Assembly: GCA_050257855.1 (NCBI GenBank)
Contig: JBLMXQ010000018.1
Coordinates: 5,486 to 69,485 of the forward strand
DNA from: Betaproteobacteria bacterium
GTDB lineage: Bacteria; Acidobacteriota; Vicinamibacteria; Vicinamibacterales; CAVVIG01
Direction of reading: 5' to 3'
DNA length: 64,000 nt
The notes beneath the pieces were generated by a model. The model worked only from the letters and a program-made list of their open reading frames with translations, had not been told where the DNA came from and made no database searches. A program made the translations under genes and the position numbers. How positions within the stretch are numbered: the first letter of the stretch is position 1; every line of letters starts with the position of its first letter. Of this stretch, positions 1 through 64,000 are shown piece by piece.

Positions 1-1
1 G

Positions 2-493
2 GACCTGAATTTCAGCGACCCGTTTCTGTCGTTTCTCACCGACGAACTGCTGCCGTGGGCACAGCGCCAGTACCACTTCACGGCCACCGCCGCGCGCACC
101 GCGCTCGGCGGAGACAGCCTGTGCGGATTGTTTGGCGCGTACGCGGCGCTCCGCCGACCCGACGTCTTCGGTGAAGTGCTCGGACAGAGCGCCGCCTTTC
201 AGTTCAACAACAGCCACTCGGTGGTCGACGGCCAGGCGCCGGAGTGGATCGTGCGCCAGTTTCAGCAGTCGCCGAAGCTCGCGGTGAAGTTCTACCTGGA
301 AGTCGGCCTGATGGAGGACCGCTCGTCTGCGGGAAGCAACGTCACCCTTCTTTCGTCGAATCGCCGGCTGCGGGATGTGTTGACCGCCAAAGGCTACGCC
401 GTGGAGTATCGTGAGGTCTACGCCGATCACAATCCCGTGCATTGGCGCCGAACGCTGCCCGATGCGCTGATGCAGCTGCTTCCGCCCGCGTAG
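2..493 (+). CDS. Fes/enterochelin-esterase-like alpha/beta hydrolase, 5'-truncated by the window
   Basis: Frame open from base 2: DLNFSDPFLSFLTDELLPW...GGDSLCGLFGAYAALRRPDVFG..QS, then YLEVGLME and ADHNPVHW; Ser elbow, acid and His in Fes-family order. Confidence 0.75.
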   Translation, partial: DLNFSDPFLSFLTDELLPWAQRQYHFTATAARTALGGDSLCGLFGAYAALRRPDVFGEVLGQSAAFQFNNSHSVVDGQAPEWIVRQFQQSPKLAVKFYLEVGLMEDRSSAGSNVTLLSSNRRLRDVLTAKGYAVEYREVYADHNPVHWRRTLPDALMQLLPPA

Positions 494-630
494 CAAACGA
501 GTACGATCGCCGCGATCTTCCGGACCCGGCCACGCTCACGCCGCGCGGACGAGCCAGCTGCAGAAGTCGTCCCGAACAGCCAGCCATAACATATTCCGTC
601 ACAATAACTTACAGTCGATCAACGTCCGTC

Positions 631-648
631 TCGAATTCCTGCCTCTCA
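631..648 (+). repeat. Degenerate direct repeat of the tRNA-Gln 3' fragment at 3841-3858 (possible decayed att site)
   Basis: TCGAATTCCTGCCTCTCA vs TCGAATCCCTGCCTCCCA, 16/18 identical, both intergenic. Confidence 0.5.
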
Positions 649-844
649 CACCCGCGAGCTCATTCTTCGACTTCGACTTCCGCTCGTCGAACTCGAAACC
701 CGTCTCCAAGACTTCTCCACGTTCAGATTCACGCTGCCGTGCGACCCTGCAGCGCCCGAGTGATCACCAGGTCGAGAGCCCGCGACAGATCGACGGCCTC
801 GAGGCGCTGCCTTGAAGGAACCACAAGTGGTAAAATGTGGTCGC

Positions 845-1120
845 ATGCGCGAGAAACGAATCGGGATTCGGGAGCTGAAGACGACGCTGAGCGAATGCGT
901 GCGCGAGGTGAAGGCCGGCAGGTCGATCGTCGTCACCGAGCATGGCCGGCCTGTGGCGCGACTCGTTCCCGAGGCGGTGTCGCTGCCGGATCGGGTCGAG
1001 ACGCTCAGGCGGGCTGGAGCGATCGCGTGGAGCGGCCGGCGGCTGCGGTCCGCGCAGGCCGCGGGTAAGGTGCGCGGGAAGAGGACCGTCGCGGATCTGC
1101 TTGTCGAGAGTCGTGAGTGA
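845..1120 (+). CDS. Phd/YefM-family type II antitoxin
   Basis: MREKRIGIRELKTTLSECVREVKAGRSIVVTEHGRPVARLVP; start 845 follows extended -10 TGG-TAAAAT (831-836); GTGA overlap with toxin. Confidence 0.88.
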   Translation: MREKRIGIRELKTTLSECVREVKAGRSIVVTEHGRPVARLVPEAVSLPDRVETLRRAGAIAWSGRRLRSAQAAGKVRGKRTVADLLVESRE

Positions 1121-1563
1121 TCGCGTATCTTGACGCCAGCGCACTCGTGAAGCGGTACGTTGTCGAGCGCCGCTCACGAGAAACGATGGCGTTCATTGCC
1201 GATGCCGAAATCGCCGCGACATCGATCGTCAGCCGCGCCGAAGTGTCGGCGGCGCTCGCTCGGGCGGCTCGCACGAAACTCGTGACGCTCGACACGGCGC
1301 GAAAGGCCCAACGAGCATTCGCTGCGGATTGGCCGGATCTGGCGCGGGTTCCGGTTACGGAAGCACTTTCGGAGCGGGCAGAGGCCCTGGCCTGGGAGTT
1401 CGGCCTGCGCGGTTACGACACGGTACAGCTCGCGTCCGCTCTCACTTGGCAAGACTCCGTCGGCGCCGACGTGGTGATCGCCACGTTTGATGCGGAACTG
1501 TGGACGGCTGCATCGATGGCTGGCCTGAAAGCCTGGCCGGATAACCTGGTCAAAGCGCAATGA
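1117..1563 (+). CDS. vapC: VapC-family PIN-domain toxin
   Basis: YLDASALVKRY, E, GYDTVQLASA and TFD acidic PIN residues; 148 aa; coupled to the antitoxin. Confidence 0.88.
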   Translation: MIAYLDASALVKRYVVERRSRETMAFIADAEIAATSIVSRAEVSAALARAARTKLVTLDTARKAQRAFAADWPDLARVPVTEALSERAEALAWEFGLRGYDTVQLASALTWQDSVGADVVIATFDAELWTAASMAGLKAWPDNLVKAQ

Positions 1564-3530
1564 AGCTCCCAACGCCCCTTCCGATCGCGCTCGGTCGATT
1601 CAAGCAGCTGCCGCAGCGTACGAACGAAGTCTGGCAAGGTGGGTTCGTGAAGCTGCCGGTATGGATCGACAACGCGCGCGACCCTGCCGGCCGGCCTTAC
1701 CGGCCCACCGGTGTGCTGTGGGTCAGCCTGCGTACCGGGCTCCTGCACATGGCGTTGCCGGACGAAGACGCTGCTGCCACTCCGGAGTTGGCGCTGCAAG
1801 CCTTGATCGAATTCGGCCTGAAGGAATCGAAACGCCTCGACGGCCGGCCGTCTGTGATCGAGGTTCGAGATGCGCAACTGCGGGACGCGCTCGGCGAGAG
1901 GCTCGCAGCGCTGAAGACGTCGGTCCGACAGATCGAAGCGTTGCCGGCAGTCGCCGAGGCGCTTCGGAGCCTCGAGGCTGCCGCCGGTAGCGGCGAGCGA
2001 CCCGCAGGCCTGCTCGAGGGCGCCGGCGTCACCGTCGACCAGGTGAGGGCGTTTGCGGACGCGGCGGCCACGTTCTATCGCGCGGCGCCATGGCGACACT
2101 TGACGAACGAAGACTTGATCGTCGTGAAGGCGCCACGGATCCCGAAAGGCATGCGCCATGTCAGCGTGCTCGGTCACGGCGGCGAAGAATTCGGCATTGC
2201 CTTCTTCGACTCGCGCGCGGCATTCGAACGCATCTACTCACGCGCCGACGCCTTTCTGCCGGCGCGCGCAGTCGGTGTCACCTACGGGCCCCTTCATGAC
2301 CTGCCATTCGCGGATGTCGACGCGTGGGAGGAACTCGGCCTCCCCGTTGCCGATCCTCACGCGTACCCGCTGGCCGCCGATCTGGCGCCTAACACGATGC
2401 GGCGGTTCGACACGACTGAGCTTCGTACATCTGAGGCGGTGCTCCGGGCGCTCGCCGATACGACCGAAGACGAGTTGGACTCCGGATCATGGCGCAAGGT
2501 GGCGAATACAATTGGTGGCGCGATCGAGGTAGAGCTGACATTGCCGTTCTTGCTCGAAACGGAGCGAAAGCATCGCAGCGGTCCGACGCTGGCCGTTATG
2601 CAGCGGCTGGCGGAGCACACCAGCGGCCGTCTCGCGCGCCTGTTCGAGAATCAAGCCTTCGAGAGCCTGGACGAAGCGAATGCGGCAATCGAACGGGCCC
2701 AAGCGGATGGCGTCCTCGACGGGAACGCCGAGGAGGCGGCTAGGCGACCGTTGAACGCGCTGGAACAGGCGCAGGAGATCGCGTACGACGCCATGGAGGC
2801 GACGGGCCGCCTGCGAATCAAACTGGCACGGCGAGCGCTTGCCGTGTCGCCGGACTGCGCGGACGCCTGTGTGATCCTGGGCGACGCAGCCGCCACCGCG
2901 GAAGAAGCAAGGGACTGGTATCAGCGCGGCGTCGAAGCTGGCGCACGCGCGCTCGGGCCCGAGAAGTTCGCCGAGTTCGCGGGCAGCTTCTGGAGTCATC
3001 TCGAAACGCGGCCCTACATGCGCGCGGGCGTCGCGCTCGCGCAGGCACTTCGTGATCTCGGGCAGTACGAAGACGCACTCAATCGATTCAGAGAACTGCT
3101 TCGGCTCAACCCCGACGATAACCAGGGGGTGCGCTATCTCCTCTTGCCCGCATTGTTCGAACGGCAGAGGAGCGCCGAGGTCGACGAACTCTTGCGTCAC
3201 TACGATGGCGACATGCAGGCGATGTGGCCGTACGCGCAAGCGCTCCGCACCTTTCAGGCGGAAGGCGATACGGAGCGCGCCCGGGACGTGCTCGCAACCG
3301 CTGTGCGGGCGAATCCGCACGTCGTCGGCTATTTGCTCGATTCCGAGGCGATTCCCCAAATCGCACCACCCCACTTTGCACTCGGCAGTCGAGACGAGGC
3401 TGCCTTCGTTGCCGAGCATCTTGCGGCGGCATTTGACGCGTCACCAGGAGCGCACGCCTGGATTCGACGAGGCGCTCGGGACCGGCGTGGCGCACGCGGT
3501 CGGCGACCGAAGCGTTCCCACACGCGGTGA
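1560..3530 (+). CDS. 656-aa uncharacterised protein: N-terminal DUF6930/DUF7309-like domains plus C-terminal TPR/helical domain
   Basis: Long ORF with ATGA overlap to vapC; C-terminal ARRALAVSPDCADA...FWSHLETRPYMRA...LNPDDNQGVRYLL TPR-like block; DUF names from recall only. Confidence 0.75.
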   Translation: MKLPTPLPIALGRFKQLPQRTNEVWQGGFVKLPVWIDNARDPAGRPYRPTGVLWVSLRTGLLHMALPDEDAAATPELALQALIEFGLKESKRLDGRPSVIEVRDAQLRDALGERLAALKTSVRQIEALPAVAEALRSLEAAAGSGERPAGLLEGAGVTVDQVRAFADAAATFYRAAPWRHLTNEDLIVVKAPRIPKGMRHVSVLGHGGEEFGIAFFDSRAAFERIYSRADAFLPARAVGVTYGPLHDLPFADVDAWEELGLPVADPHAYPLAADLAPNTMRRFDTTELRTSEAVLRALADTTEDELDSGSWRKVANTIGGAIEVELTLPFLLETERKHRSGPTLAVMQRLAEHTSGRLARLFENQAFESLDEANAAIERAQADGVLDGNAEEAARRPLNALEQAQEIAYDAMEATGRLRIKLARRALAVSPDCADACVILGDAAATAEEARDWYQRGVEAGARALGPEKFAEFAGSFWSHLETRPYMRAGVALAQALRDLGQYEDALNRFRELLRLNPDDNQGVRYLLLPALFERQRSAEVDELLRHYDGDMQAMWPYAQALRTFQAEGDTERARDVLATAVRANPHVVGYLLDSEAIPQIAPPHFALGSRDEAAFVAEHLAAAFDASPGAHAWIRRGARDRRGARGRRPKRSHTR

Positions 3531-3839
3531 TCGGTGCGGGGCGCACAGCGACAGTTCCCAACCCGAACCGAAGCGCTCTGGCGCGATGGGACAGCGCTCC
3601 GGCTGTTGATCGAGGGGAGAGAACGGCCCGCTCGAGGCCGTTGAACCCATCGGCTGAGCGGGCGGTAAACGCAAGAGCGACTACCACGGTCTCTAGAATG
3701 TCTCCACGACCGGGGCAAAATCATGAAGACGCCGGTGGACAGGAGGGAACGAATCGGACGACGCGGGTGTGTGTGATTGAGGCGCTTAGAACCAGAAGTT
3801 ACGCGCCATCACCATCTTAGAAACAAGGCCTGTTCCGAT

Positions 3840-3862
3840 TTCGAATCCCTGCCTCCCAGCCA
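3840..3862 (+). other. Isolated 3' end of tRNA-Gln (T-loop to CCA), att-like scar
   Basis: TTCGAAT-CCCTG-CCTCCCA-G-CCA = T-loop, 3' T-stem, acceptor strand (pairs with U1-type TGGGAGG), G73, CCA; no 5' half upstream. Confidence 0.72.
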
Positions 3863-3984
3863 AGCTCATCAGTACCAAGCCCAAGGTCCAATCGTCCCGA
3901 GCGCGTATAACATGCACGTTTCGTCATGCGCCGATTTGCGGAGTCGTCGCTCCGCGTTCGGCGCTCGACCGACCGCGGAGGCGC

Positions 3985-4863
3985 ATGAAGCGGGCTGTTC
4001 CGACTCTGATCTTCATATCGCTTACCATCTCGCCGTGGCCGATCGCCATCCCGTTCTCGCAGTCCGCGAAGACTCCATCTCGGGTTTCCTTCATTCGTTC
4101 GAGGGACGGAGCACGCATCGCGGTCGAATGCGCGGGAGCAGGCCCGAGTCTCCTGATTGTTCACGGAGGCACCGGAGACCGCACGCGTTGGACGCCACTG
4201 CTCCCGCTGTTTGCGTCGCACTTCACTGTCTGTGCAATGGATCGCCGCGGCCACGGCCAAAGCGAACCCGGTCCGGACTATAGCTTGACGAAAGAATTCG
4301 AGGACGTCGCGGCCGTCGCGAATTCTCGACCGGGGCCCGTGTTCGTCCTGGGCCATTCGATTGGGGGGCTGTGCGCGCTCGAAGCCGCGTTTCTCACCAA
4401 CAAGATTTCAAAGCTGGTTCTTTACGAACCACCGTTACAGGATCTTGATCACACCGCCGTCGCCGACCGAATGGAAGAAATGATCCGCGCCGGCAATCGT
4501 GAGCAGGCATTGGTGACCTTCCTGCGGGAAATCGTGATGCTCTCCCCGGCTGAAATCGCCGCGATGAAACGTCAGGCATCGTGGCCTGATCGCGTCTCTG
4601 ACATTGACGCACAAATCCGTGAGATTCGAGCGGTCAATAAGTACCGCTTTGAGGCAAAGCGGATGAGGACCTTACAGGCGCCAACTTTGCTCCTTACCGG
4701 AAGCAAAACCGCTTCGCCACAACTGAAGCAGGCCATCAATTCATTGATGGATACCTTGCCCCGCCGGACTCTCGTCGTGTTCGAAGGGCAGGAACACAAC
4801 GCGATGGATCAGATACCGCAGCAGTTCGCCGAGACGGTGACGAAGTTTCTCCTTGCCGAGTAA
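3985..4863 (+). CDS. Secreted alpha/beta fold hydrolase
   Basis: Signal-peptide-like N-terminus, HGG oxyanion motif, GHSIGG nucleophile, QEHNAM catalytic His. Confidence 0.9.
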   Translation: MKRAVPTLIFISLTISPWPIAIPFSQSAKTPSRVSFIRSRDGARIAVECAGAGPSLLIVHGGTGDRTRWTPLLPLFASHFTVCAMDRRGHGQSEPGPDYSLTKEFEDVAAVANSRPGPVFVLGHSIGGLCALEAAFLTNKISKLVLYEPPLQDLDHTAVADRMEEMIRAGNREQALVTFLREIVMLSPAEIAAMKRQASWPDRVSDIDAQIREIRAVNKYRFEAKRMRTLQAPTLLLTGSKTASPQLKQAINSLMDTLPRRTLVVFEGQEHNAMDQIPQQFAETVTKFLLAE

Positions 4864-5322
4864 TCCACTGGTAGACCGCGTCCGCGGTTATCCGCATGCA
4901 CTGAACAGGGTGTTGCTGACAGCCAAGATCGACTGGAGACAAGCAGGATCACCGTGCATATTCCGCACTCTTACCGCCGGCGGTCGACGAGCATCGCCGG
5001 CATTGCAGGCGCGGGGCCGTCACCCGGCTTGTTCGAGTACAGGTTCCTCGTCAGTCATTTGGCAGTGGGATCTGCTTTCGGCAGCGCTCGCGTTTCCTGT
5101 CGTCAAGTACGGAGTGTTGGCGTGGTCATATTTCACGAGCTAGCGGGACACGCACGCACCGCGCTCCCATGAAGACAAGGCTCGCCGGCACGGCGTTCGC
5201 GATCGGGCTGCTGGTGGCATCGATCGCGGGTCATCCGGGCGCTGGTCTGGTGGATCGGCGGCACGCTCCCACGAGTCAACGACGTCCGACTCGACACGGT
5301 TGGCGTCGAGTGCGACGCTCCG

Positions 5323-5463
5323 GCCGCCCTCAATCATCCGCACATCTGCACGCTCCACGACACCGTTCGGCTGTCTGCTCCATGAAATGCTGACGGGCCG
5401 TCGTGCGTTCGAGGGCAAAACGCAGGCGAGCGTCATCGCGGCGATTCTCGAGCGCGAACCAGC
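5323..5463 (+). pseudogene. Hanks-type Ser/Thr kinase relic with large internal deletion
   Basis: AALNHPHICTLHD (subdomain IV region) joined out of frame to FGCLLHEMLTGRRAFEGKTQASVIAAILEREP (subdomain IX-X). Confidence 0.75.
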
Positions 5464-5465
5464 AT

Positions 5466-5630
5466 CTCGCCTGACGGGCGGTGGCTCGCATGCGTGGGTT
5501 ATCACAGATCGATCGTGACGCCGCATTCATCGATAAAGACGTACTGCCAGGCGTCACGCACATGTTGCGCAGCCAGATGGAATTCGTCGTGCTGCCGGTT
5601 CTCGAGTCGCGCGACGCCAACGGCTTCGAG
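5466..5630 (-). mobile_element. IS630-family transposase fragment
   Basis: Minus strand ...AAQHVRDAWQYVFIDECGVTIDL** (YVFIDECGVTIDL at 5543-5505) resembles the first-Asp VFxDE motif of IS630 DDE domains; stops follow. Confidence 0.5.
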
Positions 5631-5633
5631 TGA

Positions 5634-6158
5634 TCAGCGTGGTTCGAATCCCGAAGACCTCGTTGACGATGCCGACCCGCCGCGTTCCGTGGGCGAGGGG
5701 TCATTGCCGATGTCGGCGATGCATCGCCATTCGCCGTCCGAATCGCGGCGCCAGATGGACACGCCGCGCCCGTGCATTGTTGTGATCGCGCCGCCCGGCC
5801 CCGGCATCGTCGTCTCGTTGCTGCCGCGCAGGTAGGCCATGCCGCCGTTCGGCGAGAAAACGGGATTTTCGGACACCCAGCGGATCGAAAACCCCGGCAT
5901 CTGCAGCATGCGGGTCACGTACTTGCGAATCTCGGCTTTACCTGCGTGCGCCGGTTCGCCCGGCTCCATCATCACCGCATCGTCGGCGAAGTACGAGAGG
6001 GCCTTCTCGACATCTTTTCCAGCCGCGGCCGCCGACCACTCGGCGTCGAGGCGCAGCAGTTTCTGGCCTTCGGCCGACGCATTGAAAGACGGCCGCGCAC
6101 AAGCGGGGATCAGGAGCAGGGCCAGCGGCAGCCATCGCAACCTGCGGGACGCAATCAT
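5634..6158 (-). CDS. DUF4440/YybH (NTF2-like) exported protein, possibly lipoprotein
   Basis: RBS AAGGAGG before ATG 6158; LLLIPAC signal; LDAEWSAAAAGKDVEKALSYFADDAV...GRGVSIWRRDSDGEWRCIAD. Confidence 0.8.
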   Translation of the reverse strand: MIASRRLRWLPLALLLIPACARPSFNASAEGQKLLRLDAEWSAAAAGKDVEKALSYFADDAVMMEPGEPAHAGKAEIRKYVTRMLQMPGFSIRWVSENPVFSPNGGMAYLRGSNETTMPGPGGAITTMHGRGVSIWRRDSDGEWRCIADIGNDPSPTERGGSASSTRSSGFEPR

Positions 6159-6300
6159 GAGGGCCTCCTTGAACATCGGGTGACTCGGCTCGCATGCGAA
6201 GATAGGCCCGCCGGGCCGGGTGCGCCAAGACGACAAAGGCGGCCGTACGGCACGCGGCCCTCTTTGGCCACCGCCCTGGACGGAGGACTAGAATGTGCGC

Positions 6301-7914
6301 GTGCCGGCTATCGGGGGCGATCGGCTCGATTCCTGGAAGGAAATCGCCGCGTATCTCAATCGCGGCGTTCGCACCGTTCGCCGCTGGGAGAAGGACGAAG
6401 GCCTGCCCGTCCATCGGCATGTGCACCGCACGCAGGGCAGCGTGTACGCGTTCAAGTCGGAAATCGAGGCGTGGCGCCAGTCCGCGGCCCGCCGGCCGGC
6501 GAAACGTCCGCCCGAGGCGACGTCGATCGCTGTGCTGCCGTTCGCGAATCTGAGCGCGGATCCCGAGAACGAATACTTCGCCGACGGCCTGACGGACGAA
6601 GTCACGGCCGACCTGTCGACGGTGCGCGCGCTGCGCGTCATCTCACGCACGTCGTCGATGGCCCTCAAGGGCACGACGAAGGATCTCAGGACGATCGCCG
6701 GCGATCTTGGCGTGCGCTATCTGCTGGAGGGCAGCGTGCGCCGCGCAGGCGGTCGGCTGCGGATCACGGCCCAGCTGATCGACGCTGCGACCGACGCGCA
6801 CCTGTGGGCCGACAAGTACGACGGCTCCGTCGACGACATTTTTGCGTTCCAATCGACCCTGGCGCGCATGATTGTGAACGCGCTCGAGCTGCGGCTGAGC
6901 ACCGACGAAGAGCGCAGGCTGACGCGTCGGCCGATCCCGAACCTCCTGGCGTACGAGTGCTACCTTCGCGCCCGGCACGAAGGCTGGCGCTGGCGACGGG
7001 ACGCCATCGACCGCGCCATTCAACTCCTCGAGCAGGGTCTCGCGATCGTCGGGCCTAATGCCTCGCTGTACGCCGCACTCGGCCAGGCGCACCTGCAATA
7101 CCGCGAAGCTGGCATCGACCTCGGAGAGGGGCCGATCAAGAAAGCGGATGAGTGCGCGGCGAAACTGTTCGCGCTCGATTCGCAGTCAGCATCCGCCCTG
7201 CAACTGCGCGGCTGGATTCACTATTCGCGCGGGGCCATCCAGGACGCGGTCCGCGATCTGCAAGCAGCCCTCGCCGTCGATCCGAACAATGCGGACACGT
7301 TGGGATTGCTGAGCAACTGCTGCCTGATCTCCGGCAAGGTTACGGCCGGCCGTGCCTACGTGGCGCGGTTGCTGGCGGTCGATCCGCTCACCCCGCTGAA
7401 TCACTGCATGCCAGGCTTCGCCGACATCCTGGAAGGGCACTTCGAATCAGTCGAGGCTCCGTACCGTCAGATGTTCGAGATGGATCGCGCCAACCCCATG
7501 GCACGGCTCTTTTACGTCTGGGTGCTCATCCTGACGAAGCGGACCGACGCAGTCGATCCTATCGTGGAATCGTTTCCACCCGAGGAGCGCGAGACCGTTC
7601 CCGCGCGCATCGCACTTTTTCTGGCTCGCGCGCTGTCCGGAGACGCCGAGCGCGCCCACCGGGCGGTCACACCGGATATCGAACGCCTTGCGGCAGAGAG
7701 CGACATCTTCGCGCGCCTGCTCGCGCACGGTTACGCTCTAGCCGGCATGCCGGACTGCGCTCTGCACTGGCTCGGTGTCGCCATCGGGCGCGGGTTCATC
7801 AACTATCCGTTCCTTGCGAAGCACGACCCACTCCTGGCGTCGCTTCGCGGTGACCCACGATTTCAGGAGCTCCTCGCGATCACGCGCGAGCGGTGGGTGC
7901 GGTTCGAGGCGTAA
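6301..7914 (+). CDS. N-terminal HTH-like domain + TolB-like N-domain + TPR protein
   Basis: DRLDSWKEIAAYLNRGVRTVRRWEK; SIAVLPFANLSADPENEYFADGLT; TPR repeats; start GTG 6301 chosen because TAGAAT lies 6 nt upstream (ORF track start 6295). Confidence 0.85.
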   Translation: MPAIGGDRLDSWKEIAAYLNRGVRTVRRWEKDEGLPVHRHVHRTQGSVYAFKSEIEAWRQSAARRPAKRPPEATSIAVLPFANLSADPENEYFADGLTDEVTADLSTVRALRVISRTSSMALKGTTKDLRTIAGDLGVRYLLEGSVRRAGGRLRITAQLIDAATDAHLWADKYDGSVDDIFAFQSTLARMIVNALELRLSTDEERRLTRRPIPNLLAYECYLRARHEGWRWRRDAIDRAIQLLEQGLAIVGPNASLYAALGQAHLQYREAGIDLGEGPIKKADECAAKLFALDSQSASALQLRGWIHYSRGAIQDAVRDLQAALAVDPNNADTLGLLSNCCLISGKVTAGRAYVARLLAVDPLTPLNHCMPGFADILEGHFESVEAPYRQMFEMDRANPMARLFYVWVLILTKRTDAVDPIVESFPPEERETVPARIALFLARALSGDAERAHRAVTPDIERLAAESDIFARLLAHGYALAGMPDCALHWLGVAIGRGFINYPFLAKHDPLLASLRGDPRFQELLAITRERWVRFEA

Positions 7915-8053
7915 TCGCGCGTTCACACCTCGGGAAGGAACACGATTCCGGAACGGTCGTACGCTCGAATTTCTCGGTCGATCATCTCGCCATCGATCCC
8001 GGCTAGACTTCACGATTGATGTAGGTCTTCCGCGCCTGCGTGGATCTGTTCGA

Positions 8054-8434
8054 ATGAAGCAAAACGCAATCTTGGTCGTCACGTCTCTGCTCTCGATCCT
8101 CTTGCTGACGCTTCACATTACGGACGACATCGTCCGTGGGATATCGAAGGCCGAGCCCTCGAACATTGCGCTGCTCGTCCTTGCGGTCTTCCTGTACGGG
8201 ACGCTCGTGCTCGCCGAACGGCGATCGGGGCACGTCATCATGCTGCTCGTCGGCTTGTTCGCGGCGGCCATGCCCGTCATGCACATGAGGGGGGCACATT
8301 ACGGCGAGATCGCCAAGTCCGCCGGCGGCTTCTTCTTCGTCTGGACACTCTGGGCGCTCGGCGGGCTCGGGGGCGTCACCGTCATCCTCTCGGCGCGCGG
8401 ACTGTGGAGTCTGCGACGGGGCCAGCCGCGGTAG
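8054..8434 (+). CDS. Small membrane protein (about 4 TM helices)
   Basis: MKQNAILVVTSLLSILLLTLHITDDIVRG...; four hydrophobic segments; coding-like codon use. Confidence 0.75.
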   Translation: MKQNAILVVTSLLSILLLTLHITDDIVRGISKAEPSNIALLVLAVFLYGTLVLAERRSGHVIMLLVGLFAAAMPVMHMRGAHYGEIAKSAGGFFFVWTLWALGGLGGVTVILSARGLWSLRRGQPR

Positions 8435-8456
8435 TCGCAACTTCAGGGCCGACTAC
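8431..8456. repeat. Degenerate GTAG-type REP-like hairpin
   Basis: GTAGTCG-caacttcagggc-CGACTAC; contains CTGAAG on the minus strand like the 21332 hairpin. Confidence 0.35.
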
Positions 8457-8619
8457 GCGGCACGGATGAGCCCGTTGCGGAAAATCGTCCCGAACAGCCC
8501 GGCCAAATCCAAGTTCGAATCGCAATCCCAGTGTCTGAAGACGGCTGCGGCGGTTTCGAACTCCTCCCGCCTGACTTGTCAACGCAACAGAGGAGTCCCT
8601 CGCCATCTCAGACCTAGAA

Positions 8620-8775
8620 CGGGTTGAGGGTTCGCGTGGGCGGACCAGCTCGCGGGAAACCGTCGCGGCAGTCGGTCATGTACTTGCCTCCGAAAACGCC
8701 GAGGCGCAGCATCTGCTTCGACGTGAGCTGCGGGCTCGAACCCGGGGCCGAGGTTCCGCCGACCGGTTCGACACA
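8620..8775 (-). pseudogene. Relic of a conserved uncharacterised family carrying the GVFGGKYMTDC motif
   Basis: Minus strand EPVGGTSAPGSSPQLTSKQMLRLGVFGGKYMTDCRDGFP, then frameshift to ASWSAHA; no start or C-terminus; family recognised from memory. Confidence 0.55.
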
Positions 8776-8826
8776 GAATCGAGACGAGCCGCGCGTTCCG
8801 CAAGGTGGCGGCCGACATCTTCTGTC

Positions 8827-9594
8827 TCAGGATCCGCCGCCAGACTGCGGCGTCGGCACGAGACGTCCGATGTCGAACCCGTTGTCTCGGGCGGCCGTCC
8901 GCGCCGCAGCGACGGACTCGTCGTTCAGATGCGGCGTCCGAGCGAGAATCCACAAGTAGTTCCGGTCGGGATCGCCGACGACCGCCCATGAGTAGTCCGG
9001 CGCGAGGCCGATGATCCAGTAATCTCCCCAGACGATCGGCAGCCACGACAGCCATGCGGGAGCGAACCGCACCTTCAGTCTGGCGAAGGTCTGCGTATCG
9101 ATGATGCGTGCGACGCCGCGCGCCTCGGTCTGACCGTCGGCGGTCCGGCACCGGTTCACCACGTCGAGGCGTCCGTCGGGGCGCCGGACGTAGCTGGCGC
9201 GCACGTCGCCGAGGCACTGACGCTGAAACCGATTGGGGAACCGCGCGATCTCGAACCAGTCGCCCGCATATCGATTCAGATCGACGAAGGGAACCGTCCG
9301 AACCGCCGCCGGCGTCTGCGCCAGCGCGGCGGCCGGCGGCAGCGTCGCCGCGGCGGCGAGAACGACCGCCGCCGCCCATCGGCGTGCGACCCGGGAATGC
9401 GCGCGGCCGACGCTGGCCCGCCCGATTCGATGGCGGTGCGCGAACGACAGGGTGAGCACAGGCCGGAGCAGGGCTGCCGCGACACGGTTCAGCGCGCCGT
9501 GGCGGGAGACCGCGCAGCCGCCTTCCTCGAGCACTCGAAGAAGGCGGCTGACGTTGTATCCGCTGGCGCCGGTGAGCAGGATCATGGCGGCCAT
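8827..9594 (-). CDS. blc: Bacterial lipocalin (Blc-like) with a chimeric N-terminal extension
   Basis: VDLNRYAGDWFEIARFPNRFQ (GxW), GDYWII, YLWILARTP; extension begins MILLTGASGY (Rossmann-fold remnant); true start uncertain. Confidence 0.8.
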   Translation of the reverse strand: MAAMILLTGASGYNVSRLLRVLEEGGCAVSRHGALNRVAAALLRPVLTLSFAHRHRIGRASVGRAHSRVARRWAAAVVLAAAATLPPAAALAQTPAAVRTVPFVDLNRYAGDWFEIARFPNRFQRQCLGDVRASYVRRPDGRLDVVNRCRTADGQTEARGVARIIDTQTFARLKVRFAPAWLSWLPIVWGDYWIIGLAPDYSWAVVGDPDRNYLWILARTPHLNDESVAAARTAARDNGFDIGRLVPTPQSGGGS

Positions 9595-9606
9595 GCTCCG
9601 ATCGTG

Positions 9607-10101
9607 CTATTCGACCGGCGGAAGCAGGACGGTGTCAACGACGTGAATGACGCCGTTGCTCGCGGCGATGTCGGTCTTGACGACCCGCGCCTTGCCCACC
9701 ATCACGGTGCCGCCGCTGACCTCGATGGGCAGCGTGTCACCGCTGACCGCTTTCGCGGAACTGAGCTTCACGACATCGACCGCCATCACCATGCCCGGCA
9801 CGACGTGATAGGTGAGCACGCGCCGAAGCTGCGCCTTGTTCTCCGGCTTCAGGAGATCGTCGAGCGTGCCCGCGGGCAGCCTGGCGAACGCCTCGTCGGT
9901 CGGCGCGAAGACGGTGAAGGGGCCCGGCTCCTTGAGCGTGGCGACGAGGTCGGCCGCCGCGAGCGCCCTGGCGAGCGTCGTAAACGATCCGGCTGCGACC
10001 GCCGTGTCGACGATGTCCCTGGTCTGCTGGGCGCGAGCCGGTGAGGCCGCGCCTAGGATTCCGACGAGCGCGAGCGAGGTGAACGCGAGCATGGTCTTCA
10101 T
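9607..10101 (-). CDS. Fasciclin (FAS1) domain secreted protein
   Basis: [37 protein letters not shown]; RBS AAGGAG; signal peptide. Confidence 0.95.
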
Positions 10102-10138
10102 GTGCACTCCTTGAAACAGGAACCGGGTGGTACTCGAA

Positions 10139-10378
10139 TCACGCGTGGTGGCCTGCCGGCTGCATCCAGCGGCCCTGGACGCGCTTCCAGAAGAGCGCCT
10201 GGTACAGGCCAGCCGCGCCGACCAGCCCGTACACGACAGCGGTCAATGCGGAGACCTCGCCAAAGGAGAGGCCGAACAGCGCGGCAACGAGATCGAACCG
10301 CGCGACGGCGACGAGTCCCCAGTTCAGCGCGCCGACAGCGACGAGCACGGCCGCAACGACATCGATGAGTTTCATCAC
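10139..10378 (-). CDS. DUF378 membrane protein
   Basis: [26 protein letters not shown]...[11 protein letters not shown]; RBS AGGAGG. Confidence 0.9.
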
Positions 10379-10393
10379 GTACCTCCTGATTTG

Positions 10394-10421
10394 ACTATAA
10401 TGAAATTAATTGTGCATACAA
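10394..10421 (-). promoter_or_regulatory. Sigma70-type promoter of the DUF378-fasciclin-lipocalin operon
   Basis: TTGTAT-N16-TATAGT in an AT-rich island, upstream of RBS AGGAGG. Confidence 0.6.
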
Positions 10422-10506
10422 ATAGAAACCAAGCCGCGGGGCAAACTCGTGTGAGCCTCGCGACAAGAACGGCGCGGAATGTGAACCACAGTCAAACGAG
10501 GAGCCG

Positions 10507-11094
10507 ATGCTGTCGAAGACGCTGCAGGACGGACTGACTGACTACGGGATTGGCGCCAAGATTCGCGCGCTGCGCCTGAAGAAGAAGATTGGCCTCGTCG
10601 ACCTTGGAAAGCACACCGGGCTGTCGGCGGCGCTCCTCTCGAAAATCGAGCGTGGACGGCTGTTCCCCACGCTGCCGACGCTGCTGCGCATCGCGCTCGT
10701 CTTTGGTGTCGGCCTGGAGTACTTCTTCGCCGGCGCGCGTGAAAGGCCGCTCGTCGTGATGACGAGGAAGAACCAGCGCGTGGAGCTTCCCGAGCGCCTC
10801 GGGGCGCGCGAGGCCGCCTATCGGTTCGCGTCGCTCGACTACCCGGCGACCGAGCGGCGCTTCAACTGCTACCGCGCGGAGTTCTTTCCGGTGGCGCGCG
10901 AGAAGCTACGGCCTCACGACCATCCGGGCGTCGAGTTCATCTACGTGATGGACGGGATCCTGAGTGTCCACATGAACGGCGGGGAACATGCGCTCGAGGC
11001 GGGCGACGCGATCTACTTCGATGCGACCATTCCACACGCGTACCGGCGCAGTGGCGGCCGACGGTGCAGCGCCCTCGTCGTTACCGCCCCTTAA
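10507..11094 (+). CDS. XRE-family HTH regulator with C-terminal cupin
   Basis: IGAKIRALRLKKKIGLVDLGKHTGLSAALLSKIERG; HDHPGVEFIYV...FDATIPHAY. Confidence 0.92.
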   Translation: MLSKTLQDGLTDYGIGAKIRALRLKKKIGLVDLGKHTGLSAALLSKIERGRLFPTLPTLLRIALVFGVGLEYFFAGARERPLVVMTRKNQRVELPERLGAREAAYRFASLDYPATERRFNCYRAEFFPVAREKLRPHDHPGVEFIYVMDGILSVHMNGGEHALEAGDAIYFDATIPHAYRRSGGRRCSALVVTAP

Positions 11095-11232
11095 GGCGAG
11101 CGAACGGCGGTTTCGACGCCGGCGACGGGTCACGCGGCCGGTGCTCTGTAACGGCGCTCGTGACACATCCGCGTGTCAGCTGAACGGCGCCGGGCGCGAT
11201 CATTCCGGTCGGGCCGCTTGCCGCCTTTTCCC

Positions 11233-11278
11233 TTGACGGCCTAGGAGAGCGGCCATACACTCCTAGGCTACCTAGGAG
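11233..11278 (+). promoter_or_regulatory. padR promoter with CCTAGG operator repeats
   Basis: TTGACG-N17-TACACT; CCTAGGAG(11240)..CTCCTAGG(11267) inverted repeat; third CCTAGGAG at 11271. Confidence 0.7.
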
Positions 11279-11287
11279 AAGTCATCC

Positions 11288-11629
11288 GTGCCGCGACAGC
11301 TCGAACTCCTGCAGGGCACTCTCGACATGCTCATCCTCAAGGCTGTTTCCCTCGGCCCGCTGCATGGGTATGGAATCCTGCTGCGCATCAAGCAGGTGTC
11401 GAAGGAACGCCTGGAGGTTCAGCAGGGGTCGCTGTATCCGGCGCTCTATCGCCTGGAACACCAGGGCTGGATCGCAAGTGAGTGGGGGGCGTCAGACAAC
11501 AATCGCAGAGCCAGGTACTACCGCCTTACGGCCGCAGGGAAGCGCAGACTTCAACAGGAGACCGACAACTGGAACCGCATGGCGGAAGTGATTGCAGGGA
11601 TTCTGGGAACAAGGCCGGAGGAAGTATGA
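11288..11629 (+). CDS. padR: Acidobacterial PadR-family regulator
   Basis: LELLQGTLDMLILKAV...LHGYGI...QQGSLYPALYRLE..GWI..EWGASDNNRRARYY. Confidence 0.93.
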   Translation: MPRQLELLQGTLDMLILKAVSLGPLHGYGILLRIKQVSKERLEVQQGSLYPALYRLEHQGWIASEWGASDNNRRARYYRLTAAGKRRLQQETDNWNRMAEVIAGILGTRPEEV

Positions 11630-14328
11630 GGCTTTGGAGCCGTCTTCGCCTGTGGCTGCGAGCCACGCTGCAGCGCTCTCGGATCGAGAGCGAGATGAAC
11701 GCGGAACTCCATTTCCATATCGAGGCCTACACGGAAGACCTGATGCGCGGTGGCCTCTCGCGCGGGGAAGCGATGCGCCGGGCAAGGCTGGATTTCGGCG
11801 GAGCAGAGGGAGTCAAGGAGGAATGCCGCGCGGCACGCGGCACGCAATTTCTTGACACTCTGGCACAGGACCTTCGGTATGCCGTTCGTACGCTGCGCAG
11901 ATCCCCCGGTTTCGCAAGCGTCGCCGTCTTGACCCTCGCGCTCGGGATCGGAGCCAACACGGCGATCTTCAGCGTCGTGAATGGCGTCCTGCTGAAGCCT
12001 CTCCCTTATCCCGATCCGGAACAACTCGTAAGCGTGGAGCTCAGCCCACTCGCGCTGAACCCGTCATTGCGCGGCATGGCGCCAGAGGATTATTTCGTCT
12101 TTCGTGACCAGAGCCGCACCTTTCAGGACATCGGTTTATATGCGGAGACCGACGCCGACCGCGACGTGAACGTCACCGGCTTCGCGGAGCCGGAACGCGT
12201 GCATGCCCTCGATGTGACGGATGGCGTTCTGTCGACGTTAGGCGTGCCGCCCCTGCTCGGCCGCATCTTCTCCCGGGCGGACGATTCTCCCGGGGCGCCG
12301 CTCACCGCTATCGTGACGTATGGCTACTGGCAACGAAGATTCGGCGCGGATCCTGCCGTGATCGGGAAGGCCATCGTCGTGGACGGGGAAGCGCGCGAAA
12401 TCATCGGCGTGCTGCCCCGTAATTTCCGTTTTCTCGATCAGCAGGATCTGAGCTTGATTCTGCCGCTCCAGCTGGATCGCAACAAGACCTACCTGGGTGA
12501 CTTCAGCTACTTCGGCATCGGACGTCTCAGCTCGGGGAGCACCCTCGCCGACGCCAACGCGGACGTCGCGCGGATGCTTCCCATTGCCCTGGACAGCTTT
12601 CCCGTTCCGCCCGGTCTCAGCTCCGATTTCCTCGAGAAGGCCCGTCTCGCTCCGAGCCTTGTGCCGCTGAAACAGGACATTGTCGGCGATCTCGGCACGG
12701 TACTCTGGGTGCTGATGGGCAGTATCGGACTGGTTCTGCTCATCGCCTGCGCCAACGTGGCGAATCTTCTGCTGGTGCGCACCGAGGGCCGTCAGCACGA
12801 GCTGGCCCTCCGAGCCGCGCTTGGCGCCAGCCGCCGGCGCGTCGCCGTTCAATTGCTCCGCGAGAACGCGATCCTTGGCCTGCTCGGCGGCATCTTCGGT
12901 CTCGGGCTGGCCTACGCCGCTTTGCGCGTTCTGGTCAGGTTCGCGCCGCCTGGACTCCCGCGCATCAGTGACATCGGCATCGATCCGCCCGTGCTTCTCT
13001 TTGCGCTGCTGCTCGCGATCTTTGCCAGTCTGCTTTCCGGGCTGATTCCAGTGGTCAAGCACGCCGGCCTCCGCGCGGGCCTTGCCGAAAACGGTCGAAC
13101 TGCCAGTCAGAGCCGAGAACGTCATCGCGCTCACGACCTGCTGGTTGCCCTGCAGGTCGCCCTCGCCCTCGTGCTGCTGATTTGTTCAGGTCTGATGATT
13201 CGTACTTTTGGCATCTTGACGCGCGTCGACCCCGGATTCGCAGGTCCCTCCGAACTTCAGACATTTCGCATTTCCATTGCGCATTCCGACGTGCCGGACG
13301 CCGCCAACGTCCCTCGGATGGAACAAGAGATCGTGGACAAGCTGGCGGCGATTCCCGGCGTGCCCTCGGCCGCTTTCGCGAGCGCCGTCCCCATGGACGG
13401 AGACAACCGTCTGGATAACGTGTTCGCAGCCGACCGTGTCTACGCGCAGGGCGCGTTGCCCCCGCTTCGACATCTCCTGTTCGTCTCGCCCGGATATTTT
13501 CGCACTCTGGGTATACCGGTCATCGCCGGCCGTGATCTCACCTGGACCGATACCTACAACAGAGTTCCGGTTGCACTGATCTCGGAAAACTTCGCCCGCG
13601 AGTACTGGGGCACGCCCGCCGGTGCGCTTGGCAGGCGCATTCGGATCTCCGCCACCGACGACTGGCGTGAAATCGTCGGCGTTGTCGGCGATGTGCACGA
13701 TGACGGGTTGGACAAGCCCGCCCGCACGAATGTCTACTGGCCCGTCCTGCTGGCACGCTTCCGCGGCCAGCCGCTCCGTGCCGATCGGTACGTCACTTTC
13801 GTCGTTCGTAGCCCTCTTGCCGGATCCGGCAGCTTCATGCACCAGGTTCGGCAGGCGGTCTGGTCCGTCGATGCCAAGCTCCCGCCTGCCGGCTTCAACA
13901 CGCTGGACTTCTTCTACGCCAGATCCCTGGCGCGCACGTCGTTCACCCTGGTGATGCTGGGTATTGCGGGCGCCATGGCCCTGCTTCTGGGCGCAATAGG
14001 GCTCTACGGTGTTATCGCCTACTCGGTTTCGCAACGCACTCGCGAAATCGGCATTCGTATGGCGCTCGGTGCGCTGCCGCAGGATGTCCTCAGGCCAATT
14101 GTGGGCGGCGGCATGGCTGTTGTTTCTGTCGGGCTCTCGATCGGCATCGTGGCCGCACTGGCTTTCAGCCGCCTTCTGTCGTCAATGCTCTTTGGCGTCC
14201 GGCCCGAGGATCCCCTCACCTACTCGGCGGTGGTGTTTCTGCTGGGCGCCGTCGCGTTAATCGCCTGCTACATCCCGGCGCGCCGCGCGACGCGCGTCCA
14301 CCCGGTGGTGGCGCTCAGGTGCGAGTAG
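11626..14328 (+). CDS. ADOP-type duplicated ABC permease (MacB_PCD/FtsX x2)
   Basis: ATGA overlap with padR; TLALGIGANTAIFSVVNGVLLKPLP; LLIACANVANLLL; RTREIGIRMALGA; IPARRATRVHPVVALRCE. Confidence 0.93.
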   Translation: MRLWSRLRLWLRATLQRSRIESEMNAELHFHIEAYTEDLMRGGLSRGEAMRRARLDFGGAEGVKEECRAARGTQFLDTLAQDLRYAVRTLRRSPGFASVAVLTLALGIGANTAIFSVVNGVLLKPLPYPDPEQLVSVELSPLALNPSLRGMAPEDYFVFRDQSRTFQDIGLYAETDADRDVNVTGFAEPERVHALDVTDGVLSTLGVPPLLGRIFSRADDSPGAPLTAIVTYGYWQRRFGADPAVIGKAIVVDGEAREIIGVLPRNFRFLDQQDLSLILPLQLDRNKTYLGDFSYFGIGRLSSGSTLADANADVARMLPIALDSFPVPPGLSSDFLEKARLAPSLVPLKQDIVGDLGTVLWVLMGSIGLVLLIACANVANLLLVRTEGRQHELALRAALGASRRRVAVQLLRENAILGLLGGIFGLGLAYAALRVLVRFAPPGLPRISDIGIDPPVLLFALLLAIFASLLSGLIPVVKHAGLRAGLAENGRTASQSRERHRAHDLLVALQVALALVLLICSGLMIRTFGILTRVDPGFAGPSELQTFRISIAHSDVPDAANVPRMEQEIVDKLAAIPGVPSAAFASAVPMDGDNRLDNVFAADRVYAQGALPPLRHLLFVSPGYFRTLGIPVIAGRDLTWTDTYNRVPVALISENFAREYWGTPAGALGRRIRISATDDWREIVGVVGDVHDDGLDKPARTNVYWPVLLARFRGQPLRADRYVTFVVRSPLAGSGSFMHQVRQAVWSVDAKLPPAGFNTLDFFYARSLARTSFTLVMLGIAGAMALLLGAIGLYGVIAYSVSQRTREIGIRMALGALPQDVLRPIVGGGMAVVSVGLSIGIVAALAFSRLLSSMLFGVRPEDPLTYSAVVFLLGAVALIACYIPARRATRVHPVVALRCE

Positions 14329-14390
14329 CCGCAGCTCATGGGCATGCTCAGCCGGGCTCAGCCGACAAACGCTTCTATCGCAAGTTCGAC

Positions 14391-14758
14391 CTAAATGTCC
14401 GAAGTGGAACCGACGACGCGGACGGGATCGTCGTTACGTACACGACCAGCCTCGGCGATCGAAGCATACAGGCCGACACACTGATTCGACTCGCGCACGA
14501 TGGTTCGCAGCACGGATGGGTCACGGCGCAGATCCTTCTGGGCGTGCATCGGCATTGCACAACGGATTGTCAGCATTTCGCCCCTGACGACGACCTCGCC
14601 GATGCCGACGGCACGACCAACCCAATCGTCCTCGACAACGCGGCCCGCCGACTCGGTGTCGATCAACACGTTCGGCCTGAACCGCCGAACGTCCCAGACC
14701 GCCGTCGAATTCATCGCCGCCAGCCGCCGAAACGTCGAGGATGTCAACAGGTGAATAC
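14391..14758 (-). pseudogene. MOSC-domain C-terminal fragment
   Basis: IHLLTSSTFRRL..RRFRPNVLID..EDDWVGR..IRCAMP..CVGLYASIAEAGRV; in-frame stop just upstream, N-terminus missing. Confidence 0.7.
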
Positions 14759-14989
14759 CGGCAAGGCGACACCGCTACATGTCCATCCGGAAGCCGACGA
14801 AACGACCTACGTACTCGAGGGTGAAATTCAGACCCAGGTCGAAGGCACCCAGGAATCGCTCGGCCCCGGCGCGGTCCTGATGGTGCCACGAGGTGCCAAT
14901 CCGACGCGCTTCTCGAACGCCTCATGGCCGCAGCCAAGCGAACACGGCTCAAGGTCCTGGGCCCGCCACCGTTCGCTTCGTTGGCGTAG
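14751..14989 (+). pseudogene. Cupin-domain relic, 5'-truncated with internal deletion/frameshift
   Basis: GKATPLHVHPEADETTYVLEGEI..GPGAVLMVPRGA, then another frame DALLERLMAAAKRTRLKVLGPPPF*. Confidence 0.65.
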
Positions 14990-15040
14990 GCATCGTCAAC
15001 CACGACCGTCGCAGCCGATTTCGAGAGCAAGAGACGGATG

Positions 15041-16462
15041 TCATCGCATGATCTCGATTGACCCGACGACCCTGCGGAACGTGTCTTCGTAGTGCGAGAA
15101 GCGGTCGCGCGGAGCGACCCCGAGCGCGTAGAAGAGGTTCCCGTCCTCGAGCAGCATCGTGAAGACCGCGAGTTGCTCCTGCTGACCGGCGGCGTTTGAC
15201 CCGTTCGACAGGACGGTGTGGAGACCCTGACGGCCGCCGACGACCGTCCGATCGTACGAGGACGGACGACTCAGATTCGGGTTGCTGCGCGCCAGCGTGG
15301 AGAGGAACTCGTCGGTCGCGGTCCGCAGATCCCGGGTCGAGTTAGGGGCGACCCCGATCTCCATGCCATGCGTGAAGTTCCCCTGCCCACTCGCATTGCC
15401 ATACGCGCCGTCTGGCGCGAACGTGACCGCGTTGCGGCCGGGCTGCTCGAGCCAGTTCGAGGGGACGCTGACGCGGAACAGGTTGCCCTCGGTGTAGGCG
15501 GTATAGGTCGACGAGGGCGACGCGATGCCGCCCGAAGGACTGCCCGACAGAGGTCCGCCCGGCACTGGCGCGGAGCCGCTCCGGCCCCCCGCGCTGCGGG
15601 TCGCTTCTGCCGTCGTCGGCGCCGGGGCCATTCCGCGCAGCCGCGCCTGCGCCTGCGTGAACGCGCGCGTGTCGTGCACCGGGTTGCGCACCGCGAGCAT
15701 CTGCGCTTCGCGGGTGATCGCCTCGTAACGGTTGCCCGGATCGGGATGGTCGCTCAGCCACTCGGGACCACCCTGGCCGCTCTGCCTTTCGATCGTCTTG
15801 AACATGTTGGCCATGTCGAGCGGGTCGTACCCGGCGCGAGCCATGATGTGCGAGCCGAGCAGATCTGCCTGGCGCTCGTCCTCGCGACCGAATCGCAGGA
15901 ACGCCGTGCCGAGCCCAAACTGCGTGCCTTGCGACACGACGCTGCCGACCCGGCCGCCGATGATGGCGCCTACTACCTCGCCCAGGAGCGTGCCGACCTC
16001 GTACTTCGTCGCTTTGCTCGCCTGAGCCGTTCCGTGCCGCAGCGCGACGTGACTCAGCTCGTGCGCCATCACGCCGGCCACTTCTCCCTCGGTCGTCGCT
16101 GCCTCGATCATGCCGCGATTGACGAACATCGGTCCGCCGGGCAACGCGAACGCGTTGATCTCGCGCACGTTGACGACCTGGAACGAATAGCGGAACTCGG
16201 CATGCCGAAGCTCCTCCGGAATCGCGTCGACGAGCCGGCGTCCGACCGACGTGACGAGCGCGGTCACGTCCGCCTCGTGCAGGATCGGCAGCTGCTGTTC
16301 GACCTCCAGGGCGGCTTTTCGCCCGAGCTCCACGTCCTGCGCCGGCGTGTATTTGTTCTCGGGCGGCGTGATAACGGTCTGCGCGCCGGGCGCGGCGACC
16401 GCCAGCGCGACGCTCGCGATGACGGTCCAGCTGACGCGCGTGAACAATGTGTTCATAGCCAT
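15041..16462 (-). CDS. M48-family zinc metalloprotease, secreted, with C-terminal accessory domain
   Basis: Signal peptide; INAFALPGG; HELSH (HExxH); ERQAD; SDHPDPGNR. Confidence 0.92.
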   Translation of the reverse strand: MAMNTLFTRVSWTVIASVALAVAAPGAQTVITPPENKYTPAQDVELGRKAALEVEQQLPILHEADVTALVTSVGRRLVDAIPEELRHAEFRYSFQVVNVREINAFALPGGPMFVNRGMIEAATTEGEVAGVMAHELSHVALRHGTAQASKATKYEVGTLLGEVVGAIIGGRVGSVVSQGTQFGLGTAFLRFGREDERQADLLGSHIMARAGYDPLDMANMFKTIERQSGQGGPEWLSDHPDPGNRYEAITREAQMLAVRNPVHDTRAFTQAQARLRGMAPAPTTAEATRSAGGRSGSAPVPGGPLSGSPSGGIASPSSTYTAYTEGNLFRVSVPSNWLEQPGRNAVTFAPDGAYGNASGQGNFTHGMEIGVAPNSTRDLRTATDEFLSTLARSNPNLSRPSSYDRTVVGGRQGLHTVLSNGSNAAGQQEQLAVFTMLLEDGNLFYALGVAPRDRFSHYEDTFRRVVGSIEIMR

Positions 16463-16560
16463 CTCCGCCTGACGCCGACGGAAGAGATCGTCCGGACGCG
16501 AGGTCGGCGTACGAACCTGGGGACGACACCCGGCGACCGCCTGGCGATCCAATACCGCCG

Positions 16561-16713
16561 CTAGACGATGGCGCGGCGGCCGCTCAGCAGCCCGACGATG
16601 AACAACACGACAGCGACGACCAGCAGCAGATGCAGGATCGGTCCAATCGTAAACGCCCCGAAGAAGCCGAGCAGCCAGGCGACGAGGAGAATGACGGCAA
16701 TCGTGTACAGCAT
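16561..16713 (-). CDS. lmo0937-family 50-aa membrane protein (not in ORF track)
   Basis: MLYTIAVILLVAWLLGFFGAFTIGPILHLLLVVAVVLFIVGLLSGRRAIV*; RBS GGGAGAG. Confidence 0.85.
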   Translation of the reverse strand: MLYTIAVILLVAWLLGFFGAFTIGPILHLLLVVAVVLFIVGLLSGRRAIV

Positions 16714-16962
16714 GGCGATCTCTCCCTTTCAACTGCGAGTGAGCTTGCGCCCGCGACCGGACCGGAGGCGATCCCCTGGCCCTACGCTCTTCAGTCTGCC
16801 GTAATCGCCGATGTGTGTCTGTTCCTTTGAGCACACTGCACGTAGCGGGTGATTCGCCTCAAGGGTCCCTGGCGGCATCGCAGCTTCAGAGCGTGGCCGA
16901 CCTGTGGCCTCGTTGGGCGACCCAGAGAGGGTGCATCTCACCAGTTTGCTATATTCAGCCGC

Positions 16963-17913
16963 ATGACGGTCCTGGACTGGCTGCTCGATTCCGACCCAGC
17001 CATCCGCTGGCAGGCGTTGCGCGATCTCGTCCATGCGCCGGACGAGGTTGTCGCGGCGGAGCGAACGCGGGTGGCCGCCGAGGGCTGGGGTGCCAGACTG
17101 CTGGCGCTGCAGGGCGAAGACGGCCAGTGGGCGGGAGGCGCATGCTTCCCGGCGCGAAGCTCGAACTGGCGCGACGAGAACCAGGGCCAGCCCTGGACCG
17201 CCACGCTGCCCACACTCCAGCTGCTATGCGATTTCGGGGTCGACCCGCGCTGCGACCGGGTGCGCCGGGCGGTGGCGATGGTGAGAGACCACTGCCGTTG
17301 GGAGCACGCCGGGCAGCCGTTCTTCAGCGGCGAGGTCGAGCCGTGCATCAATGGCAGGACCGTCACACTGGGCACCTACTTCGATCAAGACGTCGATGGC
17401 GTGGTCGCCCGCCTGCTCGGTGAGCAGCTCGAGGACGGCGGCTGGAACTGCGAGGTGGAGAACGGTTCCGTCCGCTCGTCGTTCGCGACCACGATCAACG
17501 TCCTGGAAGGATTGTTGGCGCACGAGCGCGCAACCGGTGGCTCGGCAGAATCCATCGCGGCCCGGCGCCGGGGCGAGGAGTACCTCCTCGAACGAAAGCT
17601 GGCCCGACGTAAGAGCACCGGCGAAGTGGTCGACCCAGCCTGGCTGCAATTCTCGTTTCCGACCCGCTGGCACTACGACGTGCTGCGTGCCCTCGAATAC
17701 TTCCGCTCGGCCGGGGAGGTGCCGGACTCGCGGATCGACGAAGCGATCGATTTGCTCCGATCCAAGCGGCAGCCCGATGGCGCCTGGCTGCTGGAGAACA
17801 CGCATCCCGGCAAGGTCCACTTTGCGCTCGAGGACGGCGACGGTCGGCCCAGCCGGTGGAACACGCTGCGGGCGCGGCGTGTGCTCAGCTGGTACGAGCA
17901 GTCCGCTACCTGA
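16963..17913 (+). CDS. Conserved protein of the prenyltransferase/squalene-cyclase-repeat superfamily
   Basis: MTVLDWLLDSDPAIRWQ, QLEDGGWNC, FSFPTRWHYDVLRAL, SRWNTLRA; leaderless-type TGC-TATATT-N7-ATG. Confidence 0.75.
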   Translation: MTVLDWLLDSDPAIRWQALRDLVHAPDEVVAAERTRVAAEGWGARLLALQGEDGQWAGGACFPARSSNWRDENQGQPWTATLPTLQLLCDFGVDPRCDRVRRAVAMVRDHCRWEHAGQPFFSGEVEPCINGRTVTLGTYFDQDVDGVVARLLGEQLEDGGWNCEVENGSVRSSFATTINVLEGLLAHERATGGSAESIAARRRGEEYLLERKLARRKSTGEVVDPAWLQFSFPTRWHYDVLRALEYFRSAGEVPDSRIDEAIDLLRSKRQPDGAWLLENTHPGKVHFALEDGDGRPSRWNTLRARRVLSWYEQSAT

Positions 17914-18001
17914 GCCGCGGCCGATCCCCTGCGTCGAGGCGGGTACGGCGGCGGTTCATTGGAGTTCGCGAAACCGCGCGCGACGTGATCGTGGCGGGCG
18001 G

Positions 18002-18070
18002 ATCGCGGCGGGGATTCCCGCCCGTCGCGCCGCCAGTGTGGATCCGGCAGAAGCGCTCAGGGCGGAGTGA
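18002..18070 (+). pseudogene. Orphan C-terminal tail of an ADOP permease
   Basis: IAAGIPARRAASVDPAEALRAE*, matching the C-termini of the intact permeases in this window. Confidence 0.7.
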
Positions 18071-18073
18071 TCC

Positions 18074-18892
18074 GTGACCGATACTTCAACAAACGAGCCG
18101 ATGTTCTCAGCCGGCGATGCCTACGAGCGCTTCATGGGCAGATGGAGCCGCATTCTCGCACCGCTTCTGGTGCGGTTCGCCGGCGTCAGGAACGGCGATG
18201 CTGTCCTCGACGTCGGTTCAGGTACCGGTGCACTCACCGCGGCTGTGACCGCGGTGGCTCCGGCCAGCCGCATCATCGGCGTCGATCCCGCCGCGCCGTA
18301 TGTCGCCTTCGCGCAATCGCGACACCCGCCGGACCGAATCCGGTTCGAGGTGGGGGATGCGCAGCACCTTCGATTCGCGGATGGAAGCTTCGATCGGACG
18401 CTCTCGCTCTTGATCCTGAATTTCGTTCCCGATCCCCGGAAAGCGCTCGACGAGATGACGCGCGTGACACGGCCCGGCGGCACGGTTGCCGCCGCCGTGT
18501 GGGATTACGGGCAGGGCATGGAGCTGCTGCGCGTGTTCTGGGACGAGGCGACTGCGCTGGGCCCCGACGTGGACGCAAGGGACGAACGGCACATGCCGCT
18601 CTCCCGCAGCGGCGAGCTCGCGGCGCTCTGGCGCGGCCACCGACTGCGGGACGTGTCGGACGAGGCGCTCACGATCGAGACTCGGTTCTCTTCGTTCGAC
18701 GACTACTGGTCGCCGTTTCTCGAGAAGCAAGGTCCAGCGGGTGCACACGTGGCGACCCTGCCGGCAGGCGACCGCGAACAGCTCCGGCTGCGATTGCGCC
18801 GACGCCTGCTCGGCGACGGACCCGATCGTCCGCTAGTCCTCCGCGCGCGCGCGTGGGCGGCGCGGGGCGTCGTGCCTCCGCGCTCCACGTAG
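18074..18892 (+). CDS. Class I SAM-dependent methyltransferase
   Basis: VLDVGSGTG motif I; [15 protein letters not shown]; alternative start ATG 18101. Confidence 0.9.
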
Positions 18893-18901
18893 ACGTCGGG
18901 A

Positions 18902-21225
<2,324 letters not shown>

Positions 21226-21331
21226 AATGTCTCCGCGTTGATATTGAACCTAATCGTCCCCCGGATGAAGCTCGATCGTCAACATGTCGGGGTTTGCCGT
21301 CGTGAGGCAGTCTGGACCCGGGCTGGCGCCC

Positions 21332-21365
21332 CGGTAGGGGCGGACCTGAAGGTCCGCCCCTACCG
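21332..21365. repeat. GTAG-type REP-like palindrome (15-bp stem, TGAA loop)
   Basis: CGGTAGGGGCGGACC-TGAA-GGTCCGCCCCTACCG; degenerate copy GCGGTCTGAAGGCCGGCCCCTGCCG at 21399-21423. Confidence 0.7.
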
Positions 21366-21460
21366 AATTCCCGCGCTACCAAATTCCGCCAACGCGAGGC
21401 GGTCTGAAGGCCGGCCCCTGCCGGCACCTCGCCCTCGTCGAGACGGAACACTTCCACGCC

Positions 21461-21503
21461 TTGACATCCTAGGTGAGCCAGCCGTAGACTTCCGTTCGCC
21501 TAG
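21461..21503 (+). promoter_or_regulatory. Second padR promoter with CCTAG operator
   Basis: TTGACA-t-CCTAGG...N18-TAGACT, second CCTAG at 21499-21503. Confidence 0.65.
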
Positions 21504-21504
21504 A

Positions 21505-21846
21505 ATGTCTACCGAAGAGCCGGATCGCCTCGAACTGCTGCAGGGCACGCTCGATCTCCTGATTCTGCAGACGCTGCGCCCCGGTCCCGCGCACGGCCAC
21601 ACGATCATGCAGGCGATCAGGCAGAACTCGGACGAGGTGCTGCAGGTGGAGCAGGGATCGCTCTATCCGGCGCTCCATCGCCTCCTCAAGCGCGGCTGGA
21701 TCTCCTTCGCGCACGGCACGTCGGAGAACAACCGGCGCGCGAAGTACTACAGCCTGACCGCGAGGGGTCGCAGGCAGCTGGCCATCGAAACGTCGAAGTG
21801 GGAGACGCTCGCCCGCGCCATCGCGCGGGTCCTGAGGCCGGCGTGA
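21505..21846 (+). CDS. padR: Acidobacterial PadR-family regulator
   Basis: LELLQGTLDLLILQTL..AHGHTI..EQGSLYPALHRL..SENNRRAKYY. Confidence 0.93.
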   Translation: MSTEEPDRLELLQGTLDLLILQTLRPGPAHGHTIMQAIRQNSDEVLQVEQGSLYPALHRLLKRGWISFAHGTSENNRRAKYYSLTARGRRQLAIETSKWETLARAIARVLRPA

Positions 21847-24494
21847 TCCGGCGAGGACGCTCGGCCCTCGGCGATCTCGACGAGGACATCCGCGATCACA
21901 TCGATCGGGAGATCGAGGAGAACATCGCGCGCGGCATGACGCCCGGTGACGCGGCGGCCGCCGCGAGGCGGGCGTTCGGCAACATCATGCTGACGAAAGA
22001 GGCGGCGCGAGCCGTCTGGATACCGATCTGGTGGGACGAGCGGCTCCAGGACGTGCGCTTCGCTCTGCGGGGTCTGCGCCGGACGCCGGCGCTGACCGCG
22101 GCGATCGTCGCCACGCTCGCGATTGGCGTCGGCGCGACGACCGCGATCTTCAGCATGGTGAACCTGCTCCTCCTGCGCCCGACTCCCGGAGTGGCGGACC
22201 CGGCACGACTCGTCTCGGTCGAGCGTACCGGGGCGCAGGGCATCATCGACATCTTCTCGTACCCCGACTACCTCGACCTGCACGATCGCGCGAAGGACGT
22301 GGACCTCGCCGGCTTCCGGCGATCGGCGCTCGACGTCGGTGCCGGCAGGCCCCAACGCGTCTCGGGCGCGCTCGTCACCGGCAACTACTTCGCGGTGCTC
22401 GGCGTCGGCGCCTGGCTGGGCCGCACGCTCTCGGCCGCCGACGAGCACGCGCAGGTGGTCGACGTCAGCTACGCGTGCTGGAAGGGTCTGCTCGGCGGCG
22501 ACCCGGACGTCGTCGGCCGCGGAATCGACGTGAACGGCCACGCGTTCACGGTCGTCGGCGTCCTGGCACCGGGGTTCGACGGGACCTTCCCGGGCCAGTT
22601 CGACGCCGTGTGGCTGCCGATCTCGTCGCAGCCGATCGCGATGCCGCGCATGTCGGCCGGCGTGCTGGCGAATCGCAACTCGAGATGGGTCGAGATTCTC
22701 GGCCGTCTGCGCGAGGGCGTGTCGCGCGCGGCGGCCTCGACGCGGGTGGCGGCGATCGGCGAGGCACTCGCGCGAGCCTACCCCGGCGACCACGGCGCCG
22801 GCCGGCTCACGCTCAGGCCGGGCCTCGGGCTGGCGTCCGACGACCGCGCCCAGATGACGGGTCTCCTGGGCATGCTTGGCGCGGCCGCGGGCCTGCTCTT
22901 CGTCATCGCTTGTGGCAACGCGGCCAACCTGCTCCTCTCGCGCGCGGAGGATCGGCGCCGCGAGATGGCGACCCGGCGGGCGCTCGGCGCGAGCGGGACA
23001 CGACTGGCCGTCCAGCTCCTGACCGAAGGGATCCTGCTCGCGACGGCGGGAGGCGCGGCAGGGTTGTGGCTTGCGCCGGGCGCCGTGGCCTGGCTCAGCA
23101 CATTGTCCGTGTCGGCGTACGGCATCCACCCCGAGGCCTTCGGCGTCGACGCGCGCGTCGGCCTGTTCGCGCTCGCGCTTTCGGCGCTGGTGTCGATCGT
23201 CTTCACCGTCGTGCCCCTGCGGCTGGCCGGGCGGAACGGGCTGGCCGATGCGCTCCGCTCGGGCGCACGCGGAGTCGCGGGATCCCGCGGGAGCCTGCGG
23301 GCCTCGCTCGTCGTCCTCCAGGTCGGGCTGTCGGTCGCGCTCGTCATCGGCGCGGGATTGTCCGTGCGGACGATGGCGAAGATCCGCGCGGTCACGCCCG
23401 GCTACGCGACGTCAGGCATCGTGACGGCATCGTATGCGCTCGACCTGCACGGCTACACGCCACCGCGCGCGGCGGCGTTCTTCGCCGCGCTGGCGGCATC
23501 GCTGCGCGAGCAGCCGGACGTGACGGCCGCCAGCTGGGCCACGGCGGTGCCGCCGGTCGCCTTCGGCGGCCGTCGCTCGGTCTTTCACGTGGGCGAGGCT
23601 CCGCCGCAGGCCGAGTTGCAGCGCCACGAAGAGGAGCTGGGCATCCGCGCGGACGTGACGATGGTGGGGCCGGACTTCTTTCGCACGATGGGCATGGCCC
23701 TGGCGCGCGGCCGCGGTTTCGACGCGCGCGACCGAGAGGGGGCGCAGGCCGTCGCGGTCGTCAACCGCGCGCTGGCCGAGCGGCTCTGGCCGGGCGAGAA
23801 CGCCGTGGGCCGGTACCTCGAGGCGCCCCCGTACAGCGGCGCCGTGCCGCCGCCGCTGCAGGTGGTCGGCGTCATGTCCGACACGCGCCATCGGTCGCTC
23901 CTGAGCGACCGCGCGGAGCCGGTGCTCTATATGCCGTTTCTGCAGAACCCGGATACGCGCGCGACGCTGGTGCTCCAGACCACGACCACCGCGGCCGCGC
24001 TGACGCCGCGCCTGCGGGAGGCTGCCGCGACGATTGACCCGGACGTGCCGGCGATCGCGATCGACGACATGCGGGAGTACGTGGCCGCGACGCTCTGGGA
24101 GCAGCGCGCGGCGGTCGACGGCTTCGGTCTCTTCGCCGTCTGCGGTCTGTGTCTCGCGGCGATTGGCGTCTACGCGGCGGTCGCGCACCGGGTCGCCGCG
24201 CGGACACGTGAACTGGGCATTCGCATCGCCCTCGGAGCGTCCGCGCGCGGGCTGGCCGCGCTCGTCGTTCGTGACAGCGCGCGGATGGCGGTGCTCGGAA
24301 TCGGCGCTGGCGTGGCCCTGTCGCTGGCGATCGGCACCTGGATGCGCGACATGCTGTTCGGCGTCGACCCGCACGATCCGCTGACGTTCATCCTGGCGCC
24401 GGCCGCGCTCCTCCTCATCAGCGTGGCCGCGAGCGCGATTCCCGCCTGGCGCGCGGCGCGCGCCAACCCGATCGAAGCGCTCCATCAGGAGTGA
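21843..24494 (+). CDS. ADOP-type duplicated ABC permease
   Basis: GTGA overlap with padR; DLDEDIRDHID prefix domain; IACGNAANLLL; RTRELGIRIALGA; IPAWRAARANPIEALHQE. Confidence 0.92.
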   Translation: MIRRGRSALGDLDEDIRDHIDREIEENIARGMTPGDAAAAARRAFGNIMLTKEAARAVWIPIWWDERLQDVRFALRGLRRTPALTAAIVATLAIGVGATTAIFSMVNLLLLRPTPGVADPARLVSVERTGAQGIIDIFSYPDYLDLHDRAKDVDLAGFRRSALDVGAGRPQRVSGALVTGNYFAVLGVGAWLGRTLSAADEHAQVVDVSYACWKGLLGGDPDVVGRGIDVNGHAFTVVGVLAPGFDGTFPGQFDAVWLPISSQPIAMPRMSAGVLANRNSRWVEILGRLREGVSRAAASTRVAAIGEALARAYPGDHGAGRLTLRPGLGLASDDRAQMTGLLGMLGAAAGLLFVIACGNAANLLLSRAEDRRREMATRRALGASGTRLAVQLLTEGILLATAGGAAGLWLAPGAVAWLSTLSVSAYGIHPEAFGVDARVGLFALALSALVSIVFTVVPLRLAGRNGLADALRSGARGVAGSRGSLRASLVVLQVGLSVALVIGAGLSVRTMAKIRAVTPGYATSGIVTASYALDLHGYTPPRAAAFFAALAASLREQPDVTAASWATAVPPVAFGGRRSVFHVGEAPPQAELQRHEEELGIRADVTMVGPDFFRTMGMALARGRGFDARDREGAQAVAVVNRALAERLWPGENAVGRYLEAPPYSGAVPPPLQVVGVMSDTRHRSLLSDRAEPVLYMPFLQNPDTRATLVLQTTTTAAALTPRLREAAATIDPDVPAIAIDDMREYVAATLWEQRAAVDGFGLFAVCGLCLAAIGVYAAVAHRVAARTRELGIRIALGASARGLAALVVRDSARMAVLGIGAGVALSLAIGTWMRDMLFGVDPHDPLTFILAPAALLLISVAASAIPAWRAARANPIEALHQE

Positions 24495-24572
24495 CCTGAT
24501 CGTGCCGTGGAATCGCCAGCGCGACCAACATCTCGGCGCTTCGCCGCGCCGCCACAGGCTCTGTCCGAGATC

Positions 24573-25973
24573 TCAGTCTCCCGGGTGTACGCTCTCGGTG
24601 GCGCCGCCGGACGCGATCCAGCCGCCGATCTGCGCCGCGATCCGTTCGGCCTCGGCGGGGCCCCAGCTTCCACGGTCGTAATCGTACGGCGGCTCGCCGC
24701 CTTCCAGGATCGGATCCACGACGCGCCACGCAGCCTCGACCTCAGCTTCGCTCCCGAAGAGCATGCGGTCCCCGCGCATCGCGTCGCCGAGCAGGCGCTC
24801 GTAGGGTTCCATCTCGTCGCCTGGATGGCGGTGTTCGACCAGGCGGACGTCTTCGCCGATCATCGCCTCGCCAGGCACCTTGAGCCGGGCGGTCAACGAG
24901 ATGGACACATCCGGACTCAATCGAAAGGCGATCTCGTTGGAATGGCCGGCCGCCTTCGCGTCGAAGAGGGCGTGCGCCGGCTGCTTGAATCTGACATGCA
25001 CCTCGGTGACGGTGGAGGCCAGGCGCTTGCCGGTGCGGATCCCGAAGGGCACCCCGGCCCATCGGGGATTTTCGATCGCGAGCCGGGCGGCGACGTAGGT
25101 TTCGACCCGCGAATTCGGTGCGACCCCTGCTTCGGTTCGGTAGCCGCGATACTGCCCGCGCACCACATCGACCGGGCGAAGCGGACGAACCGCCTTCAGG
25201 ACCGCCACCTTGGCGGCGTCGATGGCGGGGCCGTCGCCCGCCGCCGGGCGGTCCATCGCGAGCAGCGAGAGGACCTGCAGCAGATGATTCTGGAAGACAT
25301 CCCGGACGGCGCCGACCCCCTCGTAGAAGGCGCCCCGGCCGCGGACGCCGAACGTCTCCGCCATCGTGATCTGCATGCTTTCGACGTGCGCGGCATTCCA
25401 GATCGGCTCCAGAAACGCGTTCGCGAACCGGAAGTACAGGAGGTTCTGCACCGCCTCCTTGCCGAGGAAATGATCGATGCGGTAGACGACCGGCTCGGGA
25501 AACGATTCGTGGAGGGTCGCGTTGAGGGCCCTCGCGGACGCGAGGTCACGACCGAACGGTTTTTCCACGACCACACGAGCCTGCGCGACGGGACCCGACC
25601 GCGCCAGGCCGGACGCGACAGTACCGAACAGACTCGGCGGAATCGCCAGATAGAACAGCGGCCGTTCGGCCGAGCCGAGCGCCTGCCGCAATTTGCCGAA
25701 CGTATCGGGCGCCTCGTAGTCACCGGCCACGTACGCCAGGCGCGCGGCCAGACGACCAAAGGCGTCAGCGTCGACGCCGCCATGCGCGGCGATGCTCTGG
25801 CGTGCACGCGCGCGCAGTTGTTCGATCGTCCAGTCCGGCTTGGCGACGCCGATGACCGGGATGTCCAGATGGCCGCGGCGGGTCATCGCCTGCAGGGCAG
25901 GGAAGATCTGCTCGTAGGCGAGGTCGCCCGTGGCGCCGAACAAGACCAGGGCGTCGGAGTGAGGCTCAGGCAT
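24573..25973 (-). CDS. zwf: Glucose-6-phosphate 1-dehydrogenase
   Basis: [43 protein letters not shown]. Confidence 0.95.
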
Positions 25974-26254
25974 GATCACGATTCTCTCGCATCCAGCGTC
26001 CCGCTCCGCATCCGGCCACACGGTCTCCGCCTGAACACCGCGACGTGTCGGCGCCAATGGCGGGCGCGCGTCAGCGGCGCGAACGGTCGAGCCGGCTCAC
26101 GCCGCGCGGTCAACGAGGGCGCTCATCGGCGTCACCGGCTCCGCCGCGCCGCCAGGATCTGTTGCGATGCGGCGCCCGGCGGGCCCTGTGCCGTTGTGAA
26201 CACCCTCGGTCTGTGCGCCGGGCGTAATCTGAGTGAGAAGAAATGGAGGACGTC

Positions 26255-26485
26255 ATGTCAGGGTATCGCAATCCTTTGATAGTCACGGTCATCTGGGTGC
26301 TCGTTGCCGCCGGACTCGGTTTCGCCTACGAGGCGGACCGCATCGGTGCCGGCACGCTGCTCTTTCTGGGCATCCTGGCGCTGACGTTGGGCGTGATCGT
26401 GGCGATCTTCCTGAGGAGACTGAGCCGCCCCGCCGACTCCGTGGAGCAAATGCTGTACAAGACCGATCATCCGACGCGAACGTAA
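26255..26485 (+). CDS. Small 2-TM membrane protein
   Basis: RBS GGAGG before ATG 26255; two hydrophobic helices. Confidence 0.65.
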   Translation: MSGYRNPLIVTVIWVLVAAGLGFAYEADRIGAGTLLFLGILALTLGVIVAIFLRRLSRPADSVEQMLYKTDHPTRT

Positions 26486-26543
26486 GGTAACCGACCTGTT
26501 CTGTGAATTTGTCCCGGCTGATGACGACGCTTCGCCTTCGATG

Positions 26544-26939
26544 TCATCGCCCATACTGTTCGTCGCTGACTCCCTCCATCCAGGCGACGGTCCTGCCGTC
26601 GAGCCGTTCCTGGATGGCGATGTGCGACATGGCGGTCGTTGGCGCGGCGCCATGCCAGTGTTTCTCGCCGGGCGCGAACGAGATCACGTCACCCGGCCGG
26701 ATTTCCTCGATCGGACCTCCCCAGCGCTGGGCGCGGCCGCAACCTGCGGTCACCACCAGCGTCTGGCCGAGCGGGTGCGTGTGCCATGCTGTCCGAGCGC
26801 CCGGCTCGAACGTGACGCTCGCGCCGACGACGCGTGCCGGATCGGCGGCTTCGAACAGAGGGTCGATCCGCACCGTGCCGGTGAAGTACTCCGCGGGACC
26901 CTTGCCGGACGGTTGTGAGCCGCTTCTCTTGATGTCCAT
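26544..26939 (-). CDS. Cupin-domain protein
   Basis: [42 protein letters not shown]. Confidence 0.92.
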
Positions 26940-26956
26940 GTTGGTGCGCGTGCCGA

Positions 26957-28113
<1,157 letters not shown>

Positions 28114-28205
28114 CTACAGCGCAAGCCCACATTGTGGTCGTGGAGACGGCGCGACGGCAAGCTGATGAGAAACGCCAACTCATCCGTCTGCCCGGGATCG
28201 ATGGC

Positions 28206-29492
28206 TCAAAAAGCGGTCGTCTTCGCTCGCACCGTCACCTGCCTGCCGCTTCTTTCCAGGATGAGAACGTGAACCGTGCCAGGCTTCCCATGCAGCGCGG
28301 CAAACACCGCGCCGCGCGTCGCGCCGTTCACGCGAAGGCCGTCGACCTGAACCAGCTTGTCCCCTGCGCGAACCCCTTCGACGGTTTGCTTCCCGGCTTT
28401 CTCGGCAATCCCGGCGATGAAGTACCCTGCCTCATTGTCGTGCGTTTCCAGTGTCACGCCCACCTGATCGAGGTCGTGTGGATCGATGTCGCTCTCCCGC
28501 TCCCAGTAGGTCATGCGCCGGGGGAAATCAATCGTGACCCGAAATCCCTTCAGCACATTGCCGCCCAGCCAGCCGATGACAGGCTCGGGAGCCTTCTTCG
28601 AATACCAGTCGAAGAAGTCTCCATGAACCTTGCTCTCGCCCGGTGCCGGAGGAAACGGAGGCGTTTCAGGGGCAATCCCGAGCACTCCAATCTGCTTCAG
28701 ACGCAGTGAGGTGAGGCCGATCTCGGGCACACGCAGGATCGTGGCGCCGGCTTCCGCCCCACCGGCTCTGGTCTGCATGTTGGCTTCCCCGACTGCTCCC
28801 GTCCCCCGCTTCCAGTCCGGATGAGCGTTCGCCCATTGCCTGGCGACCTCGTCGCGAACCCACGAGTACGCCGACCCCGAATCAACCGCCATCGCGTAAG
28901 GATGCCCCGCAATGACGGCCGTTACGGATATGAGCCCTGTCTTCTCGTTCACCCGACACGGAACGGCAACGCCTGCCGGCTCGAGCGTGTCCGGGCGCGC
29001 CATCGTCAGGCTTCGCCTCGCGTAATCGAACGTCACCTGAAAATCCTTCATGATCGCGCCCGGCAACACGGCCTCGACCGGAACGGTCGCTCTTCCGTCG
29101 GGACCGGTCGAGAAAGAACCGGTGCTGGCCTCGACGGCGGACGATTCGACTCGAATTTCCAGCCGTCCGACGCGGAATATCGCCGGATTGCCCCTGTCAA
29201 TCTGCAGCTCCTTCCGCAGTCTCTCGTTGAGTACGAGGACAGGCGTTCCCAGGTCCACGAATGCCAATGCCTTGCGCAGAGTCCCGTCCGGCCGGACGAA
29301 CGCCAGCTCGGCAAACATGCGATTGTCGTCGAGGATGAAGGGCACGGTTCCGGCCGAAGGCGCCGGCGAGGCAAGAGCAGGACGGGTGTGCGAGGGTATT
29401 GCCGAGGCGAGCAGCAACAACGGCAGGCAGCACCCAATTCTTGCCAGGCGGGACTTGTCGGACCTGCCGGTCACGGCGGTGATTTCCCCCAT
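28206..29492 (-). CDS. Secreted retropepsin-like aspartyl protease with C-terminal PDZ
   Basis: FVDLGT and AVDSGS motifs; GWLGGNVLKGFRVTIDF; PDZ-like GVRAGDKLVQVDG; start uncertain. Confidence 0.7.
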   Translation of the reverse strand: MGEITAVTGRSDKSRLARIGCCLPLLLLASAIPSHTRPALASPAPSAGTVPFILDDNRMFAELAFVRPDGTLRKALAFVDLGTPVLVLNERLRKELQIDRGNPAIFRVGRLEIRVESSAVEASTGSFSTGPDGRATVPVEAVLPGAIMKDFQVTFDYARRSLTMARPDTLEPAGVAVPCRVNEKTGLISVTAVIAGHPYAMAVDSGSAYSWVRDEVARQWANAHPDWKRGTGAVGEANMQTRAGGAEAGATILRVPEIGLTSLRLKQIGVLGIAPETPPFPPAPGESKVHGDFFDWYSKKAPEPVIGWLGGNVLKGFRVTIDFPRRMTYWERESDIDPHDLDQVGVTLETHDNEAGYFIAGIAEKAGKQTVEGVRAGDKLVQVDGLRVNGATRGAVFAALHGKPGTVHVLILERSGRQVTVRAKTTAF

Positions 29493-29559
29493 GCCGACCT
29501 TTGACGCGGCGGCACGATTGGCGGTTTCGGACTGGCAGGAATCTTGTAGCGTCTCGGCC

Positions 29560-30882
29560 ATGCTGGACAGGATTCGTTCGTACCGGCGGATCGCGGGCCG
29601 GATGTTCGACGTCCGATCGCCGCAGGAGAGCCGCGAGCGCGCCGCTCACGCGGTCGCGCTGCTGCTCGTGTCCACGGCGGCAGTCGCCGGGTATGTCACC
29701 GGCGCGACAGGTCACCCTGTACCGTTCACGCTTTTTTCGGTTGCGATCGCGGCGAGCGCCGCGCACGGCGGCTTCGCGCCGGGGCTGGTGGCAACGCTTG
29801 CCGCGATCCTGGCCGGCGGAATCGGAGGTCCGGTGCCCGTCGACGCGCGCACGCGAGTGCTGTTCGGGGTTGAAGGCGTCTTGGTCGCCCTCATCGTCTC
29901 GGCGATCAGGTCCCGCCTTCTCGAAGCCGAGCTGCGGCTCGAGGCGGCCGAAGCGATGGTCGCCGATCTGAGGGTCCGGGACCGGCACGGGCGGCTGCTC
30001 GACGCAGCGCTGCGGCACCTCGAGGACACCGGCACCGAAACGGCGGTCGTCGTGCTGAACGATCGCGGCGCGATCACGGAGTGGCGCAGCAGCGCGGAGC
30101 GGCTTTACGGTCACGCTGCCGGCGACATCGCCGGGGCGTCGGTGGTGTCGTTGTCGTTCGAAGACGACTGGCCCGCCCTGCTGCGCGCCGCGGCGGAGAC
30201 AGGGTCGGTTCGGCGATCGGCCGTGCACCGCCGCGCGGACGGGTCGCGCATGCAGGTCGAGCTCGAGCTCAAGCCCCTTCTCGATGCCGACGCACGCGGA
30301 TTCACCCTCGCCGTGAAGGACCTGGCCCGACGCCTCGAGTGGGACGACTACCGCGAGGCGGCCACGCGGGCGCAGGCGGCGCTGCAGCAAGCGGCGGACG
30401 ATGCGCGGCAGCAGCTGGCGGCGCTCGAGAGTCTCACCGACCCGGCGCTGAACCCCCTCGCCGGGCCCGCGATGGTCACGGAGCTCCTCGATCGGCTGCG
30501 CACGACGCTCGGCGCCGACGGCGCGGCGCTGGTGGCGCCCGGGCGGGTCGGGGCGCGCCTCGTCGCCGCGAGCGGGATGCAGCCGACCGGTTCAGCTCCC
30601 GGCGGTGGGGAGAATCCGCCCCTGACGCCCGGCCGCGTCGCCCTCGTTCACAACGACCCGGCGCGGGTGGAGCAATTGAGCGCCCTTTGCTGGCCGGGCG
30701 ACGTGTCCTCGTTGATGATCGTGCCCGTTGTCCACGACGGGCACGTGTGGTCGACGGTCGAGGTCGTGAGCGAACGATCGCGGCGCGCGAGCGACTGGGA
30801 CGTGGCGCTCGCCCGCATCGTTGCCGATCGCCTGGCGGCCGTGGTGGCGCAGGACCGCTGGCTTCCGGCGAAGGTATCCTGA
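29560..30882 (+). CDS. Membrane sensor (DUF4118-like) + PAS + GAF-like, no output domain
   Basis: TM block with GGFAPGLVATL; VVLNDRGAITEWRSSAERLYG..HRRADGS; SSLMIVPV..ALARIVADRLA then stop. Confidence 0.72.
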   Translation: MLDRIRSYRRIAGRMFDVRSPQESRERAAHAVALLLVSTAAVAGYVTGATGHPVPFTLFSVAIAASAAHGGFAPGLVATLAAILAGGIGGPVPVDARTRVLFGVEGVLVALIVSAIRSRLLEAELRLEAAEAMVADLRVRDRHGRLLDAALRHLEDTGTETAVVVLNDRGAITEWRSSAERLYGHAAGDIAGASVVSLSFEDDWPALLRAAAETGSVRRSAVHRRADGSRMQVELELKPLLDADARGFTLAVKDLARRLEWDDYREAATRAQAALQQAADDARQQLAALESLTDPALNPLAGPAMVTELLDRLRTTLGADGAALVAPGRVGARLVAASGMQPTGSAPGGGENPPLTPGRVALVHNDPARVEQLSALCWPGDVSSLMIVPVVHDGHVWSTVEVVSERSRRASDWDVALARIVADRLAAVVAQDRWLPAKVS

Positions 30883-31004
30883 TTCGCCGGCGCAGGACGC
30901 CGCCACGAATACCCCGCATATCCCCGCCCCTCATTCGTCTGCGGTGGCCCATTTCGCGGCGATTGGATCCGCGGACCGTGATCCACCGCCGCGGCGACAG
31001 CCAG

Positions 31005-31204
31005 CGCTTTCCGCGCCCATACGCGAACTCGATGCGCTCGGTCCGAATGCCACAATGCCGACAGACGACTCGTCGCTGCGGGTGCACCAGCGTGACGCGA
31101 TGCGAGGCCCACGGCAGGTCGTCCCAGATGCGATCGCGCGTCGACCGCACAACGCGAAACCCGGGCGGCCCGAGAATCCGCGTACAATCGCATCGCGATC
31201 CCAC
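31005..31204 (-). mobile_element. ISL3-family transposase N-terminal relic
   Basis: TRILGPPGFRV..DRIWDDLPWASHRVTLVHPQRRVVCRHCGIRTERIEFA (zf-ISL3-like); DDE domain absent. Confidence 0.7.
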
Positions 31205-31240
31205 TCGCTTTCCCGTGCTGGCAGCACTCAAGAGGTCCGC

Positions 31241-32206
31241 ATGAAAGCGGCCGTTCTACATGCCTTTGGACAATCCCCTCGTTATGAGGACTTCGCCGAT
31301 CCCCAAGCGACTGAGGGCGAAGTGCTGGTGCGGGTCAAAGCCGCGTCGCTGAAGAACGTCGACAAGATGATGGCGAGTGGTTCGCATTACGACCGCCTCC
31401 CTGACCTCCCGTGCGTGTGCGGCGTCGACGGGGTCGGCCTCCTTGAGGACGGGGCTCGGGTGTATTGCGGCGGAGCCCGACCGCCTTACGGGATGATGGC
31501 CGAGCGCACCGTTGTCTCCCGAGTCTGGTGTTTGCCAGTTCCTGAGCAGGTCGATGATGTCACCGCCGCCGCTCTGCCGAATCCTGCGCTATCGGCTTGG
31601 CTTTCGCTGACCTGGCGCGCCCGACTCCAGCCGGGCGAGATGGTCCTGATTCTTGGGGCGACCGGGGTCGCGGGCCAACTCGCCGTCCAGATTGCCAAGC
31701 ACCTTGGCGCTGAACGGGTGGTGGCTGCCGGACGCAATCGTCGCGTCTTGACGACATTGCGCGATCTGGGCGCCGACGCGACCATCGCGCTCGATCTGTC
31801 GGATCAAGAGCTGACCGCCGCCTTCATCCGCGAGGCCGGCCCCAGGCGGTTCGACGTTGTTCTCGACTTTGTGTGGGGTCATCCCACGGAAGTCCTGCTG
31901 GCGGCCCTCACTCGTCATGACGTGAAGATCGCAGCTTCCAGAACCCGGTTGGTGGAGATCGGAGAGATGGCAGGGCCGACGATCGCACTCTCTGCTGCAG
32001 CCTTGCGCAGTTCGGGGCTCGAGCTGTACGGGAGCGGCGGAGGGAGTGTTCCGCACGAGGCGATCTTCGAGGCTTTCCCCCAGGTGTGGGCCCTAGCCAG
32101 CGGAGGCAAGCTCCGCATCAAGACCGAACCGATTCCACTCGCCGATGTTGAAAATGCCTGGCAGCGGCGAGATCTTGATGGCCGCCGGCTGGTCCTTGTC
32201 CCGTGA
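31241..32206 (+). CDS. Medium-chain dehydrogenase/quinone oxidoreductase family
   Basis: MKAAVLHAFG, CGVDGVG, VLILGATGVAGQLAVQIAK, FDVVLDFVWG. Confidence 0.92.
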   Translation: MKAAVLHAFGQSPRYEDFADPQATEGEVLVRVKAASLKNVDKMMASGSHYDRLPDLPCVCGVDGVGLLEDGARVYCGGARPPYGMMAERTVVSRVWCLPVPEQVDDVTAAALPNPALSAWLSLTWRARLQPGEMVLILGATGVAGQLAVQIAKHLGAERVVAAGRNRRVLTTLRDLGADATIALDLSDQELTAAFIREAGPRRFDVVLDFVWGHPTEVLLAALTRHDVKIAASRTRLVEIGEMAGPTIALSAAALRSSGLELYGSGGGSVPHEAIFEAFPQVWALASGGKLRIKTEPIPLADVENAWQRRDLDGRRLVLVP

Positions 32207-32341
32207 CAAACCCGCCCGCCAGCGCGCGCACCCGCTGGCGGTGCCGCAGCTTTCGTTTCCGGTTCTTCTGGAACCGTGCCCGATCGCCGTTTCGTTCTGA
32301 CATTTGTGCTCCCTCGATGAAAGCCGCGCCCGCGCCACTCG

Positions 32342-32569
32342 TCAGGAGCGCGACCGGACACTATCGTCGTCACATCGCCGACCTGCCTGCGCGGGCCGAT
32401 CGGCGTCCGACGCCTGCTCGAGCTCGGCCAGACGCTCGACTGCCTTCGCCTTGAGTGCAGCGGCGTCACGCGCGATGGCCGCCTCGCCGGCGCGTTCCAC
32501 ATGCGGCAGGCGACTGTCCAGCGCGGCTATCAATTCGCGCAGCACCCGGATTTCAGCCGAATCGTTCAC
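32342..32569 (-). CDS. Small helical hypothetical protein
   Basis: VNDSAEIRVLRELIAALDSRLPHVERAGEAAIARDAAALKAKAVERLAELE; start uncertain. Confidence 0.55.
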   Translation of the reverse strand: MNDSAEIRVLRELIAALDSRLPHVERAGEAAIARDAAALKAKAVERLAELEQASDADRPAQAGRRCDDDSVRSRS

Positions 32570-32701
32570 GAGCCCTCGTTGCAGGTGCCTTGGTGAGGGC
32601 TGGAGGCCGGAATGGCCGCAGAGCTCAGGAAAGCAGAACCACGTCAAGTATACCGCGTCCACTGACGCAGCACGCGTTCACGGCATCGCCCGAGATGCCG
32701 T

Positions 32702-32977
32702 TCATCCCAGCCGCAGCTTCTTTTGCAGGTAGGCGGTCACGTTCGCGATCGAATCGAGATTGTCGGGCACGAGCTCGTGATTCTCGATCTTTATGTGAAA
32801 CGTCTGCTCCAGGAACGCGATGAGCTCGAGGACGCCCATCGAGTCCACGATCCCCGACTCGAGCAGCGAGTCGCCGCGGGCGATCGGCGTGGACTCGTCC
32901 CCGAACAGGAAGTTACTGACGATGAAGTTCCGGACCGTCGTCTCGGTGGTGTCCATATCCGTCGTCGTCCGAAGCAT
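32702..32977 (-). CDS. Stand-alone acyl/aminoacyl carrier protein
   Basis: SLLESGIVDSMGVLELIAFLEQTF (DS phosphopantetheine site); PDNLDSI; alternative start 32956. Confidence 0.92.
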   Translation of the reverse strand: MLRTTTDMDTTETTVRNFIVSNFLFGDESTPIARGDSLLESGIVDSMGVLELIAFLEQTFHIKIENHELVPDNLDSIANVTAYLQKKLRLG

Positions 32978-34556
32978 GACCCTCTCCAGCGTGAGCCATC
33001 GACCGCGCGCACGCCTTCAGTGTGACCTTGTCGATCTTGCCGGCTGCGTGCGACGGCAGTTCGCGCAGGAACTCTATCTTCACCGGCACCTTGTGCGGGG
33101 GCAGCTTTGCCGCGCAGTATGCCCGGATTGCCTGCTCGCCGACGCCGGCGGGGCCGTCGCGCATCGTCACGAACGCCACCGGAACCTCGCCCAGCAGTTC
33201 GTGCGGGGCGCCGACGACCGCCGCCTGATGAATCGCCGGGTGCTGGCAGAGCACGTCTTCGATCTCCCGGACGCCGATGCGGTGCGCGCCGACCTTCAGG
33301 ATGTCCTGTCGTCTGCCGACCAGGAACAGGTAGCCTTCCTCGTCCGCGTATCCGAGGTCGCCTGTCCGATAACCGCCCTGCCCGAACGCGCGGCGCGTCT
33401 CGTCGGGGTGGCCCCAATAGCCGGGCGAGATGTTCTCTCCGCGTGCGACCAGCTCGCCGACCTCGCCCGGCCGCGCGGGCCGACCGTCCTCCGTGACCAC
33501 GTCGACGCCGACGCCGTGGATCGGCCGGCCGATCGACCCGATCTTGCGCGGCAGATCGCCAGGCGGCAGACAGGTGATTCGCGCCGAAGCCTCGGTGGCG
33601 CCGTACATGACGTGGAACGGCACCGGCGGGCCCTCCGCCAGCCACGCGCAAATATGCGATGGCGGCATGGCGCCGCCCGCCTGGGTGACGTACCTCAGAT
33701 CGGGAAAGGTCATCGTCTTCAGATCGGACCGATGCAGGAGGATCGCGAACGTGGACGGCACTCCCGCGAATCCGGTGACGTGGCGTTCACGCATCGCCTG
33801 AAGGACGACGTTCGGATACGCGAAGCGATTGTCGAGCACGACGGAGCCGCCGACCATCACGTGCGTGTGCAGCAGCGAGAGGCCGTAAACGTAGTACAGC
33901 GGCAGCACGCACATGACCCGATCCGAAGCGGTGAGACCGAGACACGCGACGATCGACCGCGTGTTCGCGACGATGTTCCGGTGGGTCAGCATCACGCCGC
34001 GGGCGCTCCCGGTGCTGCCCGACGTGTAGACGACGGCCGCGAGCGAGTCGTCGGCGATGTCGATGGTTGGCGGCGGCGTCGCAGGCGCGGCCGCGAGCGC
34101 CGCCTCAACCGTCTCCGACGGCGTGTACCCGCCGCCGGACTCGACCCTGCCGTTCGCCGACGTCGAGACCAGCCAGCGGACGTTCGCGGCGTCGGAGTCC
34201 GGCGCGACAGCTCTCAGCGTCGCACGGTCGGTAATGCCCAGCGACGGTGCGCAGTCGACGATCGCCGCCGCGAGCCGATCGTTCCGGGGACCAGCCGGCA
34301 GGGGAACGGCGACGGCGCCCGCCCGCATCACGCCGAAATACGCGGCAACGAAATCGATCGAGTTCTCGAGCGCGAGCACCACGCGATCGCGCGGTTGGAC
34401 GCCGTGTCGAAGGCACGCGTGCGCGTAGCGGCCGCTCAGCCTCGTGAGCTGGTCGTACGTGGCGAGGCCCTTGGTCGTGAGGAGGGCGGGAGCCTCCGGA
34501 GTGTCCCGCGCCGACCGTTCGAGCAGCTGATGGACCAGCATCGCGTCAGCGCTCAC
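32913..34556 (-). CDS. Class I adenylate-forming (AMP-binding) ligase
   Basis: YTSGSTGSARG P-loop, YGATEAS, YRTGDLG, GRRQDILKVG, GKIDK; GTGA overlap with asnB; C-terminal tail overlaps the ACP gene. Confidence 0.92.
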   Translation of the reverse strand: MSADAMLVHQLLERSARDTPEAPALLTTKGLATYDQLTRLSGRYAHACLRHGVQPRDRVVLALENSIDFVAAYFGVMRAGAVAVPLPAGPRNDRLAAAIVDCAPSLGITDRATLRAVAPDSDAANVRWLVSTSANGRVESGGGYTPSETVEAALAAAPATPPPTIDIADDSLAAVVYTSGSTGSARGVMLTHRNIVANTRSIVACLGLTASDRVMCVLPLYYVYGLSLLHTHVMVGGSVVLDNRFAYPNVVLQAMRERHVTGFAGVPSTFAILLHRSDLKTMTFPDLRYVTQAGGAMPPSHICAWLAEGPPVPFHVMYGATEASARITCLPPGDLPRKIGSIGRPIHGVGVDVVTEDGRPARPGEVGELVARGENISPGYWGHPDETRRAFGQGGYRTGDLGYADEEGYLFLVGRRQDILKVGAHRIGVREIEDVLCQHPAIHQAAVVGAPHELLGEVPVAFVTMRDGPAGVGEQAIRAYCAAKLPPHKVPVKIEFLRELPSHAAGKIDKVTLKACARSMAHAGEGHASDDDGYGHHRDDGPELHRQ

Positions 34557-36568
34557 GATTTGACGTCCGCGAGTTGACTCAACTGGTCCACGCGTCGCGT
34601 GTACGGCAGCGCCGGCGGCGTCGCGGGACGCTGCCGGATGTACTGGTCGTAGAGGAGCTGGGTCGACAGCAGCCCGACCAACCCCATGTTGTCCGCGTTC
34701 GAGAACTGAGTGGACGGCGTGGCCGCCAGGCACTTCTCGATCAGACGGCGACCCGCGGCCGCATCGAACACGCCGGCTTCGCCGAGGCTCCGGAGGTCCG
34801 CGACGTGCTCGATCCATTCGCGCGCTTCCGGCTGGACCAGCGCTAGCGCGTCAGGCGCTCGATAAGGCTGCTTCTTCCGTTCGCGGATGAGAGATGGAAC
34901 GAGTCCGGACGAAGCACGCTTCAACACGTGCTTTTCGTCGAGCACCCGCAGCTTCGCCGCCGCCGGCAGCGAATCGGCGAGCCGCGCCACGTTGCGATCG
35001 AGGAATGGGAACCGCCCCTCGATCGAATGAGCCATCAGCATCCGGTCGCCCTGCGACGCGAGAAGGTATCCGGACAGGAGCGTGCGGATCTCGAGGTACT
35101 GGTCCTGTGCCAGGTATGTCCACCGCGAGAATGCACCCGGGAGATCGCCGAGCAGATCGGCGACGACGTCAGCGCCCGACAGCCTGCTGGACAGGTCCCT
35201 GCTGAAGAGTCTTTTGAGCGAGCCCGTGGAGCGCCACCGCAGGTCGTGGCCGAAGCCGGGTCGTGCCCAGGCGTCCAGGCGCTGGCCGAAGAACTGACGG
35301 CTGATCGCCCCGTTTCCAGCGGGAGAACGACCGAGATACGGGTACAAGCGCTGAAGGAGCGCGGGTCGGCGCACTGACGCTGGCTCGCGCGCCCAGAACC
35401 GGCGGACCTTCGCTTCGCGGAACAGGTCGTAGCCCCCGAACAGCTCGTCCGCGCCTTCCCCGGTCAGGACGACCTTGATTCCGGCCTTCTGCACGTGGCG
35501 CGACAGCAGGAACAGGGGCGCCGGCGCCGTCCGCAGCACGGGCCGCTCCGTGTGTGCGATGACCTCGGGAAATACGCGCGCGATGTCGCTCTTCGACACC
35601 CGCACCTCGCGGTGATCGCTGCCGAGGTACCTGGCCATGGCGCGCTGGTACGGTGTTTCGTCGTAATCGGCGTCATCGAACCCCAGCGAGAACGTGCAGA
35701 ATCGTCTGCCTCTCGCGCGAAGGGCGAGCGCCGCAATCAACGAGCTGTCGAGTCCGCCCGAGAGATAGCTGCCCACGGGCACGTCGGAGCGCAGCATGCG
35801 CAGCCGTGTCGCCTCGGCGAGGGCGGCCCTTACCGCGACGACGGCATCGTCCATGGATCCTGCGAATGCGCCGTCCGTTCCCTCCGGAAAGTCCGGCCGG
35901 CAGCACGAGGTCTCGGCGACGCGGCCGTTCGAGTAGGTGCGCACGCACCCGGGCTCGACCTCCTCGATTCCTTCGAACACCGTCCGCGGCGCGATGGTTG
36001 TCCAGAAGGTGAACGTCTGGTCGAGGCCGACGGGATCGAACCGGCGGGGAAGCTCGGGGTCGCCGACGAGAATCGCCCTGATCTCGCTGGCGAAGTAGAG
36101 CCGGCCGCCTCGCCGCGCGACGTACAGCGGCCGCACGCCGAATGGATCTCTCGCCAGGACGAGGGTGCGGCGCGACGCGTCCCAGAGCGCCGCCGACCAC
36201 TGGCCGTTGAACCTGGAGAACGCGGCCTCGCGCCACTGCTCGTACGCGTGCACGATGACTTCGGTGTCGCTGTGCGATCTGAAGCGGTGGCCCGCCTCTT
36301 CGAGCTCGCGGCGCAGCTCCACGTAGTTGAAGATTTCGCCGTTGAACACAATCCACAACGTGCCGTCTTCGTTTGACAGCGGCTGCTGGCCCCTCTCGAG
36401 ATCGATGATGGCCAGGCGCGCGTGGCTCAGGCCGGCGGCCGCGTCGCGATACACGCCGGACCCGTCGGGACCGCGATGCCGTAGCGACGCAGCCATCCGA
36501 TCGAGAGCCTCGATGTCGGGCGGCGGCCCAGACGATCCGAGGTTGACGATCCCTGCGATACCGCACAT
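34553..36568 (-). CDS. asnB: Asparagine synthase (glutamine-hydrolysing)-like amidotransferase
   Basis: MCGIAG (Ntn Cys), HRGPD, FNGEIFNY, SGGLDSS, TGEGADELFGGY, EGRFPFLD. Confidence 0.95.
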   Translation of the reverse strand: MCGIAGIVNLGSSGPPPDIEALDRMAASLRHRGPDGSGVYRDAAAGLSHARLAIIDLERGQQPLSNEDGTLWIVFNGEIFNYVELRRELEEAGHRFRSHSDTEVIVHAYEQWREAAFSRFNGQWSAALWDASRRTLVLARDPFGVRPLYVARRGGRLYFASEIRAILVGDPELPRRFDPVGLDQTFTFWTTIAPRTVFEGIEEVEPGCVRTYSNGRVAETSCCRPDFPEGTDGAFAGSMDDAVVAVRAALAEATRLRMLRSDVPVGSYLSGGLDSSLIAALALRARGRRFCTFSLGFDDADYDETPYQRAMARYLGSDHREVRVSKSDIARVFPEVIAHTERPVLRTAPAPLFLLSRHVQKAGIKVVLTGEGADELFGGYDLFREAKVRRFWAREPASVRRPALLQRLYPYLGRSPAGNGAISRQFFGQRLDAWARPGFGHDLRWRSTGSLKRLFSRDLSSRLSGADVVADLLGDLPGAFSRWTYLAQDQYLEIRTLLSGYLLASQGDRMLMAHSIEGRFPFLDRNVARLADSLPAAAKLRVLDEKHVLKRASSGLVPSLIRERKKQPYRAPDALALVQPEAREWIEHVADLRSLGEAGVFDAAAGRRLIEKCLAATPSTQFSNADNMGLVGLLSTQLLYDQYIRQRPATPPALPYTRRVDQLSQLADVKS

Positions 36569-37566
36569 CAGCCGTCGACCTCTGCGACCGGTTCGACGAG
36601 CAGCGGACGGACATGAAGGTAACGCGTGGCCCGGCGCTTCTGATCGATATCGCGATACACGCGTTCGACCTGCACTTCCGTGAGCCCGGCGGCACCAGCG
36701 ACATCAGCCGCCGGGACGCGATGGTTGCGGCCGTACAGACACAGGTCCATCTGTTCATAGGGCAGGGCGAAGAAGAACTCCTCCTGTGTCTGCGGCAGAG
36801 AGAACGTGTCGGTGGTCGGCCGCCGTTCCCGGATTTCGTCCGGCACTCCGAGGTACCCGGCAAGTGCATATACCTGGGTCTTGAACAGGTGCGCGATCGG
36901 CTTCAGATCGGCAGCGCCGTCTCCCTGCTTGACGAAGAATCCCTGGTCGTACTCCAGGCGGTTGGGCGTTCCGGCGACCGCGTAGTTCAGACGGTCGGAG
37001 TGGTAGTACTCCAGGAGCTTCCGGACGCGCTGCTTGAAATTCGTGGCGGCGACCAGTTGGAGATAGGCGGCTGCTGGCAGTCGACAGGTGCTCAGCTCGC
37101 CTGAGGGCGCCTCGATCGTGAGCTCGGACACGTTGAGGCGATCGCGATCGAGGATCGACGGCAGGGTGATCTTGCACCGGTACCCGTCGCCGTAGTCCGG
37201 AAACACCTCACGGATGGCTTCGGCCTGACGCGTGTAGCAGCCGGCGGCGGCCAGGAGCGGCTCGACGTCTTCCACGATCGTCGGCAGGCCGAACTGCGAC
37301 GTGAGAAGCCGTCCAAGGCGAAGGGCGTCGGCTGAGGAGTCGCGCTCCGGCATGAGCAGGACGAGGACGCGTTCGCCGCCGAGCGCGCGTGCGCACAGGC
37401 AGGTCACGACTGAGCTGTCGATGCCGCCAGAGAGGCCGATCACGACGCCGCGCCGGTGGAGCACCGTCAGCACCTGGTGGCGAATGGCCTCCTGGATCTG
37501 CGCGGCGGTGCGCGCGGCATCGATGGCGAGGACATCACGCGAAAACGCCGTCATCGGTGTCTCCAC
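36568..37566 (-). CDS. nadE: NH3-dependent NAD+ synthetase-like paralog
   Basis: VIGLSGGIDSSV PP-loop, GTPNRLEY, GFFVKQGDG, PIAHLFKTQV; no glutaminase domain; TGATG overlap with asnB. Confidence 0.85.
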   Translation of the reverse strand: METPMTAFSRDVLAIDAARTAAQIQEAIRHQVLTVLHRRGVVIGLSGGIDSSVVTCLCARALGGERVLVLLMPERDSSADALRLGRLLTSQFGLPTIVEDVEPLLAAAGCYTRQAEAIREVFPDYGDGYRCKITLPSILDRDRLNVSELTIEAPSGELSTCRLPAAAYLQLVAATNFKQRVRKLLEYYHSDRLNYAVAGTPNRLEYDQGFFVKQGDGAADLKPIAHLFKTQVYALAGYLGVPDEIRERRPTTDTFSLPQTQEEFFFALPYEQMDLCLYGRNHRVPAADVAGAAGLTEVQVERVYRDIDQKRRATRYLHVRPLLVEPVAEVDG

Positions 37567-37573
37567 GGGTGCC

Positions 37574-38095
37574 TCACATCGAGGCGTTGCGGGATTCGGC
37601 GCCGGCGCCCGACCGCGTCAGCCTGAGGCCTCGCACGAACTCCTCGTACGGATGCTCGGCGGTGAGCGGCACGGATGCGACACCCAGCGCCCCGGCCGCG
37701 GGAGCGCCCCAGACCGTGTGCGCCGGCACGTTGCGGCTCACGACCGTGCCCGCCCGGATGACGGCGCCTTCGCCGATTCGCACGTTCGGCAGGATGATGC
37801 AGTGCGGTCCGACGAACACGTCGTTCTCGATGACGACGTCGCCCTTGCTCGTCGGCCTCCGGGGTCCCCAGTAGAAATGCGTGATGATCGAGCTGCGCAA
37901 TCCGATCGTGCAGTTGTCCCCGATCCTGACGTGTTCCGGGTGCAGCTCGTCGATGTAGACCAGCTGGGCAATCCACACGTTCCGGCCGATCTGAACGCCC
38001 CGACGCCGGTGCAGCCACGGCCGGACGGTCGCGCCGCCCGGCATCACGAACGCGAGCTTGTGGAGGAGTCTTCTGACCGCGTCGGCAGCGTTCAT
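37574..38095 (-). CDS. Left-handed beta-helix (hexapeptide) acyltransferase
   Basis: GVQIGRNVWI, VRIGDNCTIG, VVIENDVFVGPHCIILPNVRIGEGAVI, WGAPA. Confidence 0.9.
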   Translation of the reverse strand: MNAADAVRRLLHKLAFVMPGGATVRPWLHRRRGVQIGRNVWIAQLVYIDELHPEHVRIGDNCTIGLRSSIITHFYWGPRRPTSKGDVVIENDVFVGPHCIILPNVRIGEGAVIRAGTVVSRNVPAHTVWGAPAAGALGVASVPLTAEHPYEEFVRGLRLTRSGAGAESRNASM

Positions 38096-38109
38096 CGTGA
38101 ACTCGTCAG

Positions 38110-38125
38110 AGCAACTCACGAGCCA
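38110..38125 (-). promoter_or_regulatory. Sigma54 -24/-12 promoter
   Basis: TGGCTCG-TGAG-TTGCT vs consensus TGGCACG-N4-TTGCW (1 mismatch). Confidence 0.72.
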
Positions 38126-38252
38126 GATTGAATGATGGAGTTCGCCGCGCCTCGTCAGCGGAGTCGAGATCTTAAGCCGCCGTCGAGCAAGACATTCATC
38201 TGCCAGTCGTGCGGATATATCGATGTTTCGCGCGTCGTCGTGCCGTGGTCAT

Positions 38253-38290
38253 TGCCGAATAATCGGCACAACCCTGACGGCATTCCGGCA
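38253..38290. promoter_or_regulatory. Tandem enhancer-like palindromes
   Basis: TGCCGA-N4-TCGGCA (38253-38268) and TGACGG-N4-CCGGCA (38275-38290), 22 bp apart. Confidence 0.55.
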
Positions 38291-38320
38291 ATGAAAGCCA
38301 TGCAGTGTTGCGACCTGCTG

Positions 38321-39268
38321 TCAGCCTTTCGGTGCGACGTAGCTCCTGCGGCCGCGCGCCTTCAGACCCTTGCCCGCAACGCGCACGTCGATGCGGTGCA
38401 CCTTGCCGTCGCGCTTCGGCGGGGTGAAGCCGAGCAGGTACTGGCTGTGCAGTTCATCGGCCACGCTCGTGAACGCCGCGCCCAGATCGTCGCCGTACCG
38501 GATCTCCGCATAGCCTCCGCCGGTCTCCTCGGCGACGCGCGCGAGCCCGGGATCGGGAAGATCGGCGAGCAGCGCGGCCTGGAGACTGCCGGGCCCGATG
38601 GCCCCGCCCGGCGGCCGCTGCGGACGGCTGTGCATGCCGACGGCGTAGACCATCACGTCCTCGTTCCGCGCGCGGTCGATCACCTCTGCCTGGCTCGAGG
38701 CGCGATGGCGGAAGTCGATTGGTCCGCTGTCCTTGCCGTCGCTCAGCACCAGAATCACGCGGCGCTGGTCGTCCCGATCGCCGAACGTGTCCATCGCCTC
38801 CTCCAGCGCCCGCCAGAGCGGAGTGGGGGCGTCGGGCGCGATCGTATCGGGCAGCGCCGCCAGAAGCCCACCGGGATCGTGCGTGAACGAGGGACTGATC
38901 GTGACCTGTTCGCCGAACGATCCCACACGCACCTCGTCGTCAGGACGAAGCCGCGCGAAGAGCTGCTCGGACGCCGCGCGCAGCAGCGGAAGATTGCCGG
39001 CCATGCTGCCCGACACGTCCAGCATGACGACGAGCTTGATGGGCTGCGGGGAGTTGTCGAACTGGGCGAGCCGCTGCGGCTTCCTGTCGTCGCGCACCTC
39101 GAAGTCGCCGCGCGTCAGCGAGGTGACGAGCCGCCCGTCGCGATCGGTGACGGTGACGAAGACCCGCACCGCGTCCCCGCGGCCGCGAAAGACCGGCTGC
39201 TGCGCGAATATGCCGTGCAGGCTGATGACGGAGGCGGCCAGGACGCCGCATGCGACGAGTCGGGTCAT
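38321..39268 (-). CDS. Acidobacterial VWA-domain secreted protein
   Basis: VFVTVTDRDGRLVTSLTRGDFEV, MIDAS-like LDVSGS, LSDGKD, EETGG, LHSQYLLGF. Confidence 0.9.
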   Translation of the reverse strand: MTRLVACGVLAASVISLHGIFAQQPVFRGRGDAVRVFVTVTDRDGRLVTSLTRGDFEVRDDRKPQRLAQFDNSPQPIKLVVMLDVSGSMAGNLPLLRAASEQLFARLRPDDEVRVGSFGEQVTISPSFTHDPGGLLAALPDTIAPDAPTPLWRALEEAMDTFGDRDDQRRVILVLSDGKDSGPIDFRHRASSQAEVIDRARNEDVMVYAVGMHSRPQRPPGGAIGPGSLQAALLADLPDPGLARVAEETGGGYAEIRYGDDLGAAFTSVADELHSQYLLGFTPPKRDGKVHRIDVRVAGKGLKARGRRSYVAPKG

Positions 39269-39393
39269 GCTCGCGATCTCTTTCGGAAGCAGCAGGCGGC
39301 GATCCCAGTAATATCACGGACGCCCCCGCCATTGCGGGTATGCTTGGCCCGTCGGACGACCGTGCCCCGAGCAGTCGCCGCTGAGGACTCGCC

Positions 39394-41217
39394 ATGAACA
39401 CACGTCGGCAATTCCTGCTCACCGCTCCCCTGGGAATGCTCGGGGCGGCAGCCGCCTGCCGGCGCGGACAGCCGCCGGCGCAGCAGTCGGCCGCCGGCAG
39501 TGCTGCGCCGCCGACACCGGGCGCGCCGCCCGCCTTCGCGACGGCGCCCGCGTCAGGCCCCGAGGTCTCGCCGGCCACGTTCGCCGAAGCAGAAAAACTC
39601 GTGCAGGTGACGTTGAGCGCCGGCGAGCGCGACGAGGCGGCCGGGAGCTGGCGGCGGGCGATGGCGCCACTGCTCGAGCGGCGCACCGGACCGCGGAAGG
39701 TCGCCCTCGCCCCCGACGTCGCCCCCGCCACCCGCTGGAACCCGGTCGGCATTCTCCCCGGGGGCACGGCCGGGCCGACACGCGACGCGTTCGTACGCAC
39801 CGGGGACGATGCGGTGCCGCTGCCTTCGAGCGACGCCGACATCGCCTTTTCTCCCGTGACGCGGCTGTCGCGCTGGATCGAGAAGAGACAGCTCACCTCC
39901 GAGCGGCTCACGAACATCTACCTCCAGCGGATCGAGCAGTTCGATCGGCAGCTTCGGTGCATCATCACGCTCACGAAGGAATCTGCGGTCGCGCAGGCGA
40001 GGAAAGCCGACGCGGAGATCGCGGCGGGACGCTACCGCGGGCCGCTGCACGGGATTCCATTCGGTGTGAAGGACCTGCTCGACACCGCGGGCATCCCGAC
40101 CACGTATGGCGCCGAGCCGTTCAGGAATCGCGTGCCGGCCGCCGATTCCGCCGTCGTGCACCGTTTGTACGAGGCCGGGGCCGTGCTCGTCGCCAAACTG
40201 AGTCTGGGGGCGCTGGCGCTCAACGACATCTGGTTCGGCGGGCAGACGATGAATCCGTGGCTGCTCGAGGAAGGTGCGTCGGGATCGAGCGCGGGGCCGG
40301 GCGCCGCGACCGCGGCCGGGCTGGTCGCCTTCTCGGTCGGCAGCGAAACCGGCGGCAGCATCGTCGCGCCCTCGATGCGATGCGGCGTCACAGGCCTCCG
40401 GCCGACCTTCGGGCGCGTCGCGCGCACCGGCGCGATGACGCTCTGCTGGTCGCTCGACAAGCTCGGGCCGATGACGCGGAGCGTCGAGGACGCGATGCTG
40501 GTCCTGCAGGCGATCGCCGGGCCCGACCCGGGCGACGTGTCGAGCGTGCCGAGCCATCTCGAGTTCGACGCGACGGCGCCGGTGACCGGCCTCCGCGTCG
40601 GGTACTTCCCGGCGTGGATGAACACGCCCCCGGCGACCGACGTCGACCGAGCGGCCCTCGCGACCGTCACGAAACTGGGAATGGCGGCCACGGAGGTGAG
40701 CCTGCCCGACTGGCCGTACGATTCGCTGCAGCACGTGCTCTTCAGCGAAGCGGCGGCCTCGTTCGAGGATCTCACGCTGTCGGGCGGCCTCGGGGAACTG
40801 AGAGCGCAGGTCCCCGATGCGTGGCCGAACCTGTTCCGGCAGGCGCGCTTTCTGTCAGCGGTGGACTTCGTGCAGGCCGATCGTCTGCGGCGCCGCGTGG
40901 CGAACGAGATGGCGCGCGTGTTCTCCGAGGTGGACCTGCTCCTCGTGCCGTCGCTCCGCGACGAGATGCTCACGCTGTCGAATTTCACGGGCCATCCGTC
41001 GCTCACGCTGCGCGCAGGCTTCGTCCACGTTTCGGAGGCGCGGAGCGACTGGGCGCCCGACCCGAAACATCCGCTCCCGAAGTTCTCGCCGCCCCGGCGC
41101 GTGCCCCACGGCGTGACGCTGCTCGGCCGACTCTTCGAGGAGGGGACCGTCGCGCGCGCCGGACTCGCGCTCGAACGGGCGTTCGGCGTGGCCGGAGAAC
41201 GCCCGCCGGGGTTCTAG
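39394..41217 (+). CDS. Tat-exported amidase-signature family enzyme
   Basis: TRRQFL Tat motif; GVKDL, GSSAG, GSETGGSI (Lys-cisSer-Ser triad). Confidence 0.92.
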   Translation: MNTRRQFLLTAPLGMLGAAAACRRGQPPAQQSAAGSAAPPTPGAPPAFATAPASGPEVSPATFAEAEKLVQVTLSAGERDEAAGSWRRAMAPLLERRTGPRKVALAPDVAPATRWNPVGILPGGTAGPTRDAFVRTGDDAVPLPSSDADIAFSPVTRLSRWIEKRQLTSERLTNIYLQRIEQFDRQLRCIITLTKESAVAQARKADAEIAAGRYRGPLHGIPFGVKDLLDTAGIPTTYGAEPFRNRVPAADSAVVHRLYEAGAVLVAKLSLGALALNDIWFGGQTMNPWLLEEGASGSSAGPGAATAAGLVAFSVGSETGGSIVAPSMRCGVTGLRPTFGRVARTGAMTLCWSLDKLGPMTRSVEDAMLVLQAIAGPDPGDVSSVPSHLEFDATAPVTGLRVGYFPAWMNTPPATDVDRAALATVTKLGMAATEVSLPDWPYDSLQHVLFSEAAASFEDLTLSGGLGELRAQVPDAWPNLFRQARFLSAVDFVQADRLRRRVANEMARVFSEVDLLLVPSLRDEMLTLSNFTGHPSLTLRAGFVHVSEARSDWAPDPKHPLPKFSPPRRVPHGVTLLGRLFEEGTVARAGLALERAFGVAGERPPGF

Positions 41218-41292
41218 CCGCCCGCGACGCCCGCCGCCGACGAACATCGTGTCAGCAGCGAGGGACGGGCCCGTGACGCGCGCCCGGAGATT

Positions 41293-41781
41293 CTAGGAGC
41301 CGGTCGCCGCGAACCAGGAGCCCGTCGGGCTCGTGACGAACACGATCGGCGCAATGCACGGGGACGGCAGGCTCACGACGTCGTCGATGATGGCGTCCCC
41401 GTCCGGGCTTGCGGGAAAGGTGTTCGTGGAGCGGTTCACGGTGGCCACGACGAGGTTGCCCGTCTGGTCGGTCGTCGGGGTGAGGCAACTGACGATCGCC
41501 TTGAACTGCGGGATCGGGTTCGTGCCCGCACCGGTGCCTTCTGCGAGGACCAGCCCCTGCACGCGCACCTGCACGCGGCCGTCGAAGCCCAGCTGGCCCA
41601 TGCCCTTCGTCAGCATCCAGGGAATGCCGCCGCCGTTGACGCCCCGCACCGGGTTCGTCGTTCCGTTGAAGGGCCGCACCACGGGCGTCATGGTATGGAA
41701 CTCGAGAATCTTGTCACCGGTCAAACCGGTTCCAGGCAGGGCGAGCAGCAGTGAGAGCGCGAATCCGATCGTCTTGTGCAT
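41293..41781 (-). CDS. Secreted hypothetical protein with two Cys
   Basis: RBS GGAGG; signal peptide MHKTIGFALSLLLALPG; beta-rich, high GC3 codons. Confidence 0.75.
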   Translation of the reverse strand: MHKTIGFALSLLLALPGTGLTGDKILEFHTMTPVVRPFNGTTNPVRGVNGGGIPWMLTKGMGQLGFDGRVQVRVQGLVLAEGTGAGTNPIPQFKAIVSCLTPTTDQTGNLVVATVNRSTNTFPASPDGDAIIDDVVSLPSPCIAPIVFVTSPTGSWFAATGS

Positions 41782-41816
41782 GGTTCCTCCATTGTTGAAC
41801 ACGAGCACACGCGAAG

Positions 41817-41832
41817 TGCATGGAACGCGCCA
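41817..41832 (-). promoter_or_regulatory. Candidate sigma54 promoter
   Basis: TGGCGCG-TTCC-ATGCA with correct GG-N10-GC spacing, just upstream of the RBS. Confidence 0.45.
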
Positions 41833-41983
41833 TGGCCGCGACGCGCCTGTGTGGAGGAATTTCAGTTCAAGAAGCTCGATGTGGCGACCGTGGCCGCGGG
41901 GTCGCTTTTCCGATCGCGAAAGCGTCCTGCACCGGATGTAACTGGACCGGCTCGGAGGCGCGGCGCCGCGTCGCCGGGCCGGT

Positions 41984-42391
41984 TCACTTCCAGCCGGTCG
42001 GCTTGCGCGTGAACCGCGCGGGCAGGGTCGGCTTGGCGGTGGACGGGGAATCAGGTTCTCCCGACTGGCTCCGGATCTCGCGTTCGAGCTCCTCCTCGTC
42101 GGGCAGGCCCTCGAGCTGATCGACGAACATCAGCGAGTGCTGCGACGGAATCTCGAACTTCTTCCCGCACGTCTTGCAGGTCACCTCGTCGTCGAGGCGC
42201 AGGAGGTAATCGCGGAGCTTCGCGTATTTCGCTCGGTCCTCGTCGCTCGCGCCGGGGGGCAGCCGGTCCTTCTTCGAGCGCCGCACCCACCTGACGCTGT
42301 ACTCGTTGGTGCGCCGGCACCGCGGACACTGATAGCGTCCCGGGCGCATTTCCGCCTTTTCGTTGAACAGGGCGCGTTCGTCGAGTGCCAT
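41984..42391 (-). CDS. Hypothetical split zinc-ribbon protein
   Basis: CPRC and CKTC pairs about 46 aa apart; TGC-TACCAT-N7-ATG leaderless start. Confidence 0.75.
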   Translation of the reverse strand: MALDERALFNEKAEMRPGRYQCPRCRRTNEYSVRWVRRSKKDRLPPGASDEDRAKYAKLRDYLLRLDDEVTCKTCGKKFEIPSQHSLMFVDQLEGLPDEEELEREIRSQSGEPDSPSTAKPTLPARFTRKPTGWK

Positions 42392-42511
42392 ACCGCCAAT
42401 GGTAGCAAGCCGGCGCCTCGATTTCGAACCGTTCGGCGCCCGTAGCCGGAAGACGCCGTCCGCGATGAGGCAGGACGGCAGAACGATTGGGATCGCTCCT
42501 TCGACGCGGGT

Positions 42512-42973
42512 CTACCTCTGATTCCGGCCACGCCCGCTCGTCTCGACGGGCGTCTCCTGCGCGTTGACGGCCTGCCACCGACCGTGCCGGCGGACGAAGA
42601 CGTCGGTGAAGACGGTGCGGTCTTCGTGTCCGACGGCATCCACCGAGAGCACGACGCCGGTGACGACGCCGGTGTCGCCGTACAGGCGAATCTTCAATTG
42701 CTCGAAGCGCTGGCGACGATCGGCGGGCAGCGGATGCGCGACTGCCCATTTGATGTGCTGTCCCTTGGTGAGGAAGACGCCGGCGGCGACGGGATGCATG
42801 AAATCCTCTGCGAGAACTCGATCCAGCGTCTGGCGATCGTGCTCGCCGATGAGCCATTCACGCTCGAGCGCCCTGAGCGCGGCGCGATCGCGAGCCTCTG
42901 GCGGGTGAGTCACTGACGGCGCAGCCAACAGACCTGCGATCATGGCAGCCGACACAACCGGGTGCGTGCGCAC
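42512..42973 (-). CDS. DUF4440 (NTF2-like) exported protein
   Basis: RBS GGAGG before GTG 42973; LDRVLAEDF, IRLYGDTGVVTG, FTDVFVRRHGRWQAV. Confidence 0.82.
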   Translation of the reverse strand: MRTHPVVSAAMIAGLLAAPSVTHPPEARDRAALRALEREWLIGEHDRQTLDRVLAEDFMHPVAAGVFLTKGQHIKWAVAHPLPADRRQRFEQLKIRLYGDTGVVTGVVLSVDAVGHEDRTVFTDVFVRRHGRWQAVNAQETPVETSGRGRNQR

Positions 42974-42993
42974 GGAGCCTCCCGCGAATGATC

Positions 42994-43785
42994 CTACCAG
43001 CCGGACTTGCAGCGTCTCGCGAGAAGGCCGGTGGCTTCTGCGATATCGATGTCCGCGACGAGCAGCCCTCGCTTGCCGTACGGCTGGTACGCGAGGAGCG
43101 TCCCGTCGGGCCGCACCACGGCCGATGTCGTCGGCGACCCCGCGCTCGCGCAGTTCACCGTGGCGAAGAAGCAGGTGTTCTCGGCCGCCCGGCACAGAGC
43201 CGCTTTCTCGTGGAACGAGTTTGCGGGATCAGCGAAACTCGAGGGCCGGTACCCGCCCGGCTCGGCCTCGTGGAAATGAGGGTGGAACACGATGTGTGCG
43301 CCGCGGCGGGCCGCCCAGCGGACCGTTTCCGGATAACGCCAGCCCTCATGGCAGATGGCTATGCCGAACGTCACCGGGCCCGCCTGGAACACGCGCCGTC
43401 CGGCGCCGGGCGAATACGTGCCATCCTCGGAGGGGTCGAGCTGGACCTTGTCCTGGAAGCCGGCGATCGTTCCGTCCCGGTTGATGACCAGCGCCGAGAT
43501 CATCAACGTGTCGTCGACGAGGCGTTCGGTCCCGAGAACGACCGCGAGATTGCCTTTCGCAGCAGCGCCGGCGACGGCGGACCAGGCGCGGTCGAGGAAT
43601 GCCGAATCCGGACGCGGCACCTGCTTCCCCATGCCTCGGTAGCCGGGAACGAAGCATTCCGGAAAGCAGATCAGGTCGGCACCTTCGGCGGACGCCTGCG
43701 CGATGGCCTGTTCGGCCAGCGCGACCGACTCCGCGGGGGTCGCCGGAAACTGGAGGTTCGCGAGCGCGATTCGAAATGCGTTCAT
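42994..43785 (-). CDS. Carbon-nitrogen hydrolase (nitrilase superfamily)
   Basis: CFPECF (Glu), QDKVQL (Lys), GIAICHE (Cys). Confidence 0.92.
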   Translation of the reverse strand: MNAFRIALANLQFPATPAESVALAEQAIAQASAEGADLICFPECFVPGYRGMGKQVPRPDSAFLDRAWSAVAGAAAKGNLAVVLGTERLVDDTLMISALVINRDGTIAGFQDKVQLDPSEDGTYSPGAGRRVFQAGPVTFGIAICHEGWRYPETVRWAARRGAHIVFHPHFHEAEPGGYRPSSFADPANSFHEKAALCRAAENTCFFATVNCASAGSPTTSAVVRPDGTLLAYQPYGKRGLLVADIDIAEATGLLARRCKSGW

Positions 43786-43791
43786 CGATAT

Positions 43792-44184
43792 TCAGCGAAG
43801 GACCGAGACGCGGGCCGATCGGCGGCCGAACCTGATCGCTTCACGGCAGTTTCGAATGTACACGTCGATCCGGCGCCCCCGGATGGCCGAGCCCGTGTCG
43901 CGCACGACGTAGATGCCGCTGTATCGTCCGAGCCCGGTGAGCCTGATCCTCGAACCCATCGGCAGGACGTCCGGATCGGCGGCGACGATTCCCTCCCTCG
44001 GCGTTGTGCCGGTCGCCGTGACGCGGCCTGTGCAGTAAGCGGTCGCGGTGAACAGCGACTCGCCCGCTCGCGGCACGCCGGCAGCCGGCCCCTTCGGGTG
44101 CACGCGCCCCGCACATCCCTCGGCGACGAGGACGACCGCTCCGAAGACGGCGCACCAGAACGCGGTTCGGGGTTCGAACGACAT
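43792..44184 (-). CDS. 3D-domain lipoprotein-like protein
   Basis: FTATAYC, VAADPDVLPMGS, DTGSAIRGRRIDVY. Confidence 0.88.
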   Translation of the reverse strand: MSFEPRTAFWCAVFGAVVLVAEGCAGRVHPKGPAAGVPRAGESLFTATAYCTGRVTATGTTPREGIVAADPDVLPMGSRIRLTGLGRYSGIYVVRDTGSAIRGRRIDVYIRNCREAIRFGRRSARVSVLR

Positions 44185-44191
44185 CGCGTTG

Positions 44192-46597
44192 TCAGCGCAG
44201 CGCTTCCCACACCGCTGTGCGGGCCGCCCGGCGGGCCGGCCAGTACGTCGCAAACGCAGCGGTGAGGACGAACAGGCCGATGGCGAAACCGAACGACACG
44301 GGGTCCACGACACTGACTTTGTACAGCAAACCAGCCATGAGCCGCGATGCCGCCAGCGATGCCGCCACGCCCACGGCCAGGCCGATGCCGACCAGCACGA
44401 ATCCCTGACCGAAGACGACCGGCATTAAAGAAGGCGCGCCGAGCGCGACTCGGATGGCCAGCTCGCGGCGGCGCTGGGTCACCGAATAGGCCAGGACGCC
44501 ATACAGTCCGACAAGAGCGAGCGCCAGCGCAAGGGCCGAGAAGCTGCCGAGCAGCACGGTCGTGAACCGCAGGTCCGAGCGCGCGCCGTCCAGCAGCTCC
44601 CCGGCGGTCGCGATCGCGGAGACCGGCTGCTCGGCATCCACGGCGAGCACCTGCTGCCGCACGGCAGTCGCGAGGGAGCGAGGCTCGACCGCCGTCCGCA
44701 CCAGCAGGTTCATGTCGCTCCACGGGAGCTGCGCAAACGGAATGTAGATTTGCGGCTGCGGATCGGCGCCGGGTCCGTTGTTTCGCACGCTGCCCGCGAC
44801 GCCGACGACCTCCGACGCGGTCTGCCGGCCGACCTGGACGTGCTTCCCGATCGCGTTCTGGCCCGGCCAGAATCGGCGGGCGAACGCGTCGTTCACGATG
44901 ACGACCTTCGGCGCCGTCGCGTCATCCGCGTCCGTGAAGGCGCGACCTGCCCGGATCGGTGCCGCGAGCGTTTCGAACCATCGCGGACTGACCATCTCGA
45001 TCGTGATGACCGGCCGTTTCGGCAGCGGAACGTCCGGCTGACCCTCCGGCAGGACCGGCGTCATGCGTGTCCTCGTCGGGGGAAGCGCGCTCGACACCGC
45101 TGCCGCCCGCACGCCCGGGACCAGCGCGGTCCTGCGCAGGAGCTCGTCGAAGAACGCCACCTGCTGCGCCGGTGTCGAGTATCGCGAGGTCGGCAGCGAG
45201 ACGTTCATCGTCAGCACGTGGCCAGGCTCGAAGCCGGGGTCGGCCCGGAGCAGGCGTGAGAAGCTGCGGATGAGCAGGCCGGCGCCGACGAGGAGCAGGA
45301 GGGACAGCGCGACCTGCGCGATCACCAGCCCGTTGCGGACAGCCGCATGTCCGGCCGACGCCGTGTTCCGCGCCCCGTCGGCGCGCAGCCACCCCTCCAG
45401 GTCGGGTCGCGACGCTCTGAGCGCCGGCGCCAGGCCAAACCCGACCCCCGTGAGCAGCGACACGACGAGGGTGAAGAACAGCACGCGTCCATCGAGCGAC
45501 GCCGACACTCCGGCGAGCTGCGCGGGGGCGATTCTCCTTGCCGCCTCCACCGCCGCCAGTCCGAGGCCCAGTCCGAGCACGCCGGCGGCCGCGGCGAGCA
45601 TCACGCTTTCCGCCAGCAACTGGGCGACGATCGTGCCGCGCCGGGCGCCCAGCACGACGCGCACGGCCATTTCGCGGCTTCGCGCCAGCGCACGCGCCAG
45701 CAGCAGGTTGGCGGCGTTGGCGCAGGCAATCAGGAGGGCGAGCCCCACGGCGGCCGCCAGGAGGAGCAGGCGCGCGCGCAGATTCGCCACCGTCGACTCC
45801 TGCAGACCCGTGACGGTGGTCTCGATCCCCGCGGCATCCGGCGCGGTCGGATTGGACTCGGCATAATGCCGATCGAGCACGCGCATTTCCGCCGACGCCG
45901 ACCGGACGGAGCTGCCAGGCGCCAGCCGCGCGACGGCCGTCAGGTATCCGACCCCCAGGCGCAGGCGCTGCGGGGGAAAGAGGCTCAGCTCGAAATACCT
46001 CGGAATCCACACGTCCGCGGGACCGAGGAACGGAAACGCCACCTGCGGTGGCAGCACGCCGACGACGGTGAACGGGGTCAGACCCAGGCGCACCGTGCGG
46101 CCTACCACTCCGGCGTCACCGCCGAACGTCGTGCGCCAGCACCGGTCGCTGAGGACGACGACCATCGCACTCTCCGGACGCGCATCGCCGTCGTCGAACA
46201 GCCGCCCGAGCTGCGGCCGGATGCCCAGCGTCCCGAAGAAGTTGCCGGACACCCGTGCGACCGGCACCTGCTGCGGCGCGCCGGCGCCGGTCAGGTTGAG
46301 GGCGTCGCTGGTCGCGACCGCCACGGCGGCGAACGACCGGGCATGGTCGCGCAGCAACTCGTAGCGGGCGAGCGTGAACCCGTTGGTGCTGCCTTCGGCT
46401 TTGCGCACCGCGTCGAGGAGCACCAGCTCATTCGGGTGCTCGTAGGGCAGCGGTTCAAGCAGCGTCGCATCCGTCAGCGTGAACACGGCGGCGTTGCCGG
46501 CGATGCCGGCCGCGAGCGTGGCCGTCACCGCGAAGCTGAAGGCAGGCGCCCTGAGTACGCTTCGGGCCGCAGACCGCAGATGCGACGTCCATTCCAT
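44192..46597 (-). CDS. ADOP-type duplicated ABC permease without prefix domain or padR
   Basis: LLIACANAANLLL, RRRELAIRVALGA, WPARRAART; alternative start 46642. Confidence 0.9.
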   Translation of the reverse strand: MEWTSHLRSAARSVLRAPAFSFAVTATLAAGIAGNAAVFTLTDATLLEPLPYEHPNELVLLDAVRKAEGSTNGFTLARYELLRDHARSFAAVAVATSDALNLTGAGAPQQVPVARVSGNFFGTLGIRPQLGRLFDDGDARPESAMVVVLSDRCWRTTFGGDAGVVGRTVRLGLTPFTVVGVLPPQVAFPFLGPADVWIPRYFELSLFPPQRLRLGVGYLTAVARLAPGSSVRSASAEMRVLDRHYAESNPTAPDAAGIETTVTGLQESTVANLRARLLLLAAAVGLALLIACANAANLLLARALARSREMAVRVVLGARRGTIVAQLLAESVMLAAAAGVLGLGLGLAAVEAARRIAPAQLAGVSASLDGRVLFFTLVVSLLTGVGFGLAPALRASRPDLEGWLRADGARNTASAGHAAVRNGLVIAQVALSLLLLVGAGLLIRSFSRLLRADPGFEPGHVLTMNVSLPTSRYSTPAQQVAFFDELLRRTALVPGVRAAAVSSALPPTRTRMTPVLPEGQPDVPLPKRPVITIEMVSPRWFETLAAPIRAGRAFTDADDATAPKVVIVNDAFARRFWPGQNAIGKHVQVGRQTASEVVGVAGSVRNNGPGADPQPQIYIPFAQLPWSDMNLLVRTAVEPRSLATAVRQQVLAVDAEQPVSAIATAGELLDGARSDLRFTTVLLGSFSALALALALVGLYGVLAYSVTQRRRELAIRVALGAPSLMPVVFGQGFVLVGIGLAVGVAASLAASRLMAGLLYKVSVVDPVSFGFAIGLFVLTAAFATYWPARRAARTAVWEALR

Positions 46598-46670
46598 ATG
46601 GAGGGTCCAGCCTCCGGATTCGCCGCCGATGGGCGGCGTCACTGAGAGGGTGATTATGGCGCCGGGAACA

Positions 46671-47411
46671 TCAGGATGCTCGTTGCAGCGCGCGGACGAA
46701 ATCCGTCAGCTCGGCATCGTTCAGATCGGACACCGCCCAGAACGACATGCCGCCCCGGACCCAGTGATGCGCGTGAAACCCGTGAATCGATCGCGTAGCG
46801 GCGGCGGTGTCGCCGGCGGCCGCGGGCCAGACGAACAGGTTGATCGTGTGCTTCTGCCGCTGGTAGACGAGCGCAGCGGCCGGCCGTCCGGCCACGTAGT
46901 CGAGGCGTCCGCCGACGAGCGGGAAGCCGATCGCCGCAAGGTCGGTCACCGGCGGCGAGAAATCCAGCCTGCCCAGGAACCAGGGCTTGACCGTGTGCTG
47001 GTCGGTCGAGCGGACGTCGAACAGGTGCTCCGCCATCAGCGAGCGGACGTGGCCGCTCACGACCTCCTCGGCTGTCGCGTCGGCCATCTGGTCGCCGAGC
47101 CTGGTCCGCGACCATTGGACCAGCGAGAGCGCGCCGACCGACACGGCCAGCACGGCCGCCGCTGCCCACGCAAGGACGCGGCGCGTCGACCTGGCTCGAT
47201 TGGCGCGCGAGGACACGCTCGCCCTCAGGCGATCCGACGCCGGATAGTACGGCGCGGTGCGGATGAGATGGCCGAGTGCTTCGCGCTCCGCCACGCGTTT
47301 GCGGCATGCCTCGCACGTGCCCAGATGGTCACGTATGGCTGCGGAGACATCGGGCTGGAGCTCGCGGTCGACGTAGAGATCGATATCGCGCTCGACGTCG
47401 TCGCAGATCAC
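46671..47411 (-). CDS. Transmembrane zinc-binding anti-sigma factor
   Basis: HLGTCEAC (HxxxCxxC), single TM, STDQHTVKPWF, GGRLDY. Confidence 0.92.
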   Translation of the reverse strand: MICDDVERDIDLYVDRELQPDVSAAIRDHLGTCEACRKRVAEREALGHLIRTAPYYPASDRLRASVSSRANRARSTRRVLAWAAAAVLAVSVGALSLVQWSRTRLGDQMADATAEEVVSGHVRSLMAEHLFDVRSTDQHTVKPWFLGRLDFSPPVTDLAAIGFPLVGGRLDYVAGRPAAALVYQRQKHTINLFVWPAAAGDTAAATRSIHGFHAHHWVRGGMSFWAVSDLNDAELTDFVRALQRAS

Positions 47412-47932
47412 GAGATCCTCCCGATTGGCGGCGCCTGGGCGGTCAGCATCGCCGACAGACGCTCCCTGGCGCGCGCCAGGCGCGACATGACGGTGCCGAC
47501 TGGGACCTGCACCACGGCCGCGATCTCCTTATAGGACAACCCCTCGATCTCGCGCAGCACGATCACTTCCCGGAAATCCGCCGGAAGCTGCGCGATGGCC
47601 GCATGGACACGAGCGGCGGTGCGCTGTTGCAGCAGCAGCACCTCGGGGTCGGGGGTGCCGTCGGGGCGGTCGTCGAGGGTGCTGTCCCACCCTGTCGTCT
47701 CCGCCGCTTCGGACCGCCGCGAAATCCGGCTGTACCACACGTTCCGCACGATCGTGAGCAGCCAGGCCCGCGCGTCATCATGCCGCAGCGACTGGAAATA
47801 GCGCACGGCCCGGACGCACGCGTCCTGCACGACGTCTTCCGCATCGGCGTCGTTTCGTGTCAGCCACCTCGCGTAGTTGAAAGCCGCGTCAAGGTGCGGC
47901 AAGACGACGTCGTCGAACACCCGCTGGGGCAT
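47408..47932 (-). CDS. ECF sigma factor
   Basis: DAEDVVQDA, AWLLTIVRN, LREIEGLSYKEIA..VPVGTVMSRLARAR; ATGA coupling to the anti-sigma. Confidence 0.95.
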   Translation of the reverse strand: MPQRVFDDVVLPHLDAAFNYARWLTRNDADAEDVVQDACVRAVRYFQSLRHDDARAWLLTIVRNVWYSRISRRSEAAETTGWDSTLDDRPDGTPDPEVLLLQQRTAARVHAAIAQLPADFREVIVLREIEGLSYKEIAAVVQVPVGTVMSRLARARERLSAMLTAQAPPIGRIS

Positions 47933-47946
47933 CAGCCTGTCCCTTT

Positions 47947-47973
47947 AGACTCGACGGCCCGTTGGTTTATTCC
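47947..47973 (-). promoter_or_regulatory. ECF-type promoter of the sigma operon
   Basis: GGAATA-N17-GTCT on the minus strand. Confidence 0.68.
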
Positions 47974-48004
47974 CGGCCGTCGACGCCCGCGCCTCCCCTC
48001 CTCA

Positions 48005-48031
48005 GGAATATATCCGGCCGCGTTGCGGTCT
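48005..48031 (+). promoter_or_regulatory. ECF-type promoter of the phosphoesterase-cupredoxin gene
   Basis: GGAATA-N17-GTCT on the plus strand, same motif as the divergent copy. Confidence 0.68.
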
Positions 48032-48072
48032 GTATATGCACTGAGCTTCTCAAATGAACAGGAGGCACGCGC

Positions 48073-49287
48073 GTGGCACGAACTGATGATGTTGAAGACC
48101 TCGATCGACGCAACTTCTTGAAATGCATGGCCTGGGTCGGGACCGGAGCCGTGTGGACGATGTCGGCCGGCATCCTGAAGGGCGCCCCGCTCGACCAGGC
48201 CGGCGGCGGCCACAGCATGTCGCACCTGGCAGGCGCGGGCGGGCTGCGCTTCGTCCAGATCAGCGACAGTCACATCGGCTTCGACAAGCCGGCGAACGCC
48301 GACGTCACGCGAACCTTGCGTGCCGCGGTCGCGAAGATCGAAGCTGCTCCGGAGCCGCCGTCCTTCGTCCTCCATACCGGCGACCTGACGCATCTATCGA
48401 AGCCGGCCGAATTCGACACGCTGCAGCAGGTGCTGTCGGAGCTGTCGGTGCCGGTGTTCTACGTGCCGGGCGAGCACGACGTGCTCGAAGACGATGGCAT
48501 GAGCTTTCTGCAGCGATTCGGCAAAGGCACGCAGGGAGCCGGATGGCACAGCTTCGACCAGGACGGCGTGCATTTCATCGGGCTGGTGAACGTCGTGAAC
48601 CTGAAGGCGGGCGGTCTTGGAACGCTCGGCAGCGAGCAGCTCGAATGGCTCGAGAAGGACGTCAAGCGCCTGAAGAGCAGCACCCCGATCGTCGTGTTCG
48701 CGCACATTCCGCTGTGGTCCGTGTATCCGGAATGGGGCTGGGGCACCGACGACAGCGCGCGTGCGCTGGCGTCCCTGAAGCGGTTCGGTTCGGTTTCGGT
48801 GCTCAACGGCCACATTCACCAGGTGATGCAGAAGGTCGAGGGCCACGTGACCTTTCACACGGCAATGTCGACGGCGTTCCCGCAGCCGGCGCCCGGAACC
48901 GCGCCCTCGCCCGGCCCGATGAAGGTGCCGGAGGACCGCCTGCTGAAGGTGCTCGGCCTGTCACGGGTGTCCTTCCACGCCGTCAACCATCCGATCGCGA
49001 TTACCGACGTGCCGCTCGAGGGCGGGACCACCGCGGCTGGAGCGCACGAGGTCGTGATCGGCAACTTCAGTTTTGCCCCGGCGGCGGCGGCCGTGCCGGT
49101 CGGATCGACAATCACGTGGACAAACCGCGACGACGTACCGCACAACGTCGTGAGCACCGAGCAGCGCTTCAAGTCGCCGGTCCTCGACACCGACCAGCAG
49201 TTCTCGCACCTGTTCGAGTCCCCGGGTACCTACGAGTACTTCTGCTCGCTCCATCCGAGGATGACGGGACGCGTCGTGGTCGGCTGA
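48073..49287 (+). CDS. Tat-exported metallophosphoesterase fused to a type-1 copper cupredoxin
   Basis: DRRNFL Tat; DSH, TGD, GEHD, GHIH phosphoesterase motifs; C-terminal HN...YFCSLHPRM. Confidence 0.9.
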   Translation: MARTDDVEDLDRRNFLKCMAWVGTGAVWTMSAGILKGAPLDQAGGGHSMSHLAGAGGLRFVQISDSHIGFDKPANADVTRTLRAAVAKIEAAPEPPSFVLHTGDLTHLSKPAEFDTLQQVLSELSVPVFYVPGEHDVLEDDGMSFLQRFGKGTQGAGWHSFDQDGVHFIGLVNVVNLKAGGLGTLGSEQLEWLEKDVKRLKSSTPIVVFAHIPLWSVYPEWGWGTDDSARALASLKRFGSVSVLNGHIHQVMQKVEGHVTFHTAMSTAFPQPAPGTAPSPGPMKVPEDRLLKVLGLSRVSFHAVNHPIAITDVPLEGGTTAAGAHEVVIGNFSFAPAAAAVPVGSTITWTNRDDVPHNVVSTEQRFKSPVLDTDQQFSHLFESPGTYEYFCSLHPRMTGRVVVG

Positions 49288-49459
49288 GGGCCGCTCCGAG
49301 GCGCGCGTCGATGCCGAGTGGGCCGGGACCGAACGGGGTGGAGTGGTAGTACCATTGCCAGGCCGGCGCGACGCGCCGCATGGGGGTTCGGGGAGACGCA
49401 CCTCATCATTTCCAAAGTGACTATGGGTTTTCGCCATACCCGCGCGTAGAATCTGTGCG

Positions 49460-51082
49460 ATGAGCGCGACGGATCACGCGGAGAGGCAGACCGCGTACGA
49501 GCCTTTCTTCGGGCTGAAAGAGCCCCCCTTCAGCCTTGCTCCGGACCCGCGGTTTCTCTTCGCGAGCGCGTCGCACTCGGCCGCGCTGACGCAGATCGCC
49601 TACGCGATCGACCGTCGCGAGCCAATCGTGGTCGTCACGGGCGAGATCGGCACCGGCAAGACGCTCCTGTGCCGCACGGTGCTGCAGCGGCTCCCGCGCA
49701 AGGTGTTCGTATCGGTGGTCAACGATCCGCTGCTCGGACCCGACGACCTCCTGAAGCAGCTCCTGCGGGACTTCGGCCTCATCTCACCGGATTCGCCGCA
49801 GGCCGCCAGCGCAAGCCGTCACGAGCTCGTTCACGCGCTGCAGGGGTTCCTGCGTTCGCTCGCGGCGATCCAGGCGCATGCGGTCGTGATCATCGACGAG
49901 GCGCAGCATCTGCAGCCTGCCGTGCTGGAACAGATCCGGCTGCTCTCGAACATCGACGACGAGCGCGGGACGCTCCTACAGATCATCCTGGTCGGCCAGA
50001 ACGACGTCGAGCCGCTGCTCTCGCGTCCGGAGCTGCGGCAGATCCAGCAGCGCGTGTCGCGGCGGTTTCGCCTCGAGCGGCTGACCAGGGACGAAGTGCA
50101 GCAGTACATCGAGCACCGGCTGGCGCGGGCCCGCGACGGCGTCGCGGCGTCGCAGGTGCCCGGCGCGACCGAGCTGGCCCGCGCGCTCACCGAGTGGGAG
50201 GGAGAGAAGGCGTCGGTTGCGTTCGAGCCGGCCGCGATCGAGGCGATCTCACGAATCACGGGCGGCCTGCCGCGTCAGGTCAACCTGATCTGCGATCGCG
50301 CGCTCGAACAGGCCTTCGCCGCGCGGGTGCGCGTCGTCGACGTTCCGCTGGTTCAGGCCGCAGCGCGCGCGATCGGCGCGGAGCAGGCGGGCCTGCCCGA
50401 GACTCCGGATGTGCACGCGGCTCGAGACGCCGGCCCGGCGCCCGCGCCGCAGGCCGTCGCGGTGGCCGCTGACGACACAGCCGGGATGTTCGGTCCGGCC
50501 GTCGAGGCGACGCCGGCGCGCCGGTCGGGCTGGCTCGTGCTCGCGGCGGCTGCTCTCGTCGTGGTGGCTGCGGCCATCTGGATCGGGTTCCGGGCCGCGG
50601 CCACTCCTTCGCCCGCGAGGCAGCCGGCGGCTGCGCCTCCAGCACCGACCTCCGTGGCGCCTTCTGCGGCACGGGCCCTCGAAACGCCGCCCGCAGCGCC
50701 CGCCGCTGCAAAGTCGCCCGCTGGAATACCACCCGCGACACACACCGCTTCAAAGCCGCCCGCTGCAGCGTCGCCCGCGGCCGGGAGTCCTGAACCGCCG
50801 GCAGCCGGCGCGCCGCCGGCACACCCGGGATACGCCGCCATCACGGCCGAGGCGGGCGGCGCCTTCGAGATCGTCGTGGCATCCTTCAAGACCGAGTCGC
50901 GGGCGCAGTCGGTCGCAGCCGACCTCGCGGCCCTCGGCCTGCCCGCCCGCCGCCGGGTGCGCGGGATCTGGCAGCAGGTGATCTGCGGTCCGTTCGCGAC
51001 GCGGAGCGGCGCCGAGGAAGCGCAACAGCGGCTGGAGCGCGCGGGCTACGCGGACACGGAGATCGCGGCCACCGTCCGATGA
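49460..51082 (+). CDS. ExeA/GspA-like AAA ATPase with TM, Pro/Ala linker and SPOR domain
   Basis: FFGLKEPPFSLAPDPRFLF, GEIGTGKT, IIDEAQHL, GGLPRQVNLICDRAL; C-terminal SPOR-like GPFATRSGAEEAQQRL. Confidence 0.88.
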   Translation: MSATDHAERQTAYEPFFGLKEPPFSLAPDPRFLFASASHSAALTQIAYAIDRREPIVVVTGEIGTGKTLLCRTVLQRLPRKVFVSVVNDPLLGPDDLLKQLLRDFGLISPDSPQAASASRHELVHALQGFLRSLAAIQAHAVVIIDEAQHLQPAVLEQIRLLSNIDDERGTLLQIILVGQNDVEPLLSRPELRQIQQRVSRRFRLERLTRDEVQQYIEHRLARARDGVAASQVPGATELARALTEWEGEKASVAFEPAAIEAISRITGGLPRQVNLICDRALEQAFAARVRVVDVPLVQAAARAIGAEQAGLPETPDVHAARDAGPAPAPQAVAVAADDTAGMFGPAVEATPARRSGWLVLAAAALVVVAAAIWIGFRAAATPSPARQPAAAPPAPTSVAPSAARALETPPAAPAAAKSPAGIPPATHTASKPPAAASPAAGSPEPPAAGAPPAHPGYAAITAEAGGAFEIVVASFKTESRAQSVAADLAALGLPARRRVRGIWQQVICGPFATRSGAEEAQQRLERAGYADTEIAATVR

Positions 51083-51146
51083 GAGCCGCACGTCGCGTTC
51101 GATCGCTGCGCCTCGATGGCAATCGCCGAAGGACGTCAGAGCGCCG

Positions 51147-51560
51147 CTAGCGGCGCCGGGTGAGGGGGCCTTTGCCGCTGCGGGCGCCTCTCCGCCGCGC
51201 GCGGCCAGGTGGTTCGCCTTTGTGCTGGAGCGCGGACAGGCAGACATCGAGTCGATCGAAGCTCTTTTCCCAGAAGCTGCGATAGCCCTCGACCCAGGCT
51301 GCCACGTCCTTGAGCGGCGCAGCGTCGAGCCGGCACGGCCGCCATTGAGCGCGCCGCCCGCGCGCGATGAGCCCCGCCCGCTCGAGCACCTTCAGGTGCT
51401 TCGAGATCGCCGGCAGGCTCATGTCGAACGGCGCCGCGAGCTCGTTGACGGACGCCTCGCCGCCAACCAGGCGCGACAGGATTGCGCGGCGCGTCGGGTC
51501 CGCGAGGGCGGCGAACGTGGTGCTCAGGCGATCGGCCGCGGACGCGGTGTGCGGAACCAT
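51147..51560 (-). CDS. ArsR/SmtB-family regulator
   Basis: FAALADPTRRAILSRL..SLPAISKHLKVLERAGLI; imperfect palindrome TTAACC-N4-GGATAA upstream (51584-51569). Confidence 0.9.
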   Translation of the reverse strand: MVPHTASAADRLSTTFAALADPTRRAILSRLVGGEASVNELAAPFDMSLPAISKHLKVLERAGLIARGRRAQWRPCRLDAAPLKDVAAWVEGYRSFWEKSFDRLDVCLSALQHKGEPPGRARRRGARSGKGPLTRRR

Positions 51561-51696
51561 CGGATTAATTATCCTGATGGTTAAATATAGCGGACGCCCC
51601 GTTGTCAAGAGCGCGCCGGGGTCCTGCCCGCGTTCCGGCGACGCACCGGGGGTGGGCAGCGTGCGCGCCGGCCAGCAGATCAGCAGACCCGCTGGT

Positions 51697-52254
51697 TCAG
51701 GCCCGCTCATTCCCCAGATCGACGTGGATGACGTTCAGCCGATAGAACAGCGCCTGCGAGAACGCACCGGCCGCTCGCTCCGTGTCGACGTGACGGCTCG
51801 CGCCGGCGACGATGCGGACATCGGGTTCGGCGAAGGGCACTGACGAGTAAGGCACCGGCACCTGCTCGTCCAGGAAGGCAAGGAGCTGGGCTTGTGCTGC
51901 GGCAGTCAGCGCGCAGACGTCGTCGATGAACAGGGTGCCTCCGCGAGCCTGATCGAAGCGGTGGCGAAGGTCCGTGTCGATGCCGCTGCCGCCGGCAACA
52001 CGGGGAACGCTCGAATGCGTCGTAGTCGCGTCGTGCTGCCCGTTGACAGGGAACGTGACGAACGGACCTCGACACCGTCCGCCGCTGGCGTGTATGAGAC
52101 GGGCGCACAGGTCCCGCTGCTCGGGGTCCTCGGACGTGACCAGTACCGGCACGTGCACCTGCGCAGCCAGTCGAATGGTTTCGTCAGCCGCTCCAGTCAG
52201 CAACCCCCCCTCCACATGATCGGTCGACGAGCCGCGGGCGCGGTGACCGTTCAT
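51697..52254 (-). CDS. Degenerate stand-alone sigma54-activator AAA domain
   Basis: ARLIH, GPFV, ARGGTLFIDDV, DVRIVAG, LFYRLNVIHV present; Walker A and GAFTGA absent. Confidence 0.8.
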   Translation of the reverse strand: MNGHRARGSSTDHVEGGLLTGAADETIRLAAQVHVPVLVTSEDPEQRDLCARLIHASGGRCRGPFVTFPVNGQHDATTTHSSVPRVAGGSGIDTDLRHRFDQARGGTLFIDDVCALTAAAQAQLLAFLDEQVPVPYSSVPFAEPDVRIVAGASRHVDTERAAGAFSQALFYRLNVIHVDLGNERA

Positions 52255-52445
52255 ACGGCCTCCTTCTCCTCCGGCCGAATGAGGCAATCGACATGGGCCC
52301 TGGCCAATCGCGGCCGCGGGCAATCGACGCGTCCATTCATCAGCCGCGAGTACATGTCGCCGACCGACCGCCAAAGAGACTTCGCGTCGACGAGGAACTC
52401 CACAAGCCCCGGTCCGTCACTCGACGCGAGGCTGGGTCCTCCCAT
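52251..52445 (-). CDS. 64-aa hypothetical protein coupled to the AAA gene
   Basis: RBS GGAGGT; ATGA overlap with the ATG at 52254. Confidence 0.5.
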   Translation of the reverse strand: MGGPSLASSDGPGLVEFLVDAKSLWRSVGDMYSRLMNGRVDCPRPRLARAHVDCLIRPEEKEAV

Positions 52446-52515
52446 GAGCACCTCCGACACGTTCCAGGAGACGCGCGCCGCAGACCGCGCATCGCGGATC
52501 ACCCGGGCGGACGGC

Positions 52516-52815
52516 CTACAAGCTGTCTTCCTTGCGAACGCGCGCCTGGGGCGCGGTCTGTGTCCGGTACGTTTCGAGGAGGCGATGGGTGCCCTTCTCG
52601 CTGTACCACACGTCGACCGCGTGTAATCGAGCGAAGCTGCGCGCAAGCCGGACGGCTTCATCCCGCGAAGCGCTGAACTGGACGATTCCCGGCAACTGGC
52701 GGACGCTGTAGCGGGCGGCGGCCCTCGGGTCCCTCGTCACGACGATGTCGCCGTCCTGCGCGACGGGCCCGGCCGGCGGGCGGCGGGAGTCGCTCACGGA
52801 TTTGTGTTCAGGCAC
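52516..52815 (-). CDS. Hypothetical protein (99 aa)
   Basis: Fills the gap between co-oriented genes; plausible composition (SRDEAVRLARSFA). Confidence 0.55.
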   Translation of the reverse strand: MPEHKSVSDSRRPPAGPVAQDGDIVVTRDPRAAARYSVRQLPGIVQFSASRDEAVRLARSFARLHAVDVWYSEKGTHRLLETYRTQTAPQARVRKEDSL

Positions 52816-52881
52816 TTCAGCCCTTCAGCCTGTGCCGGTCCGACATCAGTAAACCATTAGCGCGCGCCGAGGGTCGTGCCG

Positions 52882-53322
52882 TCAATCAGGGCGGACGGAA
52901 GCGGCCGGCCCGGAAAGCTCCATCGTCCGGCTCCGCCGGCGCAGAACCCGTCGCAACGACTTCAGAACCGTCTCAGGCAGACACGGTTTCATCAGGACGG
53001 CGGCGAACCTGCGGTCGCGGAGGGCGAGCAGGTGCTCGGGCAGGCAGGTGCTGAACGCAATCACGGGAGTGCGGCTGGTTTCCGGCATGGCGCGAATGGC
53101 ATCGGACAGCTCGAAACCGTCCATCCCCGGCAGGCGGAGGCAGGTGATGACCGCGTCCGGCGCGCGGCCGCGCATCACACGCAGCGCGTCGACGGACAGA
53201 GGTACAGCCGTCACGTGAACGCCGGCCCACTTGAAATAGGCGGCGTACAGCTCCCGCGAATCGTCGTGCGGGTCGACCATCACGATGCGACAGGTCCGAC
53301 GACGCCGACGGGATCTGTGCAT
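52882..53322 (-). CDS. Single-domain atypical receiver (CheY-like)
   Basis: IVMVDPHDDSRELY..PDAVITCLRLPGMDGFEL..TPVIAFS..LMKP; RBS GGGAG. Confidence 0.85.
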   Translation of the reverse strand: MHRSRRRRRTCRIVMVDPHDDSRELYAAYFKWAGVHVTAVPLSVDALRVMRGRAPDAVITCLRLPGMDGFELSDAIRAMPETSRTPVIAFSTCLPEHLLALRDRRFAAVLMKPCLPETVLKSLRRVLRRRSRTMELSGPAASVRPD

Positions 53323-53462
53323 GGGCTCCCCACCGGGCGTTGCCTGAATCGCGGGACGTTTCCTCTGATGGAGGATGAGCCGATGATGAAGCCCGTCGGT
53401 GCCGTGGTCAATCGGGGCCGGCGGAGCCGTCCGATAGGGAAAACCCCATCCAGATCCTCAGG

Positions 53463-54119
53463 TCAGAGCCGCTCGGTCCACGTGGTGGCGAATCGAATCA
53501 GCTCCGTCGCGTCCTTGAGGCCCAGCTTCGCTTTCATGTTCGAGCGGTAGGTCTCGATCGTCTTCGTGCTGACGCGCAGGCGGTCGGCGATGGCGGCCGT
53601 GCTCAGGCCCCGCCCGATCATCTCGAAGACCTCGAGCTCGCGGTCTGTCAGGCTGCTGAGACTGTCACCGGTCATCGAGGCGGTGCGGCCGAGCCGCTCG
53701 AGGAGGCGCTGCGACATGTGCCTGCTGACGAACAGCCGGCCCGCAAGCACCTCCCGGATGGCGTGAATCAGGCCGTCGACCGCCTCCTGTTTCATGATGT
53801 AGCCGGAGGCTCCGGCGCGCAACGCGCGTTCCGCGAACAGCGCTTCGTCGTGCATGGACAGAACCAGCACCCGCATGTCCGGAGCGGCTTCGCGGAGCAA
53901 TCGGATCAGGTCGAGGCCGCTTCCATCCTTGAGCGAGAGATCCACGATCGCCAGATCGGGCTTCGACTTCACGAGCTGAAGCGCCGCCTGGACCGAGTCG
54001 GCCTCGCCGCAAATCGTGAGTTGGGGCTCTGCGGCGATCATCTGGCGGATGCCGAGCCGCACAATCGGGTGATCGTCGACCACGAGGATGCGTGCGGCAG
54101 GTGCTGAATCGGGCCTCAT
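53463..54119 (-). CDS. NarL/FixJ-family response regulator
   Basis: VVDDH, DLAIVDLSL, GYIMK; LTDRELEVF..STKTIETYRSNMKAKL. Confidence 0.95.
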   Translation of the reverse strand: MRPDSAPAARILVVDDHPIVRLGIRQMIAAEPQLTICGEADSVQAALQLVKSKPDLAIVDLSLKDGSGLDLIRLLREAAPDMRVLVLSMHDEALFAERALRAGASGYIMKQEAVDGLIHAIREVLAGRLFVSRHMSQRLLERLGRTASMTGDSLSSLTDRELEVFEMIGRGLSTAAIADRLRVSTKTIETYRSNMKAKLGLKDATELIRFATTWTERL

Positions 54120-57100
54120 GGAATCGCCCCCGGATTGGCCAGCACGGGCTTGTCGCGCAGCGTACAGACGACCACGGTTCCGCCTTCCGAACCGGGCTGA
54201 ACCGATAACAGAGCGCCGATGGACGTCGCCCGGTAGCGCATGATGCGCATCCCCAGGCCGTCCCTGCTCGATGCGTCCTTCGCGATCCCGACACCGTCGT
54301 CGGCGATGCGCAATTTCGTCAGGCCGGGCAGAGCGCTGATCTCGATTCTAATCGTGCGTGCGTGCGAGTGCTTCACCGCGTTGGTGACGGCTTCCTGCGC
54401 GATACGGTACAGCTGTGTCGCGACTTCTGTGTCGCGGATCGCGCCGGGCAGCTCGCCTTCGACCTGCACGCGAACCTTGTGGAAGGCCTCGGTCGTGACC
54501 GCGAGCTCGCGCAGTGCCGGCAGCAGAGCCTCGGGATCGATTTCGACCGGGAACAGGCCACGCGACAGCTGCCGCACCTGCTCGAGGGCGAGTTGTGCCT
54601 GCTCGGCGATCTGGCGGGCGGCGTCGGCTCCAGGCGGGCTCGCGGCCGCCAGCTGCTGGCGCAGACCGGTGCTGAGCATGCCCAGGCCGGTCAGCGTCTG
54701 GCCGAGCGAGTCGTGCAGCGTGTGGAGCAGACCCTGTTGTTCGCGCCAGACGAGATCCGCCATCTGCGCGGTCGCGCGCTCCCGCTCCACGACCTTGCCG
54801 ATCTGGGCGCTGAGGTCGTTCATCAGATTCTCGAGCAGCTCGTTCGGCTCGTGCGGCTGATCCGAGAACAGCTCCAGCACCGCAATGACCTCGCGTCCGA
54901 ATCGAATCGGCAACACGGCCGCCGCTTTCAGGCCGGCCTCGCCGGCGCTCTTGCGGCGAAACGGGAGCGCTTCGAGAAGCCGCTCCTGGCCATTCACCCA
55001 GACCGGTGCGCCGTCCGCGTACACGCGACCGGGAAGGGACTGACCGCGTCCATAGCGCTGGCGCTCGGAGGCGCCGGTGAACGATCGAAAGCGGTCGTCG
55101 TCGAAGCTGCTGACCGCCGGGACGATCGCATCGGGGGTGTCTCGATCGGGCAGGTAGACGAAACCAACCTGCCAGTGCTGGCTCTCGCGTATGCGGTTCA
55201 ACACGAGGTGGAGGGCTTCGTCCCAGCTCGGGGCGTCGTTGAGCGCCCGGGTCGCGTCGTGCATGAGCATCAACCAGCTCGTGCGCTCGCTGACGCGTTC
55301 CTCCAGCGTCTGATTCAACCGGCGCAGCTCGTCCCGGGTCCGCCGGAGCTCGTGCTCCGTCTGCTTGAGCGTCGTCACGTCCACCAGCGTCAGGACGACG
55401 CCCTGCACGTGCTGGTCCGCCGTGCGGTACGGGAGCATGCGGACCAGATACTGTGTCCCGTCCTGCGCGGCCACCTCTTTCTCAATCGGCGCACAATCGC
55501 TGAGCACGGCGCGCGCGTCGCGCGCCAGGTCCGTGTCGACCAGGTTCGTGGCCAGGTGGGCGATGGGGCGCCCGAGATCGGACGGCAGCAGATTGAGGAG
55601 GTGGGTGGCGGCGGTCGTGAAGCGCTTGATGCGGAAGTCGTTGTCCACGAAAACCGTCGCGATGTCGGTGCTCACGAGCAGATTCGCCAGATCGTCGTTC
55701 AAAGCCGTGAGCTGCAGCACTTTTTCCTGGAGCTGCCCGTTCAGCGTGGTCAGCTCCTCGTTCATCGACTGCAATTCCTCCCGCGACGTCACGAGCTCTT
55801 CGTTGGTCGACTGCAGCTCCTCATTCATCGAGAGGATTTCTTCGTTGGCGGCCTTCAGCTCCTCGTTGCCGCTCTCGAGCTGCTCGATCAGGTGCTGCTG
55901 ATCCCTTTTCGTGGCGCGACGTTCGGCCTCGAGCTTGCGAGTCAGGTTCGACGATCTGCCAGAGGGCGGCGTCTTCACGACCGGCATCGGCAGCTCCTCG
56001 AAGATCATGAACCAGAGGTTCTCGACCGTTCGCGGGACGCGGACTGGCCGGACCGTGATGTACAGCGTCGAGCGGCCCTTCTGGCGTTTGAAGTCGAGGG
56101 TCCGGTATACCTTCGCGCGGTTGTGTCTGACCGCATCGTGCAGTACCGCTCGAACGGACGGCTTCAACGCGTCTCGGGCGAGGGCCAGGACGTCGAGCGT
56201 GGCCTCGCCGGTCGGGAGGCGGATGTACCGGTCCATGGGTCCGTAGAACCGGACGATCTCGCCGGTGCGCCGCACGACGACCGCTGCAGGCGCGAAGTGC
56301 TCCAGCAGCTGCTGATCCGCCAGCGCAGCGACCGCCGGCTCGGTCATCGGCTTCCGGGTTTCGCGACCGGGGCCCTCGCTGGCCAGCCGGGGCACGGGAA
56401 ATTCCAGGGGCAGGTGTCTGACGGGTCCCAGCCGCTGGAAGATGCGGTGGCTCCTGGACACCGGCGCAAACAGATCGTCGTGCGGGCCGACGCCCTCCGC
56501 GCTCCCGAGAAAGAGGTACCCGCCACGGTTCAGCGCGAAGTGAAATAGAGCCACCAGCTTCTGCTGAATCTCGGGCTCCAGGTAAATCAGCACGTTGCGG
56601 CAGCTCACCAGATCCAACTTCGAGAACGGCGGGTCGCTGATGAGGTTCTGTGCCGCGAACGTCACGCTCTGGCGGATCGACTTGGCGATCACGTAGCGAT
56701 GGTCCTCGTGCGTGAAGAAGCGATGCAGGCGCTCCGGCGTCACATCGAGTGCGATGCTCTCGGGATAGGCGCCGCCACGGGCGATTTCCAACGCGTGCTC
56801 GTCCACGTCCGTGGCGAAGATCTGCACGCGGCACGCGGACTGCGCAGCGGCGATCTGCTCGGCGAACACGATGGCGACCGAGTACGCTTCCTCCCCGGTG
56901 GAACACCCCGGTACCCAGACTCGGATCGACCGGTCGGGGTCGCGCCCGGTCAGGAGTTGCGCCACGACCGTGCGGCCGAGCGCATCGAAGGCGGCCGGAT
57001 CCCTGAAGAACGACGTGACGCCGATCAGCAGGTCCCTCAAGAGCTGATCCGCTTCCGCCGGGTGCGAGCGCACGAAGTCGGCGTACTTCGTCGCGTTGTC

Positions 57101-57925
57101 GAACTGCTGCAGCCCCATGCGCCGTTCGATTCGCCGCCGGATCGTCCCCTTCTTGTACCCTCGAAAATCGTACTTCGTCCGTGCACGCAGGACCGTGAGG
57201 ATCCCGGACAGGTCGTCCAGAGCCTTCGTTTCGGCGGCCGCCGGCACGACACGACGCTGTCCGTTGCCCCGAACGTGCTCGAGCAGCGCCCCCGGCATCT
57301 TTTCGGGCGGCAGCACCAGATCGACGAGGCCTGCGGCGATTGCACCGCTCGGCATTCCCGGCTGCGACGCCGTCTCCGGCGCCTGCGCCATCACCATCCC
57401 GCCTTCCGCCTTGACCGCGCGGGCCCCGAGAGTGCCTTCCGTTCCGGTGCCCGAGAGCACGATAGCGACCGCTCGGTCGCCCTGGTCTTCGGCAAGCGAT
57501 CGGAAGAAATGGTCGATGGAGCCGCGCAGGCCGCGTCGATCGACCACCTCCTCCACGTGGAGGAGTCCCTGTTCCAGGGTCAGCGTGCGGTTCGGGGGAA
57601 TGATGTAGACGTGATCCGCCTCGAGCGGCTGCCGGTCCCGCGCTGCTTCAACGCTGAGAGCCGTTGCCCTTGCCAGAAGCTCCGGCATGAGGCTCTCGTG
57701 CGTTGGATCGAGATGGACGACGACGACGAAGACGAGACCGCTCTTCGGGGGCATGGCCCCGAAGAAGGCCTTGAGTGCCTCGAGCCCGCCCGCCGACGCC
57801 CCGATGCCGACCACGGGAGCGTGTCGCGGATCGATGGCAGTCGCCGCGTGGGCGCCGGTACCCGCGGACGGGTCGCCGGGCCGCGAAGCGGAAACCGGAC
57901 CGTTGCGTTTGCCTCTGGGCGACAT
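54116..57925 (-). CDS. CheB-CheR-coiled coil-PAS-GAF-HisKA_3 histidine kinase fusion
   Basis: GIGASAGG/HLDP (CheB); VPGCSTGEEAYS, SCRNVLIY (CheR); ELQSTNEEL; HDSLGQ, LYRIAQEAVTNAVKH, DDGVG; ATGA coupling to the regulator. Confidence 0.93.
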   Translation of the reverse strand: MSPRGKRNGPVSASRPGDPSAGTGAHAATAIDPRHAPVVGIGASAGGLEALKAFFGAMPPKSGLVFVVVVHLDPTHESLMPELLARATALSVEAARDRQPLEADHVYIIPPNRTLTLEQGLLHVEEVVDRRGLRGSIDHFFRSLAEDQGDRAVAIVLSGTGTEGTLGARAVKAEGGMVMAQAPETASQPGMPSGAIAAGLVDLVLPPEKMPGALLEHVRGNGQRRVVPAAAETKALDDLSGILTVLRARTKYDFRGYKKGTIRRRIERRMGLQQFDNATKYADFVRSHPAEADQLLRDLLIGVTSFFRDPAAFDALGRTVVAQLLTGRDPDRSIRVWVPGCSTGEEAYSVAIVFAEQIAAAQSACRVQIFATDVDEHALEIARGGAYPESIALDVTPERLHRFFTHEDHRYVIAKSIRQSVTFAAQNLISDPPFSKLDLVSCRNVLIYLEPEIQQKLVALFHFALNRGGYLFLGSAEGVGPHDDLFAPVSRSHRIFQRLGPVRHLPLEFPVPRLASEGPGRETRKPMTEPAVAALADQQLLEHFAPAAVVVRRTGEIVRFYGPMDRYIRLPTGEATLDVLALARDALKPSVRAVLHDAVRHNRAKVYRTLDFKRQKGRSTLYITVRPVRVPRTVENLWFMIFEELPMPVVKTPPSGRSSNLTRKLEAERRATKRDQQHLIEQLESGNEELKAANEEILSMNEELQSTNEELVTSREELQSMNEELTTLNGQLQEKVLQLTALNDDLANLLVSTDIATVFVDNDFRIKRFTTAATHLLNLLPSDLGRPIAHLATNLVDTDLARDARAVLSDCAPIEKEVAAQDGTQYLVRMLPYRTADQHVQGVVLTLVDVTTLKQTEHELRRTRDELRRLNQTLEERVSERTSWLMLMHDATRALNDAPSWDEALHLVLNRIRESQHWQVGFVYLPDRDTPDAIVPAVSSFDDDRFRSFTGASERQRYGRGQSLPGRVYADGAPVWVNGQERLLEALPFRRKSAGEAGLKAAAVLPIRFGREVIAVLELFSDQPHEPNELLENLMNDLSAQIGKVVERERATAQMADLVWREQQGLLHTLHDSLGQTLTGLGMLSTGLRQQLAAASPPGADAARQIAEQAQLALEQVRQLSRGLFPVEIDPEALLPALRELAVTTEAFHKVRVQVEGELPGAIRDTEVATQLYRIAQEAVTNAVKHSHARTIRIEISALPGLTKLRIADDGVGIAKDASSRDGLGMRIMRYRATSIGALLSVQPGSEGGTVVVCTLRDKPVLANPGAIP

Positions 57926-58110
57926 CGTGGGGAACTTCCTTCGCGGTCAGCACGAGGGGGGCCCACGGTTGAGCGCAGCACAAGGAATGTTCGCGGGCAT
58001 CTTACCGCGACCGGGTGCATTCCTCCCACGAGTGGACGCGTTAGTGTGCAGGTGGAGCGCGCGAGCCTCGATACGCCTGCCATGCCGTGGCCATCGAGCA
58101 CGGTATCAGT

Positions 58111-58824
58111 TCATCGTTCGGGGAGGTCTTCTGCGATCACGGCGAGCGCGTGCGGCTTCGTCAGGACGATCCTCTGGCGACCGCTCCGGACGATGCCGCG
58201 CTCTTCCCAGCCGCTGAGGATCCGGCTCACGGTGTACAGCGTGGTGCCGGTCATCTCCGCGATATCCTGACGCGAGACCGGAAAGTCGATTTCGACGCCG
58301 GCCTCGACGCGGCGCCCGGCCTCGTGCACGAGACGGAGCAGCGTCCGCGCGACGCGCCGCTCGACGCGCTCGGTCATGAGCTGCCGGTGCCGCCGCTGGA
58401 GATCGTGCAGGCGGCCCGACACGAAGCGGAGCGCGTTGAGGGCGATCGTGCTCTCGCTCTCGAGCAGCTGGCGCATCGCCGCGGATGTCCATGCGAGCGC
58501 GATCGACGCCTCGACCGCTTCCGCGCTGATTGGGTAGGTCGGCTCCCCGAATGCGCCGACGCCGCCGAACGCTTCACCGGATGAGATCAGGCGGAGAACG
58601 ATCTGGTGGCCTTCCGGCGTCAGCTGCGTCAGCTTGACCCGACCGCTCGTCAACACGAAGAACTCGTCGGCCTGGTCCCCTTCGTTGAAAAAGAACTCGC
58701 CGGCGCCGACCCGCTTCGTGTGGGCCAGGCCGACGATCCGCGCGAGGATGTCCGCGGCCAGGCCCTCGAAGAGCGGTACGTTCGAGAGTCGGCGGGTGAT
58801 CCCGGAAAGATCCTCGGCAGCCAT
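58111..58824 (-). CDS. Crp/Fnr-family regulator, NnrR/DNR-like
   Basis: cNMP-fold FFNEGD..GEAFG; HTH SRQDIAEMTGTTLYTVSR; no Fe-S Cys. Confidence 0.9.
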   Translation of the reverse strand: MAAEDLSGITRRLSNVPLFEGLAADILARIVGLAHTKRVGAGEFFFNEGDQADEFFVLTSGRVKLTQLTPEGHQIVLRLISSGEAFGGVGAFGEPTYPISAEAVEASIALAWTSAAMRQLLESESTIALNALRFVSGRLHDLQRRHRQLMTERVERRVARTLLRLVHEAGRRVEAGVEIDFPVSRQDIAEMTGTTLYTVSRILSGWEERGIVRSGRQRIVLTKPHALAVIAEDLPER

Positions 58825-58837
58825 CGCGGTTCGTCCG

Positions 58838-58960
58838 TCAGCTCACGTGCAACCGGTCCATGACCACCTGCACGATATCGCCGGGCAGGAGCGAGCCGTC
58901 GCCGTCCGCGACGTGCAGCACCGTGCCTCGCGCGCCGCAGGTCACGCAGATCGGGTGCAT
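58838..58960 (-). CDS. Putative 40-aa CxxC peptide upstream of the Crp/Fnr gene (not in ORF track)
   Basis: MHPICVTCGARGTVLHVADGDGSLLPGDIVQVVMDRLHVS*; TAATCT-N7-ATG; stop 13 nt before the regulator start. Confidence 0.45.
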   Translation of the reverse strand: MHPICVTCGARGTVLHVADGDGSLLPGDIVQVVMDRLHVS

Positions 58961-59036
58961 GGCTGGAAGATTATCGCCTTTTCGCTCGATTCAGAATCAT
59001 CGGGTCCGCTCGCGCGCCGTGCGGCATACTTCCGTC

Positions 59037-60413
59037 ATGTCGGTGACGGAACTCGTCGGGACCGCGATCGCGTGCATGCTGGTGGCCCTGGGCCTCGCGT
59101 CGGTGGCGGCCTGGACCATCCGGCGCCGCGCGACCGAGCGGCTCCTGCTGCTCTTCGGGATCTGGTGCGTGCTGTACGGCGTCCGGCTCGCCGCGCAGCA
59201 GCCGGCCGTCGACATGGCGATCGGCGGATCGAGCCGCGCCTGGGCCTACCTCGTTGCGTTCATCACTTACGTCATAACCGTTCCGACCGGGCTGTTCTTC
59301 GAAGCGCTGGTCGGCGACGGCTGGAAGCAGTCGGTCCGCCGCATGTGGCAGCTGCAGGCGGTGTACGCCGTCCTCGCCATCGGCACGGACGCGGTCGTCG
59401 GGCGGCCGGAAGCGGCCATGGCGCCGAATCGACCGATCGTGCTGACAGGGCTCGTGATCGGGCTCGCGAACGTCTGGCTGTATCGCCGGCGGTTGAGCCG
59501 TCTGTTCACGACCTCCGTCATGGCCGTCGGCGCGGCCGCCCTGCTGCTGGCGGTCGTCAACGAGAACGTGGGCCGCCCGGTTGCGCCGTCGATCGACCTC
59601 GAACCGCTGGGCGTCCTCGTGTTCGTGATCGCGCTGGGATACGGCGTCGTCGGGAACACGTTCCGGAGCGAGGCGGAGCTGCTCGGCGTACAGCGCGAGC
59701 TCGAGACCGCGCGACAGATTCAGCGGTCGCTGCTGCCGCGCGCGCTGCCGAAGGTCCGCGGGCTCGACGTGGCGGTCCAGTATCTGCCGATGACGGCCGT
59801 CGCCGGGGACTTCTACGATTTCGTGGAGCTCGGGCCGACCAGGACCGGCATCCTGGTCGCGGACGTGTCGGGGCACGGCGTGCCGGCCGCGCTCGTCGCG
59901 TCGATGGTCAAGCTGGCGTTTTCCATCGAGGCCGAGCGAGCGGGCGATCCGGCCCACGTGCTGACGGCGATGAACCGCGTGCTGTCCCGCCAGCTCGATC
60001 GGACGTTCGTGACGGCCATCTACGCCGTCATCGACACGGAGCGCTCCACCGTCACCTTCGCCAACGCGGGCCATCCGCCGCCGCTGATCGGCCGCGCGAA
60101 CCGCAGCGTCGAGGAAGTGCCCGAGCACGGGCTGATGATGGGATTCGTGCCGGACGCGGCCTACACGAACATCGAGGTCGGCCTCCGGCACGGAGATCGC
60201 ATTCTCTTCTACACGGACGGCGTGATAGAGGCGCGAAACCAGGCGGGCGACTTCTTCGACGCCGACCGCGTGAAGGGCTGGCTCGTGTCAGCCGGCGGTC
60301 GCGACGCCGCCGGATTGAGCGCTGCGGCGCTCCGGGAACTGACCGCATGGTGCGGCCGCGCCGGCTTCGAGGACGACGTCACCTTCGTCGTCGCAGGAAT
60401 CGGCGCGGCCTGA
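59037..60413 (+). CDS. Membrane-anchored PP2C/SpoIIE (RsbU-like) phosphatase
   Basis: About 7 TM; ARQIQRSLLP, GDFYD, ADVSGHG, NAGH, YTDG, EDDVT. Confidence 0.92.
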   Translation: MSVTELVGTAIACMLVALGLASVAAWTIRRRATERLLLLFGIWCVLYGVRLAAQQPAVDMAIGGSSRAWAYLVAFITYVITVPTGLFFEALVGDGWKQSVRRMWQLQAVYAVLAIGTDAVVGRPEAAMAPNRPIVLTGLVIGLANVWLYRRRLSRLFTTSVMAVGAAALLLAVVNENVGRPVAPSIDLEPLGVLVFVIALGYGVVGNTFRSEAELLGVQRELETARQIQRSLLPRALPKVRGLDVAVQYLPMTAVAGDFYDFVELGPTRTGILVADVSGHGVPAALVASMVKLAFSIEAERAGDPAHVLTAMNRVLSRQLDRTFVTAIYAVIDTERSTVTFANAGHPPPLIGRANRSVEEVPEHGLMMGFVPDAAYTNIEVGLRHGDRILFYTDGVIEARNQAGDFFDADRVKGWLVSAGGRDAAGLSAAALRELTAWCGRAGFEDDVTFVVAGIGAA

Positions 60414-60453
60414 GTCGGCCCAGCGGCCCCGGGCGGTCACGGGAGGTGACGCG

Positions 60454-60972
60454 TCACTTCACGTTGCCGCAGTCGGCGGCGAGCCACTTCCCGGTCATGT
60501 TCGAGGTTACGGTCGTCCCGTTTTCCATCGTCATGTGGCCGGTGCCCTTGACGCTCTCCGGCGTCAGCGCCACGAACTGCCACTCGCCGGTCGACGGGTG
60601 CTTGCCGGTGCAGACGACCTTGAACGAGTACGCGGTGGCCGTGTTCGTGACCATCGTGGGAGTGCACTCCTTGTTGTCTTCGAACAGCGTCTTGTCCAGC
60701 TTCTCCTGGGTGAGGCACGACTTGATGGTATGCGGCGCCATCGCGTTCTGCATCATGCCCTTCATCGCGGCTTCGACCTTCGCCCGCTGCTCGGGTGTCA
60801 TCTTGCTCGTGTCGAACGGAAGCGCGCCGGACATCTGCGCGGTCGTCGTCATTTCCCATAGACCGAGCTTCACTCTCAGCGCGGTCGGCGCCTGCGCGGA
60901 TGCCACTGCGGCCGCGACGAACAGTCCGACTACGGTGCACGAAATCAGGCGACGGCTGGAACCTGCGTTCAT
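60454..60972 (-). CDS. DUF3617-family secreted protein
   Basis: RBS AAGGAG; KLGLWEMTTT; four Cys; GKWLAADCG. Confidence 0.85.
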   Translation of the reverse strand: MNAGSSRRLISCTVVGLFVAAAVASAQAPTALRVKLGLWEMTTTAQMSGALPFDTSKMTPEQRAKVEAAMKGMMQNAMAPHTIKSCLTQEKLDKTLFEDNKECTPTMVTNTATAYSFKVVCTGKHPSTGEWQFVALTPESVKGTGHMTMENGTTVTSNMTGKWLAADCGNVK

Positions 60973-61065
60973 GAATCGGGTCTCCTTCCTGGCTGGGGTC
61001 TCGGACGCGCGAGTATAACGCAAACGCAGAGCCGGCGCCCCTCTCCCGACACGCCCCGGAGGGCG

Positions 61066-64000
61066 CTACTTGAATCGAACGCGGAACCGCAGCATGTGGC
61101 TCCGCTGGCCGGTTGCGCGCCGGAACTGGTAATCGAAGTTCCACTCGAGGCCGGCCATCGTCATGGTGACGCCGCCACGGCCCATCAGCGTGTCCTGCGG
61201 CAGCGGAATGCCCTGGGCCGAGAACGCCGTGTCCGGCCGGTCGACGAACTGCTGCACCGTTTCGATCGCGCCGCCGGTCAGGTCGCGGCGGTAGTTGACG
61301 TGGAAGTACGGGCGGATGTTGCCGTCGTGGCGGAACGCGTTGATGTTGACGTTGGCTTCGCTCTCGCTCACGAACTGCGCGAACGCGGCCAGCGACAGCG
61401 CGCCGGCGCCGGACTCGGTGAACGCATCGCGGCTGAACCGGACGTGCCGCAGACCGATATGGTAGTTGTACGTCCAGGTGTCGATCTGCACGCTCGCCTT
61501 CGCTTCGCTCCAGGCGTCGGCCGTCACGCCGACGTCGTTGCTCCGCGCCAGACGGTTGATGCCGCCGGGCGGCGGCTGTCCGCCGGGCACGATCGGCAGG
61601 GTTGCGACGAACGCGATCTGCCGGTCCGTGCCGAACGAGGCTCGGGCGCCGCTGCCGCCGAACCGCAGCCCCCATCTGCCCATGTCGAAGCCGGCGTAGC
61701 CGAACGCGCGCGGCGTGTTCAGCGTGCTCGAGCCGTTGACGCCGCGCAGGTCGATGCTGCCGTTCGTGTATCCGCCTCCGCCGCCGGCGAAGAACCGCTC
61801 GCCCAGCTTCCAGTGATGAGCGGTCGCGAATCCGCCGGTGTTCGCGACGGCGCCGTGCAGCGTATCGGTCGCGTCGAAGGTCGTATGCTGGCCCGCCACG
61901 ACCGACCACCACGCCGAGCGGTCGAGCAGATCGATCTCGTCGCGAATCGAGTCGGTCATCGACTCGCTGTCGAGCGCCGCGAGCTGCAGTTCGGAGCCGT
62001 GGATCTCGCCCGCGATGGACTGCAGCGCATCGTTCAGCGCGCCGTCGCCGAGGCCGGTGAGCTGGCGCACGATCACTCCGAGATCCCCGGTCGCGCCGGT
62101 CTTGATCCGATCGATCACCTGGCCCACGGCCTGCGCGTTCGGCGTCGTCGCGACGGTGGCCAGGGGAATCTTCAGATTCAGGACCGATACCAGGAGCATG
62201 GTTTCGTTCGAACTGAGCACGGGCACGAGCGTGGGATCCAGCGTCGCCAGGACGTCCGTGTTGTTCACCGTCACGCCACCCTGCGCGATCGCGGCGGTGA
62301 ACGTGGTGACGCGCTGCGTCGAGGGGAGGTCGTTCACCTGAACGGCCACGTGAGCGCCGTCGAGGAGGACTTTGCCGCCGACCTGGATCGGCGGCGGCGC
62401 ATCCTGTCCGAACTGGAACCCGAGCGTCGATCCGTTGGTCGCGACCAGGTCGCCGCCGATCGAGAGCGGGCCCGAGGCCAGGACGGTCGGCGTCGTCTGC
62501 CTGGCGCCGACGCCCGCCGTGCCCGCCCTCGACGCCAGCGATGCGACGTCGAAGCCGCCGCCGTTCAGGGTCAGCGAACCGCCTATCGAACCTGTTGCCC
62601 GGATGGTGGCGCCCGGGCCGACTCCGATCGATCCGCCGAACGCTCCATTCAGGGCAAGCCCGCCTTCCGACACGTTCATCGGGCCGCCGACCGGGTGCGC
62701 GCCGTTGAGCGTCAGCGTGCCGGCGCCGGATTTCGTGACGCTGCCGGAGCCGCTGATAGTGCCGTTGAAGACGCCGTCGGCCGTCTGGTCCAGCACGAGC
62801 GCTGCGTTGTTGGTGATGGCGCCCTGCAGGCTGGCGCTGGTGCCCACCAGCGTCCCCTGGGCGATGGTGGTGCCGCCCGTGTAGGAGTTGGACCCGAGCA
62901 GGGTCAGCGTGCCGCCGCCGGTCTTCGTCAGCGAGCCCGTGCCGCTGATCCCATCCGACACCGTTCCGTCGGCCGTCTGGTCGAACGTCACCGCCGCGTT
63001 GTCGACGATCGCGCCGTGCACGGTTGCCGCGGACAGCGCGAGCGTGCCGCCGGAGACGACGGTCTGGCCGGTATACGTGTTGGCGCCGGTGAGCGTCAGC
63101 GTTCCGCCGCCGGTCTTGACGAGGCCCCCGCTTCCGGCAATCGGGCCGCTGAACAGGGTGCTGCTGTTGTCCGCGCCCGTCGTCAACGTCCCGGAACCGA
63201 GCGCGATGCCGCCGCCGCCGGCGATGGACCCGACGGCCTGATTGAAGCCGTTGAGGTCGAGTGTGGCGCCCGCGCCGACTGTCATGCGACCCCCGACGCC
63301 GAACACGTTCGTCGCGCCGGCCTGCAGCACGCCCGCGTTCACCGTCGTCGGCCCCGTGTAGGTGTTGGCGCCTGCAAGCGTGAGCCGTCCCGTTCCGGTC
63401 TTCGTCAGGGCGCCGGAGCCGGAGATCACCCCGGTCAGCGTCGCGCTGGTCGACCCGACCGTATCGATCGTGCCGCCGCCCGGATCGAGCACGATCGGGC
63501 GGGCCGAGGCGAACGCCGGCGCATTGAGGCTGAGCGTGCCCCTCGAGCTGGCGTCACCCAGGGTGACGCCCGAGCCGGCCGCGCCCAGCGCCTGGTCCGC
63601 GCTCACGCGCACAGTGCTTCCGCCATGGACGAACGTTCCGAGCGAGTAGTTGTTGCCCGTGTTGGCGAGCTGAAGCGTCCCCCCTCCAGTCACGTCGAGC
63701 ATCGAAGGGACGTCGTTGTCCAGGACGGCGCCGGCCCAGGTGACGGTCTGACCGGGCGCCACGCTGAAAATCGAGTCGTTCGTCAGGAATGCCTGATGCG
63801 TGTAGGTGCCGCTGTTCGTGAAGGCCAGCGTCGCCCCGTTGGCGATCGAGACGTCGCCGGTGCCGAGGCCGGCGTTGGAGGAGACGCGGAGCGTGCCTGC
63901 TTCGATGAGCGTTCCGCCTGAATACGAGTTGGTGCCGGCGAGCACCAGCGTTCCCGCACCCTGCTTATCGAGCTGCCAGCTGCCGACGTTCTTCCCCGTG
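61066..64000 (-). CDS. Autotransporter with passenger-associated beta-strand repeats, 5'-truncated by the window
   Basis: Repeated LTKTGxGxLTLxGxNxYTGxTTV motifs; C-terminal barrel ending FRVRFK; frame open to the window edge. Confidence 0.9.
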   Translation of the reverse strand, partial: TGKNVGSWQLDKQGAGTLVLAGTNSYSGGTLIEAGTLRVSSNAGLGTGDVSIANGATLAFTNSGTYTHQAFLTNDSIFSVAPGQTVTWAGAVLDNDVPSMLDVTGGGTLQLANTGNNYSLGTFVHGGSTVRVSADQALGAAGSGVTLGDASSRGTLSLNAPAFASARPIVLDPGGGTIDTVGSTSATLTGVISGSGALTKTGTGRLTLAGANTYTGPTTVNAGVLQAGATNVFGVGGRMTVGAGATLDLNGFNQAVGSIAGGGGIALGSGTLTTGADNSSTLFSGPIAGSGGLVKTGGGTLTLTGANTYTGQTVVSGGTLALSAATVHGAIVDNAAVTFDQTADGTVSDGISGTGSLTKTGGGTLTLLGSNSYTGGTTIAQGTLVGTSASLQGAITNNAALVLDQTADGVFNGTISGSGSVTKSGAGTLTLNGAHPVGGPMNVSEGGLALNGAFGGSIGVGPGATIRATGSIGGSLTLNGGGFDVASLASRAGTAGVGARQTTPTVLASGPLSIGGDLVATNGSTLGFQFGQDAPPPIQVGGKVLLDGAHVAVQVNDLPSTQRVTTFTAAIAQGGVTVNNTDVLATLDPTLVPVLSSNETMLLVSVLNLKIPLATVATTPNAQAVGQVIDRIKTGATGDLGVIVRQLTGLGDGALNDALQSIAGEIHGSELQLAALDSESMTDSIRDEIDLLDRSAWWSVVAGQHTTFDATDTLHGAVANTGGFATAHHWKLGERFFAGGGGGYTNGSIDLRGVNGSSTLNTPRAFGYAGFDMGRWGLRFGGSGARASFGTDRQIAFVATLPIVPGGQPPPGGINRLARSNDVGVTADAWSEAKASVQIDTWTYNYHIGLRHVRFSRDAFTESGAGALSLAAFAQFVSESEANVNINAFRHDGNIRPYFHVNYRRDLTGGAIETVQQFVDRPDTAFSAQGIPLPQDTLMGRGGVTMTMAGLEWNFDYQFRRATGQRSHMLRFRVRFK

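Follow-up and report, generated by a model that had tools for sequence, protein, structure and literature searches.

Type II toxin-antitoxin (TA) pairs of the Phd/YefM-VapC kind have thousands of close relatives that are two-gene units, some of them beside transposase genes. In tripartite TA systems there is a third component, e.g., the SecB-like chaperone of the toxin-antitoxin-chaperone systems. Among mobile elements that use tRNA genes, tyrosine integrases have as their signature direct repeats that extend from around the anticodon stem-loop as far as the tRNA 3' end. DUF6930 and DUF7309 were not mentioned in the literature that we searched, which also held nothing useful on bacterial ST7. 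Here, we report on three overlapping genes, i.e., a Phd antitoxin, a VapC toxin and a large protein with DUF6930, DUF7309 and ST7 domains (gene 3), close to the start of a 64,000-nt stretch of acidobacterial DNA (the window). The chain is probably an ordinary two-gene TA cassette that was joined by deletion to an unrelated accessory gene at a tRNA-Gln site, and not a tripartite system. The features discussed below are the following (window positions).

2-493, + strand: enterochelin-esterase-like gene, 3' part (Pfam Esterase and Enterochelin_N; full gene G000:C18:4563-5978)
633-654, + strand: degenerate copy of the tRNA-Gln 3' end (17/22 nt), left boundary of a 3.2-kb segment
820-842, + strand: promoter and putative operator, proposed from sequence and conservation
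845-1120, + strand: Phd antitoxin, ATG 845 to TGA 1118-1120, 91 aa
1117-1563, + strand: VapC (PIN) toxin, GTG 1117 to TGA 1561-1563, 148 aa
1560-3530, + strand: gene 3, ATG 1560 to TGA 3528-3530, 656 aa, intact ORF
3840-3863, + strand: perfect repeat of the tRNA-Gln(CTG) 3' end, 24 nt (TTCGAATCCCTGCCTCCCAGCCA plus 1 nt), right boundary (attR-type scar)

The gene chain and its putative promoter

The open reading frames are exactly as claimed in a sequence-only reading of this DNA, which had described a Phd-VapC-gene 3 chain held together by a GTGA overlap (1117-1120) and an ATGA overlap (1560-1563). The latter overlap is real because gene 3 and its homologs share their N-terminus when the start is placed at 1560, M1 being nearly invariant in the alignment. 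Phd matches PF02604 (PhdYeFM_antitox; E 4e-9, 36.5 bits, cut-off 29.8) and, in NCBIfam, TIGR01552 (E 3e-9, 36 bits, cut-off 20.8), and it is 72-92% identical across related cassettes. VapC matches PF01850 (PIN; E 3e-7, 31.6 bits, cut-off 23.6) and has all of the acidic residues D6, E42, D101, and D125, with D6, E42, and D125 invariant and D101 nearly invariant in the alignment. A Phd/YefM antitoxin directly upstream of the toxin and a PIN domain with its acidic residues are what a type II module should have; judged by these signatures, the first two genes make up a self-contained type II TA cassette, and VapC is a PIN-domain toxin with presumed RNase activity. The PHROGs scan returned a weak antitoxin match and otherwise nothing. 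A possible anti-phage function, also put forward earlier for the three genes, found no backing in PADLOC-DB 2.0, in which Phd, VapC, and gene 3 matched zero families at E ≤ 0.1.

Immediately in front of the cassette is an inverted repeat, ACCAC-AA-GTGGT (820-831), with a third GTGGT at 837-841, and an extended -10 motif, TGgTAAAAT (828-836), ends 8 nt before the ATG at 845. Since this ATG comes directly after the -10 block, the cassette mRNA would be leaderless or nearly so. The leaderless-type promoter proposed earlier is plausible in that the -10 motif and its spacing to the ATG are kept in homologous cassettes; the consensus scan for promoters and terminators, however, called none, the promoter escaping it because a -35 is absent. 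Block 820-842 is conserved in L105 and L106, whose homology to the window starts at 815-818, and the -10/GTGGTC arrangement is found in L108 and L117. It is probable that the Phd-type antitoxin represses its own promoter via the ACCAC/GTGGT repeats overlapping the extended -10, which we regard as a putative operator.

An array of small islets at tRNA-Gln

The chain had been placed inside an att-bounded segment, and this is both confirmed and extended: the intact tRNA-Gln lies outside the window, with copies of its 3' part at 633-654 and 3840-3863. In the genome, ARAGORN located the intact tRNA-Gln at C18:4203-4276, 1.2 kb before the window; run on the window only, it gave no tRNA, the tRNA-Gln sitting just outside. 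By blastn within the genome itself, all 24 nt of the repeat at 3840-3863 match C18:4254-4277 (100%). Between the intact tRNA-Gln and the degenerate att copy, the esterase gene is the cargo of a tRNA-proximal islet, and the 3.2-kb att-bounded segment that follows contains just the three genes of the chain. Together with the esterase gene, these are the only genes from tRNA-Gln to the right att copy, and no tyrosine or serine recombinase (integrase) domain was found among the four. Rfam gave no match in window positions 1-12000, and the att copies escaped generic repeat finding, their exact seeds being short. An 18-nt repeat (564-581 and 8482-8499) is at chance level and was left unused.

On other contigs, homologs of gene 3 and of vapBC are flanked by the 23-mer contained in the 24-nt repeat. 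The tRNA-Gln att sequence is upstream of gene 3 in L081, L082, L001, and L116, and beside vapBC in L108-115, L124, L129, L117-120, and L123; typically, vapBC is located 133-142 nt before an att copy and gene 3 0.3-1.8 kb after one. In L081, two 44-nt att copies flank a 4.36-kb gene 3 islet. L121/L123 share the scar at 633-654 and its flank, and have in addition a perfect att copy 43 nt further left. When a same-genus genome was compared for an empty site, synteny ended about 80 nt past tRNA-Gln and was not resumed within 9 kb. C103, a second contig of the assembly with tRNA-Gln, was rejected as an empty site: it matches at 76-78% upstream of the tRNA, is unrelated after it, and is either a paralog or contamination.

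Distribution of gene 3 and of vapBC

Gene 3 belongs to a family found in at least 587 species genomes of many phyla, i.e., it is widespread but sporadic; it is present in nine of 301 genomes of its own phylum and in one of 30 relatives, and is absent from the same-genus genome. The sequence-only reading had suggested that gene 3 may gate VapC, by sensing a signal or as a chaperone of the antitoxin, within a tripartite TA or defence system, and had proposed counting how often gene 3 homologs directly follow vapBC. The count is zero: of the 80 genome loci surveyed for the neighbours of gene 3 homologs, none repeats the Phd-VapC-gene 3 order, and TA genes are rarely adjacent, an outcome which that reading itself had named as speaking against it. 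Directly upstream of gene 3 are an orphan Phd in L048 and a MazEF-type pair in L001, a Phd-VapC pair is 2.3 kb away in L054, and TA genes directly downstream are VapBC in L005, PemK in L024, and CopG in L042. No neighbour family occurs in more than 5 of the 80 loci (the biggest neighbour cluster has 5), and a Pfam tally of 150 small neighbours gave PIN 2, PemK 2, and Uma2 4. The closest full-length homologs (P0002, P0003, P0005, and P0013; 68-71% identity) have no TA directly upstream and lie behind an upstream spacer of 115-1110 nt. When the sequence upstream of Phd was compared with that preceding gene 3 homologs without TA genes, the att copies were the sole match. Gene 3 is a rare accessory gene from a family without a conserved neighbour.

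From the vapBC side, VapC has relatives in at least 2545 protein clusters at E ≤ 1e-10. Where the VapC identity is 28-79%, the Phd-VapC relatives are simple two-gene cassettes followed by unrelated genes, some adjoining transposase genes, and for 56 VapC relatives that are more distant, no gene 3 lies within 3 kb. The vapC/gene 3 junction is restricted to the closest VapC clade (80-84%), namely L105, L106, and L121-123, and gene 3 is decayed in all of them: L106 has a TAA at codon 26 (a stop that rests on one assembled contig), L121-123 have 28 codons and then a frameshift plus deletion, and L105 retains a remnant of about 25 nt (about 8 codons). Phd and VapC are full-length in every contig with a broken gene 3.

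A toxin-gating role of gene 3 is, with these data, highly improbable. The 4-nt overlaps are tight, a single promoter serves the chain, the junction is common to L106, L121-123, and L105, and the TPR and RNase H-like domains are potential partner-binding modules; yet gene 3 and vapBC are not co-conserved in either direction, and every other junction contig has broken or lost gene 3 while keeping vapBC intact. If a chaperone were lost, the toxin would be set free. PADLOC gave no match, and gene 3 has no SecB-like or regulator domain. Please note that the overlap is kept exactly in L106 and nearly in L123 and L105, indicating that the fusion persisted through some divergence; such persistence could reflect selection for coupled expression, which is a point against reading the chain as an accident.

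The weaker alternative offered earlier, gene 3 as cargo beside a TA pair within an att-bounded segment, is supported by the tRNA-Gln islet and by the rarity of gene 3 as an accessory gene. It is a further step to suppose that the addictive vapBC guards the islet and gene 3, which would be beneficial itself, from being lost. We consider this tentative and rather unlikely; the functional link it would provide, equally doubtful, is one via inheritance and not via mechanism. The confinement of the 3.2-kb segment to these three genes is consistent with it, as are the other TA types flanking gene 3 homologs (L001, L048, L005, L024, and L042) and the transposase genes beside some vapBC relatives, but gene 3 was nonetheless lost or broken in L105, L106, and L121-123, and TA genes would be enriched as well if both merely gathered in variable regions. 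TA modules of three kinds are found directly upstream of gene 3 homologs and others directly downstream, more than for a random gene, so there may be a looser functional tie, that of a stabilised cargo or of a shared defence-island context.

Predicted architecture of gene 3

Gene 3 scores above the Pfam gathering thresholds of DUF6930 (PF22007; aa 12-139, E 2e-11; region nt 1593-1976), DUF7309 (PF23988; aa 167-228, E 6.5e-8; region assigned nt 2058-2564), and ST7 (PF04184; aa 413-613, E 1.3e-8, 34.2 bits versus a cut-off of 24.3), a match that spans only profile positions 175-396 of 533. At least 120 homologs among those listed have the three domains together. The TPR C-terminus anticipated from the sequence agrees with Pfam, which finds TPR repeats along with ST7; the ST7-like TPR solenoid extends over nt 2598-3497 and is followed by an Arg-rich tail. 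Pfam and NCBIfam gave only DUF6930, DUF7309, and ST7/TPR, with no SecB-like chaperone and no transcriptional-regulator domain. The product is a cytoplasmic protein. All family-invariant residues are present in it, the invariant motifs of the family being TRPYMRA and NPxDNQG.

Sequence searches of the PDB gave no match for the N-terminal half and only generic TPR matches elsewhere. The AlphaFold2 model has a pLDDT of 91-94. In Foldseek against the PDB, each of the 20 best matches of aa 1-340 has an RNase H-like fold (integrase cores, TnsB, and PRP8), with E from 5.6e-4 and a target-normalised TM of about 0.5, i.e., weak matches that are generic for the fold; the C-terminal half matches TPR proteins only. 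The strand-helix order beta-beta-beta-alpha-beta-alpha-beta-alpha occurs twice in the N-terminal half. According to the model, gene 3 is composed of two RNase H-like-fold domains, a predicted fold, and an ST7-type TPR solenoid. Across 91 sequences, D252 is invariant (100%), position 254 carries an acidic residue in 96%, and E292 is conserved in 87%, while D185 is kept in only 78%, with Q in 16 of the 91; in domain 1, E/D23 is kept in 91% and D104 in 85%.

Retroviral integrase cores and the TnsB transposase being the best structural matches of the N-terminal half, gene 3 might be thought of as a new RNase H-fold (DDE-like) recombinase for integrase-less tRNA islets, with vapBC as an addiction module. 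This would agree with the conserved acidic positions 252, 254, and 292, but a strict DDE triad is not evident, with D185 kept in only 78%, and the fold matches (E about 5e-4, TM about 0.5) are fold-generic. No integrase domain was found by Pfam in the genes scanned within gene 3 islets, and gene 3 comes first after an att copy in L081, L082, and L116 (presumably so in L116, from 14 nt at the contig start); the 44-nt direct repeats, from about the anticodon stem-loop to the 3' end, nevertheless point to tyrosine integrases. In L008 (Thr), L022 (Gly), L029 (Ser), and L040 (Cys), a real tRNA likewise has gene 3 as the first gene behind it, but in these four loci of other phyla no att repeats were found after gene 3 and the neighbours look like housekeeping genes, and most gene 3 homologs are away from any tRNA. 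We hold such a recombinase to be quite improbable, and hardly expect the broader form either, i.e., that the DUF6930-DUF7309-ST7 protein is an RNase H-fold mobility or nucleic-acid-processing enzyme travelling with or driving tRNA-side islets in several phyla.

Proposed formation of the chain by deletion between islets

Islet fusion by deletion, the explanation we prefer, builds on the observed gene content, overlaps, att copies, distribution, and gene 3 decay in sister contigs. The gene 3 family is normally solitary, with an upstream region to itself. In a single acidobacterial lineage, both units would have become residents of small-islet arrays at tRNA-Gln(CTG), bounded by copies of the tRNA 3' part. 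A deletion across an islet junction would then have removed the spacer, such that the native gene 3 ATG landed on the vapC stop. With the overlap made in this way, the TA promoter would drive gene 3 too, and the translation of gene 3 would be coupled to that of vapC; going by the gene arrangement, this is most likely the case in this genome. Gene 3 would have no gating or chaperone role toward the toxin, and the coupling would be a by-product of the fusion.

The locus is a warning case, as tight gene overlaps are not proof of a functional unit. Comparative data suggest that islets accreted and were deleted at a tRNA hot spot and left the three-gene "operon" behind as a frozen accident, in which a selfish TA pair seemingly outlives the gene fused to it. 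Two by-products are a documented tRNA-Gln islet array with recurrent residents in uncultured soil Acidobacteriota and a first structural description, from prediction, of the widespread uncharacterised DUF6930-DUF7309-ST7 family, whose members are often neighbours of tRNA genes.

Comparison with known systems

With type II Phd/YefM-VapC pairs, the cassette shares the antitoxin-to-toxin order, the 4-nt overlap, the sizes of 91 and 148 aa, and the palindrome over the promoter; unlike in those pairs, the vapC stop overlaps or abuts a non-cassette gene, here and in three sister lineages. Tripartite TA systems resemble it in having three translationally coupled genes under one promoter, whereas gene 3 is not co-conserved, carries neither a chaperone nor a regulator domain, and proves dispensable in the sister contigs. 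Gene 3 is a member of the Pfam families DUF6930, DUF7309, and ST7, to which the RNase H-like fold is added here as a prediction. The setting resembles tandem integrase-less tRNA islet arrays: an intact tRNA-Gln is followed by segments bounded by 24-44-nt copies of its 3' part, the cargo differs between relatives, and same-genus synteny ends just past the tRNA. What sets this array apart is that one internal islet boundary was, in our reading, deleted, creating a gene fusion.

Organization of the three genes

Three ORFs lie on the forward strand, confirming the positions and overlaps of the sequence-only reading:

845-1120, +, Phd/YefM antitoxin, 91 aa, ATG to TGA (Pfam, NCBIfam)
1117-1563, +, VapC, PIN domain, 148 aa, GTG to TGA (Pfam, NCBIfam)
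1560-3530, +, gene 3, 656 aa, ATG to TGA (Pfam: DUF6930, aa 12-139; DUF7309, from aa 167; ST7/TPR, aa 413-613)

The phd and vapC genes overlap by GTGA, vapC and gene 3 by ATGA. Judged by alignment, gene 3 natively starts at ATG 1560, because homologs without an upstream toxin gene start at the same residue, opening MxLxxPLPxALGRFKQLPQR. An extended -10 (TGgTAAAAT, 828-836), whose end is 8 nt 5' of the phd ATG, is set within ACCAC-AA-GTGGT...GTGGT repeats, and the whole block is kept in related cassettes. A promoter consensus scan made no call upstream of phd; the leaderless-type promoter proposed there is a reasonable idea, which we infer from these elements.

Gene 3, a rare accessory gene

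Gene 3 was found in 1/30 relatives and 9/301 phylum genomes and is missing from the same-genus genome; it is a rare accessory gene. Its family comprises 258 protein clusters (E ≤ 1e-3), and a degenerate-pattern scan counted 587 or more species genomes with a relative, spread over Acidobacteriota, Planctomycetota, Methylomirabilota, Eisenbacteria, Chloroflexota, and other phyla. The two halves also occur apart in phylum genomes as ~325-aa proteins. The ST7/TPR half alone makes up proteins of ~320-330 aa in most of L073, L076, L077, L080, G092, G202, and G269 (longer in L073), and one 325-aa protein of G095 is the N-terminal half only.

AlphaFold2 gave confident models (pLDDT 91.2, whole protein; 93.9, aa 1-340). 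In them, the C-terminal half forms a TPR solenoid matching generic TPR proteins only, and the N-terminal half has two alpha/beta domains with an RNase H-like strand-helix order. All top 20 Foldseek matches of this half in the PDB belong to retroviral integrase cores, TnsB, or the RNase H-like domains of PRP8, at modest scores (E from 5.6e-4, target TM ~0.5). A DDE active site is not claimed here, since across 91 homologs D185 is conserved in only 78% (Q in 16/91), against D252 (invariant), residue 254 (acidic in 96%), and E292 (87%). The strongest conserved motifs are in the TPR part (TRPYMRA, 483-489; NPxDNQG, 517-523). DUF6930 and DUF7309 are not mentioned in the literature searched. We take gene 3 to be a putative cytoplasmic scaffold or nucleic-acid-binding protein, acting independently of vapBC.

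In the best 80 loci, where genes were called in the flanks and then clustered, every neighbor family is confined to at most five loci, and 150 small neighbors include PIN (2), PemK (2), and Uma2 (4) by Pfam. How often gene 3 homologs directly follow vapBC can be counted: phmmer with the Phd and VapC of the window returned two real cases only in the 80 loci, namely L054, where the pair is 2.3 kb upstream with three intervening genes, and L048, with an orphan Phd immediately upstream. The full-length homologs nearest to gene 3, four proteins at 68-71% identity, all lack a TA pair directly upstream (spacers, 115-1110 nt).

TA genes of several types adjoin gene 3 homologs more often than expected of a random gene: upstream, the L048 Phd and a MazEF-type pair (L001); downstream, VapBC (L005), PemK (L024), and a CopG antitoxin (L042). 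In L001, 166 nt separate the pair (5219-5834; a 104-aa ORF and a toxin matching PemK at E 2e-21) from the downstream homolog, which is 67% identical to gene 3; this is a second, unrelated TA type in that position. Four loci from phyla other than that of the window (Bacillota, two Planctomycetota, Eisenbacteria) have a genuine tRNA gene 85-310 nt ahead of the gene 3 homolog on the same strand, with no gene in between:

L008:5725-5799, tRNA-Thr
L022:3992-4062, tRNA-Gly
L029:3740-3829, tRNA-Ser
L040:5654-5728, tRNA-Cys

By our own estimate (~47 tRNAs per 5-Mb genome), ~0.1 such loci are expected by chance, far fewer than the four observed. The TA-gene excess and the tRNA adjacency are consistent with residence in variable regions. 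A role of gene 3 itself in mobility, which we consider improbable, would be compatible with them as well. No att repeats were found around the homolog in the four loci and its neighbors resemble housekeeping genes. No integrase was among the neighbors scanned in L008, L029, and L040.

The tRNA-Gln islet array

A tandem islet array at tRNA-Gln(CTG) spans 5.1 kb of the contig carrying the window (C18:4203-9348; window -1282 to 3863):

C18:4203-4276, intact tRNA-Gln(CTG), 1.2 kb before the window start
C18:4423-4434, short fragment GGTTCGAATCCC
window 633-654, degenerate att copy, 17/22 nt
window 3840-3863, perfect copy of the last 24 nt of tRNA-Gln

An enterochelin-esterase-like gene alone occupies the interval from the tRNA to the degenerate copy, and the three genes alone lie between the two att copies, bearing out the remark that they are att-bounded cargo. 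The array contains no integrase, and synteny with the same-genus genome breaks off ~80 nt past tRNA-Gln. A second identical tRNA-Gln(CTG) is on a 5.8-kb contig of this assembly (C103:5216-5289), which matches C18 at 76-78% upstream of the tRNA and is unrelated to it downstream; we read it as a paralog of the locus or as contaminating DNA of a related organism.

The same att 23-mer recurs at other loci, often as part of a longer copy (44 nt) that reaches from the 3' end back to roughly the anticodon stem-loop:

L081, two copies bounding a 4.36-kb segment with gene 3 and an ERCC4 nuclease gene
L082, full tRNA and partial copy, 300 nt upstream of gene 3
L001, copy 1.8 kb upstream of gene 3, with the MazEF-type pair in the interval
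L116, copy at the contig start, 14 nt visible only
L108-L115, L124, L129, copy 133-142 nt downstream of vapC
L117-L120, L123, copy immediately upstream of Phd

The 23-mer adjoins both gene 3 and vapBC homologs; both units are therefore recurring occupants of the tRNA-Gln islet arrays found in these soil bacteria. Loss of an internal islet boundary by deletion would explain the vapBC-gene 3 fusion.

Other features of the window were observed. The intergenic 72 nt at 3576-3647, 3' of gene 3, are 85% identical to the same-genus genome (G001:C3:1410010-1410080), and Rfam has nothing for them. An ORF fragment at 5300-5560 (MLTGRRAFEGKT...) resembles the C-lobe of a Ser/Thr protein kinase and is probably a truncated kinase gene; its 5505-5560 part (56 nt) matches many sites in related genomes at 85-91%. 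The 389 nt at 8053-8441 are 92% identical to G001:C3:23298-23685, while the surrounding 14 kb are at most 74% identical to that genome or unmatched; Pfam returned no match for ORF 7775-8434, which overlaps this stretch.

Fusion and decay beside vapBC

VapC belongs to a family of at least 2545 clusters (E ≤ 1e-10). In the contexts read, the genes for Phd (91-93 aa) and the PIN protein (146-151 aa) overlap by 4 nt, sometimes preceded by a transposase gene, and are followed by unrelated genes; in 56 more distant metagenomic relatives, neither gene 3 nor a fragment of it lies within 3 kb. Among the nearest VapC relatives, a clade at 80-84% identity, the nucleotides immediately 3' of the vapC stop show homology to the gene 3 start:

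L106, Phd-VapC-ATGA-gene 3, 80% identity over 137 codons to the contig end; codon 26 is TAA instead of CAA
L121-L123 (three samples), 28 gene 3 codons left, then a stop by 1-nt deletion; homology stops at window 1656
L105, remnant of ~25 nt only
L117-L120 (VapC 83%), no gene 3 sequence left

Phd and VapC are full-length in all of these. The fusion thus goes back to a single event before this small clade diversified; gene 3 was then lost repeatedly while the addictive vapBC pair was retained. L121 also carries a second vapC copy with an internal deletion (1908-2112; 84% to window 1158-1316 and 1500-1548). It follows the intact pair and the remnant at a distance of ~900 nt, which suggests local duplication or rearrangement.

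The proposal of a tripartite TA or defense system thus finds no support: gene 3 homologs have no conserved neighbor, gene 3 is decayed beside intact vapBC, and PADLOC returned no match for Phd, VapC, or gene 3. From comparative sequence, the trio is best read as an ordinary TA pair accidentally fused to an uncharacterized accessory gene. Decay of gene 3 beside an intact vapBC is the pattern of an unrelated neighbor, the opposite of that of a chaperone-type third component.

Follow-up and report, generated by a model that had tools for sequence, protein, structure and literature searches.

The closest described relative of the locus analysed here is the asnB-smb20651(ACP)-smb20650(ligase)-nadE1 operon of Sinorhizobium meliloti pSymB, first reported by Ramos-Vega et al. 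(2009, Microbiology 155:257) and cited in PMC7232532 and PMC5686131. According to PMC7232532, smb20650 is co-transcribed with the gene of the ACP SMb20651, holo-SMb20651 is acylated by SMb20650 in E. coli, and FadD cannot be replaced by SMb20650. Searching the literature by generic gene names gave no result; it was a tblastn search of plasmids that led to S. meliloti, and in it 116 plasmids carried the module, pSymB among them.

The window, that is, the whole 64,000-nucleotide stretch of DNA under analysis, encodes these four protein families too, side by side on a single strand, and like the pSymB operon its module stands alone, without adjacent glycan genes. The S. meliloti NadE-like protein is 58% identical to that of the window (412 bits), and the window's AsnB-like and carrier proteins as queries scored 598 and 70 bits, respectively; all three are orthologous to their pSymB counterparts. 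The two operons differ in gene order, which is AsnB-ACP-Lig-NadE in S. meliloti and NadE-AsnB-Lig-ACP in the window; in their ligases, which are not orthologous, with that of the window belonging to clade A and those of S. meliloti and Mesorhizobium, at ∼290 bits, falling in the score class of clade B; and in the presence, only in the window, of an LbH acyltransferase gene and a sigma-54-type promoter candidate. An earlier sequence-only reading of this DNA named no defined system, yet the operon had been described in 2009. The module belongs to the same family as the pSymB operon and is therefore not new, though it is unsolved.

The five coupled genes, motifs and junctions noted in that reading were all found at 32702-38095 on the minus strand, as five open reading frames encoding an LbH acyltransferase, a NadE-like protein, an AsnB-like protein, an ANL ligase and a carrier protein (Table 1). 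Read directly, the junctions comprise a 7-nt gap between the LbH gene and the GTG start of the NadE-like gene, a TGATG overlap between the NadE-like and AsnB-like genes, and a GTGA overlap between the AsnB-like and ligase genes. At the fourth junction, on which that reading is silent, the ligase frame extends 65 nt beyond the carrier ATG at 32977, which has GGAGAGGG directly before it, or 44 nt beyond an alternative carrier ATG at 32956; the nearest relative, in contrast to this overlap, has its ligase stop 4 nt ahead of the carrier gene. The LbH start, an ATG at 38095, is backed by three homologues with conservation from RLLHKLAFV on, and the NadE-like gene has an alternative ATG start at 37554 that would give 328 rather than 332 residues.

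Table 1. Coordinates and diagnostic features of the operon and its candidate promoter (positions in the window)
Feature	Coordinates	Strand	Size and diagnostic features
LbH (hexapeptide-repeat) acyltransferase	37574..38095	-	173 aa; Hexapep 57 bits
NadE-like PP-loop ATP pyrophosphatase	36568..37566	-	332 aa; SGGIDSS; PF02540 159 bits; NF002048 506 bits
AsnB-like glutamine amidotransferase	34553..36568	-	671 aa; MCGIAG (Ntn Cys2), SGGLDSS; GATase_6/7; Asn_synthase 298 bits
ANL adenylate-forming ligase	32913..34556	-	547 aa; AMP-binding 261 bits, AMP-binding_C 73 bits
Free-standing carrier protein	32702..32977	-	91 aa; serine site GIVDSMG; PP-binding 23 bits
Sigma-54-type promoter candidate TGGCTCG-N4-TTGCT	38110..38125	-	consensus match, 15 nt upstream of LbH ATG

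The NadE-like protein matches NF002048 (PRK00876, "NAD(+) synthase", a family name based on homology alone) far above the cut-off of 313 bits and over positions 5-327 of 330, with the second-best NadE model scoring 161 bits. An exact-sequence look-up of the protein returned no database record. Its resemblance to the NH3-dependent NadE enzymes of P. horikoshii (2e18), H. pylori (1xng) and B. subtilis (1nsy) includes the PP-loop SGGxDS, the motif GT.N..E...G.F.K.GDG..D and the overall fold (TM-score 0.83-0.87 over the target), but identity to them is only 17-25% and the P2-loop motif differs (PTTDTFSLPQTQEEFFF). An AF2 model (pLDDT 93.7) has the NadE fold, and its top Foldseek matches are all NadE structures. 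A further difference is a conserved insertion of ∼70 residues that follows the first third of the domain, where canonical NadE has ∼16 residues; at about positions 106-174 of the model it is predicted to form a helix and a three-stranded sheet. In another genome, a 1016-aa protein has a C-terminal NadE-like domain, and its N-terminal 690 residues are without a Pfam match.

The genome carries two canonical NadE genes on other contigs, one glutamine-type (553-aa frame) and one NH3-type (256 aa), which answers the call of the sequence-only reading for a search for a separate housekeeping nadE. The NadE-like protein is 31% and 27% identical to these, but 57-76% identical to its orthologues in other phyla. 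NF002048 is represented in 13 of the phylum's 201 genomes and missing from the other 188; no genome sampled from the order has a member, and canonical NadE was also present in all 12 of the other NF002048-carrying genomes. Judged by pairwise identities and family scores, the protein is an extra, diverged third NadE paralogue and not the cell's NAD synthetase, given its place beside two canonical copies, the patchy occurrence of its subfamily and the canonical NadE of every other carrier genome checked. It almost certainly does not make NAD, as had been suspected from the letters alone. This type differs from NH3-dependent NadE also in always being an extra paralogue and in its linkage to carrier, ligase and AsnB genes.

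The AsnB-like protein matches TIGR01536 at 509 bits (cut-off 267) and retains intact glutaminase (class II) and synthetase domains, a feature shared with the AsnB-family tailoring amidotransferases TsnB9 (7ylz, a hydroxyamidotransferase), OxyD (malonamate-forming) and AsnO (NAGGN synthesis, TIGR03104), all of which amidate carboxylates other than free aspartate. Its closest solved structure is 7ylz, at 201 bits compared with 162 bits for E. coli AsnB, and it scores 357 bits against the AsnO-type TIGR03104. However, it lies below the cut-offs of all named subfamilies, and its partner genes differ from theirs, with no Ngg, PKS or trichostatin gene among them. At the aspartate site it reads HTERPVLRTAPAP, whereas true AsnB reads ETYDVTTIRAS; in an alignment to 1ct9 and 6gq3, HTERPVLRT--APAP stands at the position of ETYD(V/I)TT(I/V)RAS, so that the aspartate-site motif of the E. 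coli and human enzymes is absent. The replacement, HTERP(I/V)LRTAPAPLFLLSR, extends across the AsnB family of the module and is conserved in 53 proteins. On the evidence of this site, the protein falls outside the canonical asparagine synthetases. Because it is the sole full-length AsnB homologue in the genome, it may also help to supply asparagine; in five of the order's 31 genomes, however, no AsnB scores above cut-off, which indicates that AsnB is dispensable in this lineage. The earlier idea that AsnB feeds NH3 to the NadE-like enzyme found no support, as the two genes lie at opposite ends of the second-commonest gene order (AsnB-ACP-Lig-NadE), some loci have a NadE-like gene without AsnB, and the AsnB-like protein retains a complete synthetase domain.

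The ligase has the motifs YTSGSTGSARG, YRTGDLG and GKIDK and falls below the cut-offs of every named NCBIfam ligase. Two ligase clades fill this slot of the module, with some loci having both, and clade A, which includes the ligase of the window, occupies it in at least 10 loci. Where NRPS A domains have the Asp that binds the alpha-amino group (FD(x)S, in both LgrA domains), Val or Gly is aligned in this ligase. Although LgrA is the top solved match, an amino-acid-loading ligase of the DltA or NRPS type was rejected because this Asp is missing, and the enzyme is a candidate acyl-carrier-protein synthetase of clade A. Among solved structures, the carrier comes closest to type II peptidyl or D-alanyl carrier proteins, PigG and DltC among them. 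The pairing of an adenylating enzyme with a small free-standing carrier follows the DltA/DltC pattern, and this logic, proposed in the sequence-only reading, is borne out by experiment on the S. meliloti pair (PMC7232532). Unlike the Dlt system, the window has a ligase without the amino-binding Asp, no MBOAT (DltB) or DltD gene adjoining the operon, and two amidating enzymes where Dlt has none.

Several other named systems were considered. The carrier's best NCBIfam match is the OlsHI ACP model, but the score of 58 bits is below the cut-off of 130, and OlsH and OlsI are unrelated GH3-like and alpha/beta-hydrolase enzymes, so a link to ornithine lipids was ruled out. The XrtA/PEP-CTERM ligase TIGR03098 and amidotransferase TIGR03108 rank with the closest named families in NCBIfam, yet the scores (339 bits against a cut-off of 592 and 393 against 817, respectively) are too low for membership, and a search of the 99.99%-complete genome found no exosortase (PF09721); a PEP-CTERM/exosortase system was ruled out on both grounds. 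An anti-phage defence system was likewise dismissed, as PADLOC models gave no match to any of the five proteins at E <= 0.001.

The operon is surrounded by genes for VWA, amidase, CN-hydrolase, PAS/GAF, Zn-ADH, PDZ-protease and glyoxalase proteins, and PKS, condensation, glycosyltransferase and exporter genes are absent out to ∼5 kb from it, in agreement with the first reading of the locus. The promoter candidate is the sole match to TGGCACG-N4-TTGCW (at most one mismatch) in the 64-kb window, in which ∼0.41 matches would be expected anywhere, and sigma-54 activator genes lie 8-9 kb off in close relatives. The operon is probably driven by this candidate sigma-54 promoter.

Across genomes, 55 of 80 loci from more than 10 phyla have the NadE-like, AsnB-like, ligase and ACP genes all within 8 kb, and the order of the four varies, with at least 10 arrangements. 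Relatives are encoded by at least 591 species genomes, and the module is found in soil Acidobacteriota, myxobacteria, nitrifiers, planctomycetes and legume symbionts. The LbH gene is present alongside it in just five of the 80 loci and in two of the 13 loci of the phylum scan; homologues with 53-68% identity adjoin the module in three other Acidobacteriota loci. All NCBIfam matches of the LbH protein are below cut-off, the best being sugar or polyprenyl O-acetyltransferases. The gene set had been proposed to be conserved as a unit, and its linkage across more than 10 phyla upholds the proposal for four genes and not for five: the LbH gene is an accessory that a few Acidobacteriota add to the core. 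The association with EPS loci mentioned in the same reading was also recovered, with polysaccharide clusters a frequent setting of the module in other genomes and Bac_transf, GT4, hexapeptide transferases, ABC exporter, GT2, CelD-type GNAT and carbamoyltransferases as recurrent neighbours. Glycan genes are not near the module in the window, in Sorangium (where it is next to fab genes) or on S. meliloti pSymB (next to minCD), which makes a lipid or small molecule an equally possible product. Close relatives of the window's NadE-like gene occur as NadE-AsnB-ligase without an adjacent ACP, and one occurs alone, adjoining sulfate-activation and sugar-nucleotide genes, which suggests that the NadE-like enzyme may not need a carrier.

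The reading that we favour, and consider fairly probable, is an accessory, horizontally spread biosynthetic operon in which the carrier is loaded with an acid, the acid becomes an amide and the LbH enzyme hands it on. The ligase would adenylate a carboxylic acid without an alpha-amino group and thioesterify it onto the phosphopantetheine arm of the carrier, a step that has an experimental basis for the S. meliloti pair and would apply to the window by extension. The AsnB-like enzyme, with glutamine, and the NadE-like enzyme, probably with free ammonia or another amine, may then each adenylate a carboxylate of the pathway intermediate and convert it to an amide, as the chemistry of their families suggests; the double amidation proposed in the sequence-only reading is likewise an inference. 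Lastly, the co-transcribed LbH acyltransferase would move the completed acyl group onto an acceptor. The likeliest acceptor is a sugar in a surface polysaccharide or glycolipid for which genes elsewhere in the genome are responsible.

The module could instead make an amide-bearing lipid or small diffusible molecule, for example a fatty acid derivative with its carboxylate or carboxylates converted to primary amides, on which the LbH enzyme would act. SMb20650 reportedly loads long-chain fatty acids onto the carrier in E. coli, and this, together with the position of the module apart from glycan genes in the window, Sorangium and S. meliloti pSymB, speaks for such a product. PMC7232532 confirms acylation only. 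Because the module is embedded in polysaccharide clusters at many loci, the core has neither a thioesterase nor an exporter, and loading in a heterologous host may differ from that of the native acid, a product other than a glycan decoration is rather unlikely. Nitrile formation (QueC) and amidine formation (PseA/WbpG) are precedented in PP-loop enzymes, and the two enzymes of the module may act in sequence on one carbon of a carrier-bound acyl group, with AsnB forming an amide whose oxygen the NadE-like enzyme would adenylate to give a nitrile, as in QueC, or an amidine, as in PseA/WbpG. That scheme would explain why 63 of 80 loci retain two different amidating ATP pyrophosphatases together, and the insertion at 106-174, predicted to remodel the NadE-like protein beside its active site, is consistent with it, as is the PP-loop precedent; retention of the NadE core motifs much as in ammonia-dependent NadE and the absence of AsnB from some NadE-like loci make it distinctly improbable.

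Chance adjacency of ordinary housekeeping genes, namely nadE, asnB, a fatty-acid ligase and a spare ACP, would fit the PGAP names of the orthologues (nadE and asnB), the lack of another full-length AsnB in the genome and the intact NadE fold and PP-loop. It is barely credible in view of the two canonical NadE genes, the absence of the subfamily from 188 of 201 phylum genomes, the linkage of four genes across phyla despite their shuffled order, the missing aspartate-site motif and the five of 31 order genomes without AsnB above cut-off. A housekeeping role for the NadE or AsnB protein was ruled out on the canonical NadE genes, the patchy subfamily and that missing motif.

Beyond the favoured acid-loading and amide-forming operon, it is quite possible, if still tentative, that NF002048 as a whole comprises no NAD synthetases but a distinct class of PP-loop amidoligases with a dedicated carrier, acting on a phosphopantetheine-tethered acid or loading it, that work with a non-asparagine AsnB to produce an acyl substituent not described before, whether an amide, diamide, amidine or nitrile. 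If so, at least ∼590 species in more than 10 phyla would have this pathway, rhizobial megaplasmids would carry it too, and its annotation would be wrong in every genome. Pipelines name these genes nadE and asnB, for NAD and asparagine biosynthesis, which inflates metabolic reconstructions in hundreds of species. The module is among the more widespread operons with chemistry still unsolved, and in S. meliloti, a host open to genetics, ACP priming and loading, half of the biochemistry, have already been worked out. Its solution would add a substrate class to those of NadE-type enzymes and probably bring to light a surface-glycan or lipid modification not seen before.

Five ORFs arranged head to tail make up the operon (table), and all of the motifs that the sequence-only reading had listed (MCGIAG, SGGLDSS, SGGIDSS, YTSGSTGSARG, GKIDK, and GIVDSMG) were found in them. 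The 7-nt gap, the TGATG overlap, and the GTGA overlap between the genes were also borne out, confirming the five-gene observation itself. The reading frames differ at the fourth junction, where the ligase ORF extends over the first 44-65 nt of the carrier gene; in the nearest relative (locus L038) the ligase stop lies 4 nt ahead of the carrier. This lack of conservation of the ligase tail suggests that an ancestral stop codon was lost. The operon strand also carries the sole match in the window, at ≤1 mismatch, to the sigma-54 consensus TGGCACG-N4-TTGCW. This candidate promoter (TGGCTCG-N4-TTGCT) lies 15 nt 5′ of the LbH ATG, a start position backed by homologues, so its transcript would be nearly leaderless if it is used. 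Sigma-54 activator genes occur 8-9 kb from the module in relatives.

Features of the operon, its surroundings, and related loci
Feature	Location	Position	Strand	Length	Basis
Five-gene operon	window	38095-32702	-		ORFs
LbH hexapeptide-repeat acyltransferase	window		-	173 aa	profile searches
NadE-like PP-loop protein	window		-	332 aa	NF002048/PRK00876, 506 bits (cut-off 313)
AsnB-like glutamine amidotransferase	window		-	671 aa	profile searches
ANL adenylate-forming ligase	window		-	547 aa	profile searches
Carrier protein	window		-	91 aa	profile searches
Fourth junction	window	32913-32977	-
Candidate sigma-54 promoter	window	38110-38125	-		consensus match
Amidase-signature enzyme	window	39394-41217	+	607 aa
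CN-hydrolase	window	42994-43785	-	263 aa
Protein with C-terminal NadE-like domain	L118 (other Acidobacteriota genome G063)	8049-11099	-	1016 aa
Paired NadE-like genes, carrier, ligase	L029	9959-14201
NadE-like gene outside the module	L120	9001-13108
Expanded module	L038	5250-13613

Approximately 5 kb on each side of the operon is occupied by unrelated genes (VWA, amidase, CN-hydrolase, PAS/GAF, Zn-ADH, PDZ-protease, and glyoxalase). The amidase-signature enzyme and the CN-hydrolase are encoded 1.3-5 kb upstream; their proximity to an amide-forming operon may be coincidental or may reflect turnover of the same product or ammonia supply.

A role for the NadE-like protein in NAD synthesis had been doubted from the outset, and the evidence supports that doubt. 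The 99.99%-complete genome encodes two canonical NadE proteins on other contigs, a glutamine-type enzyme (553-aa frame) and an NH3-type enzyme (256 aa), to which the window protein is 27% and 31% identical, and it shares 57-76% identity with orthologues of other phyla. The subfamily is patchy: NF002048 members were found in 13 of 201 sampled genomes of the phylum, in no genome sampled from its own order or family, and in one of 14 model organisms, Methanosarcina acetivorans. A preprint mentions an operon in that species (MA1027-MA1029, possibly a separate locus) with a long-chain acyl-CoA ligase and an ACP. In each of the 12 other carrier genomes, the NF002048 member is accompanied by a canonical, contiguous PF02540 match. 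The window gene is therefore an extra paralogue. An AlphaFold model with 64 orthologues as input has a NadE fold (mean pLDDT 93.7), and its top Foldseek matches are NadE structures from P. horikoshii, H. pylori, and F. tularensis (TM-score 0.83-0.87 over the target, 20-25% identity). Residues 106-174 form a conserved insertion of ∼70 residues, modeled as one helix and a three-stranded sheet, at a site where canonical NadE has about 16 residues.

Variants of this protein occur at other loci. In L118, a NadE-like domain including the insertion forms the C-terminus of a larger protein whose N-terminal ∼690 residues have no Pfam match. Genes for alginate export and an ABC-2 transporter are found close by. 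In L029, two divergent NadE-like paralogues stand back to back, followed by carrier and ligase; AsnB is absent there, implying that NadE-like duplication can stand in for it. In L120, a close relative (74% identical) occurs without other module genes and adjoins genes for APS kinase, CysN/CysD-type sulfate activation, a GHMP kinase, and a sugar nucleotidyltransferase, which hints that the enzyme can act carrier-free on a sugar-linked substrate.

A pattern scan limited to one genome per species recovered at least 591 relatives, with 80 loci kept, from Acidobacteriota, Myxococcota (Sorangium), Nitrosomonadales, Mesorhizobium and other Hyphomicrobiales, Nitrospirota, Planctomycetota, Gemmatimonadota, Bacteroidota/Ignavibacteria, Chlorobi, Spirochaetes, Elusimicrobia, and Actinomycetota. 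NadE-like, AsnB-like, ligase, and carrier genes lie within 8 kb of each other at 55 of the 80 loci, and many of the other 25 are truncated contigs. At least 10 gene orders were found, most commonly NadE-AsnB-Lig-ACP (18 loci) and AsnB-ACP-Lig-NadE (12 loci); linkage kept across phyla despite such reshuffling is strong evidence for one pathway. It also holds at the 13 phylum-scan loci, where the steadiest partners are ligase, carrier, or both. The proposal of a conserved five-gene set thus stands for four genes but not for LbH, which accompanies the module at only 5 of 80 loci and 2 of 13 phylum-scan loci. LbH homologues at three Acidobacteriota loci are 53-68% identical; at other loci, a CelD-type GNAT or a different hexapeptide protein is found as the accessory transferase. 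The ligase slot is filled by clade A (as in the window) or clade B, with both at some loci. The set is expanded in L038, the locus of the closest genome relative, where it comprises NadE-like, AsnB, an additional AsnB paralogue (32% identical), clade A ligase, carrier, and clade B ligase.

Recurrent neighbors across the 80 loci include methyltransferases (18), polyprenyl-phosphate sugar transferases (13), AMP-binding/thioesterase proteins (11), GT4, hexapeptide transferases, and ABC exporters (10 each), GDSL-like proteins (9), and SDRs (8). The nearest kin of the window NadE-like protein reside in glycan-type loci with GT2, CelD-GNAT, VanZ-TPR, a low-molecular-weight phosphatase, and two carbamoyltransferases, often without an adjacent ACP. 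The module stands alone in the window, in Sorangium (beside fab and pyr genes), and on S. meliloti pSymB (beside minCD).

Clues to the chemistry come from the remaining enzymes. The AsnB-like protein matches trichostatin hydroxyamidotransferase (7ylz, 201 bits) best among solved structures, with E. coli AsnB at 162 bits. It has HTERPVLRTAPAP at the site of ETYD(V/I)TT(I/V)RAS of the E. coli and human enzymes, and conservation of this replacement among 53 module AsnB proteins makes free aspartate an unlikely substrate. It is nonetheless the sole full-length AsnB homologue of the genome; no AsnB passes the cut-off in 5 of 31 genomes from the order, so the lineage presumably has another asparagine route. 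The idea that AsnB feeds ammonia to NadE found no support, as the genes are often non-adjacent and AsnB retains its own synthetase site. The ligase has NRPS-like A3, A7, and A8 motifs and Val or Gly aligned to the alpha-amino-binding Asp, and its best solved relatives after LgrA are oxalate-, malonate-, and o-succinylbenzoate-CoA ligases and FadD13. As judged from sequence, this fits a non-amino acid substrate, possibly a dicarboxylic or fatty acid. The carrier resembles type II peptidyl and D-alanyl carriers.

Plasmid copies tie the module to previous work. A tblastn search placed the NadE-like protein on 116 replicons, including 76 from Sinorhizobium and 12 from Azospirillum, with Ensifer, Shinella, and Mesorhizobium among further hosts; PGAP names the Mesorhizobium copy nadE, asnB, AMP-binding protein, and acyl carrier protein. 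On S. meliloti pSymB the order is AsnB-ACP-Lig-NadE. This is the asnB-smb20651-smb20650-nadE1 operon of Ramos-Vega et al. (2009, Microbiology 155:257), whose reported composition agrees with the order found. There, smb20650 is co-transcribed with the gene for ACP SMb20651; acylated SMb20651 was obtained when smb20650 was expressed in E. coli that produced the holo form, and smb20650 could not replace FadD (PMC7232532). The function of SMb20651 was said to need "further investigation" (PMC5686131).

The window operon is a member of this known, chemically unsolved module and no new kind of system, distinguished by its LbH gene, clade A ligase, and candidate sigma-54 promoter. The earlier interpretation is partly supported: the NadE-like gene is an extra paralogue and the unit is conserved, but LbH is accessory to it and ammonia channeling found no support. 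Confidence in any one specific substrate is much lower than in the general logic, which we consider somewhat favored: an acid would first be loaded onto the carrier and then amidated by the AsnB-like and NadE-like enzymes, and the LbH enzyme would move the amidated product onto a surface glycan or lipid.

Follow-up and report, generated by a model that had tools for sequence, protein, structure and literature searches.

The general model of transcription activation by enhancer-binding proteins (bEBPs) is that of the enhancer-dependent sigma-54 promoters of the NtrC family (PMC11841059). A further described system is the NmpR regulon of Myxococcus xanthus, in which an NtrC-like bEBP, paired dyads and sigma-54 promoters located downstream of them are combined in a low-oxygen set of several operons (McAllister et al. 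2025, PMC11841059). The NmpR site has been defined experimentally as GCGCA-N5-TGCGC with a preferred gap of 14-15 bp, and the regulon comprises 7 promoters (PMC11841059). For the enzymes encoded at the locus described here, a counterpart is found in the operon asnB-smb20651-smb20650-nadE1 on pSymB of Sinorhizobium meliloti, in which smb20651 encodes an acyl carrier protein (ACP) and smb20650 a ligase (PMC7232532 and its reference 5). The ligase loads this dedicated ACP, and the product of the cassette is unknown (PMC7232532).

The locus considered here belongs to an acidobacterial genome with 69% GC and lies in the window, that is, the whole 64-kb stretch of DNA that was analysed. It comprises an operon and its control region, the 225-bp gap between the gene for a VWA-domain protein and the gene for an LbH acetyltransferase (Table 1). 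A sequence-only reading of the window had placed a sigma-54 promoter in front of an amidotransferase operon. The operon does contain an AsnB-type glutamine amidotransferase, but its first gene encodes the hexapeptide-repeat acetyltransferase. The best explanation of the control region, with a probability of about 0.8 as judged from the sequence, is that the -24/-12 element is a genuine sigma-54 promoter, that the two dyads upstream of it form a bEBP enhancer, and that the operon is switched on together with a larger regulon programme.

Table 1. Positions of the features discussed, in window coordinates unless a contig (C8) is named.
Feature	Position	Strand	Remarks
VWA-domain protein, upstream neighbour, outside the operon	38321..39268	minus	acidobacterial model TIGR03436
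Distal dyad P2, TGACGGCATTCCGGCA (plus strand)	38275-38290		11/12 positions of TGCCGG-N4-CCGGCA; matrix score 20.2
Proximal dyad P1, TGCCGAATAATCGGCA (plus strand)	38253-38268		perfect palindrome; matrix score 17.4
Sigma-54 -24/-12 promoter, TGGCTCG-TGAG-TTGCT = TGGCTCGTGAGTTGCT	38110..38125	minus	11/12 consensus positions
GG of -24	38124-38123	minus	
GC of -12	38112-38111	minus	
Predicted start (~38099) and 4-nt leader CACG	38096..38099	minus	usual 12-nt spacing from the -12 C to +1
LbH (hexapeptide-repeat) acetyltransferase, 173 aa, first gene	37574..38095	minus	Hexapep; weakly similar to WcaF/NeuD/Vat-type families
NadE-like PP-loop enzyme, 332 aa	36568..37566	minus	PRK00876 (NCBIfam), 506 bits against a cut-off of 313
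AsnB-type glutamine amidotransferase, 671 aa	34553..36568	minus	TIGR01536, 508.6 bits
AMP-forming acyl ligase (adenylating enzyme), ~547 aa	32913..34556	minus	
Acyl carrier protein, ~91 aa or shorter, last gene	32702..32977	minus	ACP homologues with the cassette in most of 80 loci
Candidate regulator block	C8:43613-48405		PAS histidine kinase (minus), NtrC-type bEBP 455 aa, NifU-like 74 aa, receiver-less bEBP 350 aa

The genes of the operon overlap or are separated by gaps of at most 7 nt. The start codon of the first gene, ATG 38095, is supported by a 76%-identical homologue at locus L079, which aligns from its own N-terminus across RLxHKxAFV and has a valine where the window acetyltransferase has its next methionine. 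The acetyltransferase is a local addition to a cassette: genes for a NadE-like protein, AsnB, the AMP-ligase and the ACP are found together in most of 80 loci that span many phyla, those of Mesorhizobium among them. The NadE-like protein has close homologues (58-76% identity) in many phyla, and in nearly every case AsnB, the ligase and the ACP are encoded alongside, in an order that varies. Among 60 relatives, only one carries a close homologue of the NadE-like gene (E <= 1e-40), and a genome of the same genus is without the operon. A second NAD synthetase, glutamine-dependent and 550 aa long, is encoded at C95:6488-8140. The earlier view that nadE and asnB do not have housekeeping roles here holds, because a separate NadE is encoded elsewhere, 59 of the 60 relatives lack the NadE-like gene, and the genes travel across phyla as an accessory cassette. 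A link to the XrtA/PEP-CTERM/PrsR system, suggested by hits of AsnB and the ligase, was rejected on the basis of model scores, which are 392.9 for AsnB with TIGR03108 (cut-off 816.9) and 338.3 for the ligase with TIGR03098 (cut-off 592.35).

The promoter element has a single mismatch to TGGCACG-N4-TTGCW, with the invariant GG and GC intact and a spacing of exactly 10 nt. It is intergenic and correctly oriented, and it is located 16 nt upstream of ATG 38095, with 14 nt (CTGACGAGTTCACG, minus strand) between TTGCT and the start codon. In the 64-kb window it is the sole match to TGGCNCG-N4-TTGCW, compared with 0.03 expected from shuffled sequences. Across the 4.7-Mb genome, 20 sites match at least 11 of the 12 sigma-54 positions with GG and GC intact, and the window element is one of them. 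Intergenic DNA makes up ~17% of the genome and holds 13 of these 20 best matches, with some error in the intergenic and genic classes due to crude, GC3-based gene calls. The position of the -12 C at 38111 predicts a transcription start near 38099, 4 nt before ATG 38095. Both the element, with its one mismatch, and this start site had been proposed in the sequence-only reading; the element was recovered here, and the same start is predicted. No Shine-Dalgarno sequence is present in the predicted 4-nt leader, which would fit an mRNA requiring leaderless-type translation.

The centres of dyads P1 and P2 are 22 bp apart, exactly two helical turns, and the gap between the dyads is 6 bp. The distance to the -12 C is 149.5 bp from the centre of P1 and 171.5 bp from that of P2, within the range of roughly 70-200 bp expected for bEBP sites; relative to the predicted start, the dyads are at about -162 and -184. 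P1 is the only TGCCGA-N4-TCGGCA in the genome and departs symmetrically from the core of the palindrome family described below, with GA/TC in place of GG/CC. A perfect palindrome of this sequence and a degenerate twin 22 bp from it, ~155-190 bp upstream, had been noted before, and their coordinates and distances are correct. The accompanying claim that this is the usual enhancer geometry stands with regard to tandem dyads upstream of a -24/-12 element; the sites are, however, further upstream than usual.

Two other properties of the control region can be recorded. An outer 9-bp inverted repeat, TCATTGCCG (38249-38257) and CGGCAATGA (38285-38293), frames P1 and P2, and the 45-bp enhancer region as a whole (38249-38293) is roughly symmetric. 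A role of the dyads as a terminator or a structured RNA was considered and rejected: no intrinsic terminator, T-tract or Rfam RNA family was found in the 225-bp gap, and the dyad region shows no unusual folding as RNA (z = -1.55).

P1 and P2 are members of a genome-wide palindrome family, yGCCGGAwwTCCGGCr, which matches no bEBP site known to us; a strong regulon site reads TGCCGGATTTCCGGCA. The looser pattern TGCCG-N6-CGGCA, which had been put forward for a genome-wide scan upstream of -24/-12 elements, is not itself rare. With one mismatch allowed, it has 13 matches in the window compared with 8.3 expected. The genome contains 47 TGCCG-N6-CGGCA sites, 21 of which are intergenic. Many of the genomic sites extend to TGCCGGAwwTCCGGCA, and it is the extended family that proved to be tied to promoters. 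The significance of the dyads comes only from this family and from its link to sigma-54 promoters.

The link can be described in terms of the sites with at least 11 of the 12 positions of TGCCGG-N4-CCGGCA. Forty-five of these are intergenic, and many have a -24/-12 element 60-130 bp away that points away from the site. A promoter with a match at 10 or more of the 12 positions is present at 60-140 bp from 9 of the 45 sites, compared with 0.95% of random intergenic positions (~20-fold, p = 4e-10). When the threshold is at least 9 of 12 positions, the proportions are 16 of 45 and 4.3%, respectively (p = 3e-11). The control consisted of 20,000 random intergenic positions. A weight matrix derived from 16 family sites, with the window locus excluded, contains information only in the 16-bp core, and it ranks P2 among the top 25 and P1 among the top 48 of 4.72 million genome positions. 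Genome-wide, ~40 triplets of site, promoter and gene were obtained, with distances that cluster at ~62-130 bp and show weak 10.5-bp phasing across the regulon (Rayleigh R = 0.34, p = 0.01). On this basis, the regulon would include about 30-40 sigma-54 promoters. Tandem sites were rejected as a rule of the regulon, as the offset profile points to a single strong site in most members.

It is improbable, although conceivable, that the -24/-12 element is real while the dyads are not its enhancer, so that the promoter responds to another of the genome's bEBPs through an unrecognised site or the dyads are bound without effect. Such a reading draws on the degeneracy and the position of the dyads, which at 150 and 172 bp are further out than most regulon sites (62-130 bp), at the outer edge of the distribution, and which sit 3-4 bp off the mean helical phase of the regulon. 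Most regulon members have one strong and closer site, and at the acidobacterial loci L006 and L009 the sigma-54 promoters that drive the cassette region have upstream repeats of another kind and a different bEBP encoded nearby. Some other regulon members nevertheless have sites at 143-194 bp, and a second promoter, on C126, likewise has two dyads 22 bp apart. Moreover, two dyads of such high rank, 22 bp apart in a gap of 225 bp and upstream of a top promoter match, are very unlikely to occur by chance. It is plausible that P1 and P2, as two weaker sites, bind cooperatively and in this way offset their lower affinity.

About equally improbable is that the -24/-12 element is fortuitous. The operon would then be expressed either through transcripts that continue from the VWA gene or from a housekeeping-type promoter that escaped recognition, and the palindromes would be binding sites of a conventional repressor or activator, or would mark where the VWA transcript ends. 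The bare core TGGC-N7-TTGCW has 53 copies in the genome, which equals the expectation from zero-order base composition according to our own calculation. By itself, this core is no evidence. The extended consensus says more, as matches at 11 of 12 positions are rare and strongly over-represented between genes. The VWA gene shares the strand of the operon, its stop codon is 31 nt before P2, and no terminator-like hairpin was found after it; read-through may contribute to expression of the operon. A consensus scan of the 225-bp gap found no sigma-70-like promoter, and acidobacterial sigma-70 promoters may differ from this consensus. The predicted leader of only 4 nt also speaks for this reading. 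Against these points, the link of the palindrome family is with -24/-12 elements, at distances expected of an enhancer, and not with -35/-10 positions; as RNA, the dyad region lacks a T-tract and folds with no more than ordinary stability; and short leaders recur in the regulon.

The last point concerns several regulon promoters at which the start codon is 13-22 nt past the -12 C, so that the window locus is not an isolated oddity. The clearest case is the gene for ribose-phosphate diphosphokinase (Prs, C133:30882), whose GTG start codon, fixed by the N-terminus of Prs, follows the -12 C by 14 nt. Near start codons without a Shine-Dalgarno sequence were observed at this gene, at C149:15387, C146:24915 and C108:3950, and in the window at 38095-38111. 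Read from the sequence, near start codons at many regulon promoters imply that leaderless or near-leaderless mRNAs would be produced from sigma-54 promoters. To our knowledge, such mRNAs have rarely been described.

That the palindrome family is a dispersed REP-like repeat, whose nearness to sigma-54 promoters only reflects a shared intergenic preference, is highly improbable: a true REP-like hairpin family does exist in the genome and no promoter could be recognised near many of the high-scoring palindromes, but the ~20-fold enrichment was measured against random intergenic positions, the sites keep a preferred distance and orientation to promoters with weak helical phasing, their flanks are not conserved outside the 16-bp core, and the exact motif is kept in other genera, where it co-occurs with one bEBP orthologue.

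The hairpin family, GGGACGGCCT(A/T)AAGGCCGTCCCCTAC, was exposed by the reversed control and is intergenic. Its core, GACGGCC-N2-8-GGCCGTC, has 107 copies genome-wide, for example at C14:21946, C24:27776, C80:5472 and C146:29523, and none of them is in the window.

With the dyads read as the enhancer of a genuine sigma-54 promoter, the following mechanism can be proposed. RNA polymerase containing RpoN would bind TGGCTCG-N4-TTGCT as a closed complex, and an AAA+ enhancer-binding protein encoded elsewhere would bind P1 and P2, which lie upstream of the -12 element at distances of ~150 and 172 bp. The activator would open the promoter by means of DNA looping and ATP hydrolysis. Transcription from ~38099 would yield an mRNA with a leader of ~4 nt that covers the acetyltransferase, the NadE-like and AsnB-like enzymes, the AMP-ligase and the ACP. 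P1 and P2 would represent weaker, doubled versions of the yGCCGGAwwTCCGGCr enhancer that serves stress, low-oxygen and NAD-salvage promoters. Since this enhancer serves a regulon, the operon would be induced together with the regulon and would not be constitutive. In this scheme, we infer binding, looping, start site and inducing signal from the sequence.

The proteins required by such a mechanism are encoded in the genome, which has an RpoN gene (Sigma54_DBD match, 221 bits) and ~25 bEBP genes (Sigma54_activat above 170 bits). The Sigma54_activat search found no true bEBP in the 64-kb window. The best candidate for the activator is most likely one of two bEBPs at 45.5-48.4 kb on contig C8. 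One is the NtrC-type response regulator, whose gene is divergent from that of the PAS histidine kinase and which would act with this kinase. The other is the receiver-less bEBP (C8:47353-48405), whose gene is co-transcribed with that of the 74-aa NifU-like protein. A sigma-54 promoter, CGGCACATACGTTGCT, precedes the NifU-like gene, with a family-like site ~40 bp further upstream, and both the promoter and the site are found at this operon in the relative G006 as well as in the genome studied. The layout of NtrC-type bEBP, promoter, NifU-like gene and receiver-less bEBP is the same in G006 (locus L092). The kinase was seen only in the genome studied, as the L092 contig starts inside the NtrC-type gene.

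Comparison with relatives supports this choice of locus. The exact palindrome, TGCCGGAWWTCCGGCA, is present in 15 of 60 relatives from the same order, in 1-6 copies each, and its reversed control hardly occurs in them. An orthologue of the receiver-less bEBP was found in 14 of the 15 motif-bearing relatives compared with 12 of the 45 others, with a Fisher p value of 6e-6 that is somewhat inflated by the shared ancestry of the genomes. The orthologue, 86-87% identical, is the only bEBP found adjoining palindrome sites in the relatives, and in G003, G006 and G022 the exact motif lies 1-3 kb from it. The co-occurrence of motif and orthologue points to the C8 locus, and not to either of its two bEBPs in particular. 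An activator unlinked to the operon, as the sequence-only reading had anticipated, is supported by the empty window search and by a candidate locus on another contig that co-occurs with the motif. An NtrC-type bEBP beside a strong site on C78 was also considered and set aside as uninformative: it is present in 5 of 5 relatives checked, with or without the motif.

The content of the regulon was determined by assigning genes through family scans, or by eye where marked. Its first genes encode two universal stress proteins, a glycyl-radical-enzyme activase, an enzyme of the pyruvate:ferredoxin-oxidoreductase type, several mono- and multi-haem cytochromes c, and CBS, BON and DUF308 proteins. A dienelactone hydrolase and a radical-SAM protein are also included, together with, by eye, an Rrf2 regulator, a Lon-like protease and a malic enzyme. 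The same enhancer and a sigma-54 promoter precede the genes for nicotinate phosphoribosyltransferase (PncB, C133:69042) and Prs. The presence of PncB and Prs alongside the extra NadE-like gene may reflect a co-regulated NAD-salvage theme, and a NAD-related role for the extra NadE is possible because pncB and prs are in the same regulon.

A well-known dormancy programme is the DosR/DevR regulon of Mycobacterium tuberculosis, in which universal stress and CBS-domain proteins, nicotinate phosphoribosyltransferase, and ferredoxin or anaerobic-type enzymes are co-induced. DosR is a regulator of the NarL family that acts with sigma-70-type promoters. By analogy with this programme and with the NmpR regulon, the regulon described here resembles a hypoxia- or dormancy-like set, with the inducing signal judged from gene content.

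The sites of the regulon are clustered, with at least 15 on C133 (7-103 kb) and at least 12 on C8 (9-44 kb). This suggests that they are arranged in stress islands and not spread evenly. The bEBP block on C8 is at the edge of a 35-kb stretch that is rich in regulon sites.

The palindrome family is absent from all 80 cassette loci of other genomes, and no dyads or promoter were found downstream of the VWA orthologues in G003 and G007. Elsewhere, the cassette is not generally preceded by a sigma-54 promoter; only the acidobacterial loci L006 and L009 have such promoters and a local bEBP by the cassette. A sigma-54-like match in the Mesorhizobium loci L038 and L042 was discounted, as it lies inside a 912-aa coding region.

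At these two acidobacterial loci (L009:3863-5895 and L006:3369-5591), the NadE-AsnB-ligase cassette comes after a gene for a receiver-less bEBP and two small ORFs of 67-100 aa. Each small ORF has its own GGC-N8-TTGC promoter and encodes a hydrophobic stretch followed by basic residues at the end. These products are PEP-CTERM-like by eye only, and those of L009 have no match to a PEP-CTERM model. A motif common to both loci, GA(C/T)GTAAGTCGC, is located upstream of the second promoter.

The mechanism proposed is textbook sigma-54 control, and the promoter itself is unsurprising. Its value lies in the regulatory context, and hence a testable inducing condition, that it provides for a widespread four-gene cassette, the orphan asnB-ACP-ligase-nadE, whose product has been unknown since 2009. 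The locus, whose promoter match is among the best, is also a clear addition to a large sigma-54 regulon of a little-studied and largely uncultured order of soil acidobacteria, for which an enhancer motif has now been defined and a candidate activator locus proposed. It is, in addition, one of several regulon promoters with a start codon so near the -12 element that the mRNA would be leaderless or nearly so. A broader picture is possible but rather doubtful at present: in some members of the order, one master bEBP that recognises yGCCGGAwwTCCGGCr, possibly receiver-less and coupled to a NifU-like redox sensor, might run a dormancy or low-oxygen programme of 30-40 operons through sigma-54, with many leaderless or near-leaderless mRNAs and with the asnB-ACP-ligase-nadE cassette recruited beside pncB and prs. 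If this were true, the product of the cassette or the extra NadE would have a role in survival under oxygen or energy limitation.

Compared with the described systems, the control region shares with classical NtrC-family promoters, such as glnAp2 of enteric bacteria, the GG-N10-GC element, tandem upstream dyads, an activator encoded elsewhere and RpoN. It differs from them in the position of the sites (~-160 and -185 compared with ~-100 to -140), in the predicted leader of 4 nt, and in its host, an uncultured acidobacterium. Like the NmpR regulon, the set of promoters is defined by motif, promoter and orientation. Unlike it, the gap between the dyads is 6 bp (22 bp from centre to centre), there are ~30-40 promoters compared with 7, and the gene content is different. 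NmpR was rejected as the type of the cognate regulator, as its GCGCA-N5-TGCGC site is distinct from yGCCGGAwwTCCGGCr, and the resemblance is functional only. The likeness to the DosR regulon is one of gene content only, whereas the wiring here is of the sigma-54 and bEBP type. The operon in the window brings together the same four enzyme families as that of S. meliloti, from which it is distinguished by the LbH acetyltransferase in front and by the motif of a sigma-54 regulon.
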